This document shows, in pieces, positions 1-64,000 of a DNA stretch of 64,000 nucleotides. Numbering within the stretch: the first letter of the stretch is position 1; each line of letters begins with the position of its first letter. The notes below the pieces were generated by a model. The model saw only the letters and a list, made by a program, of their open reading frames with translations, searched no databases and had not been told where the DNA came from. Source of the stretch: Escherichia coli (lineage in GTDB: Bacteria; Pseudomonadota; Gammaproteobacteria; Enterobacterales; Enterobacteriaceae); the NCBI RefSeq assembly GCF_013122565.1, contig NZ_CP053258.1. The stretch is one strand, 5' to 3'. The translations under genes and the position numbers were made by a program.

Positions 1-11463: not shown

Positions 11464-13311
11464 TCAGATTGACAGCTTCTTGACGCGCTTGCCGCCATAT
11501 AGCAGGTTTACGATGGCACGCGTACCGACAATCGCGGTAAACATCGACGTCGCCACACCGATACCGGTAGTAATCGCGAACCCTTTAATTGCCCCGGTAC
11601 CCACTGCGTACAGGATGATGACTTTAATCAGCGTGGTGATGTTCGCATCGAAGATAGAACTGAATGCGCCACGATAACCTTCATCAATTGCCTGTTGAAC
11701 AGTACGTCCGTTGCTCAACTCTTCTTTAATACGTTCGTTGATCAGTACGTTCGCATCGACCGCCACCGCAAGGGTTAAGACGATACCCGCGATACCAGGC
11801 ATACTCAGCGTTGCGCCTGGCAACAGCGACATAATGCCGACAATCAAGATCAAGTTGGCAATCAGAGCACTGGTCGCAATCAGACCAAACTTCTTATAGA
11901 AGATGATCATGAACAGAATAGAAACCAGCAGACCGGCAAGGCAAGCCTCCAGCCCCTGCTCAATGTTCTGCATACCCAGAGTCGGGCCAATGGTACGTTC
12001 TTCAACAATCTGAATCGGCGCGATCAACGCACCGGCACGCAGCAGCAGTGACAGCTGACGGGCTTCGTTCGGGTTGTTGATGCCGGTGATACGGAAGCTG
12101 TTACCCAGACGAGACTGAATGTTGGCGATATTAATCACCTCTTCCTGTTTCACCAGAACCGCACGACCATTTGCATCTTTCTTACCGCTGTCTTTGTACT
12201 CCACAAACAGGGTTGCCATCGGTTTGCCGATGTTGTCCTTGGTGAAGTTAGACATGATGTTACCACCAGCGCTATCGAGCGAGATGTTAACCTGCGGCTG
12301 GTTGTACTCGTCCTGGCTGGATGTAGAGTCGGTAATATGGTCACCGGTCAGAATTACGCGTTTGTACAGCACAACCGGCTGACCTTCGCGGGTCTGTTTC
12401 ACTTCAGAGTCGCCAGGTACGCGACCGGATGCCGCTGCGGCCTGATCAACGTTAGTGTTTACCAGACGGAATTCCAGCGTTGCCGTCGCACCCAGAATCT
12501 CTTTCGCACGCGCGGTGTCCTGAATGCCTGGCAGTTCAACAACGATACGGTCAGCACCCTGACGCTGAACCACCGGCTCCGCCACGCCAAGTTGGTTTAC
12601 ACGGTTACGCAGGATATTGATGTTCTGCTGCACCGCATATTCACGCGCTTCACTCAGACGAGCATCGCTCATTACCGCACGCAGCTGGTTGCTGCCCTGG
12701 CTGCTAATCACCAGGTCCGGATGGCGCTTGCTCAGATACGCAATGGCTTCATCACGAGCTTTAGCATCGCGGAAAGTGATGCTCAGGCCGTAGTTGTTTT
12801 CTTTACGAACGGTGGTATACGGGATGCCCTTTTCGCGCAGGTCGCTGCGCAGGCTATCGATATTTTGTTCCTGGAGTTTGCCAAGCGCGGTGTCCATATC
12901 CACTTCCATCAGGAAGTGAACACCGCCACGCAGGTCAAGGCCGAGCTTCATCGGCTCAGCGTGAATAGCTGCCAGCCAGCGCGGCGTTGCCGGGGCAAGG
13001 TTAAGCGCCACGACGTACTTGTCACCCATAACGCCCATTAATGCTTCACGAGCGCGCAGTTGGGTGTCAGTGGAGTCGAAGCGCGCAAGAATAGCGCCCT
13101 CTTCCAGTGCCACAGACTTAGCAGTTATTTTTTCTTCTTGTAACGTTTTCTGGACCTGGATCAGCGTTTGCTCACTGGCGGCGACTCCGCGCGCACCAGT
13201 GATCTGAACAGCCGGATCCTCACCAAACAGGTTGGGAAGCGCATACAGCAGACCGATGACAATCACAACGATCAGCATGACGTACTTCCACAAAGGATAA
13301 CGGTTTAACAC
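11464..13311 (-). CDS. secD: protein translocase subunit SecD
   Basis: 615-aa [45 protein letters not shown]..., matching SecD. Confidence 0.95.
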
Positions 13312-13338
13312 GGCAATTCCCTTAGGGAAAAATTTTAA

Positions 13339-13671
13339 TTACAGCGCCTTCATGGTGCCTTTCGGCAGGACGGCAGCTACGAAGTCACGTTTAATAACTA
13401 CTTCAGTGGTGTCATTCAGCGCGATAGCAATGTAGCCGTTTTCCGCTACTTTGGTTACGCGACCAACCAGGCCACCGTTCGTCAGAACTTCATCACCTTT
13501 GGCAATGGAGTCCATCAGCTTTTTGTGTTCTTTGGTGCGCTTCTGCTGTGGACGCAGGATCATGAAATAGAAAATCAGACCGAATACCACCAGCATCAAA
13601 ATCAAAGACATCGGGCTACCTTGCGCCGGTGCACCCGTTGCCGCTACCGCATCAGAAATAAAAAAGCTCAT
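13339..13671 (-). CDS. yajC: Sec translocon accessory subunit YajC
   Basis: Internal start MSFFISDAVAATGAPAQGSPMSLILMLVVFGLIFYFMILRPQQKR gives 110 aa. Confidence 0.9.
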   Translation of the reverse strand: MSFFISDAVAATGAPAQGSPMSLILMLVVFGLIFYFMILRPQQKRTKEHKKLMDSIAKGDEVLTNGGLVGRVTKVAENGYIAIALNDTTEVVIKRDFVAAVLPKGTMKAL

Positions 13672-13693
13672 TAAATTTCCCTCATTATTAATA

Positions 13694-14836
<1,143 letters not shown>

Positions 14837-14876
14837 TCAGAAAAACAGTCCAACGTTTTAAACCAGCGCCGCGGAA

Positions 14877-15947
14877 TTACTCCCCGACGCGCTCATTAAT
14901 TGCCTGCGGATTGTACGTGATAAACATCGCATCACCGTAACTAAAAAAGCGATATTTCTCTTCTACCGCTGCTTTATAGGCGTTCATGGTGTGTTGATAA
15001 CCGGCAAAGGCCGAAACCAGCATAATCAGCGTCGATTCCGGCAGGTGGAAGTTTGTCACCAGCGCATCGACCACTTTGTACTGGAAGCCCGGATAGATAA
15101 AGATTTGGGTATCGTCAAAGAACGGTTCGATGAGATCGTTTTTCGCCGCCTGAGCCGCGCTTTCCAGCGAACGTACTGAGGTGGTACCAACCGCAATCAC
15201 CCGGTTACCGCGCGCTTTCGCCGCCAGTACCGCGTCTACCACATCCTGGGGTACTTCAGCGTATTCCGAGTGCATGATGTGATCTTCAATGGTGTCGACG
15301 CGTACCGGCTGGAAGGTGCCCGCACCAACGTGCAGGGTGACGAACGCCATCTCCACGCCTTTGGCGCGTAATTTTTCCAGCAAAGGTTCGTCAAAATGCA
15401 GACCAGCGGTCGGGGCTGCAACCGCGCCCGGTTTTTCGCTATAAACGGTTTGATAAAGTTCGCGGTCAGCGTCTTCGTCCGGACGGTCGATATACGGCGG
15501 CAGCGGCATATGGCCGATGCTGTTGAGAATATCCAGCACCGAGCGTTCATCATTAAATTCGACTTCAAACAGTGCGCCGTGGCGCGCGGTCATTGTTGCG
15601 TTAATACTTTCGTCATCGCCCAGCAGCAGTTCTGCGCCAGGTTTTGGCGCTTTCGAGGCGCGAATATGCGCAAGAATGCGTTTGTCGTCGAGCATCCGCT
15701 CAACCAGCACTTCAATCTTGCCGCCGCTGGCTTTACGCCCAAACAGACGCGCCGGGATCACGCGGGTATTATTAAAAACCAGAAGATCGCCGGGGTTGAG
15801 CTTATCGAGTAAATCGGTGAAAGTACCGTGCGTCAGCGCGCCCGTCGACCCGTCCAGCGACAGTAAACGACAGCTACTGCGTTCAGGCATCGGATAGTGG
15901 GCAATCAGGGATTCGGGCAATTCAAAGGAGAAATCGGTAACGCGCAT
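14877..15947 (-). CDS. queA: S-adenosylmethionine:tRNA ribosyltransferase-isomerase
   Basis: 356-aa [36 protein letters not shown]..., matching QueA. Confidence 0.95.
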
Positions 15948-16039
15948 GACACTGACTCAGACTAAAATAAGAGGCGGGTAGTCTAGTGCCGGGGCGCTCT
16001 CCCTGCAACCTTTACCCCCCTTTGGATAGAATATAATCG

Positions 16040-16621
16040 ATGAATTTTTTAGCTCACCTGCATTTAGCCCATCTCGCGGAAAGCTCGCTTTCCGGCAATT
16101 TACTGGCTGATTTCGTACGCGGAAATCCTGAAGAAAGTTTTCCGCCCGACGTCGTGGCTGGCATTCATATGCATCGGCGCATTGATGTACTAACCGACAA
16201 TCTGCCGGAAGTCCGCGAAGCACGGGAATGGTTTCGTAGTGAAACGCGCCGCGTTGCGCCTATTACCCTGGATGTCATGTGGGATCACTTTCTTTCCCGC
16301 CACTGGTCGCAGCTGTCGCCGGACTTTCCGCTACAGGAATTTGTCTGTTATGCCCGCGAGCAAGTGATGACGATTTTGCCGGACTCACCACCACGCTTTA
16401 TCAACCTGAACAACTACTTATGGTCAGAGCAGTGGCTGGTGCGCTATCGCGATATGGATTTCATCCAGAACGTGTTAAACGGCATGGCAAGCCGCCGCCC
16501 ACGTCTGGATGCCCTGCGTGACTCCTGGTACGATTTAGACGCTCATTATGCCGCCCTCGAAACCCGCTTCTGGCAGTTTTATCCGCGGATGATGGCGCAG
16601 GCGTCACGCAAGGCGCTCTGA
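16040..16621 (+). CDS. acpH: acyl carrier protein phosphodiesterase
   Basis: 193-aa [35 protein letters not shown]..., matching AcpH (YajB). Confidence 0.9.
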
Positions 16622-16732
16622 AACTTCAAACTCCGGCGTCACTATTTTTTAGCATTCGCATCCAGCGGGGCGGCATAACAACGGTAAGAAAAATATTCGC
16701 TGGAGTGATTGGCGATATCTTTAAAATTGCTT

Positions 16733-18088
16733 TCACCAACCCCCCCCGTACGTGAGTACCGTTCTGGACAACTCTCCGTTTTCATTTATATGTGGAAAAT
16801 CATATTGTGTACTGAATCGCCATACATCTTTCTTTTCTGGCTCGCTGTTCACAGAGATACGTCGATGGAAGGTCCCTCCTATAAACGTGCGCCAGAACAA
16901 TTGTTGATCAAAATCTTGTAATATCGCAGACTTGGATGCTATTTGACGTAGTAAACCTGCATACCGTGGACTGCCATTACGAGCAACATTATGCAAACCC
17001 TGACTAAAAGCATCAAACAAACAATAGGTGTGATCACTAGTGAAAAAAGGTCTTAATTTTTTTTGTTCTTCATCGCTGTAATCCAGGAGCATCTCATTGA
17101 TTTCTTCCGGTGAGAATTTTAAGACAAAATTATCCTCAGAATTTGTTTGTTTCTTGTTTTTTTCAATATTCTTCTCCTCAATGCTCTTCGCATTTTGTTT
17201 CGCAATTATTTCCTCAGTTTTTTTCTCAATTACTTCCGCAATTTTTTCCCGAGTTTTAAATTTTAAACTAACACCATCGATGTCAACCGGTGTTGTTTTC
17301 AGATCTCTCTGCGCGTCTTCCAAATTTGTCTTATAGAGTTTGTGCAGTTTATCTGCAGATACGTATCCGGATGAAGAAATCTGGTGTGTACGCATGGGGG
17401 GCTGTTCACAAAGCATCGAAGCTATATCGTCTTTAAACTCTTTTACATTAAAGTTATCGGCATTAACCTTCCTTGTTATAAACCCCGCATCGGCAATTTT
17501 CTTCTCTAATTGTTTTGTACGTTTAGAATAATAAGCGTTGTTATCATAAAACTTTTCAAGAAGGGCCCACTCCTCAAGTTGCCTTATGTGATTTTTCAAC
17601 TGTTGATGATCTATTTTATATTCATGTGTACTAGAATCATTTTGGTTGCAGGAGTTACAGATTTTTAAGCATAATTTTCCATCAGATTTATCATCTATGG
17701 TATCAGTGAAAATATAGGACACTTCAATACTCTGCCCGTTCTTATCAGTCATCTCATATGACCATTGCCCCGTTCGTTTCGCATTCTTAATGACTTCGAT
17801 CGACTCTACAGGACAACCATGAAGAATGGGCAGAATTTTATCAGGATGCTTAATGAGTAAAATTATTATATTTACAATGTTTGAAAAGAAATTTTTGCTA
17901 TTTTTTATTTCATCGATTTTTTCCGCTGAAATGTTTACTAAGTTTTCATTTCCGGAAATGAAAAGCGATTTGCCATAGGTGCTTTTTTTAAATTGTTCTT
18001 CTGTTTTAGAAAAGACATCCTCTTTAAAAGGTGGCAACTCAGCACCAGTAATAAACGGTTTCAATAAATTCGAATTTGAAATTGTCAT
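16733..18088 (-). CDS. hypothetical protein, 451 aa, AT-rich strain-specific insertion
   Basis: Long uninterrupted ORF in a markedly AT-rich segment between acpH and malZ; predicted N-terminal domain, central K/E-rich coiled-coil, and a W/F/Y-rich C-terminal domain; no motif I can assign to a family. Confidence 0.6.
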   Translation of the reverse strand: MTISNSNLLKPFITGAELPPFKEDVFSKTEEQFKKSTYGKSLFISGNENLVNISAEKIDEIKNSKNFFSNIVNIIILLIKHPDKILPILHGCPVESIEVIKNAKRTGQWSYEMTDKNGQSIEVSYIFTDTIDDKSDGKLCLKICNSCNQNDSSTHEYKIDHQQLKNHIRQLEEWALLEKFYDNNAYYSKRTKQLEKKIADAGFITRKVNADNFNVKEFKDDIASMLCEQPPMRTHQISSSGYVSADKLHKLYKTNLEDAQRDLKTTPVDIDGVSLKFKTREKIAEVIEKKTEEIIAKQNAKSIEEKNIEKNKKQTNSEDNFVLKFSPEEINEMLLDYSDEEQKKLRPFFTSDHTYCLFDAFSQGLHNVARNGSPRYAGLLRQIASKSAILQDFDQQLFWRTFIGGTFHRRISVNSEPEKKDVWRFSTQYDFPHINENGELSRTVLTYGGGW

Positions 18089-18194
18089 ATCTTTGCTCCA
18101 CTACAGGGTTATCCTGGAGCAGGTTGTACCTAACCTCTTGGGCAAAGAATACCAAAAATCGCTCATATCGATCGGGACAAATATTTAACAAACT

Positions 18195-18242
18195 CAGCCC
18201 TGACATTGAGCAGCTTTTTTGCGCTGCGTAGTGTCAGGGCTG
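18195..18242 (-). terminator. nested inverted repeat, candidate malZ terminator at the insertion boundary
   Basis: 11-bp arms CAGCCCTGACA / TGTCAGGGCTG enclosing a second hairpin GCAGC-TTTTTT-GCGCTGC; lies 3' of malZ and 5' of the 451-aa ORF. Confidence 0.4.
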
Positions 18243-18275
18243 GTGACTAACGACGTAACAAATAAAACAGATGCT

Positions 18276-20090
18276 TTAGTTCATCCATACCGTAGCCGAA
18301 ATGGCAGGCAAAGCCAGAATCCCGTCTGTCAGTTGCCCATGGCCTTCTTTGCGTTGCCATTGCACGACATTAAGAAACGGTGACGCGGGTAGCACCACTT
18401 CACAGGCCTCGCCACGGTTGATTGCCACCAGTACACGCTGTTGATTCTGCACGCGGACAAATACCACCACGTTATCTTCCGCATACAGCACCTGACAGCC
18501 ACCACGACGCAGCGCCTGACTTTTCTTACGCAGCGCAATCATTCGCTGGTACAGCGCGAATAACGCCATATCCTGCTTTTCCACCTGCCAGGGGAACGGC
18601 TTACGGCAAAACGGATCGTTTTTGCCATCCAGTCCCACTTCATCACCGTAATAAATGCACGGTACACCAGGCCAGGTGAACAGCCAGACCACCGCCAGGG
18701 GCAGGCGCGCAACATCCCGACCGAGCAACGTTTTAAATCGCGCAGTATCGTGGCTGTCGAGCTGATTAAACATACGTAATTGCTGTTGATGAGAAAGCCC
18801 TGCGCGGTAATTATCCATCCAGGCCATACAGGTTTGGGCGTCAATTTGCTGCGGATCGTAAGAGATGTCGGTATTGGCAAGAAATCCCCACAACGGGAAT
18901 GTGAAGCCGCGATAGTTCATGGCGGCATCTTCCACATCGGCCTGTAACCATTGCCGTGCATCGCCAAAATGCTCTCCAACTATATACGCTTCCGGCTGGG
19001 TTTCTTTCGCCGCTTCGGTGATCCCGGCAACGTGCTGCAAATTATTGCGCGCCCCCCCCGCTTCCCCCAGCATATGCACCACATCCAGCCGCCAGCCGTC
19101 CATATTCCACGGCGCTTTCAGCCAGTGGCGGACAATACTGTCTTCCCCGCGATAAATTTCATTCACCAGACTTTCCGACTGATAATCCAGCTTCGGCAAG
19201 CTGGCATAGCCCAGCCAGTCGAGCGCCGTGCCATCGTCACTAAACGAGTACCAGTCGCGCCAGGGCGATTCGGGGTTGTGACAAGCACCCCCCGTGCCAC
19301 GATTGTGCCTGTCAAACCAGGCATGGGAATCGCCACTGTGGTTAAACACGCCATCCAGCACCAGCCGCATTCCCAGCTGCTGCGTATTGTGGCGTAAGCG
19401 CAGCAACGCCCCATCACCGCCAAACTGCGGATCGACATGGCGATAATCCTCGGTATCGTATTTATGTACGCTGGGAGCTTTAAACACCGGATTGAGATAC
19501 AGCGCCGTCACGCCAAGTTTTTTCAGATACGGTAGTTTTTCGCTTATCCCGTCCAGATCGCCGCCATAGAACGTTGATCCGCCCGCCTGCGCCGTGACCG
19601 GTTCATCCCAGTCACGCAAGATGATCTCTTGTCCGGCTGCGTGATGGTAATAGACATGATCCTGTTCAGCTTCACGAGGAAGACTACGGGCGAAACGATC
19701 AGGGAAGATCTGATAAAAAATCTGATCCGCTGCCCATTGTGGGCCGATATCCGGTACATCGATGGCAAACTGCTCCAGTCGTGCTGGCGGCATTCGGCTG
19801 AAGCCCTGCGGTGTAAACCAACGCTGGCGATCGTGCCATAGCAATTTGAAACTATAACGCCGCCGGGGTTGTCCACTGGAGAGATCGATCGCCGCCCGCC
19901 ATGCGGTGACACCAGGCTGCGGCTGACTGCGCTGCTTATGCATCGGTACTGACATTTCTTCGTTATCGTGTTCTGTACGCAGCATAATGCGCTGCGGTGG
20001 GTCTTCGCCCGTCAGCCACAGTGTAATGAGCAGTTGATCTTTGCTTTGTTTAACAAATGGGGGCACCGGCAGGTGCCATGCATTTAACAT
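18276..20090 (-). CDS. malZ: maltodextrin glucosidase
   Basis: Track ORF starts [15 protein letters not shown]...; the second Met is used as start here, giving 604 aa; GH13 alpha-amylase family. Confidence 0.9.
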
Positions 20091-20248
20091 CATAATTCCC
20101 CTGTGATGAAAATCTGATCACCTTGCCATAGCCTAATGCAGGATCACTCATCATCTGAAGGATATTTGGGGGAGGAGGACGGGGGCGGATAACTTTCGGA
20201 ATAGCCGGATCAGGATTTCCTCCTGAACCGGCTTACAGAACGCAAGTA

Positions 20249-21622
20249 TTACTGGTTTTCAGCCAGCTGACGATCGTGGCGGCGTTTAAACATCCAGCCA
20301 ATCAACAGCACAACAATCCACGCGAAACCGACATACAGCGAGATACGCGTATCCGGGTGATAACCAATCAACCCGATAATAAAGAGCAGGAAAATCAGCC
20401 CGCCGATGGTCGTTGCTACCCCACCCGGCACTTTAAATTTCAGCGCCTTAACTTCTTCTGGCGGCAAACGGCGACGGAAGGCGATTTGCGACAGCAGGAT
20501 CATAATCCACACCCACACCGTGGCGAAGGTTGCCAGCGAAGCGATCACCAGGAAGACGTTTTCCGGCATGATATAGTTCAGATACACCGCAAACAGCAGC
20601 GCGGTAGTCATCACCAGCACCGTAACCCACGGAATACCGCGACGCGACGTTTTGCTGAAAATTTTCGGCGCGCTGCCCTGCTCTGCCATACCGTGGAGCA
20701 TACGGCCTACGCCAAATACATCACTGTTAATTGCCGACAGCGAAGCAGTCAGCACAACAAAGTTAAGAATGCTGGCGGCAAAGGTAATGCCCATATGCTG
20801 GAACGTCAGCACGAACGGGCTACCGGCAGTGCCAACCTGATTCCACGGGTAGATAGACATAATGACAAACAGCGTACCGACGTAGAACACCAGAATACGC
20901 ATCGGCACGGAGTTAATCGCACGCGGTATCGATTTCTCAGGATCTTTCGCTTCACCGGCGGTAATCCCGATAATTTCGATCCCACCGTAAGCAAACATCA
21001 CCATTTGTAACGACATCACCATCCCAAGCCAGCCGTTACTGAAGAAGCCGCCGTTGCTCCACAAGTTATGAATACCGGTCGGTTGCCCGCCGTTGCCAAT
21101 CCCCCAGATGATGATGCCGAAACCGGCGACAATCATGATGATGATGGTGGCGACTTTAAAGAACGAGAACCAGAATTCCAGCTCACCGAATACCTTCACG
21201 CTCATCAGGTTTACGGCGCAAATGATCAGCACCACGCTCAGTACCCAAATCCAGTGCGGCACCGTCGGGAACCAGACACCCATATAGATACCAAAAGCGG
21301 TCACATCGGCGATGGCGACAATTAGGATTTCAAAGCAGTAGGTCCAGCCGGTAATGTAACCTGCCAGCGGGCCGAGGTTTTCCTGCGCATAACGTGAAAA
21401 AGAGCTGGCGGCCGGGTTATGTACCGACATTTCCCCCAGCGCGCGCATAATGATATACGCCGCGATACCACCGATAATATAGGCCAACAACACGCTCGGA
21501 CCGGCCATTTTGATGGCGTCTGCCGAACCGTAAAACAACCCGGTGCCAATTGCTGAACCCAGTGCCATAAAGCGTATGTGGCGGGTACTTAGCCCACGCT
21601 TTAGCTTGTTCTTACTTTCCAT
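20249..21622 (-). CDS. proY: APC-family amino acid permease ProY
   Basis: Track ORF starts [31 protein letters not shown]; the second Met is used as start, giving 457 aa. Confidence 0.9.
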
Positions 21623-21697
21623 CAATTCCTAACCCATCAACACAATAAAAAACCACGGGGCATCGCAGCCCCGTGGTTAAAACAAATGTTCAGTGAT

Positions 21698-23017
21698 TTA
21701 GTGAGCGCTGGAGGTCACCTGACGACCTGCCGCGCGATCCCAGATAATGGCCAGAACCACCATCACCACTGTTGGCATTAACCACGCCAGACCTTGTTCG
21801 GCCAGCGGTAAACGCTGCGCCCAGGACGGTAAGATATCGCTGAATGCAGATGCTTTGATCCCGTCGAGAATACCAAAAAGCAGGCTGATAAACATCGGCG
21901 GAGCAATCACGCGGGACGAATTATGCCACCATGAGCGTGTAAAACTTAATACAACCAGTGCGATACACGGCGGATAAATAGCGGTCAGCACCGGTACGGA
22001 GATCTGAATCAGCTGGCTCAAGCCGAGGTTAGACACCACCATCGAGAAGCCGCCGAGGATAAACACCAGCGTACGATAAGAGAGCGGTACGTACTGGGCA
22101 AAGAATTCTGCACAAGCACAGGTCAGGCCAACTGCCGTTACCAGGCAGGCGATGAAGATTAACGCCGCCAGCAGGAAGCTACCGCCGCCGCCAAAGGTGT
22201 GCTGAACGTAAGCATGCAGAATCGCCGCGCCGTTTGCAGACTGATCGACCAGCGACGCGCTGTCTGAACCCAGACGGAACAGCGCCAGGTACAGCAGAGT
22301 CAGACCAACACCCGCCATCAGGCCAGCCCAGACGGTATAACGGGTCAGCAGACGCGCTTCGGTAACGCCACGAGAACGCGCCGCGTTAACAATAACGATA
22401 CCAAACACCATTGCGCCCAGCGTATCCATGGTCAGATAGCCGTTAACGAAGCCGTTAGAAAACGCAGCGTTTTGATAAGCCTCAGTCGCCGTGCTGATAG
22501 AACCCGCCGGCCAGACAATCGCGGCAACAGACAGGATGACCAGCGCGATAATTTTCAGCGGCGCAAGGAAGTTGCCCACGGTATCCAGCAGCTTGCCCGG
22601 ATAGAGCGAAACCAGAATAACGATAGCGAAATAGACCAGGCTGTAGATAAACAGCGGCAGTGCGGAATCACCCGTCAGCGGCGCAATCCCCACTTCAAAA
22701 GAAACGGTAGCTGTACGCGGCGTAGCGAAAAGCGGCCCCACCGCCAGGTAACACACCGTTGCCAGCAGTACGCCAGCGACTTTACCGATTGGCGTGCTGA
22801 GGCTGTCAACACCGCCGCCAACTTTTGCCAGCGCCACTACCGTTAATACCGGCAGGCCAACGGCAGTAATGAGGAAGCCGAATGCCGCAGTCCAGACGTG
22901 TTCGCCTGCCTGCAAGCCGACCATTGGAGGGAAAATAATGTTACCTGCGCCGACGAACAACGCAAATGTCATAAAGCCCAGAGCGATGATATCGCGCGAT
23001 CTTAATTGATGGGTCAT
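21698..23017 (-). CDS. brnQ: branched-chain amino acid transport system 2 carrier BrnQ
   Basis: 439-aa [45 protein letters not shown], matching BrnQ. Confidence 0.9.
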
Positions 23018-23423
23018 AAATCATACTGCCTGTGGATGTGGTGTTGTAACGTTAAATTTTTGTGCCAATCCCTGGGGATGATACAGCGGTATATTTAAAC
23101 AATTTTAGCGGGAAATACTCCCAACCAGGCGCGGCGAAGAATAGTTTTTCGATTTACCGCGTTAATGCAGTCAGTATGACAGCACCTGAAGCGCAATTTA
23201 AACGCTTATAACGTTTTAAAGCAAGGAGGGATCTAAAAACCAGAGGTATATAGCGATAAGAAATCACCAACCAGTATAAAACACTATTTCCGTGAAAAAG
23301 ACATGGCTAATCATGCGAACAAAAAATCACCAACCGTTGTAAAATCTAACGCCCGTATTTTGACTGCAAAGAAAATAAGCCAGCATCGACTGGCTTATGG
23401 CAATAAAAGATGACAAAAGCGGA

Positions 23424-24719
23424 TTAATCGCTGTTTTTGGCAATTAAACGTTCCGGGATAACAAAACTGAAACGTGTTCCTTTTCCTACTGTACTCTCAA
23501 TATTCAGGCGACTTTCGTGATGATTCACCGCATGTTTCACGATCGCTAACCCTAATCCGCTACCGCCGGTTTGCCGGGAACGCGCTTTATCAACGCGATA
23601 AAAACGCTCGGTCAGGCGCGGAATATGCTCCGGTGCAATGCCCGGTCCGTTATCTTCAACGCTAAATTCGGCACCGTGCGGCACTCGCTGCCAGCGTACG
23701 GTGATATGCGTGCCTTCCGGCGTATGATTCACGGCGTTATAGACCAGGTTCGAAATCGCACTGCGTAGCTGATCTTCGTTGCCAGACACCTTGAGGCCGT
23801 TATCTATCTCAAAGGTAAATGTCTGTTTTTGCTGACTCAGAGTCTGAGCCTCACGCTCAACAACGCGCAGCATCATTGGCACATCAACCTTTTCATTGAG
23901 CAAATGCGTCGGTGCGGCTTCTATTTTCGACAGCGTCAGCAATTGCTTCACCAGCCCTTCCATCCGCTGGGTCTGCTCGCGCATGGTGTGCAACGCTTTT
24001 TCACGTACCGCGCCTTCCAGCGGTTGCTCATCCATCATCTCCAGGTAACCCTGTAACACGGTCAATGGCGTACGTAACTCATGGCTCACGTTGGCAAAAA
24101 AGTTACGCCGCGCCCCTTCCAGTTGATGCATTTGCGTGACATCACGCGCCACCATCAGCAACTGTTTGTGGGTATAAGGCATGACGCGAATTTCCAGATG
24201 CCGCCCAGTGTTGAGCACCAGATTAAGCGGGCGAGAAAAATCACGCGTTTTCAGATATTGCGTAAACTCCGGGTAACGCAGCAGGTTAAGGATGTTCTGC
24301 CCGTTATCTTCCGGCCAGCGCAAACCAAGAATCTGTTGCGCCAGACCGTTACACCAGAAAATACCGCCCTCTTCCGTGGTCAGCACCACTGCGTCGGGCA
24401 GCGACTCCGCGCCGCTACGAAAGCGTTTAATCAGATTGCCCAGTTCACGGCGGCGTTTTTTATTTCGCAGCTGCATCTGGTGTAAGCCGTATAGTAGCGG
24501 TTCCCAGCTACCACGCCCCGGTGGCGGGGTCATACTACGATCCACCCACAGCCACCATGAAAGGCGCAATAAATTCCAGAAATGCCAGATAAGCAGTCCT
24601 GTTACCGATGCCAGCAAAAACCAGGGCAGGTAACCAAAAAATGCACCCAGGATGAAAGCCGGGAGGCAGCAAAGTAGCAGCTCCAGCACCAGCCTTTTCC
24701 ACGACAGCCGTTCCAGCAC
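23424..24719 (-). CDS. phoR: phosphate regulon sensor histidine kinase PhoR
   Basis: 431-aa ORF with HisKA ([10 protein letters not shown]) and HATPase motifs; immediately downstream of phoB. Confidence 0.95.
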
Positions 24720-24776
24720 GTAAGATACTCCAGTTAAGAAATCATAAGCCCTGCTCTGCGTCCGATGAGCAAGGCG

Positions 24777-25466
24777 TTAAAAGCGGGTTGAAAAACGATA
24801 TCCTGTACCGCGTACGGTCTGCACCATGCGGTCATGCCCGCCTGGCTCCAGTGCTTTACGCAGGCGACGAATGTGGACATCGACCGTGCGGTCTTCCACA
24901 TACACGTTAGTTCCCCAGACGTGGTTTAACAGCTGCTCGCGGCTGTACACGCGCTCAGGATGCGTCATAAAAAAGTGCAGCAGTTTAAATTCTGTCGGCC
25001 CCATCTCCAGCGGCTCTTCGCCCGCCATCACCCGGTGAGATGTCGGGTCGAGACTTAGTCCCTGCATCTCAATCACCTCTTCCACCGCCATTGGCGAAAT
25101 ACGGCGCATTACCGCTTTGATTCGCGCCACCAGCTCCTTCGGCGAAAACGGCTTGGTGATATAGTCATCCGCGCCGGTTTCAAGGCCGCGCACGCGATCT
25201 TCTTCTTCCCCTCTGGCGGTCAACATCACCACTGGAATATCCCGGGTCATCGACTCGCGCTTGAGGTGTTTGATGAACTGGATACCGGAGCCGCCAGGTA
25301 ACATCCAGTCAAGGAGAATTAAATCCGGCCAGGGTTCATTCAGTTGATTCACAGCACTGTCATAATCTTCCGCTTCGACCGGCTGAAAGCCATTTTGTTC
25401 GAGCACGAAGCAGACCATTTCGCGAATTGGAGCTTCATCTTCTACGACCAGAATACGTCTCGCCAT
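24777..25466 (-). CDS. phoB: phosphate regulon response regulator PhoB
   Basis: 229-aa [45 protein letters not shown]... with OmpR-type winged-helix C-terminus. Confidence 0.95.
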
Positions 25467-25516
25467 GATTTGCCCTGTTGTAATAAATAGGTTGCGATCA
25501 TTAATGCGACGTCATT

Positions 25517-25548
25517 ATGCGTCAGATTTATGACAGATTTATGAAAAG
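25517..25548 (-). promoter_or_regulatory. Pho box in the phoB promoter
   Basis: Minus-strand sequence CTTTTCATAAATCTGTCATAAATCTGACGCAT, tandem 7-bp Pho-box repeats, 50-80 bp upstream of the phoB start. Confidence 0.6.
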
Positions 25549-25655
25549 CTCGTCGCACATATCTTCAGGTTATTGATTTCCGTGGCGCAGAAAAAAGCAA
25601 ATGGCACATCTGTTTGGGTATAATCGCGCCCATGCTTTTTCGCCAGGGAACCGTT

Positions 25656-26858
25656 ATGCGCATCCTTCACACCTCAGACTGGCATCTCGGCCAGAACTTC
25701 TACAGTAAAAGCCGCGAAGCTGAACATCAGGCTTTTCTTGACTGGCTGCTGGAGACAGCACAAACCCATCAGGTGGATGCGATTATTGTTGCTGGTGATG
25801 TTTTCGATACCGGCTCGCCGCCCAGTTACGCCCGCACGTTATACAACCGTTTTGTTGTCAATTTACAGCAAACTGGCTGTCATCTGGTGGTACTGGCAGG
25901 AAACCATGACTCGGTCGCCACGCTGAATGAATCGCGCGATATCATGGCGTTCCTCAATACTACCGTGGTCGCCAGCGCCGGACATGCGCCGCAAATCTTG
26001 CCTCGTCGCGACGGGACGCCAGGCGCAGTGCTGTGCCCCATTCCGTTTTTACGCCCACGTGACATTATTACCAGCCAGGCGGGGCTTAACGGTATTGAAA
26101 AACAGCAGCATTTGCTGGCAGCTATTACCGATTATTACCAACAACACTATGCCGATGCCTGCAAACTGCGCGGCGATCAGCCTCTGCCCATCATCGCCAC
26201 GGGACACTTAACGACCGTGGGTGCCAGTAAAAGTGACGCCGTGCGTGACATTTATATTGGCACGCTGGACGCGTTTCCGGCACAAAACTTTCCACCAGCC
26301 GACTACATCGCGCTCGGGCATATTCACCGCGCACAGATTATTGGCGGCATGGAACATGTTCGCTATTGCGGCTCTCCCATTCCACTGAGTTTTGATGAAT
26401 GCGGTAAGAGTAAATATGTCCATCTGGTGACATTTTCAAACGGCAAATTAGAGAGCGTGGAAAACCTGAACGTACCGGTAACGCAACCCATGGCGGTGCT
26501 GAAAGGCGATCTGGCGTCGATTACCGAACAGCTGGAACAGTGGCACGATGTATCACAGGAGTCACCTGTCTGGCTGGATATCGAAATCACTACTGATGAG
26601 TATCTGCATGATATTCAGCGCAAAATCCAGGCATTAACCGAATCATTGCCCGTTGAAGTATTGCTGGTGCGCCGGAGTCGTGAACAGCGCGAGCGTGTGT
26701 TAGCCAGCCAACAGCGTGAAACCCTCAGCGAACTCAGCGTCGAAGAGGTGTTCAATCGCCGTCTGGCACTGGAAGAACTGGATGAATCGCAGCAGCAACG
26801 TCTGCAGCATCTTTTCGCCACGACGTTGCATAGCCTCGCCGGAGAACACGAAGCATGA
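25656..26858 (+). CDS. sbcD: Mre11-family exonuclease SbcD
   Basis: Internal start [32 protein letters not shown] gives 400 aa; stop overlaps the sbcC start (ATGA). Confidence 0.9.
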
Positions 26859-29800
26859 AAATTCTCAGCCTGCGCCTGAAAAACCTGAACTCATTAAAAG
26901 GCGAATGGAAGATTGATTTCACCCGCGAGCCGTTCGCCAGCAACGGGCTGTTTGCCATTACCGGCCCAACAGGTGCGGGGAAAACCACCCTGCTGGACGC
27001 CATTTGTCTGGCGCTGTATCACGAAACTCCGCGTCTCTCTAACGTTTCACAATCGCAAAATGATCTCATGACCCGCGATACCGCTGAATGTCTGGCGGAG
27101 GTGGAGTTTGAAGTGAAAGGTGAAGCGTACCGTGCGTTCTGGAGCCAGAATCGGGCGCGTAACCAGCCGGACGGTAATTTGCAGGTGCCACGCGTAGAGC
27201 TGGCGCGCTGCGCCGACGGCAAAATTCTCGCCGACAAAGTGAAAGATAAGCTGGAACTGACGGCGACGTTAACCGGACTGGATTACGGGCGCTTCACCCG
27301 TTCGATGCTGCTTTCGCAGGGGCAATTTGCTGCCTTCCTGAATGCCAAACCCAAAGAACGCGCGGAATTGCTCGAGGAGTTAACCGGCACTGAAATCTAT
27401 GGGCAAATCTCGGCGATGGTTTTTGAGCAGCACAAATCGGCCCGCACTGAGCTGGAGAAGCTGCAAGCGCAGGCCAGCGGCGTCGCGTTGCTCACGCCGG
27501 AACAAGTGCAATCACTGACAGCGAGTTTGCAGGTACTTACTGACGAAGAAAAACAGTTACTTACCGCGCAGCAGCAAGAACAACAATCACTAAACTGGTT
27601 AACGCGTCTGGACGAATTGCAGCAAGAAGCCAGCCGCCGTCAGCAGGCCTTGCAACAGGCGTTAGCCGAAGAAGAAAAAGCGCAACCTCAACTGGCGGCG
27701 CTCAGTCTGGCACAACCGGCACGAAATCTTCGTCCGCACTGGGAACGCATCGCAGAACACAGCGCGGCGCTGGCGCATACTCGCCAGCAGATTGAAGAAG
27801 TAAATACTCGCTTACAGAGCACAATGGCGCTTCGCGCGAGCATTCGCCACCACGCGGCGAAGCAGTCAGCAGAATTACAGCAGCAGCAACAAAGCCTGAA
27901 TACCTGGTTACAGGAACACGACCGCTTCCGTCAGTGGAACAACGAACTGGCGGGTTGGCGTGCGCAGTTCTCCCAACAAACCAGCGATCGCGAGCATCTG
28001 CGGCAATGGCAGCAACAGTTAACCCATGCAGAGCAAAAACTTAATGCGCTTGCGGCGATCACGTTGACGTTAACCGCCGATGAAGTTGCTAGCGCCCTGG
28101 TGCAACATGCTGAGCAACGCCCACTGCGTCAGCGCCTGGTCGCGCTGCATGGGCAGATTGTTCCCCAACAAAAACGTCTGGCGCAATTACAGGTCGCTAT
28201 CCAGAATGTCACGCAAGAACAGACGCAACGTAATGCCGCACTTAACGAAATGCGCCAGCGTTATAAAGAAAAGATGCAGCAACTTGCCGATGTCAAAACC
28301 ATTTGCGAGCAGGAAGCGCGCATCAAAACGCTGGAAGCTCAACGTGCACAGTTACAGGCGGGTCAGCCTTGTCCACTTTGTGGTTCCACCAGCCACCCGG
28401 CGGTCGAGGCGTATCAGGCGCTGGAACCGGGCGTTAATCAGGCCCGGCTATTAACGCTGGAAAAAGAAGTGAAAAAGCTCGGTGAAGAAGGTGCGACGCT
28501 ACGTGGGCAACTGGACGCCATAACAAAGCAGCTTCAGCGTGATGAAAACGAAGCGCAAAGCCTCCGACAAGATGAGCAAGCACTTACTCAACAATGGCAA
28601 GCCGTCACGGCCTGCCTCAATATCACCTTGCAGCCACAGGACGATATTCAACCGTGGCTGGATGCACAAGATGAGCACGAACGCCAGCTGCGGTTACTCA
28701 GCCAACGGCATGAATTACAAGGGCAGATTGCCGCGCATAATCAGCAAATTATCCAGTATCAACAGCAAATTGAACAACGCCAGCAGCAGCTCTTAACGGC
28801 ATTGGCGGGTTATGCACTGACATTGCCACAGGAAGATGAAGAAGAGAGCTGGTTGGCGACACGTCAGCAAGAAGCGCAGAGCTGGCAGCATCGCCAGAAC
28901 GAATTAACTGCGCTGCAAAACCGTATTCAGCAGCTGACGCCGATTCTGGAAACGTTGCCGCAAAGTGATGAACTCCCGCACTGCGAAGAAACTGTGGTAC
29001 TGGAAAACTGGCGGCAGGTACATGAACAATGTCTCGCACTACATAGCCAGCAACAGACGTTACAGCAACAGGACGTTCTGGCGGCGCAAAGTCTGCAAAA
29101 AGCCCAGGCGCAGTTTGACACCGCGCTACAGGCCAGCGTCTTTGACGATCAGCAGGCGTTCCTTGCGGCGCTAATGGATGAACAAACACTAACGCAACTG
29201 GAACAGCTCAAGCAGAATCTGGAAAACCAGCGCCGTCAGGCGCAAACGCTGGTCACTCAGACAGCAGAAACGCTGGCACAGCATCAGCAACACCGACCTG
29301 ACGGGTTGGCTCTCACTGTGACGGTGGAGCAGATTCAGCAAGAGTTAGCGCAAACTCATCAAAAGTTGCGTGAAAACACCACAAGTCAAGGCGAGATTCG
29401 CCAGCAGCTGAAGCAGGATGCAGATAACCGTCAGCAACAACAGACCTTAATGCAGCAAATTGCTCAAATGACGCAGCAGGTTGAGGACTGGGGATATCTG
29501 AATTCGCTAATAGGTTCCAAAGAGGGCGATAAATTCCGCAAGTTTACCCAGGGGCTGACGCTGGATAATTTAGTCCATCTCGCTAATCAGCAACTTACCC
29601 GACTGCACGGGCGCTATCTCTTACAGCGCAAAGCCAGCGAGGCGCTGGAAGTCGAGGTTGTTGATACCTGGCAGGCAGATGCGGTACGTGACACCCGTAC
29701 CCTTTCTGGCGGCGAAAGTTTCCTCGTCAGTCTGGCGCTGGCGCTGGCGCTTTCAGATCTGGTCAGCCATAAAACGCGTATTGATTCGCTGTTCCTCGAT

Positions 29801-29998
29801 GAAGGTTTTGGCACACTGGATAGCGAAACGCTGGATACCGCCCTTGATGCGCTGGATGCCCTGAATGCCAGTGGCAAAACCATCGGTGTGATTAGCCACG
29901 TAGAAGCGATGAAAGAGCGTATTCCGGTGCAGATCAAAGTGAAAAAGATCAACGGCCTGGGCTACAGCAAACTGGAAAGTACGTTTGCAGTGAAATAA
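26855..29998 (+). CDS. sbcC: Rad50/SMC-family ATPase SbcC
   Basis: 1047-aa ORF with N-terminal Walker A (GPTGAGKTT), long Q-rich coiled coil, CPLC zinc hook and C-terminal signature/Walker B ([16 protein letters not shown]...LFLDEGFG). Confidence 0.95.
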
Positions 29999-30123
29999 CT
30001 ATTCAGCAGGATAATGAATACAGAGGGGCGAATTATCTCTTGGCCTTGCTGGTCGTTATCCTGCAAGCTATCACTTTATTGGCTACGGTGATTGGTAGCC
30101 GTTCTGGTGGTTGTGATGGTGGT

Positions 30124-31308
30124 ATGAAAAAAGTCATTTTATCTTTGGCTCTGGGCACGTTTGGTTTGGGGATGGCCGAATTTGGCATTATGGGCGTGCT
30201 CACGGAGCTGGCGCATAACGTAGGAATTTCGATTCCTGCTGCCGGGCATATGATCTCGTATTATGCGCTGGGGGTGGTGGTCGGTGCGCCAATAATCGCA
30301 CTCTTTTCCAGCCGCTACTCACTCAAACATATCTTGTTGTTTCTGGTGGCGTTGTGCGTCATTGGCAACGCCATGTTCACGCTCTCTTCATCTTACCTGA
30401 TGCTTGCCATTGGTCGCCTGGTTTCCGGCTTTCCGCATGGCGCATTTTTTGGCGTCGGAGCGATCGTGTTATCAAAAATTATCAAACCCGGAAAAGTCAC
30501 CGCCGCCGTGGCGGGGATGGTTTCCGGGATGACAGTCGCCAATTTGCTGGGCATTCCACTGGGAACGTATTTAAGTCAGGAATTTAGCTGGCGCTACACC
30601 TTTTTATTGATCGCTGTTTTTAATATTGCGGTGATGGCATCGGTCTATTTTTGGGTGCCGGATATTCGCGACGAGGCGAAAGGAAAGCTGCGCGAACAAT
30701 TTCACTTTTTGCGCAGCCCGGCCCCGTGGTTAATTTTCGCCGCCACCATGTTTGGCAACGCAGGTGTGTTTGCCTGGTTCAGCTACGTAAAGCCATACAT
30801 GATGTTTATTTCCGGTTTTTCGGAAACGGCGATGACCTTTATTATGATGTTAGTTGGGCTAGGGATGGTGCTGGGAAATATGCTAAGTGGCAGGATTTCA
30901 GGACGTTATTCACCACTGCGCATTGCAGCAGTGACTGACTTTATAATTGTACTGGCACTGCTGATGCTCTTTTTCTGCGGCGGCATGAAAACAACGTCGC
31001 TTATTTTTGCTTTTATTTGTTGCGCGGGATTATTTGCCCTTTCAGCACCTCTGCAAATATTGTTACTGCAAAATGCCAAAGGCGGAGAGTTATTAGGTGC
31101 CGCAGGTGGGCAAATAGCGTTTAACCTCGGTAGCGCCGTCGGCGCATATTGCGGAGGTATGATGCTGACGCTGGGGCTGGCATATAATTACGTGGCGCTG
31201 CCTGCCGCCCTGCTTTCGTTTGCTGCGATGTCATCGTTGCTGCTGTATGGTCGCTATAAGCGCCAGCAAGCGGCGGATAGTCCGGTGCTGGCGAAACCAC
31301 TGGGGTAG
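30124..31308 (+). CDS. araJ: MFS transporter AraJ
   Basis: Internal start MKKVILSLALGTFGLGMAEFGIMGVLTELAH gives 394 aa; 12-TM MFS hydropathy pattern. Confidence 0.85.
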   Translation: MKKVILSLALGTFGLGMAEFGIMGVLTELAHNVGISIPAAGHMISYYALGVVVGAPIIALFSSRYSLKHILLFLVALCVIGNAMFTLSSSYLMLAIGRLVSGFPHGAFFGVGAIVLSKIIKPGKVTAAVAGMVSGMTVANLLGIPLGTYLSQEFSWRYTFLLIAVFNIAVMASVYFWVPDIRDEAKGKLREQFHFLRSPAPWLIFAATMFGNAGVFAWFSYVKPYMMFISGFSETAMTFIMMLVGLGMVLGNMLSGRISGRYSPLRIAAVTDFIIVLALLMLFFCGGMKTTSLIFAFICCAGLFALSAPLQILLLQNAKGGELLGAAGGQIAFNLGSAVGAYCGGMMLTLGLAYNYVALPAALLSFAAMSSLLLYGRYKRQQAADSPVLAKPLG

Positions 31309-31334
31309 ATTACTGTCACGGTGCGCGTTGCTTA

Positions 31335-31426
31335 TTGCCGGATGCGGCGTGAACGCCTTATCCGCCCTACGCGGTTCTGGCACATTTTGTAGGCCTGATA
31401 AGACGCGGCAAGCGTCGCATCAGGCA
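31335..31426. repeat. REP (BIME) palindromic elements
   Basis: GCCGGATGCGGCGTGAACGCCTTATCCGCCCTAC and GTAGGCCTGATAAGACGCGGCAAGCGTCGCATCAGGCA, the REP consensus, between convergent araJ and mak. Confidence 0.6.
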
Positions 31427-31450
31427 TGATGCGCCAATTGCCTGGGTTTT

Positions 31451-32359
31451 TTACTCTTGTGGCCATAACCACGCAGCGCCGCGTACGCCGCTGGAATCAC
31501 CGTGCTTCGCCTTACGCACCGGCGTTTCACATTCGCCGCCGAAGACAAATTGTTTAATCAACTGCGGAACCGTTTGATATAAACGGTCTACATTGCTCAT
31601 CCCGCCCCCCAGGACAATCACATCCGGATCGAGAATATTCACGACATGTGCCAGCGATTTTGCCAGCCGCAGCTCGTAGCGACGCAATGCCAGTTCCGCT
31701 ACCGGATCGCTTTCTTCAACCAGGCGGATAATTTCACTGCCTTTCAGCGCATGTCCGCTCAAACGACGATAATCCGTCGCGAATCCCGTGCCCGAAATAA
31801 AGGTTTCAATACAACCTTGTTTACCGCAATAACAAGGGACTTCCTCGCGATAACGCAGTTCGTCTTCGTCCATCCACGGTAGCGGATTGTGTCCCCACTC
31901 ACCTGCCGTGCCATTGCCGCCGATATGCGCCCGCCCATTGAATGCCACGCCCGCGCCACATCCCGTGCCGATAATCACGGCAAATACCGTCTGTGCTCCC
32001 GCTGCCGCGCCATCTACTGCTTCTGAAACCGCCAGACAGTTGGCGTCATTTGCCAGCCGCACTTCCCGCTGCAACCGCGCGCTTAAGTCTTTATCGAATG
32101 GCTGACCGTTGAGCCAGGTTGAATTGGCATTCTTCACCACACCGGTGTAGGGCGAAATCGAACCAGGAATGCCCATACCTACCGTTCCGCGCTGCCTTGT
32201 CGCCTGCTCCGCCATATCAACCAACGTGGCGATCGTTTCAATAGTCTGCTGGTAATCATCACGCGGCGTGGGCAGACGATGACGGTACAACTGCTCCCCT
32301 GCATCGCCCAGTGCAATCACTTCAGTTTTGGTGCCGCCTAAATCGATACCTATACGCAC
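31451..32359 (-). CDS. mak: fructokinase/manno(fructo)kinase Mak (ROK family)
   Basis: Track ORF is 348 aa; the conserved start (V)[13 protein letters not shown] at GTG 32357-32359 gives 302 aa; ROK motifs and CxCGxxGC zinc site. Confidence 0.85.
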
Positions 32360-32483
32360 GGTACTCTCCTTATTTTTTTCAATATCAATAGCGTAGAGAC
32401 GGACAACCGGATTGGCAATGCAAGGCCGCCGACAATTCGTTATCATGCCCGCTAAATTTAACGACAAGGCCGTGGAAATTATC

Positions 32484-33395
32484 ATGCTGTGGTTCAAAAA
32501 TTTAATGGTTTACCGTCTTAGCCGCGAGATTTCGCTGCGTGCAGAAGAGATGGAAAAACAGCTAGCCTCGATGGCATTTACCCCATGCGGCAGCCAGGAC
32601 ATGGCGAAGATGGGCTGGGTTCCTCCGATGGGATCGCACAGCGATGCGTTAACGCACGTTGCCAATGGTCAAATTGTTATCTGCGCGCGCAAAGAAGAAA
32701 AAATCCTCCCGTCTCCGGTGATTAAACAGGCGCTGGAAGCGAAAATCGCCAAACTGGAAGCGAAACAGGCGCGTAAGCTGAAGAAAACCGAAAAAGATTC
32801 GCTGAAAGACGAAGTGCTGCACTCTCTGCTGCCGCGTGCTTTCAGCCGTTTTAGCCAGACAATGATGTGGATCGACACGGTTAATGGTTTGATTATGGTG
32901 GACTGCGCCAGTGCCAAAAAAGCGGAAGATACGCTGGCACTGCTGCGTAAAAGCCTGGGGTCGTTACCGGTTGTACCATTGAGCATGGAAAACCCGATTG
33001 AACTGACGCTGACCGAATGGGTTCGCTCCGGTAGCGCGGCACAGGGCTTCCAGTTGCTTGATGAAGCCGAGCTGAAATCGCTGCTGGAAGATGGCGGCGT
33101 GATCCGCGCGAAGAAACAAGATCTAACCAGCGAAGAGATCACCAATCACATCGAAGCCGGAAAAGTGGTGACTAAACTGGCGCTCGACTGGCAGCAGCGC
33201 ATTCAGTTTGTGATGTGCGACGATGGTTCGCTCAAGCGTCTGAAGTTCTGCGACGAGCTGCGCGATCAAAACGAAGATATCGACCGTGAAGATTTCGCCC
33301 AGCGTTTTGATGCCGATTTCATCCTGATGACTGGTGAACTGGCAGCGTTAATTCAAAACCTGATTGAAGGATTAGGTGGCGAAGCACAACGTTAA
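32484..33395 (+). CDS. rdgC: recombination-associated protein RdgC
   Basis: Internal start [40 protein letters not shown] gives 303 aa. Confidence 0.9.
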
Positions 33396-33414
33396 TTGCT
33401 GATTTACCTTTAAT

Positions 33415-33452
33415 GCCGGATGCGACGCCTGCCGCGTCTTATCCGGCATACG
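33415..33452. repeat. REP palindromic element
   Basis: GCCGGATGCGACGCCTGCCGCGTCTTATCCGGCATACG immediately 3' of rdgC. Confidence 0.5.
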
Positions 33453-33472
33453 AAGCCACACCGGGCATATAA

Positions 33473-33928
33473 TTATTCGCTACGGCGGGCAATAATTTTT
33501 AGCGCAGCAATATTATGCGTTTCACGCCGTAACTGATCTAATCGCCTCATCCCTATTCGCCTGTCAGCAGCACGCAGAATATTCACTAACCCCCATTTAT
33601 CGCTGGTAAATTGTTTTGTTAACAGCTCCGCTTTTGGGGTATCAATATATTCACGCAATAAATCAGAAATTGAACAAATATCCGTCAGGTAAGGATACCA
33701 GCAAGTTTCACCGTGAAAATTACGCACTCCACCGTTACCTGCAATAAAGTCTTTCGGGTAATCCCAGATCACGTTTTTATCCAACGTGATCCAATAACGC
33801 GGTAAATCGGTGCTTCCACCATTTTGGCTGCGCATGGGATAACGGGTACAGTGAATTTGCAGGTTGATCGTTGGCGTCAGTAAGTCATAGATCTCCCGCT
33901 GTAACTTGCTCCAGGGGCGTTGTGTCAT
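33473..33928 (-). CDS. hypothetical 151-aa protein, downstream partner of the 762-aa gene
   Basis: ORF start overlaps the upstream gene stop by 4 nt (ATGA at 33925-33928), implying translational coupling; no signal peptide; W/Y-rich (WITLDKNVIWDYPKDF...CWYPYL); family not recognised. Confidence 0.6.
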   Translation of the reverse strand: MTQRPWSKLQREIYDLLTPTINLQIHCTRYPMRSQNGGSTDLPRYWITLDKNVIWDYPKDFIAGNGGVRNFHGETCWYPYLTDICSISDLLREYIDTPKAELLTKQFTSDKWGLVNILRAADRRIGMRRLDQLRRETHNIAALKIIARRSE

Positions 33929-36213
33929 TGTTTTTCCTCAAGCCGGTGACGCGCTTCACTGCGAATTTTCCGCGTTGCCCCGGTTTTCACTAAATCCCGT
34001 AACTGCGAAAGATCGGGTTGATCGACAAATAAAAGTAATGATGGATCCTCTTTTAGCCACACCGTTTTCACATCGGCAGCCAGCTGTGGATTATTAATAG
34101 CCAGCGACCGATCCTGAGACTCAGTCAATGTCGTTAACAACGACGCCGGGGTATGTGCGTTGCGCAATGCCGTTTGGCGCAAATGATCATTGCGACTTTG
34201 CAGCAATGCACGCCACCATTCATCATCTGATTTATCTTTTATCGTAGCCAGTTCCGCAAAAATATCGCTATCCTCACGGTTCCAGCGGTGTAATCCTCTT
34301 TCACTTTGTCTACGGGTGCTATTTTTCATACTGACAACAGCCAGCGCCCAGTCAGAGTTGAAGCGATACTGTTGATCGAGTTTGTTGATAATTCCGGAAG
34401 GTAAATCTTTATTATCAAATAATTGGTTACGCATTCGATAGCGGTATTCAGCGGGTAAATCAACCAGTAAATCAATGGCATTATTTAACATCTCTTCGTC
34501 AACAACACCATTATCAATCAGCGCCAGCTGTACTTCGTAGGCTTGCTCTTGATCTTCTTGCCGTTTGCTCATCATTAAATTTAATGTGCGTTGCCATAAC
34601 TGTTTCTTATATTCCAGCGGCAATAATTTATCGCGTGCCAGCTCATCCCAGACGGTGGGAACATCATGCTGAGTCAGTAGATAACTAATCACTTCCTTCG
34701 ATGTCAGATAACGCGCACCTTCGCGTAAATTGTGCACATCTTCTTTTGCCAGAGACAGTTGACGCATCTCCGGCAACGCTATCAATAACTCCTTTACGAT
34801 ATTTTTATTTTCTTTATTATCCAGATACATTTGTTCTGCGATACGTTCAATATCCTCTGTACGCAGGGTTGCTGATAGTTGGGTAATTTTTAATTCAGTA
34901 AGCGTCCGGGCTAATGCTTCACGAACTTTCAGTGACTTATCTTTACTCAACATCACTGCTTGTTGTGCGGTTAAATCTGCTCCGGTAATTCTTTCACGTA
35001 ACTCCGGGTCTTCGTTATTTATCAACTCATCGGCCACTGCAGTCGGAACCAGCCAGGCGTAATCGTAATGGCTGAGTAATGTCTTGCGCACACTGAGAAA
35101 GGGGCTATGACTTAACGACGCAACAATATCTGGAGAAAGATTATCCTGTCTGGCCTGCTCCAGCTGTACACTCTCGACGGGTACAGACATTAATTTTTTA
35201 TTCACTTCAGCAGAAATATTACTGTTTTTAATCAGCCCTCTGGCAACAGCCTCATCTTTAATTAATTCATCGGTAAGCAAATGCATCTGCTGAGCAGGCC
35301 AGGACTGCGCCATCGATTCACGCGTCTGGTCATCGGGGTGCTGTAACAGTTGCAGCATAACGACGGGTGATAAACTCTCAATATGAGTCAGAAAACGTGC
35401 CACCAGTGGATCTTGATGCTTTATTTTATTCGCAGGGAAATTATCGAGTTTCCCCGTTTCAATCCATTTTAATTTCTCATTAATTTCAGGAGCGGCTTTA
35501 TCGCGAAAAAGAGGTAAACCCTGAACGATGTTGTCTGCGACGCTATCATAGTCAGGATACGCATTGGAAATATTATCGGTTTCGATTTCAGTGTGATCAT
35601 AAAGATCAGCAGTCACCAGTGAATAGGCTTTTTGGATATTCTCATCCCAGTTATATCTTTCACCACTTTCATCTTCATTGATATAAAATTCAGCTTTGAT
35701 GACCTCAAATTGCGTTGCTTTATCGGAAACAATAATGCCTCGCGCGCTAATTCCCTTCATCACTTCAAAGTTATGATCATTGTAATCAGCATAAACTAAA
35801 CCTTTCGCTGTCATCTGTCCTTTGACATATGCGAAATCATGATTAATAAAATTATCGACAATAACATTACCTAATACAATCAGATGACCATTACCTGACA
35901 GATAATCATCATAATCGCCTGAAATCGTTAAATTACCGTTCACCACCAGTTTATTTTGATTGCTGAAGTTAGCGGGTAATGACAGGTCACCATTATGATA
36001 ATACCAGCGGATATTATCTTTTAGCATATAAGCAGCTTCCATACTATCGTCGGTTGCCGCTTTAACCACGTTGCGCTCATCTGCCGTCATAAGATGAAAG
36101 TCAGAGGTGATAAGGTCCTCGCTACTGATCCACTCTGTGGCACATGCATTGCCAGTCATAAAAATTACGACCATACAGATGACCAATATATTAATTCCAT
36201 TCATAATCTTCAC
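33925..36213 (-). CDS. hypothetical secreted repeat protein, 762 aa, AT-rich strain-specific insertion
   Basis: N-terminal Sec signal peptide (MKIMNGINILVICMVVIFMTGNACA|TEW); N-terminal region rich in NG/GN/D motifs; long alpha-helical body with recurring D/S-P-x-[LV]R...A motifs (HEAT/LRV-like). K-12 has, as I recall, only the short ykiA remnant here. Confidence 0.65.
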   Translation of the reverse strand: MKIMNGINILVICMVVIFMTGNACATEWISSEDLITSDFHLMTADERNVVKAATDDSMEAAYMLKDNIRWYYHNGDLSLPANFSNQNKLVVNGNLTISGDYDDYLSGNGHLIVLGNVIVDNFINHDFAYVKGQMTAKGLVYADYNDHNFEVMKGISARGIIVSDKATQFEVIKAEFYINEDESGERYNWDENIQKAYSLVTADLYDHTEIETDNISNAYPDYDSVADNIVQGLPLFRDKAAPEINEKLKWIETGKLDNFPANKIKHQDPLVARFLTHIESLSPVVMLQLLQHPDDQTRESMAQSWPAQQMHLLTDELIKDEAVARGLIKNSNISAEVNKKLMSVPVESVQLEQARQDNLSPDIVASLSHSPFLSVRKTLLSHYDYAWLVPTAVADELINNEDPELRERITGADLTAQQAVMLSKDKSLKVREALARTLTELKITQLSATLRTEDIERIAEQMYLDNKENKNIVKELLIALPEMRQLSLAKEDVHNLREGARYLTSKEVISYLLTQHDVPTVWDELARDKLLPLEYKKQLWQRTLNLMMSKRQEDQEQAYEVQLALIDNGVVDEEMLNNAIDLLVDLPAEYRYRMRNQLFDNKDLPSGIINKLDQQYRFNSDWALAVVSMKNSTRRQSERGLHRWNREDSDIFAELATIKDKSDDEWWRALLQSRNDHLRQTALRNAHTPASLLTTLTESQDRSLAINNPQLAADVKTVWLKEDPSLLLFVDQPDLSQLRDLVKTGATRKIRSEARHRLEEKQ

Positions 36214-36347
36214 TGATATTTATATCAACCTTGATGAATTATGAATATATCGGAAATCGAAAAAATCGCAGCAAAGGAAATATTATTATGGGGTTATGAG
36301 AGGACATTTCAGAAAAATGCCCTCCCGTTCAAGGGGAAGGCGAGGAA

Positions 36348-36632
36348 TTACAGATAGCGGCACAGATAAGAGGTGGGTTCGGCAACTTGCAGATGAAACT
36401 CGCTGTGACCGGGAACATTAAACACCGAACCGGCTTCATACACTTGCCAGTCGGTCGCGTCAGGCAGTAACACATTCAGCGCGCCACTGATTACCGTCAT
36501 CTCTTCCGGCTCAGCGGTGCTGAAGGTGTATTCGCCTTCAACCATAACACCCACGCTGGCGCGACCAGTGCTGCTGCTGGAAAAGCCGATCGATTTCACT
36601 TTGCCGGAAAAGTACTCATTACTTTGAAGCAT
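36348..36632 (-). CDS. ppnP: pyrimidine/purine nucleoside phosphorylase PpnP
   Basis: 94-aa [40 protein letters not shown]..., matching PpnP (YaiE). Confidence 0.9.
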
Positions 36633-36703
36633 AAACTGGCCCTGTCTGGTAGTTGAACATCTACTTCACTATAGGGGCCAGAGGCGCTGACTGTCACGCA
36701 AAA

Positions 36704-37381
36704 TTACACCAGTAATTCCGCTGCCAGCCGTGCAATCAATACGTTAGACAGCAAGACAGGAACATCGAGCTGTTTTTGCAGTAAATCGCGATGACGTTGG
36801 TGAAATCCTAAACAATCCAGCATGATGACATCAGCCCCTTTTGCCAGTAATTCTTTCCCGGCATCAATGATTTTTTGTTCTGAATCATGAATGGGGTTAC
36901 CCAATGAAAATACCGGCGATTTCTGCAAAATTTGCCATTTTTGCGCCTGAACGGGCAGCATCTCCTCAACCGGAACGATAACCCCCACCTGATGATCTTC
37001 AACAATAGAGGAAACCAGTGGAGGCAATATTCGTGACGGCTCAAGAAAGATCGTATTACGCGCAGTCATACTACTAATGTTTGCTGTACTCATTAATAAA
37101 ATGACGTCATAACCCTGATTATCGAGCACTTCAACCACACCTTGCAGGTCTTGCTCCACTTTACGACGCGAAACATGGGCCAGCTGGTTGTCATTTAATA
37201 ATGTGAGAATGGTGTCTTCGCCTGCTTCTGGCGCGTACTCCGCCATCACTTCTTCACGACTTAACTTCCCCAGCAGGCTATGATGGGAAATATTATCTTC
37301 GTCAATGTATTCCGTCAGGAGCGGCAAAACTTCCTGCATAGGTACAATGCCGATGGTCAGGATCGCCAACGACGCACTCAT
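36704..37381 (-). CDS. aroM: AroM family protein
   Basis: 225-aa ORF downstream of aroL and yaiA, the K-12 arrangement. Confidence 0.9.
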
Positions 37382-37638
37382 TGTTCATCCACCTTACTTT
37401 TCTTTCGTCGTTAATTACCGGGCAAGTGTGAAACACCACTGCTGACACTTACTTGTGCTACAAATGACAAAAAGCGTAGCAGCAGACGTGCACGGCATAA
37501 TGTAAAGATTCCAAATGATTCCAGTAATGGATTGTTATTGTTTAATATTCTAATTATTAGAAAAACATGAATAATGAAAAATGTGACGCAGATCCCTTGT
37601 AGTGGCACTCAGAATCCCTTCCGAGCAGTCTGATGCGG

Positions 37639-37839
<201 letters not shown>

Positions 37840-37879
37840 TTATTTCACGGGATGAACGTTAAGTATAGGCGCTCTAAAA

Positions 37880-38404
37880 TCAACAATTGATCGTCTGTGC
37901 CAGGGCGCTACGAATTTCAGAAATCACCTGGCTGGGTTCGTTTGTTGCGTCGATGATAATATGCGCAACTTCGCGATATAGCGCATCGCGTTCTTCCAGC
38001 ACTTCCTGAACTTCTTCGCTCAGCGGTTTTCCCGTTAAGGTTGGCCGTAAATCTTCTTCCGGTGCAGCTTGCAGTCGGTTAACCAGGACTGAAACTGGCG
38101 CACACAAATAAACCACGATTCCGTTATTTTGCATGAAGCGACGATTAAATTCCGTCAGAATAATGCCGCCCCCCGTGGCGATAACGGTGGATGGCGCAGT
38201 TACCGCTTCCAGCGCCGCCGTTTCTCTGGCGCGAAATCCCGCCCACTCTTCCCTTTCGACGATCTCCGCGACCGTCATACTGAGCTGTGATTGCAACCAC
38301 TGGTCGGTATCGACAAACCGACGGTTAAGCGAATCGGCAAGGGCCATTCCGACCGTTGTTTTACCACAGCCCCGAGGCCCGATCAGAAAAAGAGGTTGTG
38401 TCAT
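37880..38404 (-). CDS. aroL: shikimate kinase II
   Basis: 174-aa ORF with Walker A ([11 protein letters not shown]) and shikimate kinase fold. Confidence 0.95.
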
Positions 38405-38491
38405 CGTGGGTTTTCCCCAATAGGTCGCAATGCGGCGAAAGCCGGTATCATGAGAATAGCGATCATACCATCAAACTAGTACAATTTCGAT

Positions 38492-38509
38492 TGTAAAGAA
38501 AAAATTACA
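38492..38509 (-). promoter_or_regulatory. TyrR box in the aroL promoter
   Basis: TGTAAAGAAAAAATTACA fits the TyrR consensus TGTAAA-N6-TTTACA; about 90 bp upstream of the aroL start. Confidence 0.55.
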
Positions 38510-38567
38510 CTTAAAGTGAAAATCTCAATACATCCCTTACTATACCAATAAATATTCAAGAATGAAG

Positions 38568-38585
38568 TGTAAATAATAAATTACA
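38568..38585 (-). promoter_or_regulatory. TyrR box in the aroL promoter
   Basis: TGTAAATAATAAATTACA fits TGTAAA-N6-TTTACA; second box upstream of aroL. Confidence 0.55.
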
Positions 38586-38586
38586 T

Positions 38587-39045
38587 TTAGCCACGACTAC
38601 GTTGCACTTCCAGCCACCACTTATCCAGCTCCGCAGCAAAGGCCTGGCGGTCACGTTGTGAAAGGCTATCTGGTCCGCCGGTCTGGATCCCACTGGCACG
38701 TAAGGTATCCATAAAATCGCGCATCGTCAGGCGCTCACGAATGGTCGCTGGCGTGTAACGTTCACCGCGCGGATTAAGCGCCGCAGCGCCTTTCTCGATG
38801 GCTTCAGCAGCCAAAGGTATATCTGCGGTGATCACCAAATCGCCCGCTTCACACTGCCGGACAATTTCGTTATCGGCAACGTCGAAACCTGCCGCGACGC
38901 GCAGCGTACGAATAAATCGCGATGGCGGCACGCGTAAACTCTGGTTTGCTACCAGTACCAGCGGCATCTGCATACGTTCCGCCGCGCGATACAAAATCTC
39001 TTTAATTACATTGGGACACGCGTCAGCATCCACCCAAATTGTCAT
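38587..39045 (-). CDS. yaiI: UPF0178 family protein YaiI
   Basis: Internal start [34 protein letters not shown] gives 152 aa; the track ORF is extended 40 codons upstream. Confidence 0.85.
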
Positions 39046-39164
39046 AAAGTCATCCTTTGTTGGGTAATCCTCTATTGTGTCGCGCTTTTGCCTTCCGGCA
39101 TAGTTCTGTTTATGCTTCTGCCAGCGATTATCAAAACAATGAATTTCACGGCAGGAGTGAGGCA

Positions 39165-39974
39165 ATGGAAAAGAAAATCGGTTTTATTGGCTGCGGCAAT
39201 ATGGGAAAAGCCATTCTCGGCGGTCTGATTGCCAGCGGTCAGATGCTTCCAGGGCAAATCTGGGTATATACCCCCTCCCCGGATAAAGTCGCCGCCCTGC
39301 ATGACCAGTTCGGCATCAACGCCGCAGAATCGGCGCAAGAAGTGGCGCAAATCGCCGACATCATTTTTGCCGCCGTTAAACCTGGCATCATGATTAAAGT
39401 GCTTAGCGAAATCACCTCCAGCCTGAATAAAGACTCTCTGGTCGTTTCTATTGCTGCAGGTATCACACTCGACCAGCTTGCCCGCGCACTGGGCCATGAC
39501 CGGAAAATTATCCGCGCCATGCCGAACACTCCCGCGCTGGTTAATGCCGGGATGACCTCCGTAACGCCAAACGCGCTGGTAACCCCAGAAGATACCGCTG
39601 ATGTGCTGAATATTTTCCGCTGCTTTGGCGAAGCGGAAGTGATTGCTGAGCCGATGATCCACCCGGTGGTCGGTGTGAGCGGTTCTTCGCCAGCCTACGT
39701 TTTTATGTTTATCGAAGCGATGGCCGACGCCGCCGTGCTCGGCGGGATGCCACGCGCCCAGGCGTATAAATTTGCCGCTCAGGCGGTAATGGGTTCCGCA
39801 AAAATGGTGCTGGAAACGGGAGAACATCCGGGGGCACTGAAAGATATGGTCTGCTCACCGGGAGGCACCACCATTGAAGCGGTACGCGTACTGGAAGAGA
39901 AAGGCTTCCGTGCCGCAGTGATCGAAGCGATGACGAAGTGTATGGAAAAATCAGAAAAACTCAGCAAATCCTGA
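39165..39974 (+). CDS. proC: pyrroline-5-carboxylate reductase
   Basis: Internal start [26 protein letters not shown] (Rossmann GxGxxG) gives 269 aa; divergent from yaiI. Confidence 0.95.
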
Positions 39975-39990
39975 TGACTTTCGCCGGACG

Positions 39991-41106
39991 TCAGGCCGCC
40001 ACTTCGGTGCGGTTACGTCCGGCTTTCTTTGCTTTGTAAAGCGCCAAATCTGCCGATTTCAACCACTCACGATAGTGACTCATTTGTGGGTTCAGCGGCG
40101 CAACCCCCACACTAATCCGTAAAGTTACCTGTGGCGTATTCGGCAAGCGTAACGTGTTTAGCCCTTCATGCACCCGTAACATGGCGGTAATGGCGCTCTC
40201 AGCTGGCGTACCGGACATGATTACTGCAAACTCATCGCCGCCAAACCGACCAATCACATCGCTACCGCGCAGGGTAATTTGTAATTGTCGGGTAAGCGCC
40301 ACAATCGCCTCATCACCCACATCATGACCCCAGGTATCGTTGATGCTCTTGAAATGGTCGATGTCGATAATCAGTAACGTTGCATCGCGATTATGCCGCC
40401 GACAGTTATCAAATTCATTGCGTAACATAGTTTCCCAATGACGTCGGTTATACACGCCCGTCATACCGTCGCGGGTACTCATGACCTGCAACCTGCGTTT
40501 ATGTTCCGCCAGTTTGGTTGCCGTCTGGTAGCTGACCCAGCCAAACAGCAGAGGATAAATGACAATAATGGGAAGGGAGAGCCACCATTCCAGCGGCGCA
40601 CTATTGAACGACACGGTGATGCCCGTCAGCTCGAGGGTGACAAGGCAGGAAACCACCATCAACACCAGACCCGCGACAAACAGACGGGGGCCGCCTGCCC
40701 CCATCAAATTCAGACACATAATCATCAACATCGCGGTGGAAGGCAGCACGTTTACGCCCATTACGCCTACCCACATTCCCGCTAATACTGCATCGGTTTT
40801 TAAGTTGTAAATTTCCCGGCTAAGCGGATCGACGGCCCTGCTCGCTATCTGCCAGGCTAAATGCGGCCAGACGAACGCCCAGCCGACCAACACCAGCCAC
40901 CACCAGCCCGGCGGCGGGTGCGAAACCAGCGTTGAAGCAATCGGTAAGAACATGCCAGCCAGGCCAACCGCACGGGGTAGTCTGACGCGACGGGCGAAGC
41001 GCAGCCCGGACCGCTGATGTTCATTTTGAGGAGTTAAAGGAGGTTCCTCCCCATGCGACGCCGCTTTTTTGAAAAAGTTTTCATCATTCATTATTTTTGG
41101 GAACAT
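39991..41106 (-). CDS. dgcC: diguanylate cyclase DgcC (AdrA/YaiC)
   Basis: 371-aa ORF with N-terminal multi-TM MASE2-like domain and C-terminal GGDEF domain (RFGGDEFAVIM). Confidence 0.9.
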   Translation of the reverse strand: MFPKIMNDENFFKKAASHGEEPPLTPQNEHQRSGLRFARRVRLPRAVGLAGMFLPIASTLVSHPPPGWWWLVLVGWAFVWPHLAWQIASRAVDPLSREIYNLKTDAVLAGMWVGVMGVNVLPSTAMLMIMCLNLMGAGGPRLFVAGLVLMVVSCLVTLELTGITVSFNSAPLEWWLSLPIIVIYPLLFGWVSYQTATKLAEHKRRLQVMSTRDGMTGVYNRRHWETMLRNEFDNCRRHNRDATLLIIDIDHFKSINDTWGHDVGDEAIVALTRQLQITLRGSDVIGRFGGDEFAVIMSGTPAESAITAMLRVHEGLNTLRLPNTPQVTLRISVGVAPLNPQMSHYREWLKSADLALYKAKKAGRNRTEVAA

Positions 41107-41164
41107 TCAGAAACAATTTTCCCAAATTATAGAGACGGGGCTAAAGGCTGAAGTATGAAATTTC

Positions 41165-41190
41165 GGGTGAGCCATTTTCGTAGCTCACCC
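41165..41190 (-). terminator. candidate terminator of the phoA-psiF transcript
   Basis: 8-bp stem GGGTGAGC / GCTCACCC with 10-nt loop, between the psiF stop and the dgcC start; weak T tract. Confidence 0.4.
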
Positions 41191-41207
41191 GTTAGCACTA
41201 TCAGGTA

Positions 41208-41528
41208 TCAGGCGGCTTTCTTGAGGCAGGCACTCATAAACTTATTACGATCATCACCTTTCAGAGATTGCTGCGTTGCTTGATTATTACATTCACGCAT
41301 CTTTTGCTGCTGTGGCGTCAAACTTTTTTCACCAGGCGCAGACTTACTGTTCTTCAGGCAATCACTCATGTAGGTCTTACGAGCATCCCCTTTCAACGCC
41401 TGCGCCGTCGCCTGCTGATTACAGGAGGTCATACGCTGTTGTTGTGGGGTTAAGGTTCTCTCGGCAGCGCCGACGGTGGTTAAAAAAACCAGACCGAAAA
41501 GCAAGGTAACCAGTAATGTAATTTTCAT
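41208..41528 (-). CDS. psiF: phosphate starvation-inducible protein PsiF
   Basis: Internal start MKITLLVTLLFGLVFLTTVGAAERTLTPQQQ (signal peptide) gives 106 aa; internal duplication (two LTPQQQ...KGD modules); downstream of phoA. Confidence 0.85.
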   Translation of the reverse strand: MKITLLVTLLFGLVFLTTVGAAERTLTPQQQRMTSCNQQATAQALKGDARKTYMSDCLKNSKSAPGEKSLTPQQQKMRECNNQATQQSLKGDDRNKFMSACLKKAA

Positions 41529-41646
41529 AGCACCATCCCTCTTCATGTTTTCACCATGAGCGTATGCGCCCGTGATCTGCCATTAAGTCTGGTTGCTAAC
41601 AGCAAAAAAACCACCCGGCAGCGAAAATTCACTGCCGGGAGCGGTT

Positions 41647-43062
41647 TTATTTCAGCCCCAGAGCGGCTTTCATGGTGTAGAAGAGATCGGTCTGGTCGGT
41701 CAGTCCAACGACATTGGCGGCATGCGGGCCATACGCCGCAATACGCAACTGACTGCCGGTATGTTCTTGTGAATCCTCTTCGGAGTTCCCGTAGCTCATC
41801 ACCATCACTGCGCCATCTTTGGTATTTAGCGCCTGGGTGAGGCCCGGAGCTTTGGTATCCGGCGCAACAATCTGGCTGGCGTGGGCGTGATCAGCGGTGA
41901 CTATGACCAACGTGTTACCCTCCTTTTTAGCGAATTCCAGCGCCCGTTGTACGGCTTCATCGAGATCGACCGTCTCGCCAATTTGCCCACAAGGATTCGC
42001 AGCATGATCCTGTTTATCGATTGACGCACCTTCAACTTGCAGGAAAAAGCCTTTCTCATTTTTACTCAACAATTCAATGGCTTTGTCGGTCATCTGCGCC
42101 AGGGTCGGTACACTGTCATTACGTTGCGGATTAGGCGTACAGGTGACTGCGGGCTTATCGATATTGCCGTGGTACGTTGCTTTCGGTCCTAGCCAGCGCA
42201 CTGGCATATTGCCGTCAGCAAACAGGCCAAGCAGGGGTTTTTGCTGATTCGCTTCCGTCACCGCATTTAGCGAGGCGGCATCGTTCACCAACTGATAACC
42301 ACGCGCCTGTGCCTGTTCACGCAGCGTTTTTCCCTGCCATTCACCTGCGGTTGCCGTTTCAGCAAAGGTTTTTGCGCCGCCGCCAAGCGTAACGTCGGCA
42401 CGAGCGTTAAGCAGCTGTTCGGTAATCGATCCTTTTCCGCCTTTTTCCAGAGCGTTACCCGGACATTTTTCACTGGTCGCGCTCGGACCGTAGCATTTGC
42501 GCGAGGTCACATGCGCCACCAGCGCGGCGGGCGTGGCATCCTGCAACTCTGCGGTAGAAACGTTACCGGTCGCCAGACCTGCGGCTTTTGCCATTTCCAG
42601 AATCGTTGGGTGATCTTTTTCGTGAATATCGACGCCCAGCGCACCGTTATAGGTTTTGACACCGGTTGACCAGGCGGTTGCTGATGCAGCCGAGTCGGTG
42701 ACGTAGTCCGGTTTGCCGGTTTTTTTATTCAGCGCATAGTGTGTGTATTGTCCGGTAAGCGGTAAGGCATCGATACCTTTAAAAAAGCCGCCCGCACCTT
42801 CAGCATAATTGCGTGCGGCAGTAATTTCCGAATCCCCCATCCCATCGCCAATCAGCAAAATAATATTTTTTACAGGTTTATCGCTAAGAGAATCACGCAG
42901 AGCGGCGGTCTGGTCACCCGTTAAACGGCGAGCACCGCCGGGTGCAGTAATATCGCCCTGAGCAGCCCGGTTTTCCAGAACAGGCATTTCTGGTGTCCGG
43001 GCTTTTGTCACAGGGGAAAACAGTAACGGTAAGAGTGCCAGTGCAATAGTGCTTTGTTTCAC
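41647..43062 (-). CDS. phoA: alkaline phosphatase
   Basis: Conserved GTG start (V)[36 protein letters not shown] at 43060-43062 gives 471 aa; active-site DSAASATAW and C-terminus TMKAALGLK. Confidence 0.95.
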
Positions 43063-43124
43063 TTTATTTTCTCCATGTACAAATACATTAAAAAATAAAA
43101 ACAAAGCAACTATAAGTATCGGCC

Positions 43125-43142
43125 GTGACAGCTTTATGACAG
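43125..43142 (-). promoter_or_regulatory. Pho box in the phoA promoter
   Basis: Minus-strand CTGTCATAAAGCTGTCAC, a near-consensus Pho box about 60 bp upstream of the phoA start. Confidence 0.65.
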
Positions 43143-43162
43143 CTGTTGAAAAGATTAACTTT

Positions 43163-43423
43163 TTACTGACGAGGATGCTTCAATAACTTCTTTACATAAT
43201 TGCGCAGCAGCTCCGTATCGTCGTCAGGAATGCTGGCATCAGGCTTTACCTCGTAAAGAGCTCCCTCCACCTGATCAATCAAGCGCTGTTGGTCATTTTG
43301 TGCCATATTGCGAAGCATTGCAGTGACGATAATCTCCAAAGCTTCTACCTGCGCGCACAGTTCTTTCGACTCTTCTTCTTTTTGGGCAAGCTTTAATAAC
43401 AACTCAGCAATGAGATTTTTCAT
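43163..43423 (-). CDS. iraP: anti-adaptor protein IraP
   Basis: 86-aa coiled-coil [36 protein letters not shown]..., matching IraP (YaiB). Confidence 0.9.
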
Positions 43424-43884
43424 GCCTGTATTTCCTTATCCAACGTATGGAGAAGTTAACATTATGTTTCACAACTTCATAGTGTCTGGAGGTATTATTT
43501 TTATGACAAAGGAAATACTTTGCGCAAATGTTCTTTTTTTGATTACCAGCGAAACGTTTCTCATATTTAAATAATCAGCCACACAAAGAACGCGCCTTTA
43601 ATTATCAACCTTAACTATAAACAAAAGTTATGGAATATATTCTCTGCGTTTACTTACAACTAAGAGAAAAAACTCACCGCATGACCATTAAAGTCAGGAA
43701 TAAATTAGCTTCCCGTTCATCATTTTTGTGATCTTACGCACATCTTTGAGATTACGCACTTTCTTCACCAGTACGTCGCACGCTTTGTCAGCAGAAGATT
43801 GCAACATTCTGTCAGAAGGCCGCGAATCCCCCGTTTTGTCGTGGTAATGTATGCACTTTGTGTTAGACGGGATAGGTTTTTAAG

Positions 43885-44979
43885 ATGGAAAAACTGCGGG
43901 TAGGAATCGTTTTTGGTGGTAAATCAGCGGAACATGAAGTGTCTCTGCAATCGGCAAAAAACATTGTCGATGCCATTGATAAAAGTCGCTTCGACGTTGT
44001 GCTGCTGGGCATTGATAAACAAGGGCAATGGCACGTCAGCGATGCCAGCAATTATCTGCTAAATGCAGACGATCCTGCCCATATTGCGTTGCGCCCTTCG
44101 GCGACCAGCCTTGCGCAGGTGCCAGGTAAACATGAGCATCAGCTTATCGACGCGCAAAACGGTCAGCCGTTACCGACGGTGGATGTCATTTTCCCGATTG
44201 TCCACGGTACGCTGGGCGAAGATGGTTCCTTGCAGGGAATGCTGCGGGTCGCCAATTTACCGTTTGTAGGTTCTGATGTTCTGGCTTCAGCAGCCTGTAT
44301 GGATAAAGATGTCACCAAACGTCTGCTGCGCGATGCCGGGCTGAACATTGCGCCATTTATTACCCTGACGCGCGCTAATCGTCACAACATCAGTTTTGCC
44401 GAAGTGGAGTCTAAACTGGGGTTACCACTGTTTGTAAAACCGGCTAATCAGGGCTCTTCTGTTGGTGTCAGCAAAGTAACCAGTGAAGAACAGTACGCAA
44501 TTGCCGTCGATCTGGCGTTCGAGTTCGATCATAAAGTGATCGTTGAGCAAGGGATCAAAGGTCGAGAGATCGAATGCGCAGTTCTGGGCAACGACAATCC
44601 GCAAGCCAGCACCTGTGGCGAGATCGTACTCACCAGCGATTTCTATGCCTACGACACCAAGTACATTGATGAAGATGGCGCGAAAGTGGTAGTTCCGGCA
44701 GCCATTGCGCCAGAAATCAACGATAAGATCCGGGCGATTGCCGTTCAGGCTTATCAGACGTTGGGATGCGCAGGCATGGCGCGTGTAGACGTGTTTTTAA
44801 CCCCAGAGAACGAAGTGGTGATCAACGAGATCAACACCCTGCCTGGCTTCACCAACATCAGTATGTATCCGAAGCTGTGGCAAGCCAGCGGTCTCAGTTA
44901 CACCGATCTGATCACGCGTTTGATTGAGCTGGCGCTGGAGCGTCACGCTGCGGATAACGCATTGAAAACGACAATGTAA
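43885..44979 (+). CDS. ddlA: D-alanine--D-alanine ligase A
   Basis: 364-aa [47 protein letters not shown]... with ATP-grasp fold. Confidence 0.95.
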
Positions 44980-44984
44980 TTTTT

Positions 44985-45013
44985 AAATGCCCAATAGCTC
45001 TTATTGGGCATTT
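44985..45013 (+). terminator. hairpin immediately after the ddlA stop
   Basis: AAATGCCCAATA-GCTC-TTATTGGGCATTT, a perfect 12-bp stem directly following the ddlA stop codon. Confidence 0.5.
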
Positions 45014-45037
45014 AAGACTGATGGCAAACGTAAGATT

Positions 45038-45136
45038 GCCTGATGCGCTTTGCTTATCAGGCCTACCAGATAATTGCAATATACTGATTTTGCATGATTT
45101 TGTAGGCAGGATAAGGCGTTCGCGCCGCATCCGGCA
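45038..45136. repeat. REP (BIME) palindromic elements
   Basis: GCCTGATGCGCTTTGCTTATCAGGCCTAC and GTAGGCAGGATAAGGCGTTCGCGCCGCATCCGGCA, an inverted REP pair between ddlA and yaiZ. Confidence 0.6.
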
Positions 45137-45181
45137 AAAACAACGAGCACTTTGTCAGCCCCCAGAACGCCCACTCCTCTG

Positions 45182-45394
45182 TTATTGGGCGTTTTCAGTT
45201 TCTTCATCGCGACGACGAATAATCAGCCCCGCCAGCCAGAAACTAATCACCCACGTCACCAGACCGACGGCATAGGTCTGCCAACCTTTTGCTTCAAATC
45301 CCAGTAACCCCACCACGCCATTAAGAATGAATATAAGGCCAATGGCGAACGCATAGTAGTGCCAGTCACGGCGGATTTTTACAGGCAGATTCAT
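45182..45394 (-). CDS. yaiZ: small inner-membrane protein YaiZ
   Basis: Internal start MNLPVKIRRDWHYYAFAIGLIFILNGVVGLLGFEAKGWQTYAVGLVTWVISFWLAGLIIRRRDEETENAQ gives 70 aa, two TM helices; the track ORF is extended to 114 aa. Confidence 0.8.
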   Translation of the reverse strand: MNLPVKIRRDWHYYAFAIGLIFILNGVVGLLGFEAKGWQTYAVGLVTWVISFWLAGLIIRRRDEETENAQ

Positions 45395-45653
45395 GGCAGC
45401 TCCGTTAACGAAAAACAACATCCTTGCATATTCTGCAACAACCGTCTGTGTTGTAGACAACATTTTCGCAATTGTTAATAAATTTAACTTAAGGTTACCA
45501 TTTTGTGACTCGCAACGAAGATTCACGCTTCGGGAATATTCCCAACATCAATTTACCATGATTCTTATATTGACAATCTTAATGACCTGTCAGACTTGCC
45601 ATAAGCCGCTGGTATCACACCAGAAGAGAAGCAGATGACTTCCGGAGGTTTTT

Positions 45654-45962
45654 ATGGCTGATTTCACCCTGTCAAAATCGCTGTTTAGCGGAAAATATCG
45701 CAATGCCTCTTCAACGCCTGGCAACATTGCCTATGTGTTGTTTGTGCTGTTTTGCTTTTGGGCTGGGGCGCAATTGCTGAACCTGTTAGTGCATGCGCCC
45801 GGCGTCTATGAGCGCTTAATGCAGGTCCAGGAAACAGGTCGCCCACGGGTGGAAATTGGTTTAGGTGTCGGCACCATTTTCGGGCTGATCCCATTTTTAG
45901 TAGGCTGCCTCATTTTTGCAGTGGTGGCGTTATGGCTGCACTGGCGACATCGCCGCCAGTAA
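45654..45962 (+). CDS. yaiY: inner membrane protein YaiY
   Basis: 102-aa ORF with two hydrophobic helices, divergent from yaiZ. Confidence 0.85.
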
Positions 45963-46020
45963 GATTTACGTTGCCAGATGCGGCCTAAAACGCCTTATTT
46001 GGCATGACATTCCTGTTTGA

Positions 46021-47115
46021 TCACTGTTTCATACAACGCGCCCACCGTTCGTCTACGCGCTTCGCAAACCAGGCCGTAGTCAGGTTGCGGGTGATTTTCG
46101 GGCTTTCCAGTTGAATGCCAGGCAACATTTCGCGGGGGAGTGATTTACCGGTTTTCGCTTCGGCAAGTTGATAAACTTTCTTGTATAGCGCCGTCTCCTC
46201 AAAAGAGAAGCTGTCCCCTTTCTCTAACTGACGGCGAATTTCGCTGTCGCTCATCCCCAGTTTTCCCGCCAGTTTGCGCGTTGCCAGTTCGGTTTTCCCG
46301 GGTTCTTTACTGTCGTAACGAATCAAATCACCGTCCAGTGCCAGCTTCACGCCGCTGGCCTTACTGACCGCGTTCTGAAATGCGGCATTTCGGCTGGCGT
46401 ACCAGCCAGCGTTAAAATCAGCAAAGCGGTATATCGGTGCGCTATAGCTGGCAGGATAATTCAGTAAATGGTAAGTACCAAACCACAACCCGCCGCGGCG
46501 ACTGAAGACTTCCTGACGGACTGTACCGTCCATTTTCCACGGATACCCTTTGGTATGCTGTTCGGCAAAAGCAATGCTGACCTGCATTGGCCCACCGGTG
46601 CGCACCGGATTAAGCGAACCAAACAGCGTCTGCCCCATTGGCACCATGCTGATCAGATCGTCAAAAATCGCGCTCAATTGCTTTTCTGTACGCACCGAAT
46701 CTAACCGTTCGCTATAGCTTTTGCCGTTTGGCGATTTGATTTTTAGCGCGGTATGAACCAGAAAAGCAGGAATGTGCATCCGTTCAGCACGACGGTCAAT
46801 CTCTTGCCAGGCGATCTTGCTTAAGCCCGGAACGGCCGGATCTGCCTGATAATTTGACTCCTGCTGCGCCACCGCCAGCACCGAGCAGACGTTTTCCAGC
46901 GTCGGTGCCAGCCCCTGACTTTCAAAAGTGGTGGCAAGATCTTTCGCCCAGGCATCGCGGTCTTTCACGCTCGCAGGCATCTTCTGCCGCACGACGCTCG
47001 CTACATCTATCGCTTTTTCGCCCTTTTTCAACGGTTGCGGAGCCTGACTACTACACCCCGCTAAAACCAGAACCGCCAACAATGACAGCGAAGATAGAGG
47101 ATTGACGCGCGACAT
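46021..47115 (-). CDS. yaiW: outer-membrane surface lipoprotein YaiW
   Basis: 364-aa ORF with lipoprotein signal (LLAVLVLAGCSSQ); directly downstream of sbmA. Confidence 0.9.
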   Translation of the reverse strand: MSRVNPLSSLSLLAVLVLAGCSSQAPQPLKKGEKAIDVASVVRQKMPASVKDRDAWAKDLATTFESQGLAPTLENVCSVLAVAQQESNYQADPAVPGLSKIAWQEIDRRAERMHIPAFLVHTALKIKSPNGKSYSERLDSVRTEKQLSAIFDDLISMVPMGQTLFGSLNPVRTGGPMQVSIAFAEQHTKGYPWKMDGTVRQEVFSRRGGLWFGTYHLLNYPASYSAPIYRFADFNAGWYASRNAAFQNAVSKASGVKLALDGDLIRYDSKEPGKTELATRKLAGKLGMSDSEIRRQLEKGDSFSFEETALYKKVYQLAEAKTGKSLPREMLPGIQLESPKITRNLTTAWFAKRVDERWARCMKQ

Positions 47116-47127
47116 TACTTCTCCTTT

Positions 47128-48348
47128 TTAGCTCAAGGTATGGGTTACTTCCTGAATTTTGTCACCATCCAGCTCATGTTCAAAGCTGCGCAGACGTTTG
47201 TAGATAGACATCAACTCAACCAGTGTGGTCCATGAGTTAATCAGGTACTGGAAAGCACCGCGAACCTGACCAAAAACGTTGGTAATCTGCGTCATCAGGC
47301 CGAGCGTAATCGTACCGGCGACAATTGACGGAAACAGCAAGAACAAACCGAAAACGTTATCGACCTGCAAATAGAGAATGCGGGCGATGTTGAAATACAT
47401 ATAGTGAAAATAGAGGCGAAAATAGTTTTTCCGTACGGCGCTAAACAGCTCGCGTACCGTAGGCGGCGTCGCGCGCGTGGCATCGTCTTCACCATAAACC
47501 AGCTCTTTACGGTAGGCAGCCTCTACACGCTGGTTTTTAAACTCCAGCCCCGGCAGTTTGATCCCTACCACTGCCAGCAATCCGGTCCCCATCAGCGACC
47601 AAACGATAGCGGCAATCACCAGACCATACGGAATGTGCCCGATAATCGGCAGCTCCGGCACATGCGCGGAGAGCGTTACCAGCACCGGCAGGAAGGCGAT
47701 CAACGTCATGATGGCGTTGATAAAACTGACGCCCATATTCTCCAGCGTTGAAGCAAAACGCATGGTGTCTTCCTGCACACGCTGTGCGGCACCTTCGATA
47801 TGACGCAGTTGTTGCCAGTTCGCCATGTAATATTCGTTCATCGCCGTACGCCAGCGGAACACGTAGTGACTGACAAAGAAGTTGTTCAGCACACTGATCA
47901 CCACCGCGATCAGCGCAATCCCCAGAAAGACGCCCACTTCGCGGTAAAATTGTTCGATAGTGACTTTATGCGGCGAACTTAGCGCGGTTTGAATCAGATC
48001 ATAGAACGGCGCATACCAGGCGTTGACGGCAACCCCGACTTCCACCAAAAACCAGGTGACGAAGATAATCAGCGCAGTACCGAGTATTGACCAGTATTGC
48101 CAACGGTGCGGGCTGTAGATAAACCAGAACAATGCAAAAAGTCCTACGCAAACAATGTAGTAAGCGTAAAAAATCAGGAAATCCAACGACCAGAAACGCG
48201 CGGCGCTAATCGGGATCTGCCCGGAAGCTCCGGTGATACGCGCCACCCAGTCACCCCCACCGGCTTGCCAGAAGATAACGGCAATCAATGCCCAAACAAA
48301 GGCCGAGAAAAAAAACGTTCCCGGCTTTGGGAAAAAAGACTTAAACAT
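47128..48348 (-). CDS. sbmA: peptide antibiotic/antimicrobial peptide transporter SbmA
   Basis: Track ORF starts [15 protein letters not shown]; the second Met is used as start, giving 406 aa; multi-TM ABC-transporter-like membrane domain. Confidence 0.9.
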
Positions 48349-48699
48349 ATGCACTCCTGCTAACTTCTTATCGTTTTAACAACTGCTGTGTATTAACCGC
48401 ATGACCGCTACAAAGCGTCAGCCAAATGAAACCGCCCATTGTGACCCATAGCAAGGCGCTTAGTTCGCCAGCCTGACCATAAGAATTGTTTCGACGGATT
48501 TCACAAACCAAAGATTGTTTACATAAGCGGATTAACACGCGCAGGATCACAAATGCAGGCATTGGTGAGCAGGAAAAAGATCGTGTTTACGCGCCGTTAC
48601 GTTTTTAACACTATTATTGCACTAATTCGCCCTTTGCAATCTATCAATGAGTAGTATAAATACGCTCAGTTACCTTCATTCAATCTATGGACACCACCG

Positions 48700-49857
48700 T
48701 TGAAACGTAGTCTGCTTTTTTCTGCCGTGCTGTGTGCGGCGTCATTGACCTCCGTCCATGCGGCGCAGCCGATCACTGAACCGGAGTTTGCCTCTGATAT
48801 TGTCGATCGTTATGCCGATCATATTTTTTACGGCAGCGGTGCCACGGGGATGGCTCTGGTTGTTATCGACGGTAACCAGCGCGTCTTTCGCAGTTATGGC
48901 GAAACGCGACCTGGTAATAACGTTCGCCCGCAGCTGGATTCGGTCATACGTATTGCTTCCCTCACCAAGCTAATGACCAGTGAGATGCTGGTAAAATTGC
49001 TCGATCAGGGGACCGTAAAGTTAAACGATCCGCTAAGTAAATATGCTCCGCCAGGCGCACGCGTGCCGACTTACAATGGGACGCCCATTACCCTGGTGAA
49101 TCTGGCAACCCATACCAGCGCTCTGCCCCGTGAACAGCCCGGTGGCGCGGCACATCGTCCGGTGTTTGTCTGGCCAACGCGCGAGCAACGCTGGAAATAC
49201 CTTTCTACGGCGAAGCTGAAAGCCGCGCCAGGCAGTCAGGCGGCGTACTCTAACCTTGCGTTCGACCTGCTGGCAGATGCATTGGCGAATGCGTCCGGCA
49301 AGCCTTATACCCAGTTGTTTGAAGAGCAGATTACCCGTCCGCTGGGGATGAAAGACACCACCTACACCCCCTCACCGGATCAGTGCCGCCGTTTAATGGT
49401 TGCTGAGCGCGGTGCCAGTCCGTGCAATAACACGCTGGCGGCAATTGGCAGCGGCGGCGTCTATTCCACGCCTGGCGATATGATGCGCTGGATGCAGCAG
49501 TATTTGTCATCTGATTTTTATCAGCGCAGTAACCAGGCTGATCGCATGCAGACGTTGATTTATCAGCGCGCGCAGTTTACCAAAGTGATTGGCATGGATG
49601 TCCCCGGCAAAGCGGATGCGCTTGGTTTAGGCTGGGTATATATGGCCCCGAAAGAGGGTCGTCCGGGAATTATTCAGAAGACAGGTGGTGGTGGCGGTTT
49701 CATTACCTATATGGCGATGATCCCGCAGAAGAATATTGGCGCGTTTGTGGTGGTCACTCGTTCGCCGTTGACGCGCTTTAAAAATATGAGCGATGGCATC
49801 AATGACCTGGTGACCGAGCTAAGCGGGAATAAACCGTTGGTTATCCCCGCATCCTGA
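48700..49857 (+). CDS. ampH: D-alanyl-D-alanine carboxypeptidase/endopeptidase AmpH
   Basis: 385-aa ORF with signal peptide and class-C beta-lactamase-like SxxK motif (ASLTK). Confidence 0.9.
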   Translation: MKRSLLFSAVLCAASLTSVHAAQPITEPEFASDIVDRYADHIFYGSGATGMALVVIDGNQRVFRSYGETRPGNNVRPQLDSVIRIASLTKLMTSEMLVKLLDQGTVKLNDPLSKYAPPGARVPTYNGTPITLVNLATHTSALPREQPGGAAHRPVFVWPTREQRWKYLSTAKLKAAPGSQAAYSNLAFDLLADALANASGKPYTQLFEEQITRPLGMKDTTYTPSPDQCRRLMVAERGASPCNNTLAAIGSGGVYSTPGDMMRWMQQYLSSDFYQRSNQADRMQTLIYQRAQFTKVIGMDVPGKADALGLGWVYMAPKEGRPGIIQKTGGGGGFITYMAMIPQKNIGAFVVVTRSPLTRFKNMSDGINDLVTELSGNKPLVIPAS

Positions 49858-50544
<687 letters not shown>

Positions 50545-50554
50545 TATTTCTTCA

Positions 50555-53530
<2,976 letters not shown>

Positions 53531-64000: not shown

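Follow-up and report, generated by a model that had tools for sequence, protein, structure and literature searches.

Species-restricted ORFans and xenogeneic AT-rich islets form a general class among the enterobacteria. The gene described here is an orphan lying between acpH and malZ in a 64,000-nucleotide stretch of Escherichia coli DNA (the window), and it was compared with that class, with the islet effectors of the EspX/EspY type and with single-gene anti-phage or abortive-infection (Abi) systems. It resembles the EspX/EspY-type effectors in being a lone AT-rich gene, unaccompanied by a mobility gene, between core genes, in occurring in O157:H7 with strain-variable presence, and in having an S/T/N-rich N-terminus free of acidic residues; it differs from them in having no sequence or profile similarity to them and in keeping its frame open in strains presumed to lack a type III secretion system (T3SS). 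Like single-gene anti-phage/Abi systems it is accessory, patchily distributed, AT-rich, predicted to be cytoplasmic, fast-evolving and often lost, but unlike them it has no HMM match (PADLOC-DB v2, NCBIfam) and no recognisable effector domain, lies outside any defence island or hotspot and has no phage or plasmid copies. With the ORFan class it shares the lack of homologues beyond the species, a GC content ~18 points under that of the genome, a high dN/dS and the description 'hypothetical protein' in every record, whereas its unusual length (481 aa), the selection on its open frame, its invariant cysteines and its conserved upstream region set it apart.

The gene has been public as a hypothetical protein since the sequencing of the O157:H7 genomes. 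The Sakai O157:H7 counterpart is ECs_0454 (NP_308481.1), between malZ (ECs_0453) and acpH (ECs_0455), and the product is annotated 'hypothetical protein' in Sakai and in all 13 genomes fetched for comparison; the gene was unmentioned in the papers covered by a literature search. What is added here is the frameshift in this copy, the restriction of the family to one species, the binary and immobile locus, the selection pattern and the stepwise spacer.

The open reading frame (Table 1) is a real protein-coding gene, the window allele of an E. coli-restricted orphan family. It encodes the motifs HGCP and CLKICNSCNQ. No ORF in the other frames of the segment exceeds 79 aa, and the chance of 451 open codons was calculated as ~1e-15, taking ~7% stops per codon at such a composition. 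The initial annotation had described a 451-aa orphan between acpH and malZ; the ORF and its AT-rich islet stand, but 451 aa is not the native length, as intact orthologues have 466-493 aa.

Table 1. Features of the acpH/malZ islet, its flanks and a second islet in the window
Feature	Position	Strand	Basis
acpH, core flank, convergent with the orphan	16040..16621	+	
AT-rich islet, ~1,660 bp	16616..18275	.	K-12 BLAST breaks at 16615/18276, GC profile, empty sites elsewhere
Out-of-frame remnant of the native C-terminus (..ESNFKDIANHSSEYFSYRCYAAPLDANAKK*)	16642..16732	-	Removal of one G
Orphan ORF, 451 aa, ATG start, 3'-truncated allele of the ECs_0454 / WP_000155944 family	16733..18088	-	
G8 homopolymer with +1 G frameshift	16740..16747	-	Allele alignment
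12-nt (4-codon) periodic repeat, E/K/A-rich helical linker	17189..17249	-	Tandem Repeats Finder, period 12/24
Orphan 5' region, conserved	18089..18191	-	Sequence and 13-allele alignment
Shine-Dalgarno GGAG, 7 nt 5' of the orphan ATG	18096..18099		
Candidate extended -10 element, TGgTATTCT	18146..18154		Spotted by eye
Hairpin between malZ stop and orphan start, then AGUUUGUU	18192..18244	-	Folding and allele alignment
malZ, core flank, upstream same-strand neighbour of the orphan	18276..20093	-	
Second islet, pentapeptide-repeat protein	1624..3189		

A BLAST comparison of the K-12 locus with the window showed that the islet stands in for ~10 bp of K-12, precisely between the two stop codons, with acpH and malZ both intact beside it. 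The GC fraction is 0.31-0.41 over positions 16750-18100 and ~0.50-0.58 in the flanks. The junction had been described as short in K-12, and it is: only 4 bp separate the stop codons of the convergent genes acpH and malZ there, and the same empty 4-bp junction was found in CFT073 (phylogroup B2), IAI1 (B1) and WL297. The genomes without the gene have a clean 4-bp junction, and the site is therefore binary in the genomes checked, holding this gene or nothing, and is no hotspot of variable cargo. No integrase, transposase, IS element or tRNA was found inside or adjoining the islet among the ORFs of the window and the 13 fetched loci, which agrees with the earlier statement that no mobility gene accompanies the ORF. 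Direct repeats were absent at the islet boundaries in the K-12 alignment and an Rfam search of the islet gave no match; the hallmarks of mobile-element cargo (integrase, transposase, att or direct repeats, tRNA target) were thus not found at this islet. A second islet, 14.5 kb away, encodes a pentapeptide-repeat protein with weak similarity to PipB2/PipB; BLASTP of the orphan against this protein gave E = 2.

The islet was found in 1,125-1,127 of 5,426 complete E. coli genomes (~21%; at least 80% coverage) and was absent from ~79%. All 1,128 genomic places were chromosomal and at the same locus, with one copy per genome except in a single genome with two, and the islet DNA is 93.5-97.8% identical to that of the window across carrying genomes. 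Two matches labelled 'plasmid' proved to be 4.9-Mb chromosomes, so there is no plasmid copy. The order queA-acpH-orphan-malZ-proY was kept in 13/13 fetched genomes. The location is not that of a defence island, hotspot or mobile element: the flanks are housekeeping genes (acpH, queA and tgt; malZ and proY) at all 13 loci, and tblastn against 50,697 phage records gave no match. The gene is carried by every O157:H7 record listed, by O145 and by many strains of non-clinical source, with genomes of 4.7-5.1 Mb. The core genes of the window are at most 98.6% identical to those of any of the 5,426 genomes, O157:H7 being nearest, so the window derives from a lineage without a representative among RefSeq complete E. 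coli genomes.

A phmmer search with the intact 481-aa query against 1.84 billion representative proteins returned 21 matches, 20 of which were the protein itself or its fragments (68-100% identity); the last, a repetitive 947-aa protein (P0140, E = 8e-4), was regarded as spurious. The best 120 proteins from a word-indexed search of 5.8 billion were solely from E. coli or Escherichia sp., with at least 88% identity, and no relative turned up when each GTDB species was scanned through a single genome. Pfam, NCBIfam, PADLOC, PHROGs and PDB sequences were searched variously with the single sequence, a profile or individual domains and gave nothing significant. Pfam MksE (E = 0.25), PHROG 31618 (E = 0.06), PDB dynein roadblock (E = 0.12) and the NCBIfam MXAN_5187 C-terminal domain (E = 0.005, under its cut-off) were judged to be noise. 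PADLOC-DB v2.0 yielded 0 families, whether the whole protein was searched at E <= 0.1 or three domain segments at E <= 10; in NCBIfam nothing fell below E = 0.005 and no defence model was matched by the whole protein or its domains. Profile searches and the phylogroup distribution had been proposed as checks: the latter gave the empty sites in B2 and B1, and the PADLOC models remained matchless. In the databases searched no homologue of the family could be detected beyond E. coli. Because every comparison with a known family failed or gave no decision, the family is unclassifiable by its distance from known kinds, and no new mechanism is claimed.

Alignment of the alleles located the lesion in the window copy at a site that reads ATG TTC GAG GGG GTT GCT elsewhere and ACG TAC GGG GGG G GTT GGT here. 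The additional G sits among four substitutions unique to the window allele, at a place where the eleven other alleles are mutually identical. The frameshifted product ends in ..TYGGGW* at a premature TGA and the last 31 residues are lost; deletion of one G restores a 481-codon frame ending 20 bp from the acpH stop. The lost tail is among the least variable stretches of the family, with variation in 2/20 columns and H461, C465 and C470 invariant in 100 full-length proteins. The frameshift removes this conserved Cys/His tail, so that the window copy, to judge by its sequence, is most probably crippled or dead. It could be argued that the extra G arose in assembly or in the sequencing of the homopolymer and that the gene is truly intact with 481 aa: one surplus base in an 8-G tract is the classic error of this type, and the other frameshifted allele, that of O145 RM9872, is likewise a homopolymer slip (A7 to A8). 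A separate read assembly (Logan SRR11451224) yields the identical 451-aa product and, although its source may be the same isolate, makes it probable that the lesion is real; moreover, the four lineage-unique substitutions are real and had already stretched the G-run from 5 to 7, which makes a true slip plausible. We regard a sequencing error as improbable.

Other alleles are also damaged. Besides the A7 to A8 slip in O145 RM9872, O55:H7 USDA5905 carries a deletion extending into malZ, so that 3 of 14 sampled alleles, including that of the window, are disrupted; in 88COLEC the allele lacks 84 nt in frame and its linker is divergent. The three disrupted alleles, the 88COLEC deletion and the absence of the gene from 79% of genomes show that it is dispensable. 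Full length is nevertheless kept in 11/13 sampled orthologues and in 100 of the 120 best database proteins. Frameshifted orthologues had been named beforehand as evidence of a non-expressed pseudogene. Disruption of the frame relative to intact orthologues, the mark of a pseudogene, was indeed found in the window copy, with a frameshift also in O145 RM9872 and the deletion in O55:H7, but most alleles are intact and their frame is under selection.

Selection was analysed by pairwise Nei-Gojobori estimates on 12 alleles with the window frameshift repaired. The alleles were chosen by DNA similarity rather than by annotation, and two disrupted alleles were excluded from the stop-codon count. The orphan gave dN 0.043, dS 0.057 and dN/dS 0.75 (0.71 without the aberrant 88COLEC allele), and for the same genomes the values were 0.006, 0.101 and 0.06 for malZ and 0.004, 0.141 and 0.03 for acpH. 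Without 88COLEC the regional dN/dS values were 0.62 (N-terminal), 0.63 (middle), ~2.2 (linker, 38 codons) and 0.65 (C-terminal). The alignment contains at least 232 substitutions, distributed over the codon positions as 80/64/88, with 60 synonymous changes against 51 expected under random placement of the same mutation types. None of the 232 substitutions is a nonsense change, compared with 11.2 expected (P = 8e-6); the pattern is not that of family-wide decay with stops and frameshifts at a neutral rate. Selection preserves the open frame and meanwhile the protein sequence evolves quickly, at a dN/dS of ~0.7, roughly ten-fold that of the flanking genes: the full length of the protein matters and most residues are weakly constrained. 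In 100 full-length proteins 148/481 columns are variable, residues 1-13 never vary and the C-terminal tail hardly does. The lack of stops and the conserved cysteines argue for a functional, fast-evolving protein. The dS of the orphan (0.044-0.057) is lower than that of the flanks (0.10-0.14) and poorly correlated with it (r = 0.30), and the grouping of its alleles disagrees with that of malZ. It may therefore be that the alleles originated more recently than the strains and have travelled by recombination, or else that there is constraint on the synonymous sites, in which case dN/dS would be inflated.

The full-length AlphaFold2 model, computed from a 16-sequence alignment, was unusable (pLDDT 38.5), and the AlphaFold models, too poor for a fold to be assigned, supplied only a secondary-structure layout. 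This layout begins with helices at the N-terminus, then a beta-hairpin and the Cys cluster (~residues 1-160), and continues with long helices ending in an E/K/A-rich stretch (residues 161-306) and a C-terminal module of ~five helices and a four-stranded sheet. It reproduces the three segments proposed earlier: the N-terminal one contains Cys and His, the linker is helical and rich in K/E, and the C-terminal one is alpha+beta and rich in aromatic residues. The family length range of 466-493 aa is covered mostly in 4-aa steps that map to the linker, and the series 469, 473, 477, 481, 485, 489 and 493 aa is accounted for by the linker repeat; the linker would thus be a helical spacer of variable length, its steps corresponding to about one helical turn. 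The protein is hydrophilic (GRAVY -0.64; maximum 19-residue hydropathy 1.56) and is predicted to be soluble, with no signal peptide apparent when the N-terminus was read by eye and no stretch that convinces as transmembrane. Conservation in 100 full-length proteins reaches at least 99% for each of the eight cysteines; H90, C144, C147, H167, H461, C465 and C470 are conserved at 100%, and C92 and C140 at 99%. From its spacing and conservation the N-terminal H-G-C ... C-x3-C-x2-C cluster may bind metal; zinc-finger profiles in Pfam and NCBIfam gave no match.

The high dN/dS, the protected frame, the patchy spread and the repeated loss together resemble a conflict gene, and an orphan gene with a conflict-type binding role is, taken as a whole, our best explanation, put forward as a tentative possibility. 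The N-terminal alpha/beta module with its conserved cluster, which may be metal-binding, would be followed by long helices ending in the E/K-rich spacer that varies by 4 residues, and then by the C-terminal alpha+beta module with a second conserved His/Cys tail. No catalytic domain is recognisable; the protein would be of a non-enzymatic binding or adaptor type. The likeliest version would be an intracellular sensor directed against phage or other mobile DNA, and the next likeliest an exported substrate of the type III style; the intracellular role is ranked slightly above the other because an open frame persists in diverse strains, some of small genome size, which we presume to have no virulence T3SS. 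The specific role of a binding or adaptor protein in a strain-variable conflict, whether anti-phage or secreted, is in itself unlikely. We consider it more doubtful still that ECs_0454 founds a relative-less family of single-gene conflict modules, acting as an anti-phage or anti-plasmid sensor or as an exported factor (T3SS-dependent or -independent), in which two small domains stabilised by Cys/His would be kept apart by an E/K-rich helical 'ruler' tuned from strain to strain in one-turn steps. Several observations stand against a conflict role: more than 5,000 defence HMMs gave no match; no nuclease, NADase, pore or protease module was recognised; the dN/dS is uniformly high over the three structured parts (0.62-0.65), a pattern closer to general relaxation than to an arms race at particular sites; and the cargo of the site never varies, which is not the behaviour of a defence hotspot. 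The anti-phage/Abi role suggested by the initial annotation accordingly drew no support from PADLOC or NCBIfam, for the whole protein or for single domains, or from the nature of the site.

An export-based reading makes the orphan a T3SS substrate similar to EspX/EspY, sent out through LEE or ETT2 by an N-terminal signal and acting in the host cell through its C-terminal module. The N-terminus is suggestive of this, as the first 15 residues (MTISNSNLLKPFITG) contain 47% S/T/N/P against 23% in the remainder, have no D/E and are invariant at residues 1-13 in 100 alleles; the single-gene backbone islet with ~33% GC, the similar islet 14.5 kb away with its weakly PipB2/PipB-like product, the presence of the gene in every O157:H7 record listed and the repeat-number polymorphism of the linker fit as well. 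Polymorphism of this kind is common in EHEC effectors, e.g. EspF and TccP. Against this, no homology to a T3SS effector family (Nle, Esp, EspX/EspY, PipB etc.) was found, Pfam offering solely MksE and NCBIfam nothing, and eight conserved cysteines with a possible metal site are atypical of effectors. The distribution also speaks against export: strains isolated from poultry, dog, baboon, possum and water retain an open frame, and the genomes of some are as small as 4.7-4.8 Mb. We take these strains to be mostly LEE-negative, and a T3SS-dependent gene should decay in them. The frame is also disrupted in the LEE-positive strains O145 RM9872 and O55:H7 USDA5905. We judge a type III effector very unlikely, though its N-terminus and the resemblance of the two islets leave the idea some weight, and the secreted effector raised beforehand is left with the effector-like N-terminal composition as its sole hint. 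A weakly selected, horizontally acquired orphan with no molecular role specific enough to name is somewhat unlikely, with a probability comparable to that of the sensor and effector ideas; the gene would probably be silenced by H-NS, drift nearly neutrally and be lost lineage by lineage, the window frameshift being one step of decay. The dN/dS of ~0.7, the nearly even spread of changes over the codon positions and the slight surplus of synonymous changes are all compatible with such drift, as are the clean empty site in the ~79% of genomes that lack the gene, the independent disruptions by homopolymer slips and one deletion, and a protein with no homologues, no domain and a poor AlphaFold2 model. 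The lack of stop codons is the chief obstacle to this reading, and the prevalence of full-length copies, the invariant cysteines and N-terminus, the conserved C-terminal tail and an upstream regulatory region conserved above the level of the coding sequence weigh on the same side.

If the family has a real function, a 55-kDa protein encoded in every O157:H7 genome listed and in about one-fifth of E. coli lies outside the present annotation, defence-system and effector catalogues. The pattern of a strongly protected frame, a barely protected sequence and a spacer of variable length is uncommon and offers a clean test case for the retention of species-restricted orphans. On present evidence the gene is one among many uncharacterised accessory genes, and the window copy is probably defective.

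The region between the malZ stop and the orphan ATG is invariant in 176/194 alignment columns over 13 alleles, which exceeds the conservation of the coding region. A promoter consensus scan gave no site upstream of the orphan and missed the candidate extended -10 element listed in Table 1. The hairpin in this region has a folding energy of -31.7 kcal/mol (z = -4.1), and 0/200 shuffled sequences were as stable; its outer stem is identical in 13/13 alleles, and the inner stem is mismatched in one of them. In strains with the islet this hairpin probably serves as the terminator of malZ.

The islet that separates the convergent genes malZ and acpH carries, shortly 3' of the malZ stop codon, a strong predicted hairpin (see the table below). 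In K-12 such a malZ hairpin is absent, because the stop codons of malZ and acpH are separated by only 4 bp. As the hairpin is carried by the islet itself, a terminator-like structure is acquired by malZ in islet-bearing strains. The stretch from the malZ stop codon to the ATG of the orphan (the minus-strand ORF of the islet) was more conserved than the orphan coding sequence.

Features of the window discussed in this section
Feature	Position	Strand	Properties
Strong hairpin	18192..18244	-	dG -31.7 kcal/mol, z = -4.1
Mutation cluster in orphan	16737..16757	-	4 substitutions + 1-nt insertion
Second single-gene AT-rich islet	1624..3189	+	~32% GC
762-aa ORF	33925..36213	-	stretch of 41-43% GC
987-aa autotransporter	50567..53530	-	AT-rich stretch, 35-44% GC

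The changes of the mutation cluster are packed into ~20 nt and are private to the window allele; 11 other orphan alleles did not differ from one another at this site. The cluster looks like a single mutation event rather than independent ones, and this event was possibly templated. In the allele of strain 88COLEC, an 84-nt deletion was found at codons ~275-320 and the linker (the E/K/A-rich helical stretch) was strongly divergent (..ELKTRRHLADIIHVKCMREKNYTTDQGFELP..); the reading frame and both flanking domains are nevertheless retained, consistent with the linker being a tolerant spacer.

The core genes at 4000..16600 were compared with 5,426 complete RefSeq E. coli genomes, among which O157:H7 was the nearest, with a top identity of only 98.6%. 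Judged by this value, the window lineage falls outside the collection; it could be, for instance, a Shigella lineage or a divergent one of Escherichia.

The second islet is flanked by a yajO-like gene (419..1393) and thiL (3860..4837); in IAI1, pgpA and yajO are adjacent and the islet is absent. Its gene encodes a 521-aa pentapeptide-repeat protein, for which weak matches, far below the cut-off, were obtained to the T3SS effectors PipB2 and PipB. On the strength of these matches, the gene resembles an EspX-type backbone effector gene.

The 762-aa ORF, for which no NCBIfam match was obtained at E <= 1e-5, is a further unassigned accessory gene. The autotransporter matched the TIGR01414 beta-barrel domain (E = 2e-86) and its C-terminus is BafA-like.

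What the first reader, a model, noticed from the sequence alone, without database searches (positions are those of the whole stretch)
18100..18275. Nested palindromes at the boundary between malZ and the 451-aa insertion
An 11-bp-arm inverted repeat (CAGCCCTGACA/TGTCAGGGCTG) encloses a second small hairpin with a T6 tract. It could be the malZ terminator, the promoter/operator of the inserted gene, or a scar marking the insertion junction.
Basis: seen in the sequence. Interest (0 to 1): 0.3.

Follow-up and report, generated by a model that had tools for sequence, protein, structure and literature searches.

The report
Terminator-like hairpin of an orphan-gene islet
The nested palindrome is a real, very stable hairpin that arrived as part of a 1.66-kb orphan-gene segment found between malZ and acpH in about a fifth of E. 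coli genomes; it most likely ends or protects the malZ transcript, which is an ordinary kind of element.

Summary
Perfect 11-nt arms lie at 18195-18205 and 18232-18242. They enclose a 5-bp inner hairpin with a T6-containing loop. As RNA the hairpin folds at -31.7 kcal/mol on the malZ-sense strand (z = -6.5).

It is not the ancestral malZ terminator. E. coli genomes without the insertion, and the other Escherichia species sampled, have only 4 bp between the convergent acpH and malZ stop codons. The palindrome segment occurs in exactly the 1126 of 5426 complete E. coli genomes that carry the insertion, once each. It was never found elsewhere in a genome, on a genuine plasmid, or in phage or viral contigs.

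The hairpin lies 30-33 nt inside the right end of the insert (16616 to about 18272), 33 nt after the malZ stop and about 106 nt upstream of the orphan ORF's ATG. On the malZ strand it is followed by AGUUUGUUAAAUAUUU. The insert has no terminal repeats or target duplication, and Rfam gives no match.

Best reading: an imported intrinsic-terminator-like or 3'-end-protecting hairpin that separates malZ from the orphan gene (ECs_0454 in Sakai). Its function is inferred, not shown. The insert is too little diverged for conservation of the stem to count as evidence.

The ORF is an Escherichia-only orphan with dN/dS near 1, an internal 12-nt repeat array, and a frameshift in this window. Interest is low.

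The parts
18195..18242 (-). Nested hairpin. Outer arms are 18195-18205 and 18232-18242 (11 perfect pairs). Two further pairs, 18192-18193 with 18243-18244, form across a bulged A at 18194. There are 4x4-nt internal loops at 18206-18209 and 18228-18231. The inner 5-bp stem is 18210-18214 with 18223-18227, and the apical loop is 18215-18222 (GCAAAAAA on the minus strand).
   Evidence: alleles compared
18177..18194 (-). U-rich tail directly 3' of the hairpin on the malZ-sense strand (AGUUUGUUAAAUAUUUGU). Five of the 8 bases starting 2 nt after the stem are U. The plus-strand side of the hairpin has no T run (GTGACTAACGACG).
   Evidence: sequence read directly
18243..18275 (-). Proximal malZ 3'UTR between the malZ stop codon and the hairpin. 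Positions up to about 18272 are insertion-specific. The right junction lies at about 18272-18275, immediately next to the malZ stop codon (TTA at 18276-18278 on the plus strand).
16616..18272 (.). The 1.66-kb accessory segment, present in 1126 of 5426 complete E. coli genomes. It replaces the ancestral TTATAA + 4-nt spacer. Its first six bases, CTC TGA, re-create the last Leu codon and the stop codon of acpH. G+C is about 30-40%, against about 55% in the flanks.
16733..18088 (-). Orphan ORF, 451 aa here. Intact alleles are 469-493 aa and end at the stop codon at 16642-16644. The Sakai homologue is ECs_0454 / NP_308481.1, annotated as a hypothetical protein. The window copy is frameshifted at the C8 tract (16740-16747).
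18089..18176 (-). Region between the hairpin tail and the ATG. It holds a candidate extended -10 (TG at 18154-18153, TATTCT at 18151-18146) and the Shine-Dalgarno GGAG (18099-18096). A weak predicted stem pairs UCUUUGC with GCAAAGA across the Shine-Dalgarno region (z = -1.65, not significant).
18276..20093 (-). malZ (maltodextrin glucosidase), the gene whose transcript would run into the hairpin.
16040..16621 (+). acpH (ACP phosphodiesterase), convergent with the orphan ORF. Its last two codons are supplied by the insert.

Best explanation
The palindrome belongs to a 1.66-kb horizontally acquired single-gene segment: hairpin, weak promoter region, then an Escherichia-specific orphan ORF. This segment replaced the 4-bp spacer between the convergent malZ and acpH genes in some E. 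coli lineages.

When transcribed from the malZ strand, the palindrome forms a very stable composite stem-loop followed by a moderately U-rich tract. It most likely acts as an intrinsic-terminator-like hairpin, a 3'-end-protecting hairpin, or both. In that role it ends malZ transcripts about 85-100 nt after the stop codon and insulates the AT-rich orphan gene from malZ read-through.

Shown: it exists, it is stable, it is confined to the insertion, it is single-copy, it sits 33 nt after the malZ stop, its tail is strand-asymmetric, and the stem is kept in the most divergent alleles sampled.

Inferred: that RNA polymerase terminates there, or that the hairpin blocks 3' exonucleases.
For: 1. The hairpin folds at -31.7 kcal/mol on the malZ-sense RNA (z = -6.5; 0 of 200 shuffles as good).
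2. It starts 33 nt after the malZ stop on the same strand. The tail AGUUUGUUAAAUAUUU has 5 U in the 8 bases that start 2 nt after the stem. The opposite strand has no U run, so any termination would be directional, for malZ.
3. It is absent from every empty-site genome and present once in each of the 1126 insertion-bearing genomes. Twenty-nine metagenomic copies all lie in the same malZ-hairpin-ORF-acpH context.
4. In empty-site strains malZ and acpH are 4 bp apart, and no terminator-like site was found downstream of malZ. MG1655 malZ-acpH is listed as a convergent excludon with overlapping transcripts (PMC12288877). The insert therefore supplies a structure the ancestral arrangement lacked.
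5. Among the most divergent alleles sampled, 21 of 22 arm positions are invariant. Substitutions and indels fall in the apical and internal loops (A5-A7 run, with or without GC).
6. The rival readings lack support: no Rfam family, no terminal repeats or target duplication, and a single copy per genome.
Against: The generic terminator scan did not call it, because the 26-nt interior exceeds the scan's loop limit. The U tract is interrupted (UUUGUU) and weaker than in textbook terminators, so efficiency could be low.

The whole insert is only about 3% diverged, with about 8% variable columns. One variable arm column out of 22 is therefore not significantly fewer than neutral expectation (about 1.8). 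No compensatory pair changes exist. Conservation gives no independent support.

No 3'-end mapping data could be accessed. The Sakai Term-seq paper has no supplements held in the library.
Confidence: 0.55

Rival explanations
1. Functionless passenger. The hairpin is a relic, for example the terminator of whatever gene lay upstream of the orphan ORF in the unknown donor, or simply a neutral palindrome. It is carried along with a young, near-neutrally evolving insert and has no selected role in E. coli.
For: The insert evolves as if unconstrained. ORF dN/dS is about 1.0, against 0.03 for acpH and 0.08 for malZ. Diversity is uniform at about 3% across the ORF and the intergenic region. Conservation of the stem is statistically indistinguishable from the neutral expectation. 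One allele (19KM1831) carries a stem-breaking substitution. The window's ORF is itself frameshifted.
Against: A -32 kcal/mol hairpin followed by U residues on a transcribed strand will affect RNA polymerase or exonucleases whether or not it is selected. 'Relic' and 'works as a terminator' are therefore not mutually exclusive. Indels in the alleles fall only in the loop.
Confidence: 0.25
2. Recombination site or insertion scar. The hairpin is the cis-acting end of a mobile unit (attC-like, IS200/IS605-like or MITE-like) that directed the insertion exactly between the two stop codons.
For: The insertion is strikingly precise. It lies between convergent stop codons 4 bp apart, with acpH's last codon and stop re-created. 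The hairpin lies close to one end, 30-33 nt in. As ssDNA it is also stable (-18 kcal/mol, z = -4.6).
Against: The hairpin is not at the junction. The other end has no partner structure, and there are no terminal inverted repeats or target-site duplication. The insert encodes no transposase or integrase. Its only ORF matches no Pfam, NCBIfam or PADLOC family above threshold. There is one copy per genome, always at this locus, with none in phage or viral contigs and only two hits in the plasmid collection, both in 4.9-Mb records that look like mislabelled chromosomes. On the plus strand ATTTAAC precedes the hairpin, but no GTTRRRY-type partner follows it (read; the attC consensus is from memory).
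Confidence: 0.07
3. Operator or protein-binding palindrome that controls the orphan gene's promoter.
For: It has perfect dyad symmetry upstream of the ORF. One relaxed sigma-70 candidate has its -35 (ATGTCA, starting at 18206) overlapping the hairpin's 3' arm, with AATATT 15 nt downstream.
Against: The dyad centre is about 130 nt upstream of the ATG. The half-sites are 11 nt long and separated by 26 nt that themselves form a hairpin, which is unlike typical operators. No regulator gene lies in or beside the insert. The strict promoter scan finds nothing there. The better promoter candidate (extended -10 at 18154-18146) lies about 40 nt downstream of the hairpin.
Confidence: 0.06
4. The malZ 3'UTR plus the hairpin is processed into a 3'UTR-derived small regulatory RNA.
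For: A roughly 90-nt 3'UTR ending in a strong hairpin with U residues is the usual architecture of 3'UTR-derived sRNAs. The whole intergenic RNA folds better than shuffles (z = -4.4).
Against: There is no Rfam match at E <= 1. The U tail is short and interrupted, which is poor for Hfq binding. No mention of this intergenic region was found in the Sakai studies searched.
Confidence: 0.05

Closest known systems
Rho-independent (intrinsic) transcription terminators of E. coli
   Same: It has a G+C-rich stem base (CAGCCCUG/CAGGGCUG). It lies 33 nt downstream of a stop codon on the same strand and is followed by a U-rich stretch. The tail is directional.
   Different: The stem-loop is a long composite one (13 pairs, a 4x4 internal loop, 5 pairs, an 8-nt loop; 53 nt in all) rather than a short 5-12-bp stem with a 3-8-nt loop. 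The U tract is interrupted (UUUGUU). The generic scan does not call it.
mRNA 3'-end stabilising hairpins such as REP/BIME elements (for example in the malE-malF intergenic region; from established knowledge)
   Same: It is a stable extragenic palindrome downstream of a gene, and it could block 3'-to-5' exonucleases.
   Different: It is single-copy (one per genome), whereas REP elements occur in hundreds of copies with a shared consensus. No similar sequence was found anywhere else.
Small strain-specific 'O-islets' of E. coli O157:H7 (single-gene, low-G+C insertions relative to K-12; general knowledge from the EDL933/Sakai genome comparisons)
   Same: It is a low-G+C 1.66-kb segment holding one hypothetical gene (ECs_0454). 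It is absent from K-12-like genomes, lacks mobility genes and sits between conserved backbone genes.
   Different: This comparison concerns the hairpin's context rather than the hairpin itself. The junctions here are unusually tight, falling inside the last two codons of acpH and at the stop codon of malZ.

Membership tests
Intrinsic (Rho-independent) terminator | Stable G+C-rich stem-loop in the nascent RNA | tested here: met
   The hairpin folds at -31.7 kcal/mol with z = -6.5, and the base of the stem is CAGCCCUG/CAGGGCUG.
Intrinsic (Rho-independent) terminator | Compact hairpin with a short loop of about 3-8 nt | tested here: not met
   The outer arms enclose 26 nt, which fold into an inner 5-bp hairpin with 4x4 internal loops. 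The generic scan therefore did not report it.
Intrinsic (Rho-independent) terminator | U-rich tract immediately 3' of the stem | tested here: inconclusive
   The tail is AGUUUGUUAAAUAUUU, with 5 U in the 8 nt that start 2 nt after the stem. This meets the scan's tail criterion, but the tract is interrupted.
Intrinsic (Rho-independent) terminator | Located downstream of a gene in the sense orientation | tested here: met
   It starts 33 nt after the malZ stop codon, on the malZ strand.
Intrinsic (Rho-independent) terminator | Mapped RNA 3' ends at the U tract | not testable with these tools
   The Sakai Term-seq paper (PMC7547250) has no supplements held in the library.
REP/BIME and other repetitive extragenic palindromes | Many copies per genome sharing a consensus | tested here: not met
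   There is one copy in the window even with 3 mismatches allowed. There is exactly one place per genome in 1126 genomes and none in the other 4300.
Transposable element or MITE end | Terminal inverted repeats and a target-site duplication flanking the inserted segment | tested here: not met
   No repeat links the two ends of 16580-18300. The junction sequences show a replacement of about 7-10 nt, not a duplication.
Integron attC recombination site | Imperfect palindrome bounded by inverse core sites (RYYYAAC ... GTTRRRY), located 3' of the cassette ORF (consensus from memory) | tested here: not met
   ATTTAAC is present 5' of the hairpin on the plus strand, but no GTTRRRY follows it. The hairpin lies 5' of the ORF, and there is no integrase or cassette array.
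Described RNA families (Rfam 15) | Covariance-model match | tested here: not met
   There were 0 matches at E <= 1 over 16500-18500 on both strands.
Transcription-factor operator | Dyad overlapping or adjacent to the regulated promoter, with a cognate regulator | tested here: inconclusive
   Only a weak candidate promoter overlaps the 3' arm. No regulator gene is nearby. Binding cannot be tested with these tools.

The most novel reading that the evidence does not exclude
The hairpin could be the cis-acting structure through which a single-gene cassette was inserted, possibly as single-stranded DNA, exactly between two convergent stop codons. That would be an unrecognised structure-directed integration route for orphan genes in E. 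coli. On this reading the same segment may have been captured at this site more than once, which could explain why its neutral divergence (about 0.03) is several-fold lower than the synonymous divergence of the immediately flanking genes (about 0.17).
Probability: 0.04. Interest if true: 0.6.

Novelty: new member of a known kind. Interest (0 to 1): 0.15.

Why it matters
The hairpin itself matters little. It is an ordinary-looking terminator or insulator hairpin that had not been described individually.

Its context has modest interest. It shows how a foreign single-gene segment can be wedged between two convergent genes only 4 bp apart without damaging either one, since acpH's last codon and stop are re-created. 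It also brings its own transcript-ending structure to a place where the ancestral genes overlap transcriptionally.

For annotation, the practical outcome is that in insertion-bearing strains (O157:H7 and many others) the malZ 3' end is predicted about 85-100 nt after the stop codon. ECs_0454 should then be treated as a separate transcription unit that is probably weakly expressed.

Tried and rejected
1. Ancestral malZ terminator: rejected. Empty-site E. coli, E. albertii and two cryptic-clade Escherichia species have a 4-bp spacer and no palindrome.

2. Repeat family (REP-like): rejected because the element is single-copy.

3. Mobile-element end: no terminal inverted repeats or target duplication. 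No phage or viral-contig hits, and the only two plasmid-collection hits are in 4.9-Mb records that look like mislabelled chromosomes.

4. Donor search: the AcpH-anchored scan of 80 species found no ORF, no hairpin and no matching acpH 3' end. The metagenome scan with the arm pattern returned 29 copies of the same E. coli locus. It also returned 23 unrelated palindromes that share only the 11-mers.

5. Function of the ORF: there were no Pfam, NCBIfam or PADLOC matches above threshold. Among 1.84 billion representative proteins, the only hits were fragments of the same family plus one marginal match (E = 8e-4). The AlphaFold model was unusable (mean pLDDT 35.9), so no fold search was run.

6. 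Covariation test of the stem: not informative, because the alleles are 96-99% identical and show no double changes.

7. Literature: nothing for ECs0454 or Z0502. The Sakai Term-seq supplements are not held. The Sakai intergenic Ribo-seq supplements have nothing for this region.

8. Rfam: no match.

Full report
OBSERVATION

CAGCCCTGACA (18195-18205) and TGTCAGGGCTG (18232-18242) are perfect 11-nt arms. Inside them, GCAGC (18210-18214) and GCTGC (18223-18227) pair around the loop TTTTTTGC.

The two flanking genes, malZ (18276-20093) and the 451-aa ORF (16733-18088), are both on the minus strand. The relevant transcript is therefore the reverse complement. On that strand the element folds as 13 outer pairs (11 plus 2 across a bulged A), a 4x4 internal loop, 5 inner pairs and an 8-nt loop. 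The energy is -31.7 kcal/mol, with z = -6.5 against 200 dinucleotide shuffles. The plus-strand RNA (-37.5 kcal/mol, z = -6.3) and the ssDNA (-18 kcal/mol, z = -4.6) are equally non-random. The 48-mer is unique in the window.

WHERE IT BELONGS

The interval 15900-18700 matched 5424 of 5426 complete E. coli genomes, but only 1126 of them cover at least 80% of it. The rest cover 41%, because they lack the middle.

In empty-site genomes the stop codons of the convergent acpH and malZ genes are 4 bp apart. Alignment places the left junction after AAGGCG (16615). Empty sites continue TTA TAA, whereas filled sites continue CTC TGA. The insert therefore re-creates acpH's terminal Leu codon and stop. 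The right junction lies at about 18272-18275, directly against the malZ stop codon.

The hairpin thus lies 30-33 nt inside insertion-specific DNA. A 126-nt query around it finds exactly 1126 genomes, one place each, all chromosomal.

POLARITY

An AcpH-anchored scan of one genome per species returned 80 loci. E. albertii, two unnamed Escherichia species and the E. coli representative all have the 4-bp junction. None of the 80 loci encodes the ORF or carries the hairpin. Other genera hold unrelated material between acpH and malZ, or have no malZ within the 4-kb flank fetched.

The empty state is therefore ancestral, and the 1.66-kb low-G+C segment is a gain within E. coli.

No donor was found. 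The insert has no meaningful BLAST hit in those 80 loci. The ORF has no phage hit, and its only 'plasmid' hits are two 4.9-Mb records that look like mislabelled chromosomes. The arm pattern has no hit in viral contigs. In metagenomes it recovers 29 copies of the same E. coli locus, plus 23 unrelated palindromes that share only the 11-mers. No terminal inverted repeats or target-site duplication join the ends of the insert.

WHAT THE HAIRPIN PROBABLY DOES

On the malZ-sense strand the hairpin starts 33 nt after the stop codon and is followed by AGUUUGUUAAAUAUUUGU. On the other strand it is followed by GUGACUAACGACG. That asymmetry, the G+C-rich stem base and the position fit an intrinsic-terminator-like or 3'-end-protecting hairpin for malZ transcripts.

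The generic terminator scan missed it, because the 26-nt interior exceeds the scan's loop limit. The tail does meet the scan's criterion of 5 T in 8, but it is interrupted, so efficiency is uncertain.

In empty-site strains no terminator-like site follows malZ. MG1655 malZ-acpH is listed among convergent excludons with overlapping transcripts (PMC12288877). The insert therefore appears to bring its own transcript-ending structure.

Downstream of the hairpin there are only weak promoter candidates: an extended -10 (TGgTATTCT, 18154-18146) and a 15-nt-spaced pair whose -35 overlaps the 3' arm. A good Shine-Dalgarno sequence (GGAG, 18099-18096) precedes the ATG. Rfam has no match.

HOW STRONG IS THE EVIDENCE FOR SELECTION ON THE STEM?

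It is weak. I fetched the most divergent hairpin-region alleles in the 1126-genome set (96.0-98.4% identity to the window) plus one O157:H7 allele. In these six alleles and the window, 21 of 22 arm positions are invariant. Changes and indels fall in the loops: an A5-A7 run, with or without GC, and two internal-loop substitutions. One strain has a stem-breaking C>A change.

The whole insert has only about 8% variable columns, so about 1.8 variable arm columns are expected by chance, and 1 was observed. No compensatory changes exist. Conservation therefore neither supports nor contradicts a function.

THE CARGO

The ORF (ECs_0454 / NP_308481.1 in Sakai) is an orphan. All 120 listed hits (of 379) in the 5.8-billion-sequence search that carry a source name are Escherichia proteins. 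A full HMMER scan of 1.84 billion representative proteins found only fragments of the same family, plus one marginal hit. There are no Pfam, NCBIfam or PADLOC matches above threshold. The AlphaFold model is unusable (pLDDT 36).

Alleles differ in length in 4-aa steps (469-493 aa), because of a 12-nt repeat array at 17189-17249. The window's copy is frameshifted at a C8 tract (16740-16747), where O157 has C5TC. That gives 451 aa with a novel tail.

Across seven alleles the ORF has dN = dS = 0.03 (ratio about 1.0). acpH and the 3' part of malZ have dN/dS of 0.03 and 0.08, with dS of 0.17-0.18. Per-site diversity is flat across the junctions.

So the insert is several-fold younger than the coalescence of its flanks, and it evolves with no net constraint on the protein. 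No paper in the library mentions the gene.

VERDICT

The hairpin is insertion-borne. It is not the ancestral terminator, a repeat element or a junction scar.

Its most likely role is that of an imported terminator or 3'-stabiliser that separates malZ from a weakly expressed, possibly decaying orphan gene. The terminator role is inferred from anatomy only. This is an ordinary kind of element, and interest is low.

Noticed in passing
window 16733-18088 (and L002, L006-L010): The orphan ORF has dN = dS = 0.03, a ratio of about 1.0 (0.63 over the N-terminal 200 codons, 1.26 over the C-terminal 236). acpH (0.03) and malZ (0.08) have dS of 0.17-0.18. The insert is several-fold less diverged at neutral sites than its immediate flanks, and the protein shows no net purifying selection.
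   Followed up: partly
window 17189-17249: A 12-nt (4-aa) tandem repeat array lies inside the ORF, encoding IAEK/IAKK/TEEK-like units. Copy-number differences explain the allele lengths of 469, 473, 477, 481, 485, 489 and 493 aa seen in the protein search.
   Followed up: partly
window 16740-16747: This is a C8 homopolymer (G8 on the coding strand), where O157:H7 has C5TC. The extra base frameshifts the window's ORF. The last 36 residues of the 481-aa protein are replaced by a 6-residue tail (YGGGW ending), giving 451 aa. It could be real decay, slippage or a sequencing error.
   Followed up: partly
window 16610-16621: The insert's first six bases, CTC TGA, replace the ancestral TTA TAA. acpH therefore keeps the same C-terminal Leu and a stop codon despite the breakpoint lying inside the gene. 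In intact alleles the ORF's stop codon (16642-16644) is only 20 nt from the acpH stop.
   Followed up: yes
window 17943-17964: A perfect 22-nt palindrome with no spacer (TTTTCATTTCC/GGAAATGAAAA) lies inside the N-terminal coding part of the orphan ORF.
   Followed up: no
L005 (E. coli DCM188-6, NZ_CP136396.1): This strain lacks malZ altogether. acpH is followed directly by proY, about 265 bp away.
   Followed up: no
L003 (E. coli EC2001) and hit H29: An extra 126 bp or so sits in the queA-acpH intergenic region. acpH starts at locus position 567 instead of 441. This is a second small indel polymorphism next to the site.
   Followed up: no
L010 (E. coli AST85): Its malZ 3' part is 7.7-8.3% diverged from the six other alleles and its acpH is 5.0-7.1% diverged, yet its insert is only 2.8-4.0% diverged. 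This suggests mosaic recombination around the locus.
   Followed up: no
L015-L090 (other Enterobacteriaceae): The acpH-malZ interval differs between genera. The gaps run from 12 bp to more than 3.5 kb, or malZ is not within the 4 kb fetched. The spot appears to be a recurrent site of gene-content change.
   Followed up: no
L110, L111, L134, L137; L100, L102, L109, L117, L132 (metagenome contigs): These are unrelated palindromes that share the same 11-nt arms. One group has two identical copies 169 bp apart. Another group shares the inner sequence GATGCGGAGACTTGACTCCCACCTC. Neither group resembles the E. coli intergenic region otherwise.
   Followed up: no
window 20249-23017 and 15900-18700: The best identity of the window to any complete E. 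coli genome is 99.2% for proY-brnQ and 97.7% for the acpH-malZ interval. The source is therefore an E. coli/Shigella-grade lineage that is not closely represented in the complete-genome set.
   Followed up: partly

Follow-up and report, generated by a model that had tools for sequence, protein, structure and literature searches.

Organization of the rdgC–ppnP interval

The window analysed here is a stretch of 64,000 nt of Escherichia coli DNA. Between rdgC (plus strand, ending at position 33395) and ppnP (minus strand, 36348..36632) it carries two minus-strand genes. The larger (33925..36213) encodes a protein of 762 aa when read from a GTG codon; RefSeq places the start at an ATG at 36204, three codons downstream, which gives 759 aa. 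It is full-length ykiA, whose product is a paralog of YdbD. The smaller (33473..33928) encodes a 151-aa protein of the SF0329 family (NF049912, PF25753), the full-length form of YkiD. The TGA stop codon of the large gene and the ATG start codon of the small gene have an ATGA in common, forming a 4-nt overlap (CAATGACA) with a Shine-Dalgarno-like GAGG 5′ to the small-gene start. This overlap suggests translational coupling of the two genes. The GC content of the large gene (42.2%) and of the small gene (44.7%) is lower than that of rdgC (51.6%), of ppnP (52.3%) and of the whole window (50.2%). An earlier, sequence-only reading of this DNA had described two co-oriented genes with an ATGA overlap at this position, more AT-rich than their flanks; the open reading frames and the sequence agree with the arrangement, as do GC values of 42% and 45% against about 52% with the composition.

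Several features surround the two genes. A terminator-like hairpin on the minus strand (36319..36341; a T-run after an 8-bp stem that has 6 G-C pairs) lies after ppnP and upstream of the two-gene module. The spacer between ppnP and the large gene also includes a sigma-70 promoter-like site in the same orientation (36285..36312), which matches the consensus at only 9 of 12 positions. In K-12 the ykiA promoter is a mapped target activated by BglJ-RcsB. The segment 36206-36700, including this spacer, is retained in K-12-type genomes, and the promoter-like site is probably the mapped BglJ-RcsB promoter. On the other side, the gap between rdgC and the small gene contains a REP-like palindromic element recognized from its sequence (33413..33454), of which a second copy is found elsewhere in the same loci.

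Deletion relics and distribution within Escherichia

In K-12-type genomes only remnants are found between rdgC and ppnP. The K-12 gene ykiA corresponds to the last 113 codons, the C-terminal part, of the large gene and is flagged in RefSeq as 'missing N-terminus', while the 27-aa YkiD consists of residues 1-11 of the small protein fused to residues 136-151. The locus is thus the same in both cases, with complete genes in the window whereas K-12 lacks two segments. The first (34267..36205) removes most of the large gene, is shared by K-12-type E. coli and Escherichia sp. MOD1-EC7003 and has a 5-nt filler, TGGAG, at its junction. The second (33535..33896) is an in-frame deletion within the small gene, with imperfect 10-nt direct repeats on either side, and generates YkiD. 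The ykiA and YkiD of K-12 are therefore deletion relics of the large and small genes, and the locus described here is the undeleted ancestral Escherichia form: a real, catalogued and decaying accessory locus. This explains two oddities of the K-12 annotation, the pseudogene ykiA with its BglJ-RcsB target promoter and the annotated 27-aa YkiD. The short ykiA remnant in K-12 had been named correctly in the earlier reading, to which YkiD must now be added.

Of 5426 complete E. coli genomes, 443 (8%) have both genes intact, most of them from the O157:H7, O55:H7 and O145 lineages. In 920 of the 5426 the small gene is at least 80% complete, and some 477 E. coli genomes have kept it but not the large gene, as have E. 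albertii and Escherichia sp. In the latter two, the locus occupies the same site and includes 3′ remnants of the large gene. The small protein shares 87% identity with its E. albertii counterpart, and the dN/dS ratio is 0.17 in the large gene and 0.075-0.09 in the small one. Where present, the intact pair is under purifying selection. The earlier reading had named a pair universal in E. coli, with a mere recent deletion in K-12 and no defence or toxicity phenotype, as an argument against its own interpretation. This applies by half: K-12 has indeed lost pieces of an ancestral locus, but only 8% of genomes have the pair intact.

The large protein, a full-length paralog of YdbD

The sequence-only reading had recognized no family for either protein. 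Both can now be assigned. A BLASTP comparison aligns the large protein with E. coli YdbD over 744 of its 762 aa (28% identity, E 3e-83) and its residues 682-762 (33928..34170, minus strand) match Pfam DUF2773 (PF10971) over the full length of the model (E 2.1e-40); this is the part that is kept as K-12 ykiA. RefSeq names both the large protein and YdbD 'DUF2773 domain-containing bactofilin'. By these matches the large protein is a full-length YdbD paralog and a member of the DUF2773 family.

Codons 1-26 (36136..36213, minus strand) encode a putative Sec-type signal peptide with a hydrophobic core, INILVICMVVIFM, and an A-C-A|T cleavage-type motif. It was called by eye and by comparison within the family, most full-length homologs having a signal-peptide-like N-terminus followed by A-E-W. 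In the AlphaFold2 model, whose mean pLDDT is 91.7, the N-terminal hydrophobic helix (residues 8-17) is of low pLDDT and is followed by the cleavage-type motif. The large protein is predicted to be Sec-exported. The mature form would have a pI of 5.0 and is devoid of cysteine.

Two solenoids make up the remainder of the model. Residues ~65-180 (35674..36021, minus strand) show the strand pattern of a beta-solenoid, probably a triangular helix like those of bactofilins and of the C-terminal domain of MinC: the strands, at positions 71-179, are arranged three per turn in four to five turns covering about 110 residues. No part of the family is more conserved, and 17 columns, which include H, D, Y and N-D, are invariant. 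It is followed, over residues ~189-761 (33931..35649, minus strand), by helix pairs forming an LRV/HEAT-type alpha-solenoid. Among 46 homologs of the large protein, 5-7 have significant Pfam matches to LRV, LRV_2 or HEAT_2; the large protein itself has no significant LRV or HEAT match and reaches HEAT only at E 8.5. The signal peptide and the HEAT/LRV-like helical body proposed in the earlier reading thus find support in the model, in homolog N-termini and in homolog repeat matches, and the N-terminal region, described there as rich in NG/D motifs, is beta-rich in the model.

In a whole-chain Foldseek search of the PDB, dominated by the helical part, the only matches were generic HEAT/ARM solenoids, among them PP2A-A, importins and designed ARM proteins. 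Sequence and profile searches of the PDB with the large protein, the small protein and the beta-solenoid alignment gave matches at chance level only. The Pfam bactofilin domain (DUF583) is absent from the large protein and from the 46 homologs, residues 69-126 of YdbD match MinC weakly (E 0.011), and one stand-alone beta-solenoid homolog carries the UniRef name 'polymer-forming cytoskeletal'. In Streptomyces the beta-solenoid domain is a stand-alone protein of 208 aa whose gene overlaps a separate LRV gene. Because Streptomyces encodes the two as overlapping separate genes, the beta-solenoid and the LRV solenoid can be regarded as one functional unit, a conserved combination that is fused in Proteobacteria and split in Streptomyces. 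Cytoplasmic versions of the same architecture also exist.

The relationship ties the locus to YdbD, a near-core E. coli protein without an assigned function and presumably periplasmic, as its K-12 annotation has it. The ydbD gene adjoins a lipid operon. YdbD is listed as methylglyoxal-induced and is raised 3.9-fold in a table of the sigmaE regulon (PMC2731931). It also figures in a methylglyoxal-susceptibility screen (Kim 2007, as cited in PMC13313352) and has a Tn-seq fitness effect (bioRxiv 038851). It came to light in our searches by way of matches in a plasmid collection, which were due to chromosomes mislabelled as plasmids. An apparent fusion to a CdsA domain among the large-protein homologs proved to be a ydbD-ynbB deletion fusion found in some E. 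coli and not a real architecture.

The small protein, a member of the SF0329 family

With a score of 94.2 bits against NF049912 (NCBIfam; cutoff 60) over residues 6-148 and an E value of 4.1e-22 against PF25753 (Pfam), the small protein is, by profile comparison, a member of the SF0329 family. It is basic (pI 9.4), with 10% aromatic residues and no hydrophobic N-terminus, in agreement with its earlier description as cytoplasmic-looking and aromatic-rich, and it is predicted to be cytoplasmic. Its predicted structure is an alpha+beta fold (pLDDT 90.7) for which no solved structural relative was found.

About 530 SF0329 homologs, roughly 50-65% identical, are distributed over many phyla. They share 12 invariant and some 43 near-invariant positions, among them H26, C27, D110, D122 and R124. 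Most are solitary and lie beside housekeeping genes. A minority of loci are co-directional gene arrays including known immunity families: two loci combine an integrase (tyrosine recombinase) and Imm10 with long arrays of small genes, another includes SUKH-3 and DUF2314 (= Imm34), and further array neighbours are Imm51 (twice), Imm43, SMI1_KNR4/SUKH_6 and DUF4240. The descriptions of polyimmunity loci (Zhang 2012) and of rAID-1 loci (Ross 2019) fit these neighbourhoods. No cognate toxin gene was found beside SF0329 in any locus examined, and the large neighbours examined encode housekeeping proteins or proteins without a connection to it, among them PurL, GltX, ArgD, RtcB, GyrB and a carbohydrate-binding protein of the Cthe_2159 type. 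A search for weak SF0329 paralogs within the SF0329 neighbourhoods found none.

The recurrence of SF0329 beside known immunity families in these arrays makes it plausible, by analogy, that the small protein on its own has an immunity-like role. Judging from its conservation, the family could just as well consist of enzymes or of proteins that bind a conserved cellular target.

Association of the two genes

A tightly coupled scaffold and partner, as the earlier reading supposed, should be found together elsewhere. In other species a large-protein homolog lies beside SF0329 in 0 of 80 SF0329 loci, and SF0329 lies beside a large-protein homolog in 0 of 5 loci outside Escherichia. The sole non-Escherichia exception is a metagenome contig, L011, in which two tandem large genes are followed by SF0329 (48%/69% identity). 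On enterobacterial metagenome contigs, the large and small genes each occur alone, at different sites. Because L011 keeps the gene arrangement, there may be some functional link between the two genes within the Escherichia/L011 lineage.

Searches for a defence or toxin function were negative. PADLOC (PADLOC-DB 2.0, E ≤ 1) gave no match for the large protein, the small protein, YdbD or three SF0329 homologs, and there was none in PHROGs and phage collections. No toxin or enzymatic domain was detected in Pfam, NCBIfam, PDB sequence or fold searches, which returned repeat and solenoid matches only. Literature searches on DUF2773, SF0329, DUF4304, DUF4240 and the O157 locus tags gave nothing relevant beyond the papers on ykiA, YkiD and ydbD.

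Judged from these comparisons, the two genes are not an obligate functional pair, and nothing marks them as a toxin/immunity or defence pair. Of the earlier suggestion of such a pair, the pairing itself found no support in the loci of other species, in the PADLOC and domain searches or in the predicted compartments of the two products, which differ, but an immunity-like small protein acting alone is still plausible.

Proposed roles and alternative explanations

The reading that we favour, to which we give a probability of about 0.6, is that of an ancestral two-gene accessory operon whose genes are not an obligate pair, with YkiA as a periplasmic scaffold and SF0329 acting alone. Both biochemical roles are proposed by analogy. 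YkiA would be a non-enzymatic periplasmic binding or scaffold protein working like YdbD; YdbD, on which its role is modelled, has been connected with envelope stress and with methylglyoxal phenotypes. Its beta-solenoid might form a conserved functional or self-associating head and its alpha-solenoid a binding surface. The small protein, on its own, would most likely be an orphan protein of immunity type that binds or neutralises a toxin acting in the cytoplasm.

Each of these assignments carries its own caveat. The function of YdbD is itself vague and its identity with its paralog is just 28%. For SF0329, the case for immunity is one of guilt by association, and this in a minority of its loci.

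Among the alternatives, the small protein could be not an immunity protein but a small enzyme, or could bind a conserved cellular target such as nucleic acid or the ribosome, the arrays merely reflecting variable regions of the genome. We think this unlikely, even with a very strong cross-phylum conservation in which polar residues are invariant and an H-C pair nearly so, a dN/dS of about 0.08, a basic pI of 9.4 and a mostly solitary position next to housekeeping genes, all of which would suit such a function.

Similarly doubtful is a miniature polyimmunity island of two orphan immunity proteins, in which the solenoid surface of the large protein would neutralise effectors acting in the periplasm, and the small protein a toxin acting in the cytoplasm. 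HEAT-repeat proteins have been listed as immunity proteins (Zhang 2012), Imm families accompany SF0329 in arrays, one large-protein homolog is immediately preceded by a Sel1-repeat gene, the locus has been lost repeatedly, and predicted sites at rhs loci also belong to the BglJ-RcsB regulon. However, with 760 aa the large protein far exceeds the typical size of immunity proteins; YdbD, its paralog, is near-core and adjoins a lipid operon; the homologs of the large protein have housekeeping genes and no toxin around them; and cytoplasmic versions of its architecture exist.

Less probable again is a single functional unit of exported scaffold and small partner, be it a toxin/immunity pair or a defence system of two genes associated with the envelope. 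The ATGA overlap and shared promoter region, an arrangement kept in the divergent contig L011, and an AT-rich and patchily distributed locus would all be expected of such a unit. Against this, the two families never occur together in the loci sampled outside Escherichia and L011, whether counted from SF0329 (0/80) or from the large homologs (0/5), and the small gene persists without the large one in about 477 E. coli genomes, in E. albertii and in Escherichia sp. The predicted compartments differ, one product being exported and the other cytoplasmic, the domain and fold searches and PADLOC, homologs included, revealed neither a toxin or enzymatic domain nor a defence match, and the paralog YdbD does without such a partner.

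An equally long shot is a more ambitious version, in which SF0329, with a new fold, would be an immunity family or one of toxin-reversing enzymes, so far unrecognised and widely transferred, YkiA and YdbD the first exported bactofilin-like beta-solenoid scaffolds, and the Escherichia locus a BglJ-RcsB-controlled module shielding both periplasm and cytoplasm from incoming effectors. That the module is non-functional, decaying DNA in spite of its open frames is very improbable: most E. coli genomes have deletions and K-12 expresses YdbD-type proteins very weakly (bioRxiv 038851), but the frames are intact in 443 genomes, dN/dS values are 0.17 and 0.08 and the small protein is still 87% identical since the E. 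albertii split.

The value of a two-gene accessory operon understood in this way lies in annotation and evolution and not in mechanism, and no new kind of system is indicated. SF0329, strongly conserved, horizontally spread, with a confidently predicted fold that has no solved relative and with a presence in polyimmunity-type arrays, is a candidate worth experiments.

Comparison with known systems

SF0329 proteins resemble the immunity proteins of polyimmunity and rAID-1 loci in their small size, their sporadic spread across phyla and their occurrence in Imm/SUKH arrays beside recombinases. They differ from them in that no cognate toxin was found next to an SF0329 gene and most copies are solitary. 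Unlike usual immunity proteins, SF0329 is much more conserved and the E. coli copy lies outside any array.

The model of the large protein shares with bactofilins and the C-terminal domain of MinC the predicted short strands, three per turn, over about 110 residues. In contrast to bactofilins, the large protein is predicted to be exported and its beta-solenoid is fused to a long alpha-solenoid. With LRV/HEAT-repeat proteins it shares the predicted paired-helix alpha-solenoid, a generic fold which implies no particular function.

The closest likeness is to YdbD of K-12 (b1407), which has the same length, a signal-like N-terminus, a beta-solenoid, an LRV/HEAT alpha-solenoid and a C-terminal DUF2773. 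An identity of 28% indicates that the two are old paralogs. Their chromosomal sites differ, YdbD preceding ynbABCD and the large gene preceding SF0329, and so does their distribution: YdbD is near-core, with a coverage of 80% or more in 3834 of the 5426 genomes, whereas the large gene is intact in 8%. The BglJ-RcsB regulon nevertheless touches both loci, at the ykiA promoter itself and at ynbA, immediately downstream of ydbD.

Gene organization

The module lies between rdgC and ppnP and is composed of two minus-strand ORFs, placed as the sequence-only reading had claimed. The large gene (33925..36213, minus strand) encodes 762 aa from a GTG codon, or 759 aa from the ATG three codons downstream used as the start in RefSeq. 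The small gene (33473..33928, minus strand) encodes 151 aa and is preceded by a GAGG motif 5′ to its start. The previously noted 4-nt ATGA overlap between them is visible in CAATGACA. Their AT-richness is also borne out: GC content is 42.2% for the large and 44.7% for the small gene, whereas the flanking genes have 51.6% and 52.3% and the window as a whole 50.2%. A promoter-like site occurs within the 134-nt spacer ahead of the large gene and a terminator-like hairpin follows ppnP. Experiments have shown that BglJ-RcsB activates the ykiA promoter, located in the spacer kept by K-12 (PMC3950696). A REP-like palindromic element (33413-33454) is found between rdgC and the small gene, with a second copy elsewhere in the same E. 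coli loci.

Distribution and decay of the locus

When the region was searched by megablast against 5,426 complete E. coli genomes, 5,424 gave the flanks, and only 443 of these carry 80% or more of the module. Of the same genomes, 446 contain the interior of the large gene; they are mainly O157:H7, O55:H7 and O145:H28, the others being scattered. The small gene is at least 80% covered in 920 genomes, implying that about 477 hold it without the large gene. RefSeq names the intact genes "DUF2773 domain-containing protein" and "SF0329 family protein" and, in K-12-type genomes, annotates a DUF2773 fragment "missing N-terminus" (ykiA) together with "protein YkiD", in line with the sequence-only reading of a short ykiA remnant at this site in K-12.

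Alignment to the window showed that K-12-type genomes lack 34267-36205 and 33535-33896, that Escherichia sp. MOD1-EC7003 lacks 34267-36205 only and that E. albertii lacks about 34057-36215, with different deletion end points. Strain CH425 has undergone a further, nested deletion, in which 24 nt of the K-12-type junction are preserved. The deletion in the small gene (window 33473-33928; K-12-type locus L002, 2174-2257) is in frame, lies between the imperfect 10-nt direct repeats CGCCGTAACT and CGCTGTAACT, and yields exactly the published 27-aa YkiD, in which residues 1-11 are fused to residues 136-151 of the 151-aa SF0329 protein. YkiD, annotated in K-12 as a small protein, is what the in-frame deletion has left of this protein. 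The locus is therefore older than the E. coli/E. albertii split and has decayed repeatedly. Where retained, both genes are under purifying selection, with dN/dS of 0.17 for the large gene (window versus O157:H7) and 0.075-0.09 for the small gene (versus Escherichia sp. and E. albertii).

Within positions 33300-36400 of the window, the large gene has no match at 99% or more in any complete E. coli genome (best 98.2-98.3%) and the small gene is 99.8% identical in one strain. Either the window therefore comes from a lineage without close representatives in the genome collection or the two genes have separate recent histories.

The large protein is a YdbD paralog

The large protein had been assigned to no family. 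Its sole Pfam match is DUF2773 (residues 682-762), and sequence searches of NCBIfam, PADLOC, PHROGs and PDB gave no match. Exhaustive phmmer retrieved 168 representative clusters, including about 40 full-length proteins of 750-810 aa, most of which have a signal-peptide-like N-terminus followed by A-E-W; some homologs match LRV, LRV_2 or HEAT_2. A CTP_transf_1 match proved misleading: the homolog concerned (P0177, E. coli, 521 aa) joins a C-terminal YdbD part to a YnbB-type cytidylyltransferase segment and is a deletion fusion across ydbD-ynbA-ynbB found in some strains.

In the confident AlphaFold2 model built from 46 homologs (pLDDT 91.7, pTM 0.83), an N-terminal helix of low confidence precedes a beta-solenoid (~71-179; three strands per turn) and a series of helix pairs (189-761). 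With the homolog matches and signal-like N-termini, this fits the anatomy first proposed, a Sec signal peptide and a HEAT/LRV-like helical body. Foldseek relates the helical body to generic alpha-solenoids (PP2A-A, importins, designed ARM proteins). The predicted mature protein has an acidic pI (5.0) and lacks cysteine.

A second E. coli locus, ydbD, was revealed by tblastn against PLSDB through mislabelled chromosomes. The PLSDB records NZ_CP134663.1, NZ_OL790696.1 and NZ_CP141089.1 (4.8-4.9 Mb) are labelled E. coli plasmids but are evidently chromosomes. The gene, "DUF2773 domain-containing bactofilin" in RefSeq, occurs in the order pdxI-ydbD-ynbABCD and is at least 80% covered in 3,834 of the 5,426 genomes. 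YdbD and the large protein share 28% identity across 744 residues (E 3e-83) in an end-to-end alignment; the large protein is thus a paralog of YdbD.

Reported knowledge on YdbD is thin. It is listed as methylglyoxal-induced and is 3.9-fold up in a sigmaE-regulon table (PMC2731931), was found in a methylglyoxal-susceptibility screen (Kim 2007, as cited in PMC13313352) and, together with YnbB, affects fitness in Tn-seq even though its expression is very low (bioRxiv 038851). The BglJ-RcsB regulon touches both DUF2773 paralog loci (ydbD-ynbA, L101 4189-7271; window 36206-36347): targets mapped by experiment include the promoters of ykiA and of ynbA, the latter gene lying directly downstream of ydbD, and binding sites are predicted at rhsA and rhsB in the same paper (PMC3950696).

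Conservation within the family is highest in the beta-solenoid, where 14 diverse sequences share 17 invariant columns. Streptomyces and Kitasatospora also encode this domain by itself, as a protein of ~208 aa. In Streptomyces sp. NBC_01439 (L099), the end of a 503-aa LRV/HEAT gene (5496-7007) is overlapped by a 208-aa beta-solenoid gene (7001-7627), neither product having a signal peptide; this pair is a split-gene counterpart of the fused YkiA/YdbD architecture. A Barstar-like gene lies ~6 kb upstream. Cytoplasmic fused versions with additional TPR tails also exist. The beta-solenoid and LRV solenoid thus make up a two-part unit that has been conserved and is predicted to be exported in some lineages and to stay in the cytoplasm in others.

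The small protein and its neighbourhoods

The small protein, likewise first considered without a family, matches NCBIfam NF049912 and Pfam PF25753 (SF0329 family). It is basic (pI 9.4) and, in keeping with its cytoplasmic appearance, has no export signal. We identified 530 homologs with roughly 50-65% identity; a scan of GTDB species genomes found the family in Escherichia, Leminorella, Photobacterium, Campylobacter, Leptospira, Bacteroidales, Clostridia, Spirochaetes, Desulfobacterales, Acidobacteria and others. Among 99 aligned sequences, 12 positions are invariant and ~43 near-invariant.

Many SF0329 copies are solitary and adjoin housekeeping genes such as PurL, GltX, ArgD, GyrB and RtcB. 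A smaller, recurring set belongs to co-directional small-gene arrays. In two Bacteroidales contigs SF0329 is accompanied by a tyrosine recombinase, Imm10, a Macro-like gene and over 15 small ORFs, and a Paenibacillus locus includes SUKH-3 and DUF2314, the latter listed as Imm34 (Zhang 2012). The 78 array neighbours include Imm51 (twice), Imm43, SMI1_KNR4/SUKH_6, DUF4274, DUF6985 and DUF4240. DUF4240-containing proteins recur at a distance of one or two genes from SF0329 in Leminorella (L004/L014 6769-7629, fused to WGR), Parabacteroides distasonis and a Bacteroidales MAG (L019 1517-2068, L047 6906-7433), a cross-phylum association of two uncharacterised families. In Campylobacter MAGs (L033, L039-L040, L049 and ~20 others; ~5200-10900), SF0329 is inside a conserved co-directional block in the order ~349, 212, 85, 227 and 177 aa, SF0329, 269 and 370 aa. 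The 227-aa protein has a weak DUF4304 match (E 0.0013), and some SF0329 relatives are labelled DUF4304 in AFDB. No cognate toxin gene was found next to SF0329 among the neighbours examined.

Are the two genes a functional pair?

The sequence-only reading envisaged a tightly coupled pair in envelope defence or of toxin/immunity type. The large-protein profile matched no ORF in 80 SF0329 loci, and five large-protein homologs in other genomes had neither an SF0329 neighbour nor any conserved partner. Metagenome contigs from enterobacteria show each gene by itself: a large gene (49% identity) flanked by sprT and an MFS transporter gene, and an SF0329 gene (77% identity) in the vicinity of xseA and guaB. 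The different predicted compartments and the lack of a toxin domain, besides the lack of a PADLOC match for either protein, leave the toxin/immunity or two-gene defence reading unsupported. The exception, the only locus outside Escherichia among those sampled to keep the pairing, is a metagenome contig with tandem large-gene paralogs (750 and 754 aa) followed by an SF0329 gene (L011 323-5454). Together with the ATGA overlap, it makes a lineage-specific functional link conceivable.

Overall reading and comparison with known systems

The observation stands: the locus is the complete, ancestral form of the genes left over in K-12 as ykiA and ykiD. Its components, a predicted-exported YdbD paralog and an SF0329-family protein, are both already catalogued and functionally uncharacterised. 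On our best reading, from homology and gene context, the large protein would be a periplasmic beta-solenoid plus alpha-solenoid scaffold with a YdbD-like role, possibly in responding to envelope stress, and the small protein would act independently in the cytoplasm, most likely as an orphan immunity-type binder. The interest of the locus is modest and lies mainly in annotation, in how YkiD arose, and in two functionally uncharacterised families that are tractable.

RefSeq names YdbD a bactofilin. The Pfam bactofilin domain matches neither the large protein nor any of 46 homologs; the YdbD solenoid has a weak MinC match (E 0.011). The features of the SF0329 arrays agree with how heterogeneous polyimmunity loci and rAID-1 clusters have been described (Zhang 2012; Ross 2019). 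Immunity proteins are usually less conserved than the SF0329 family.
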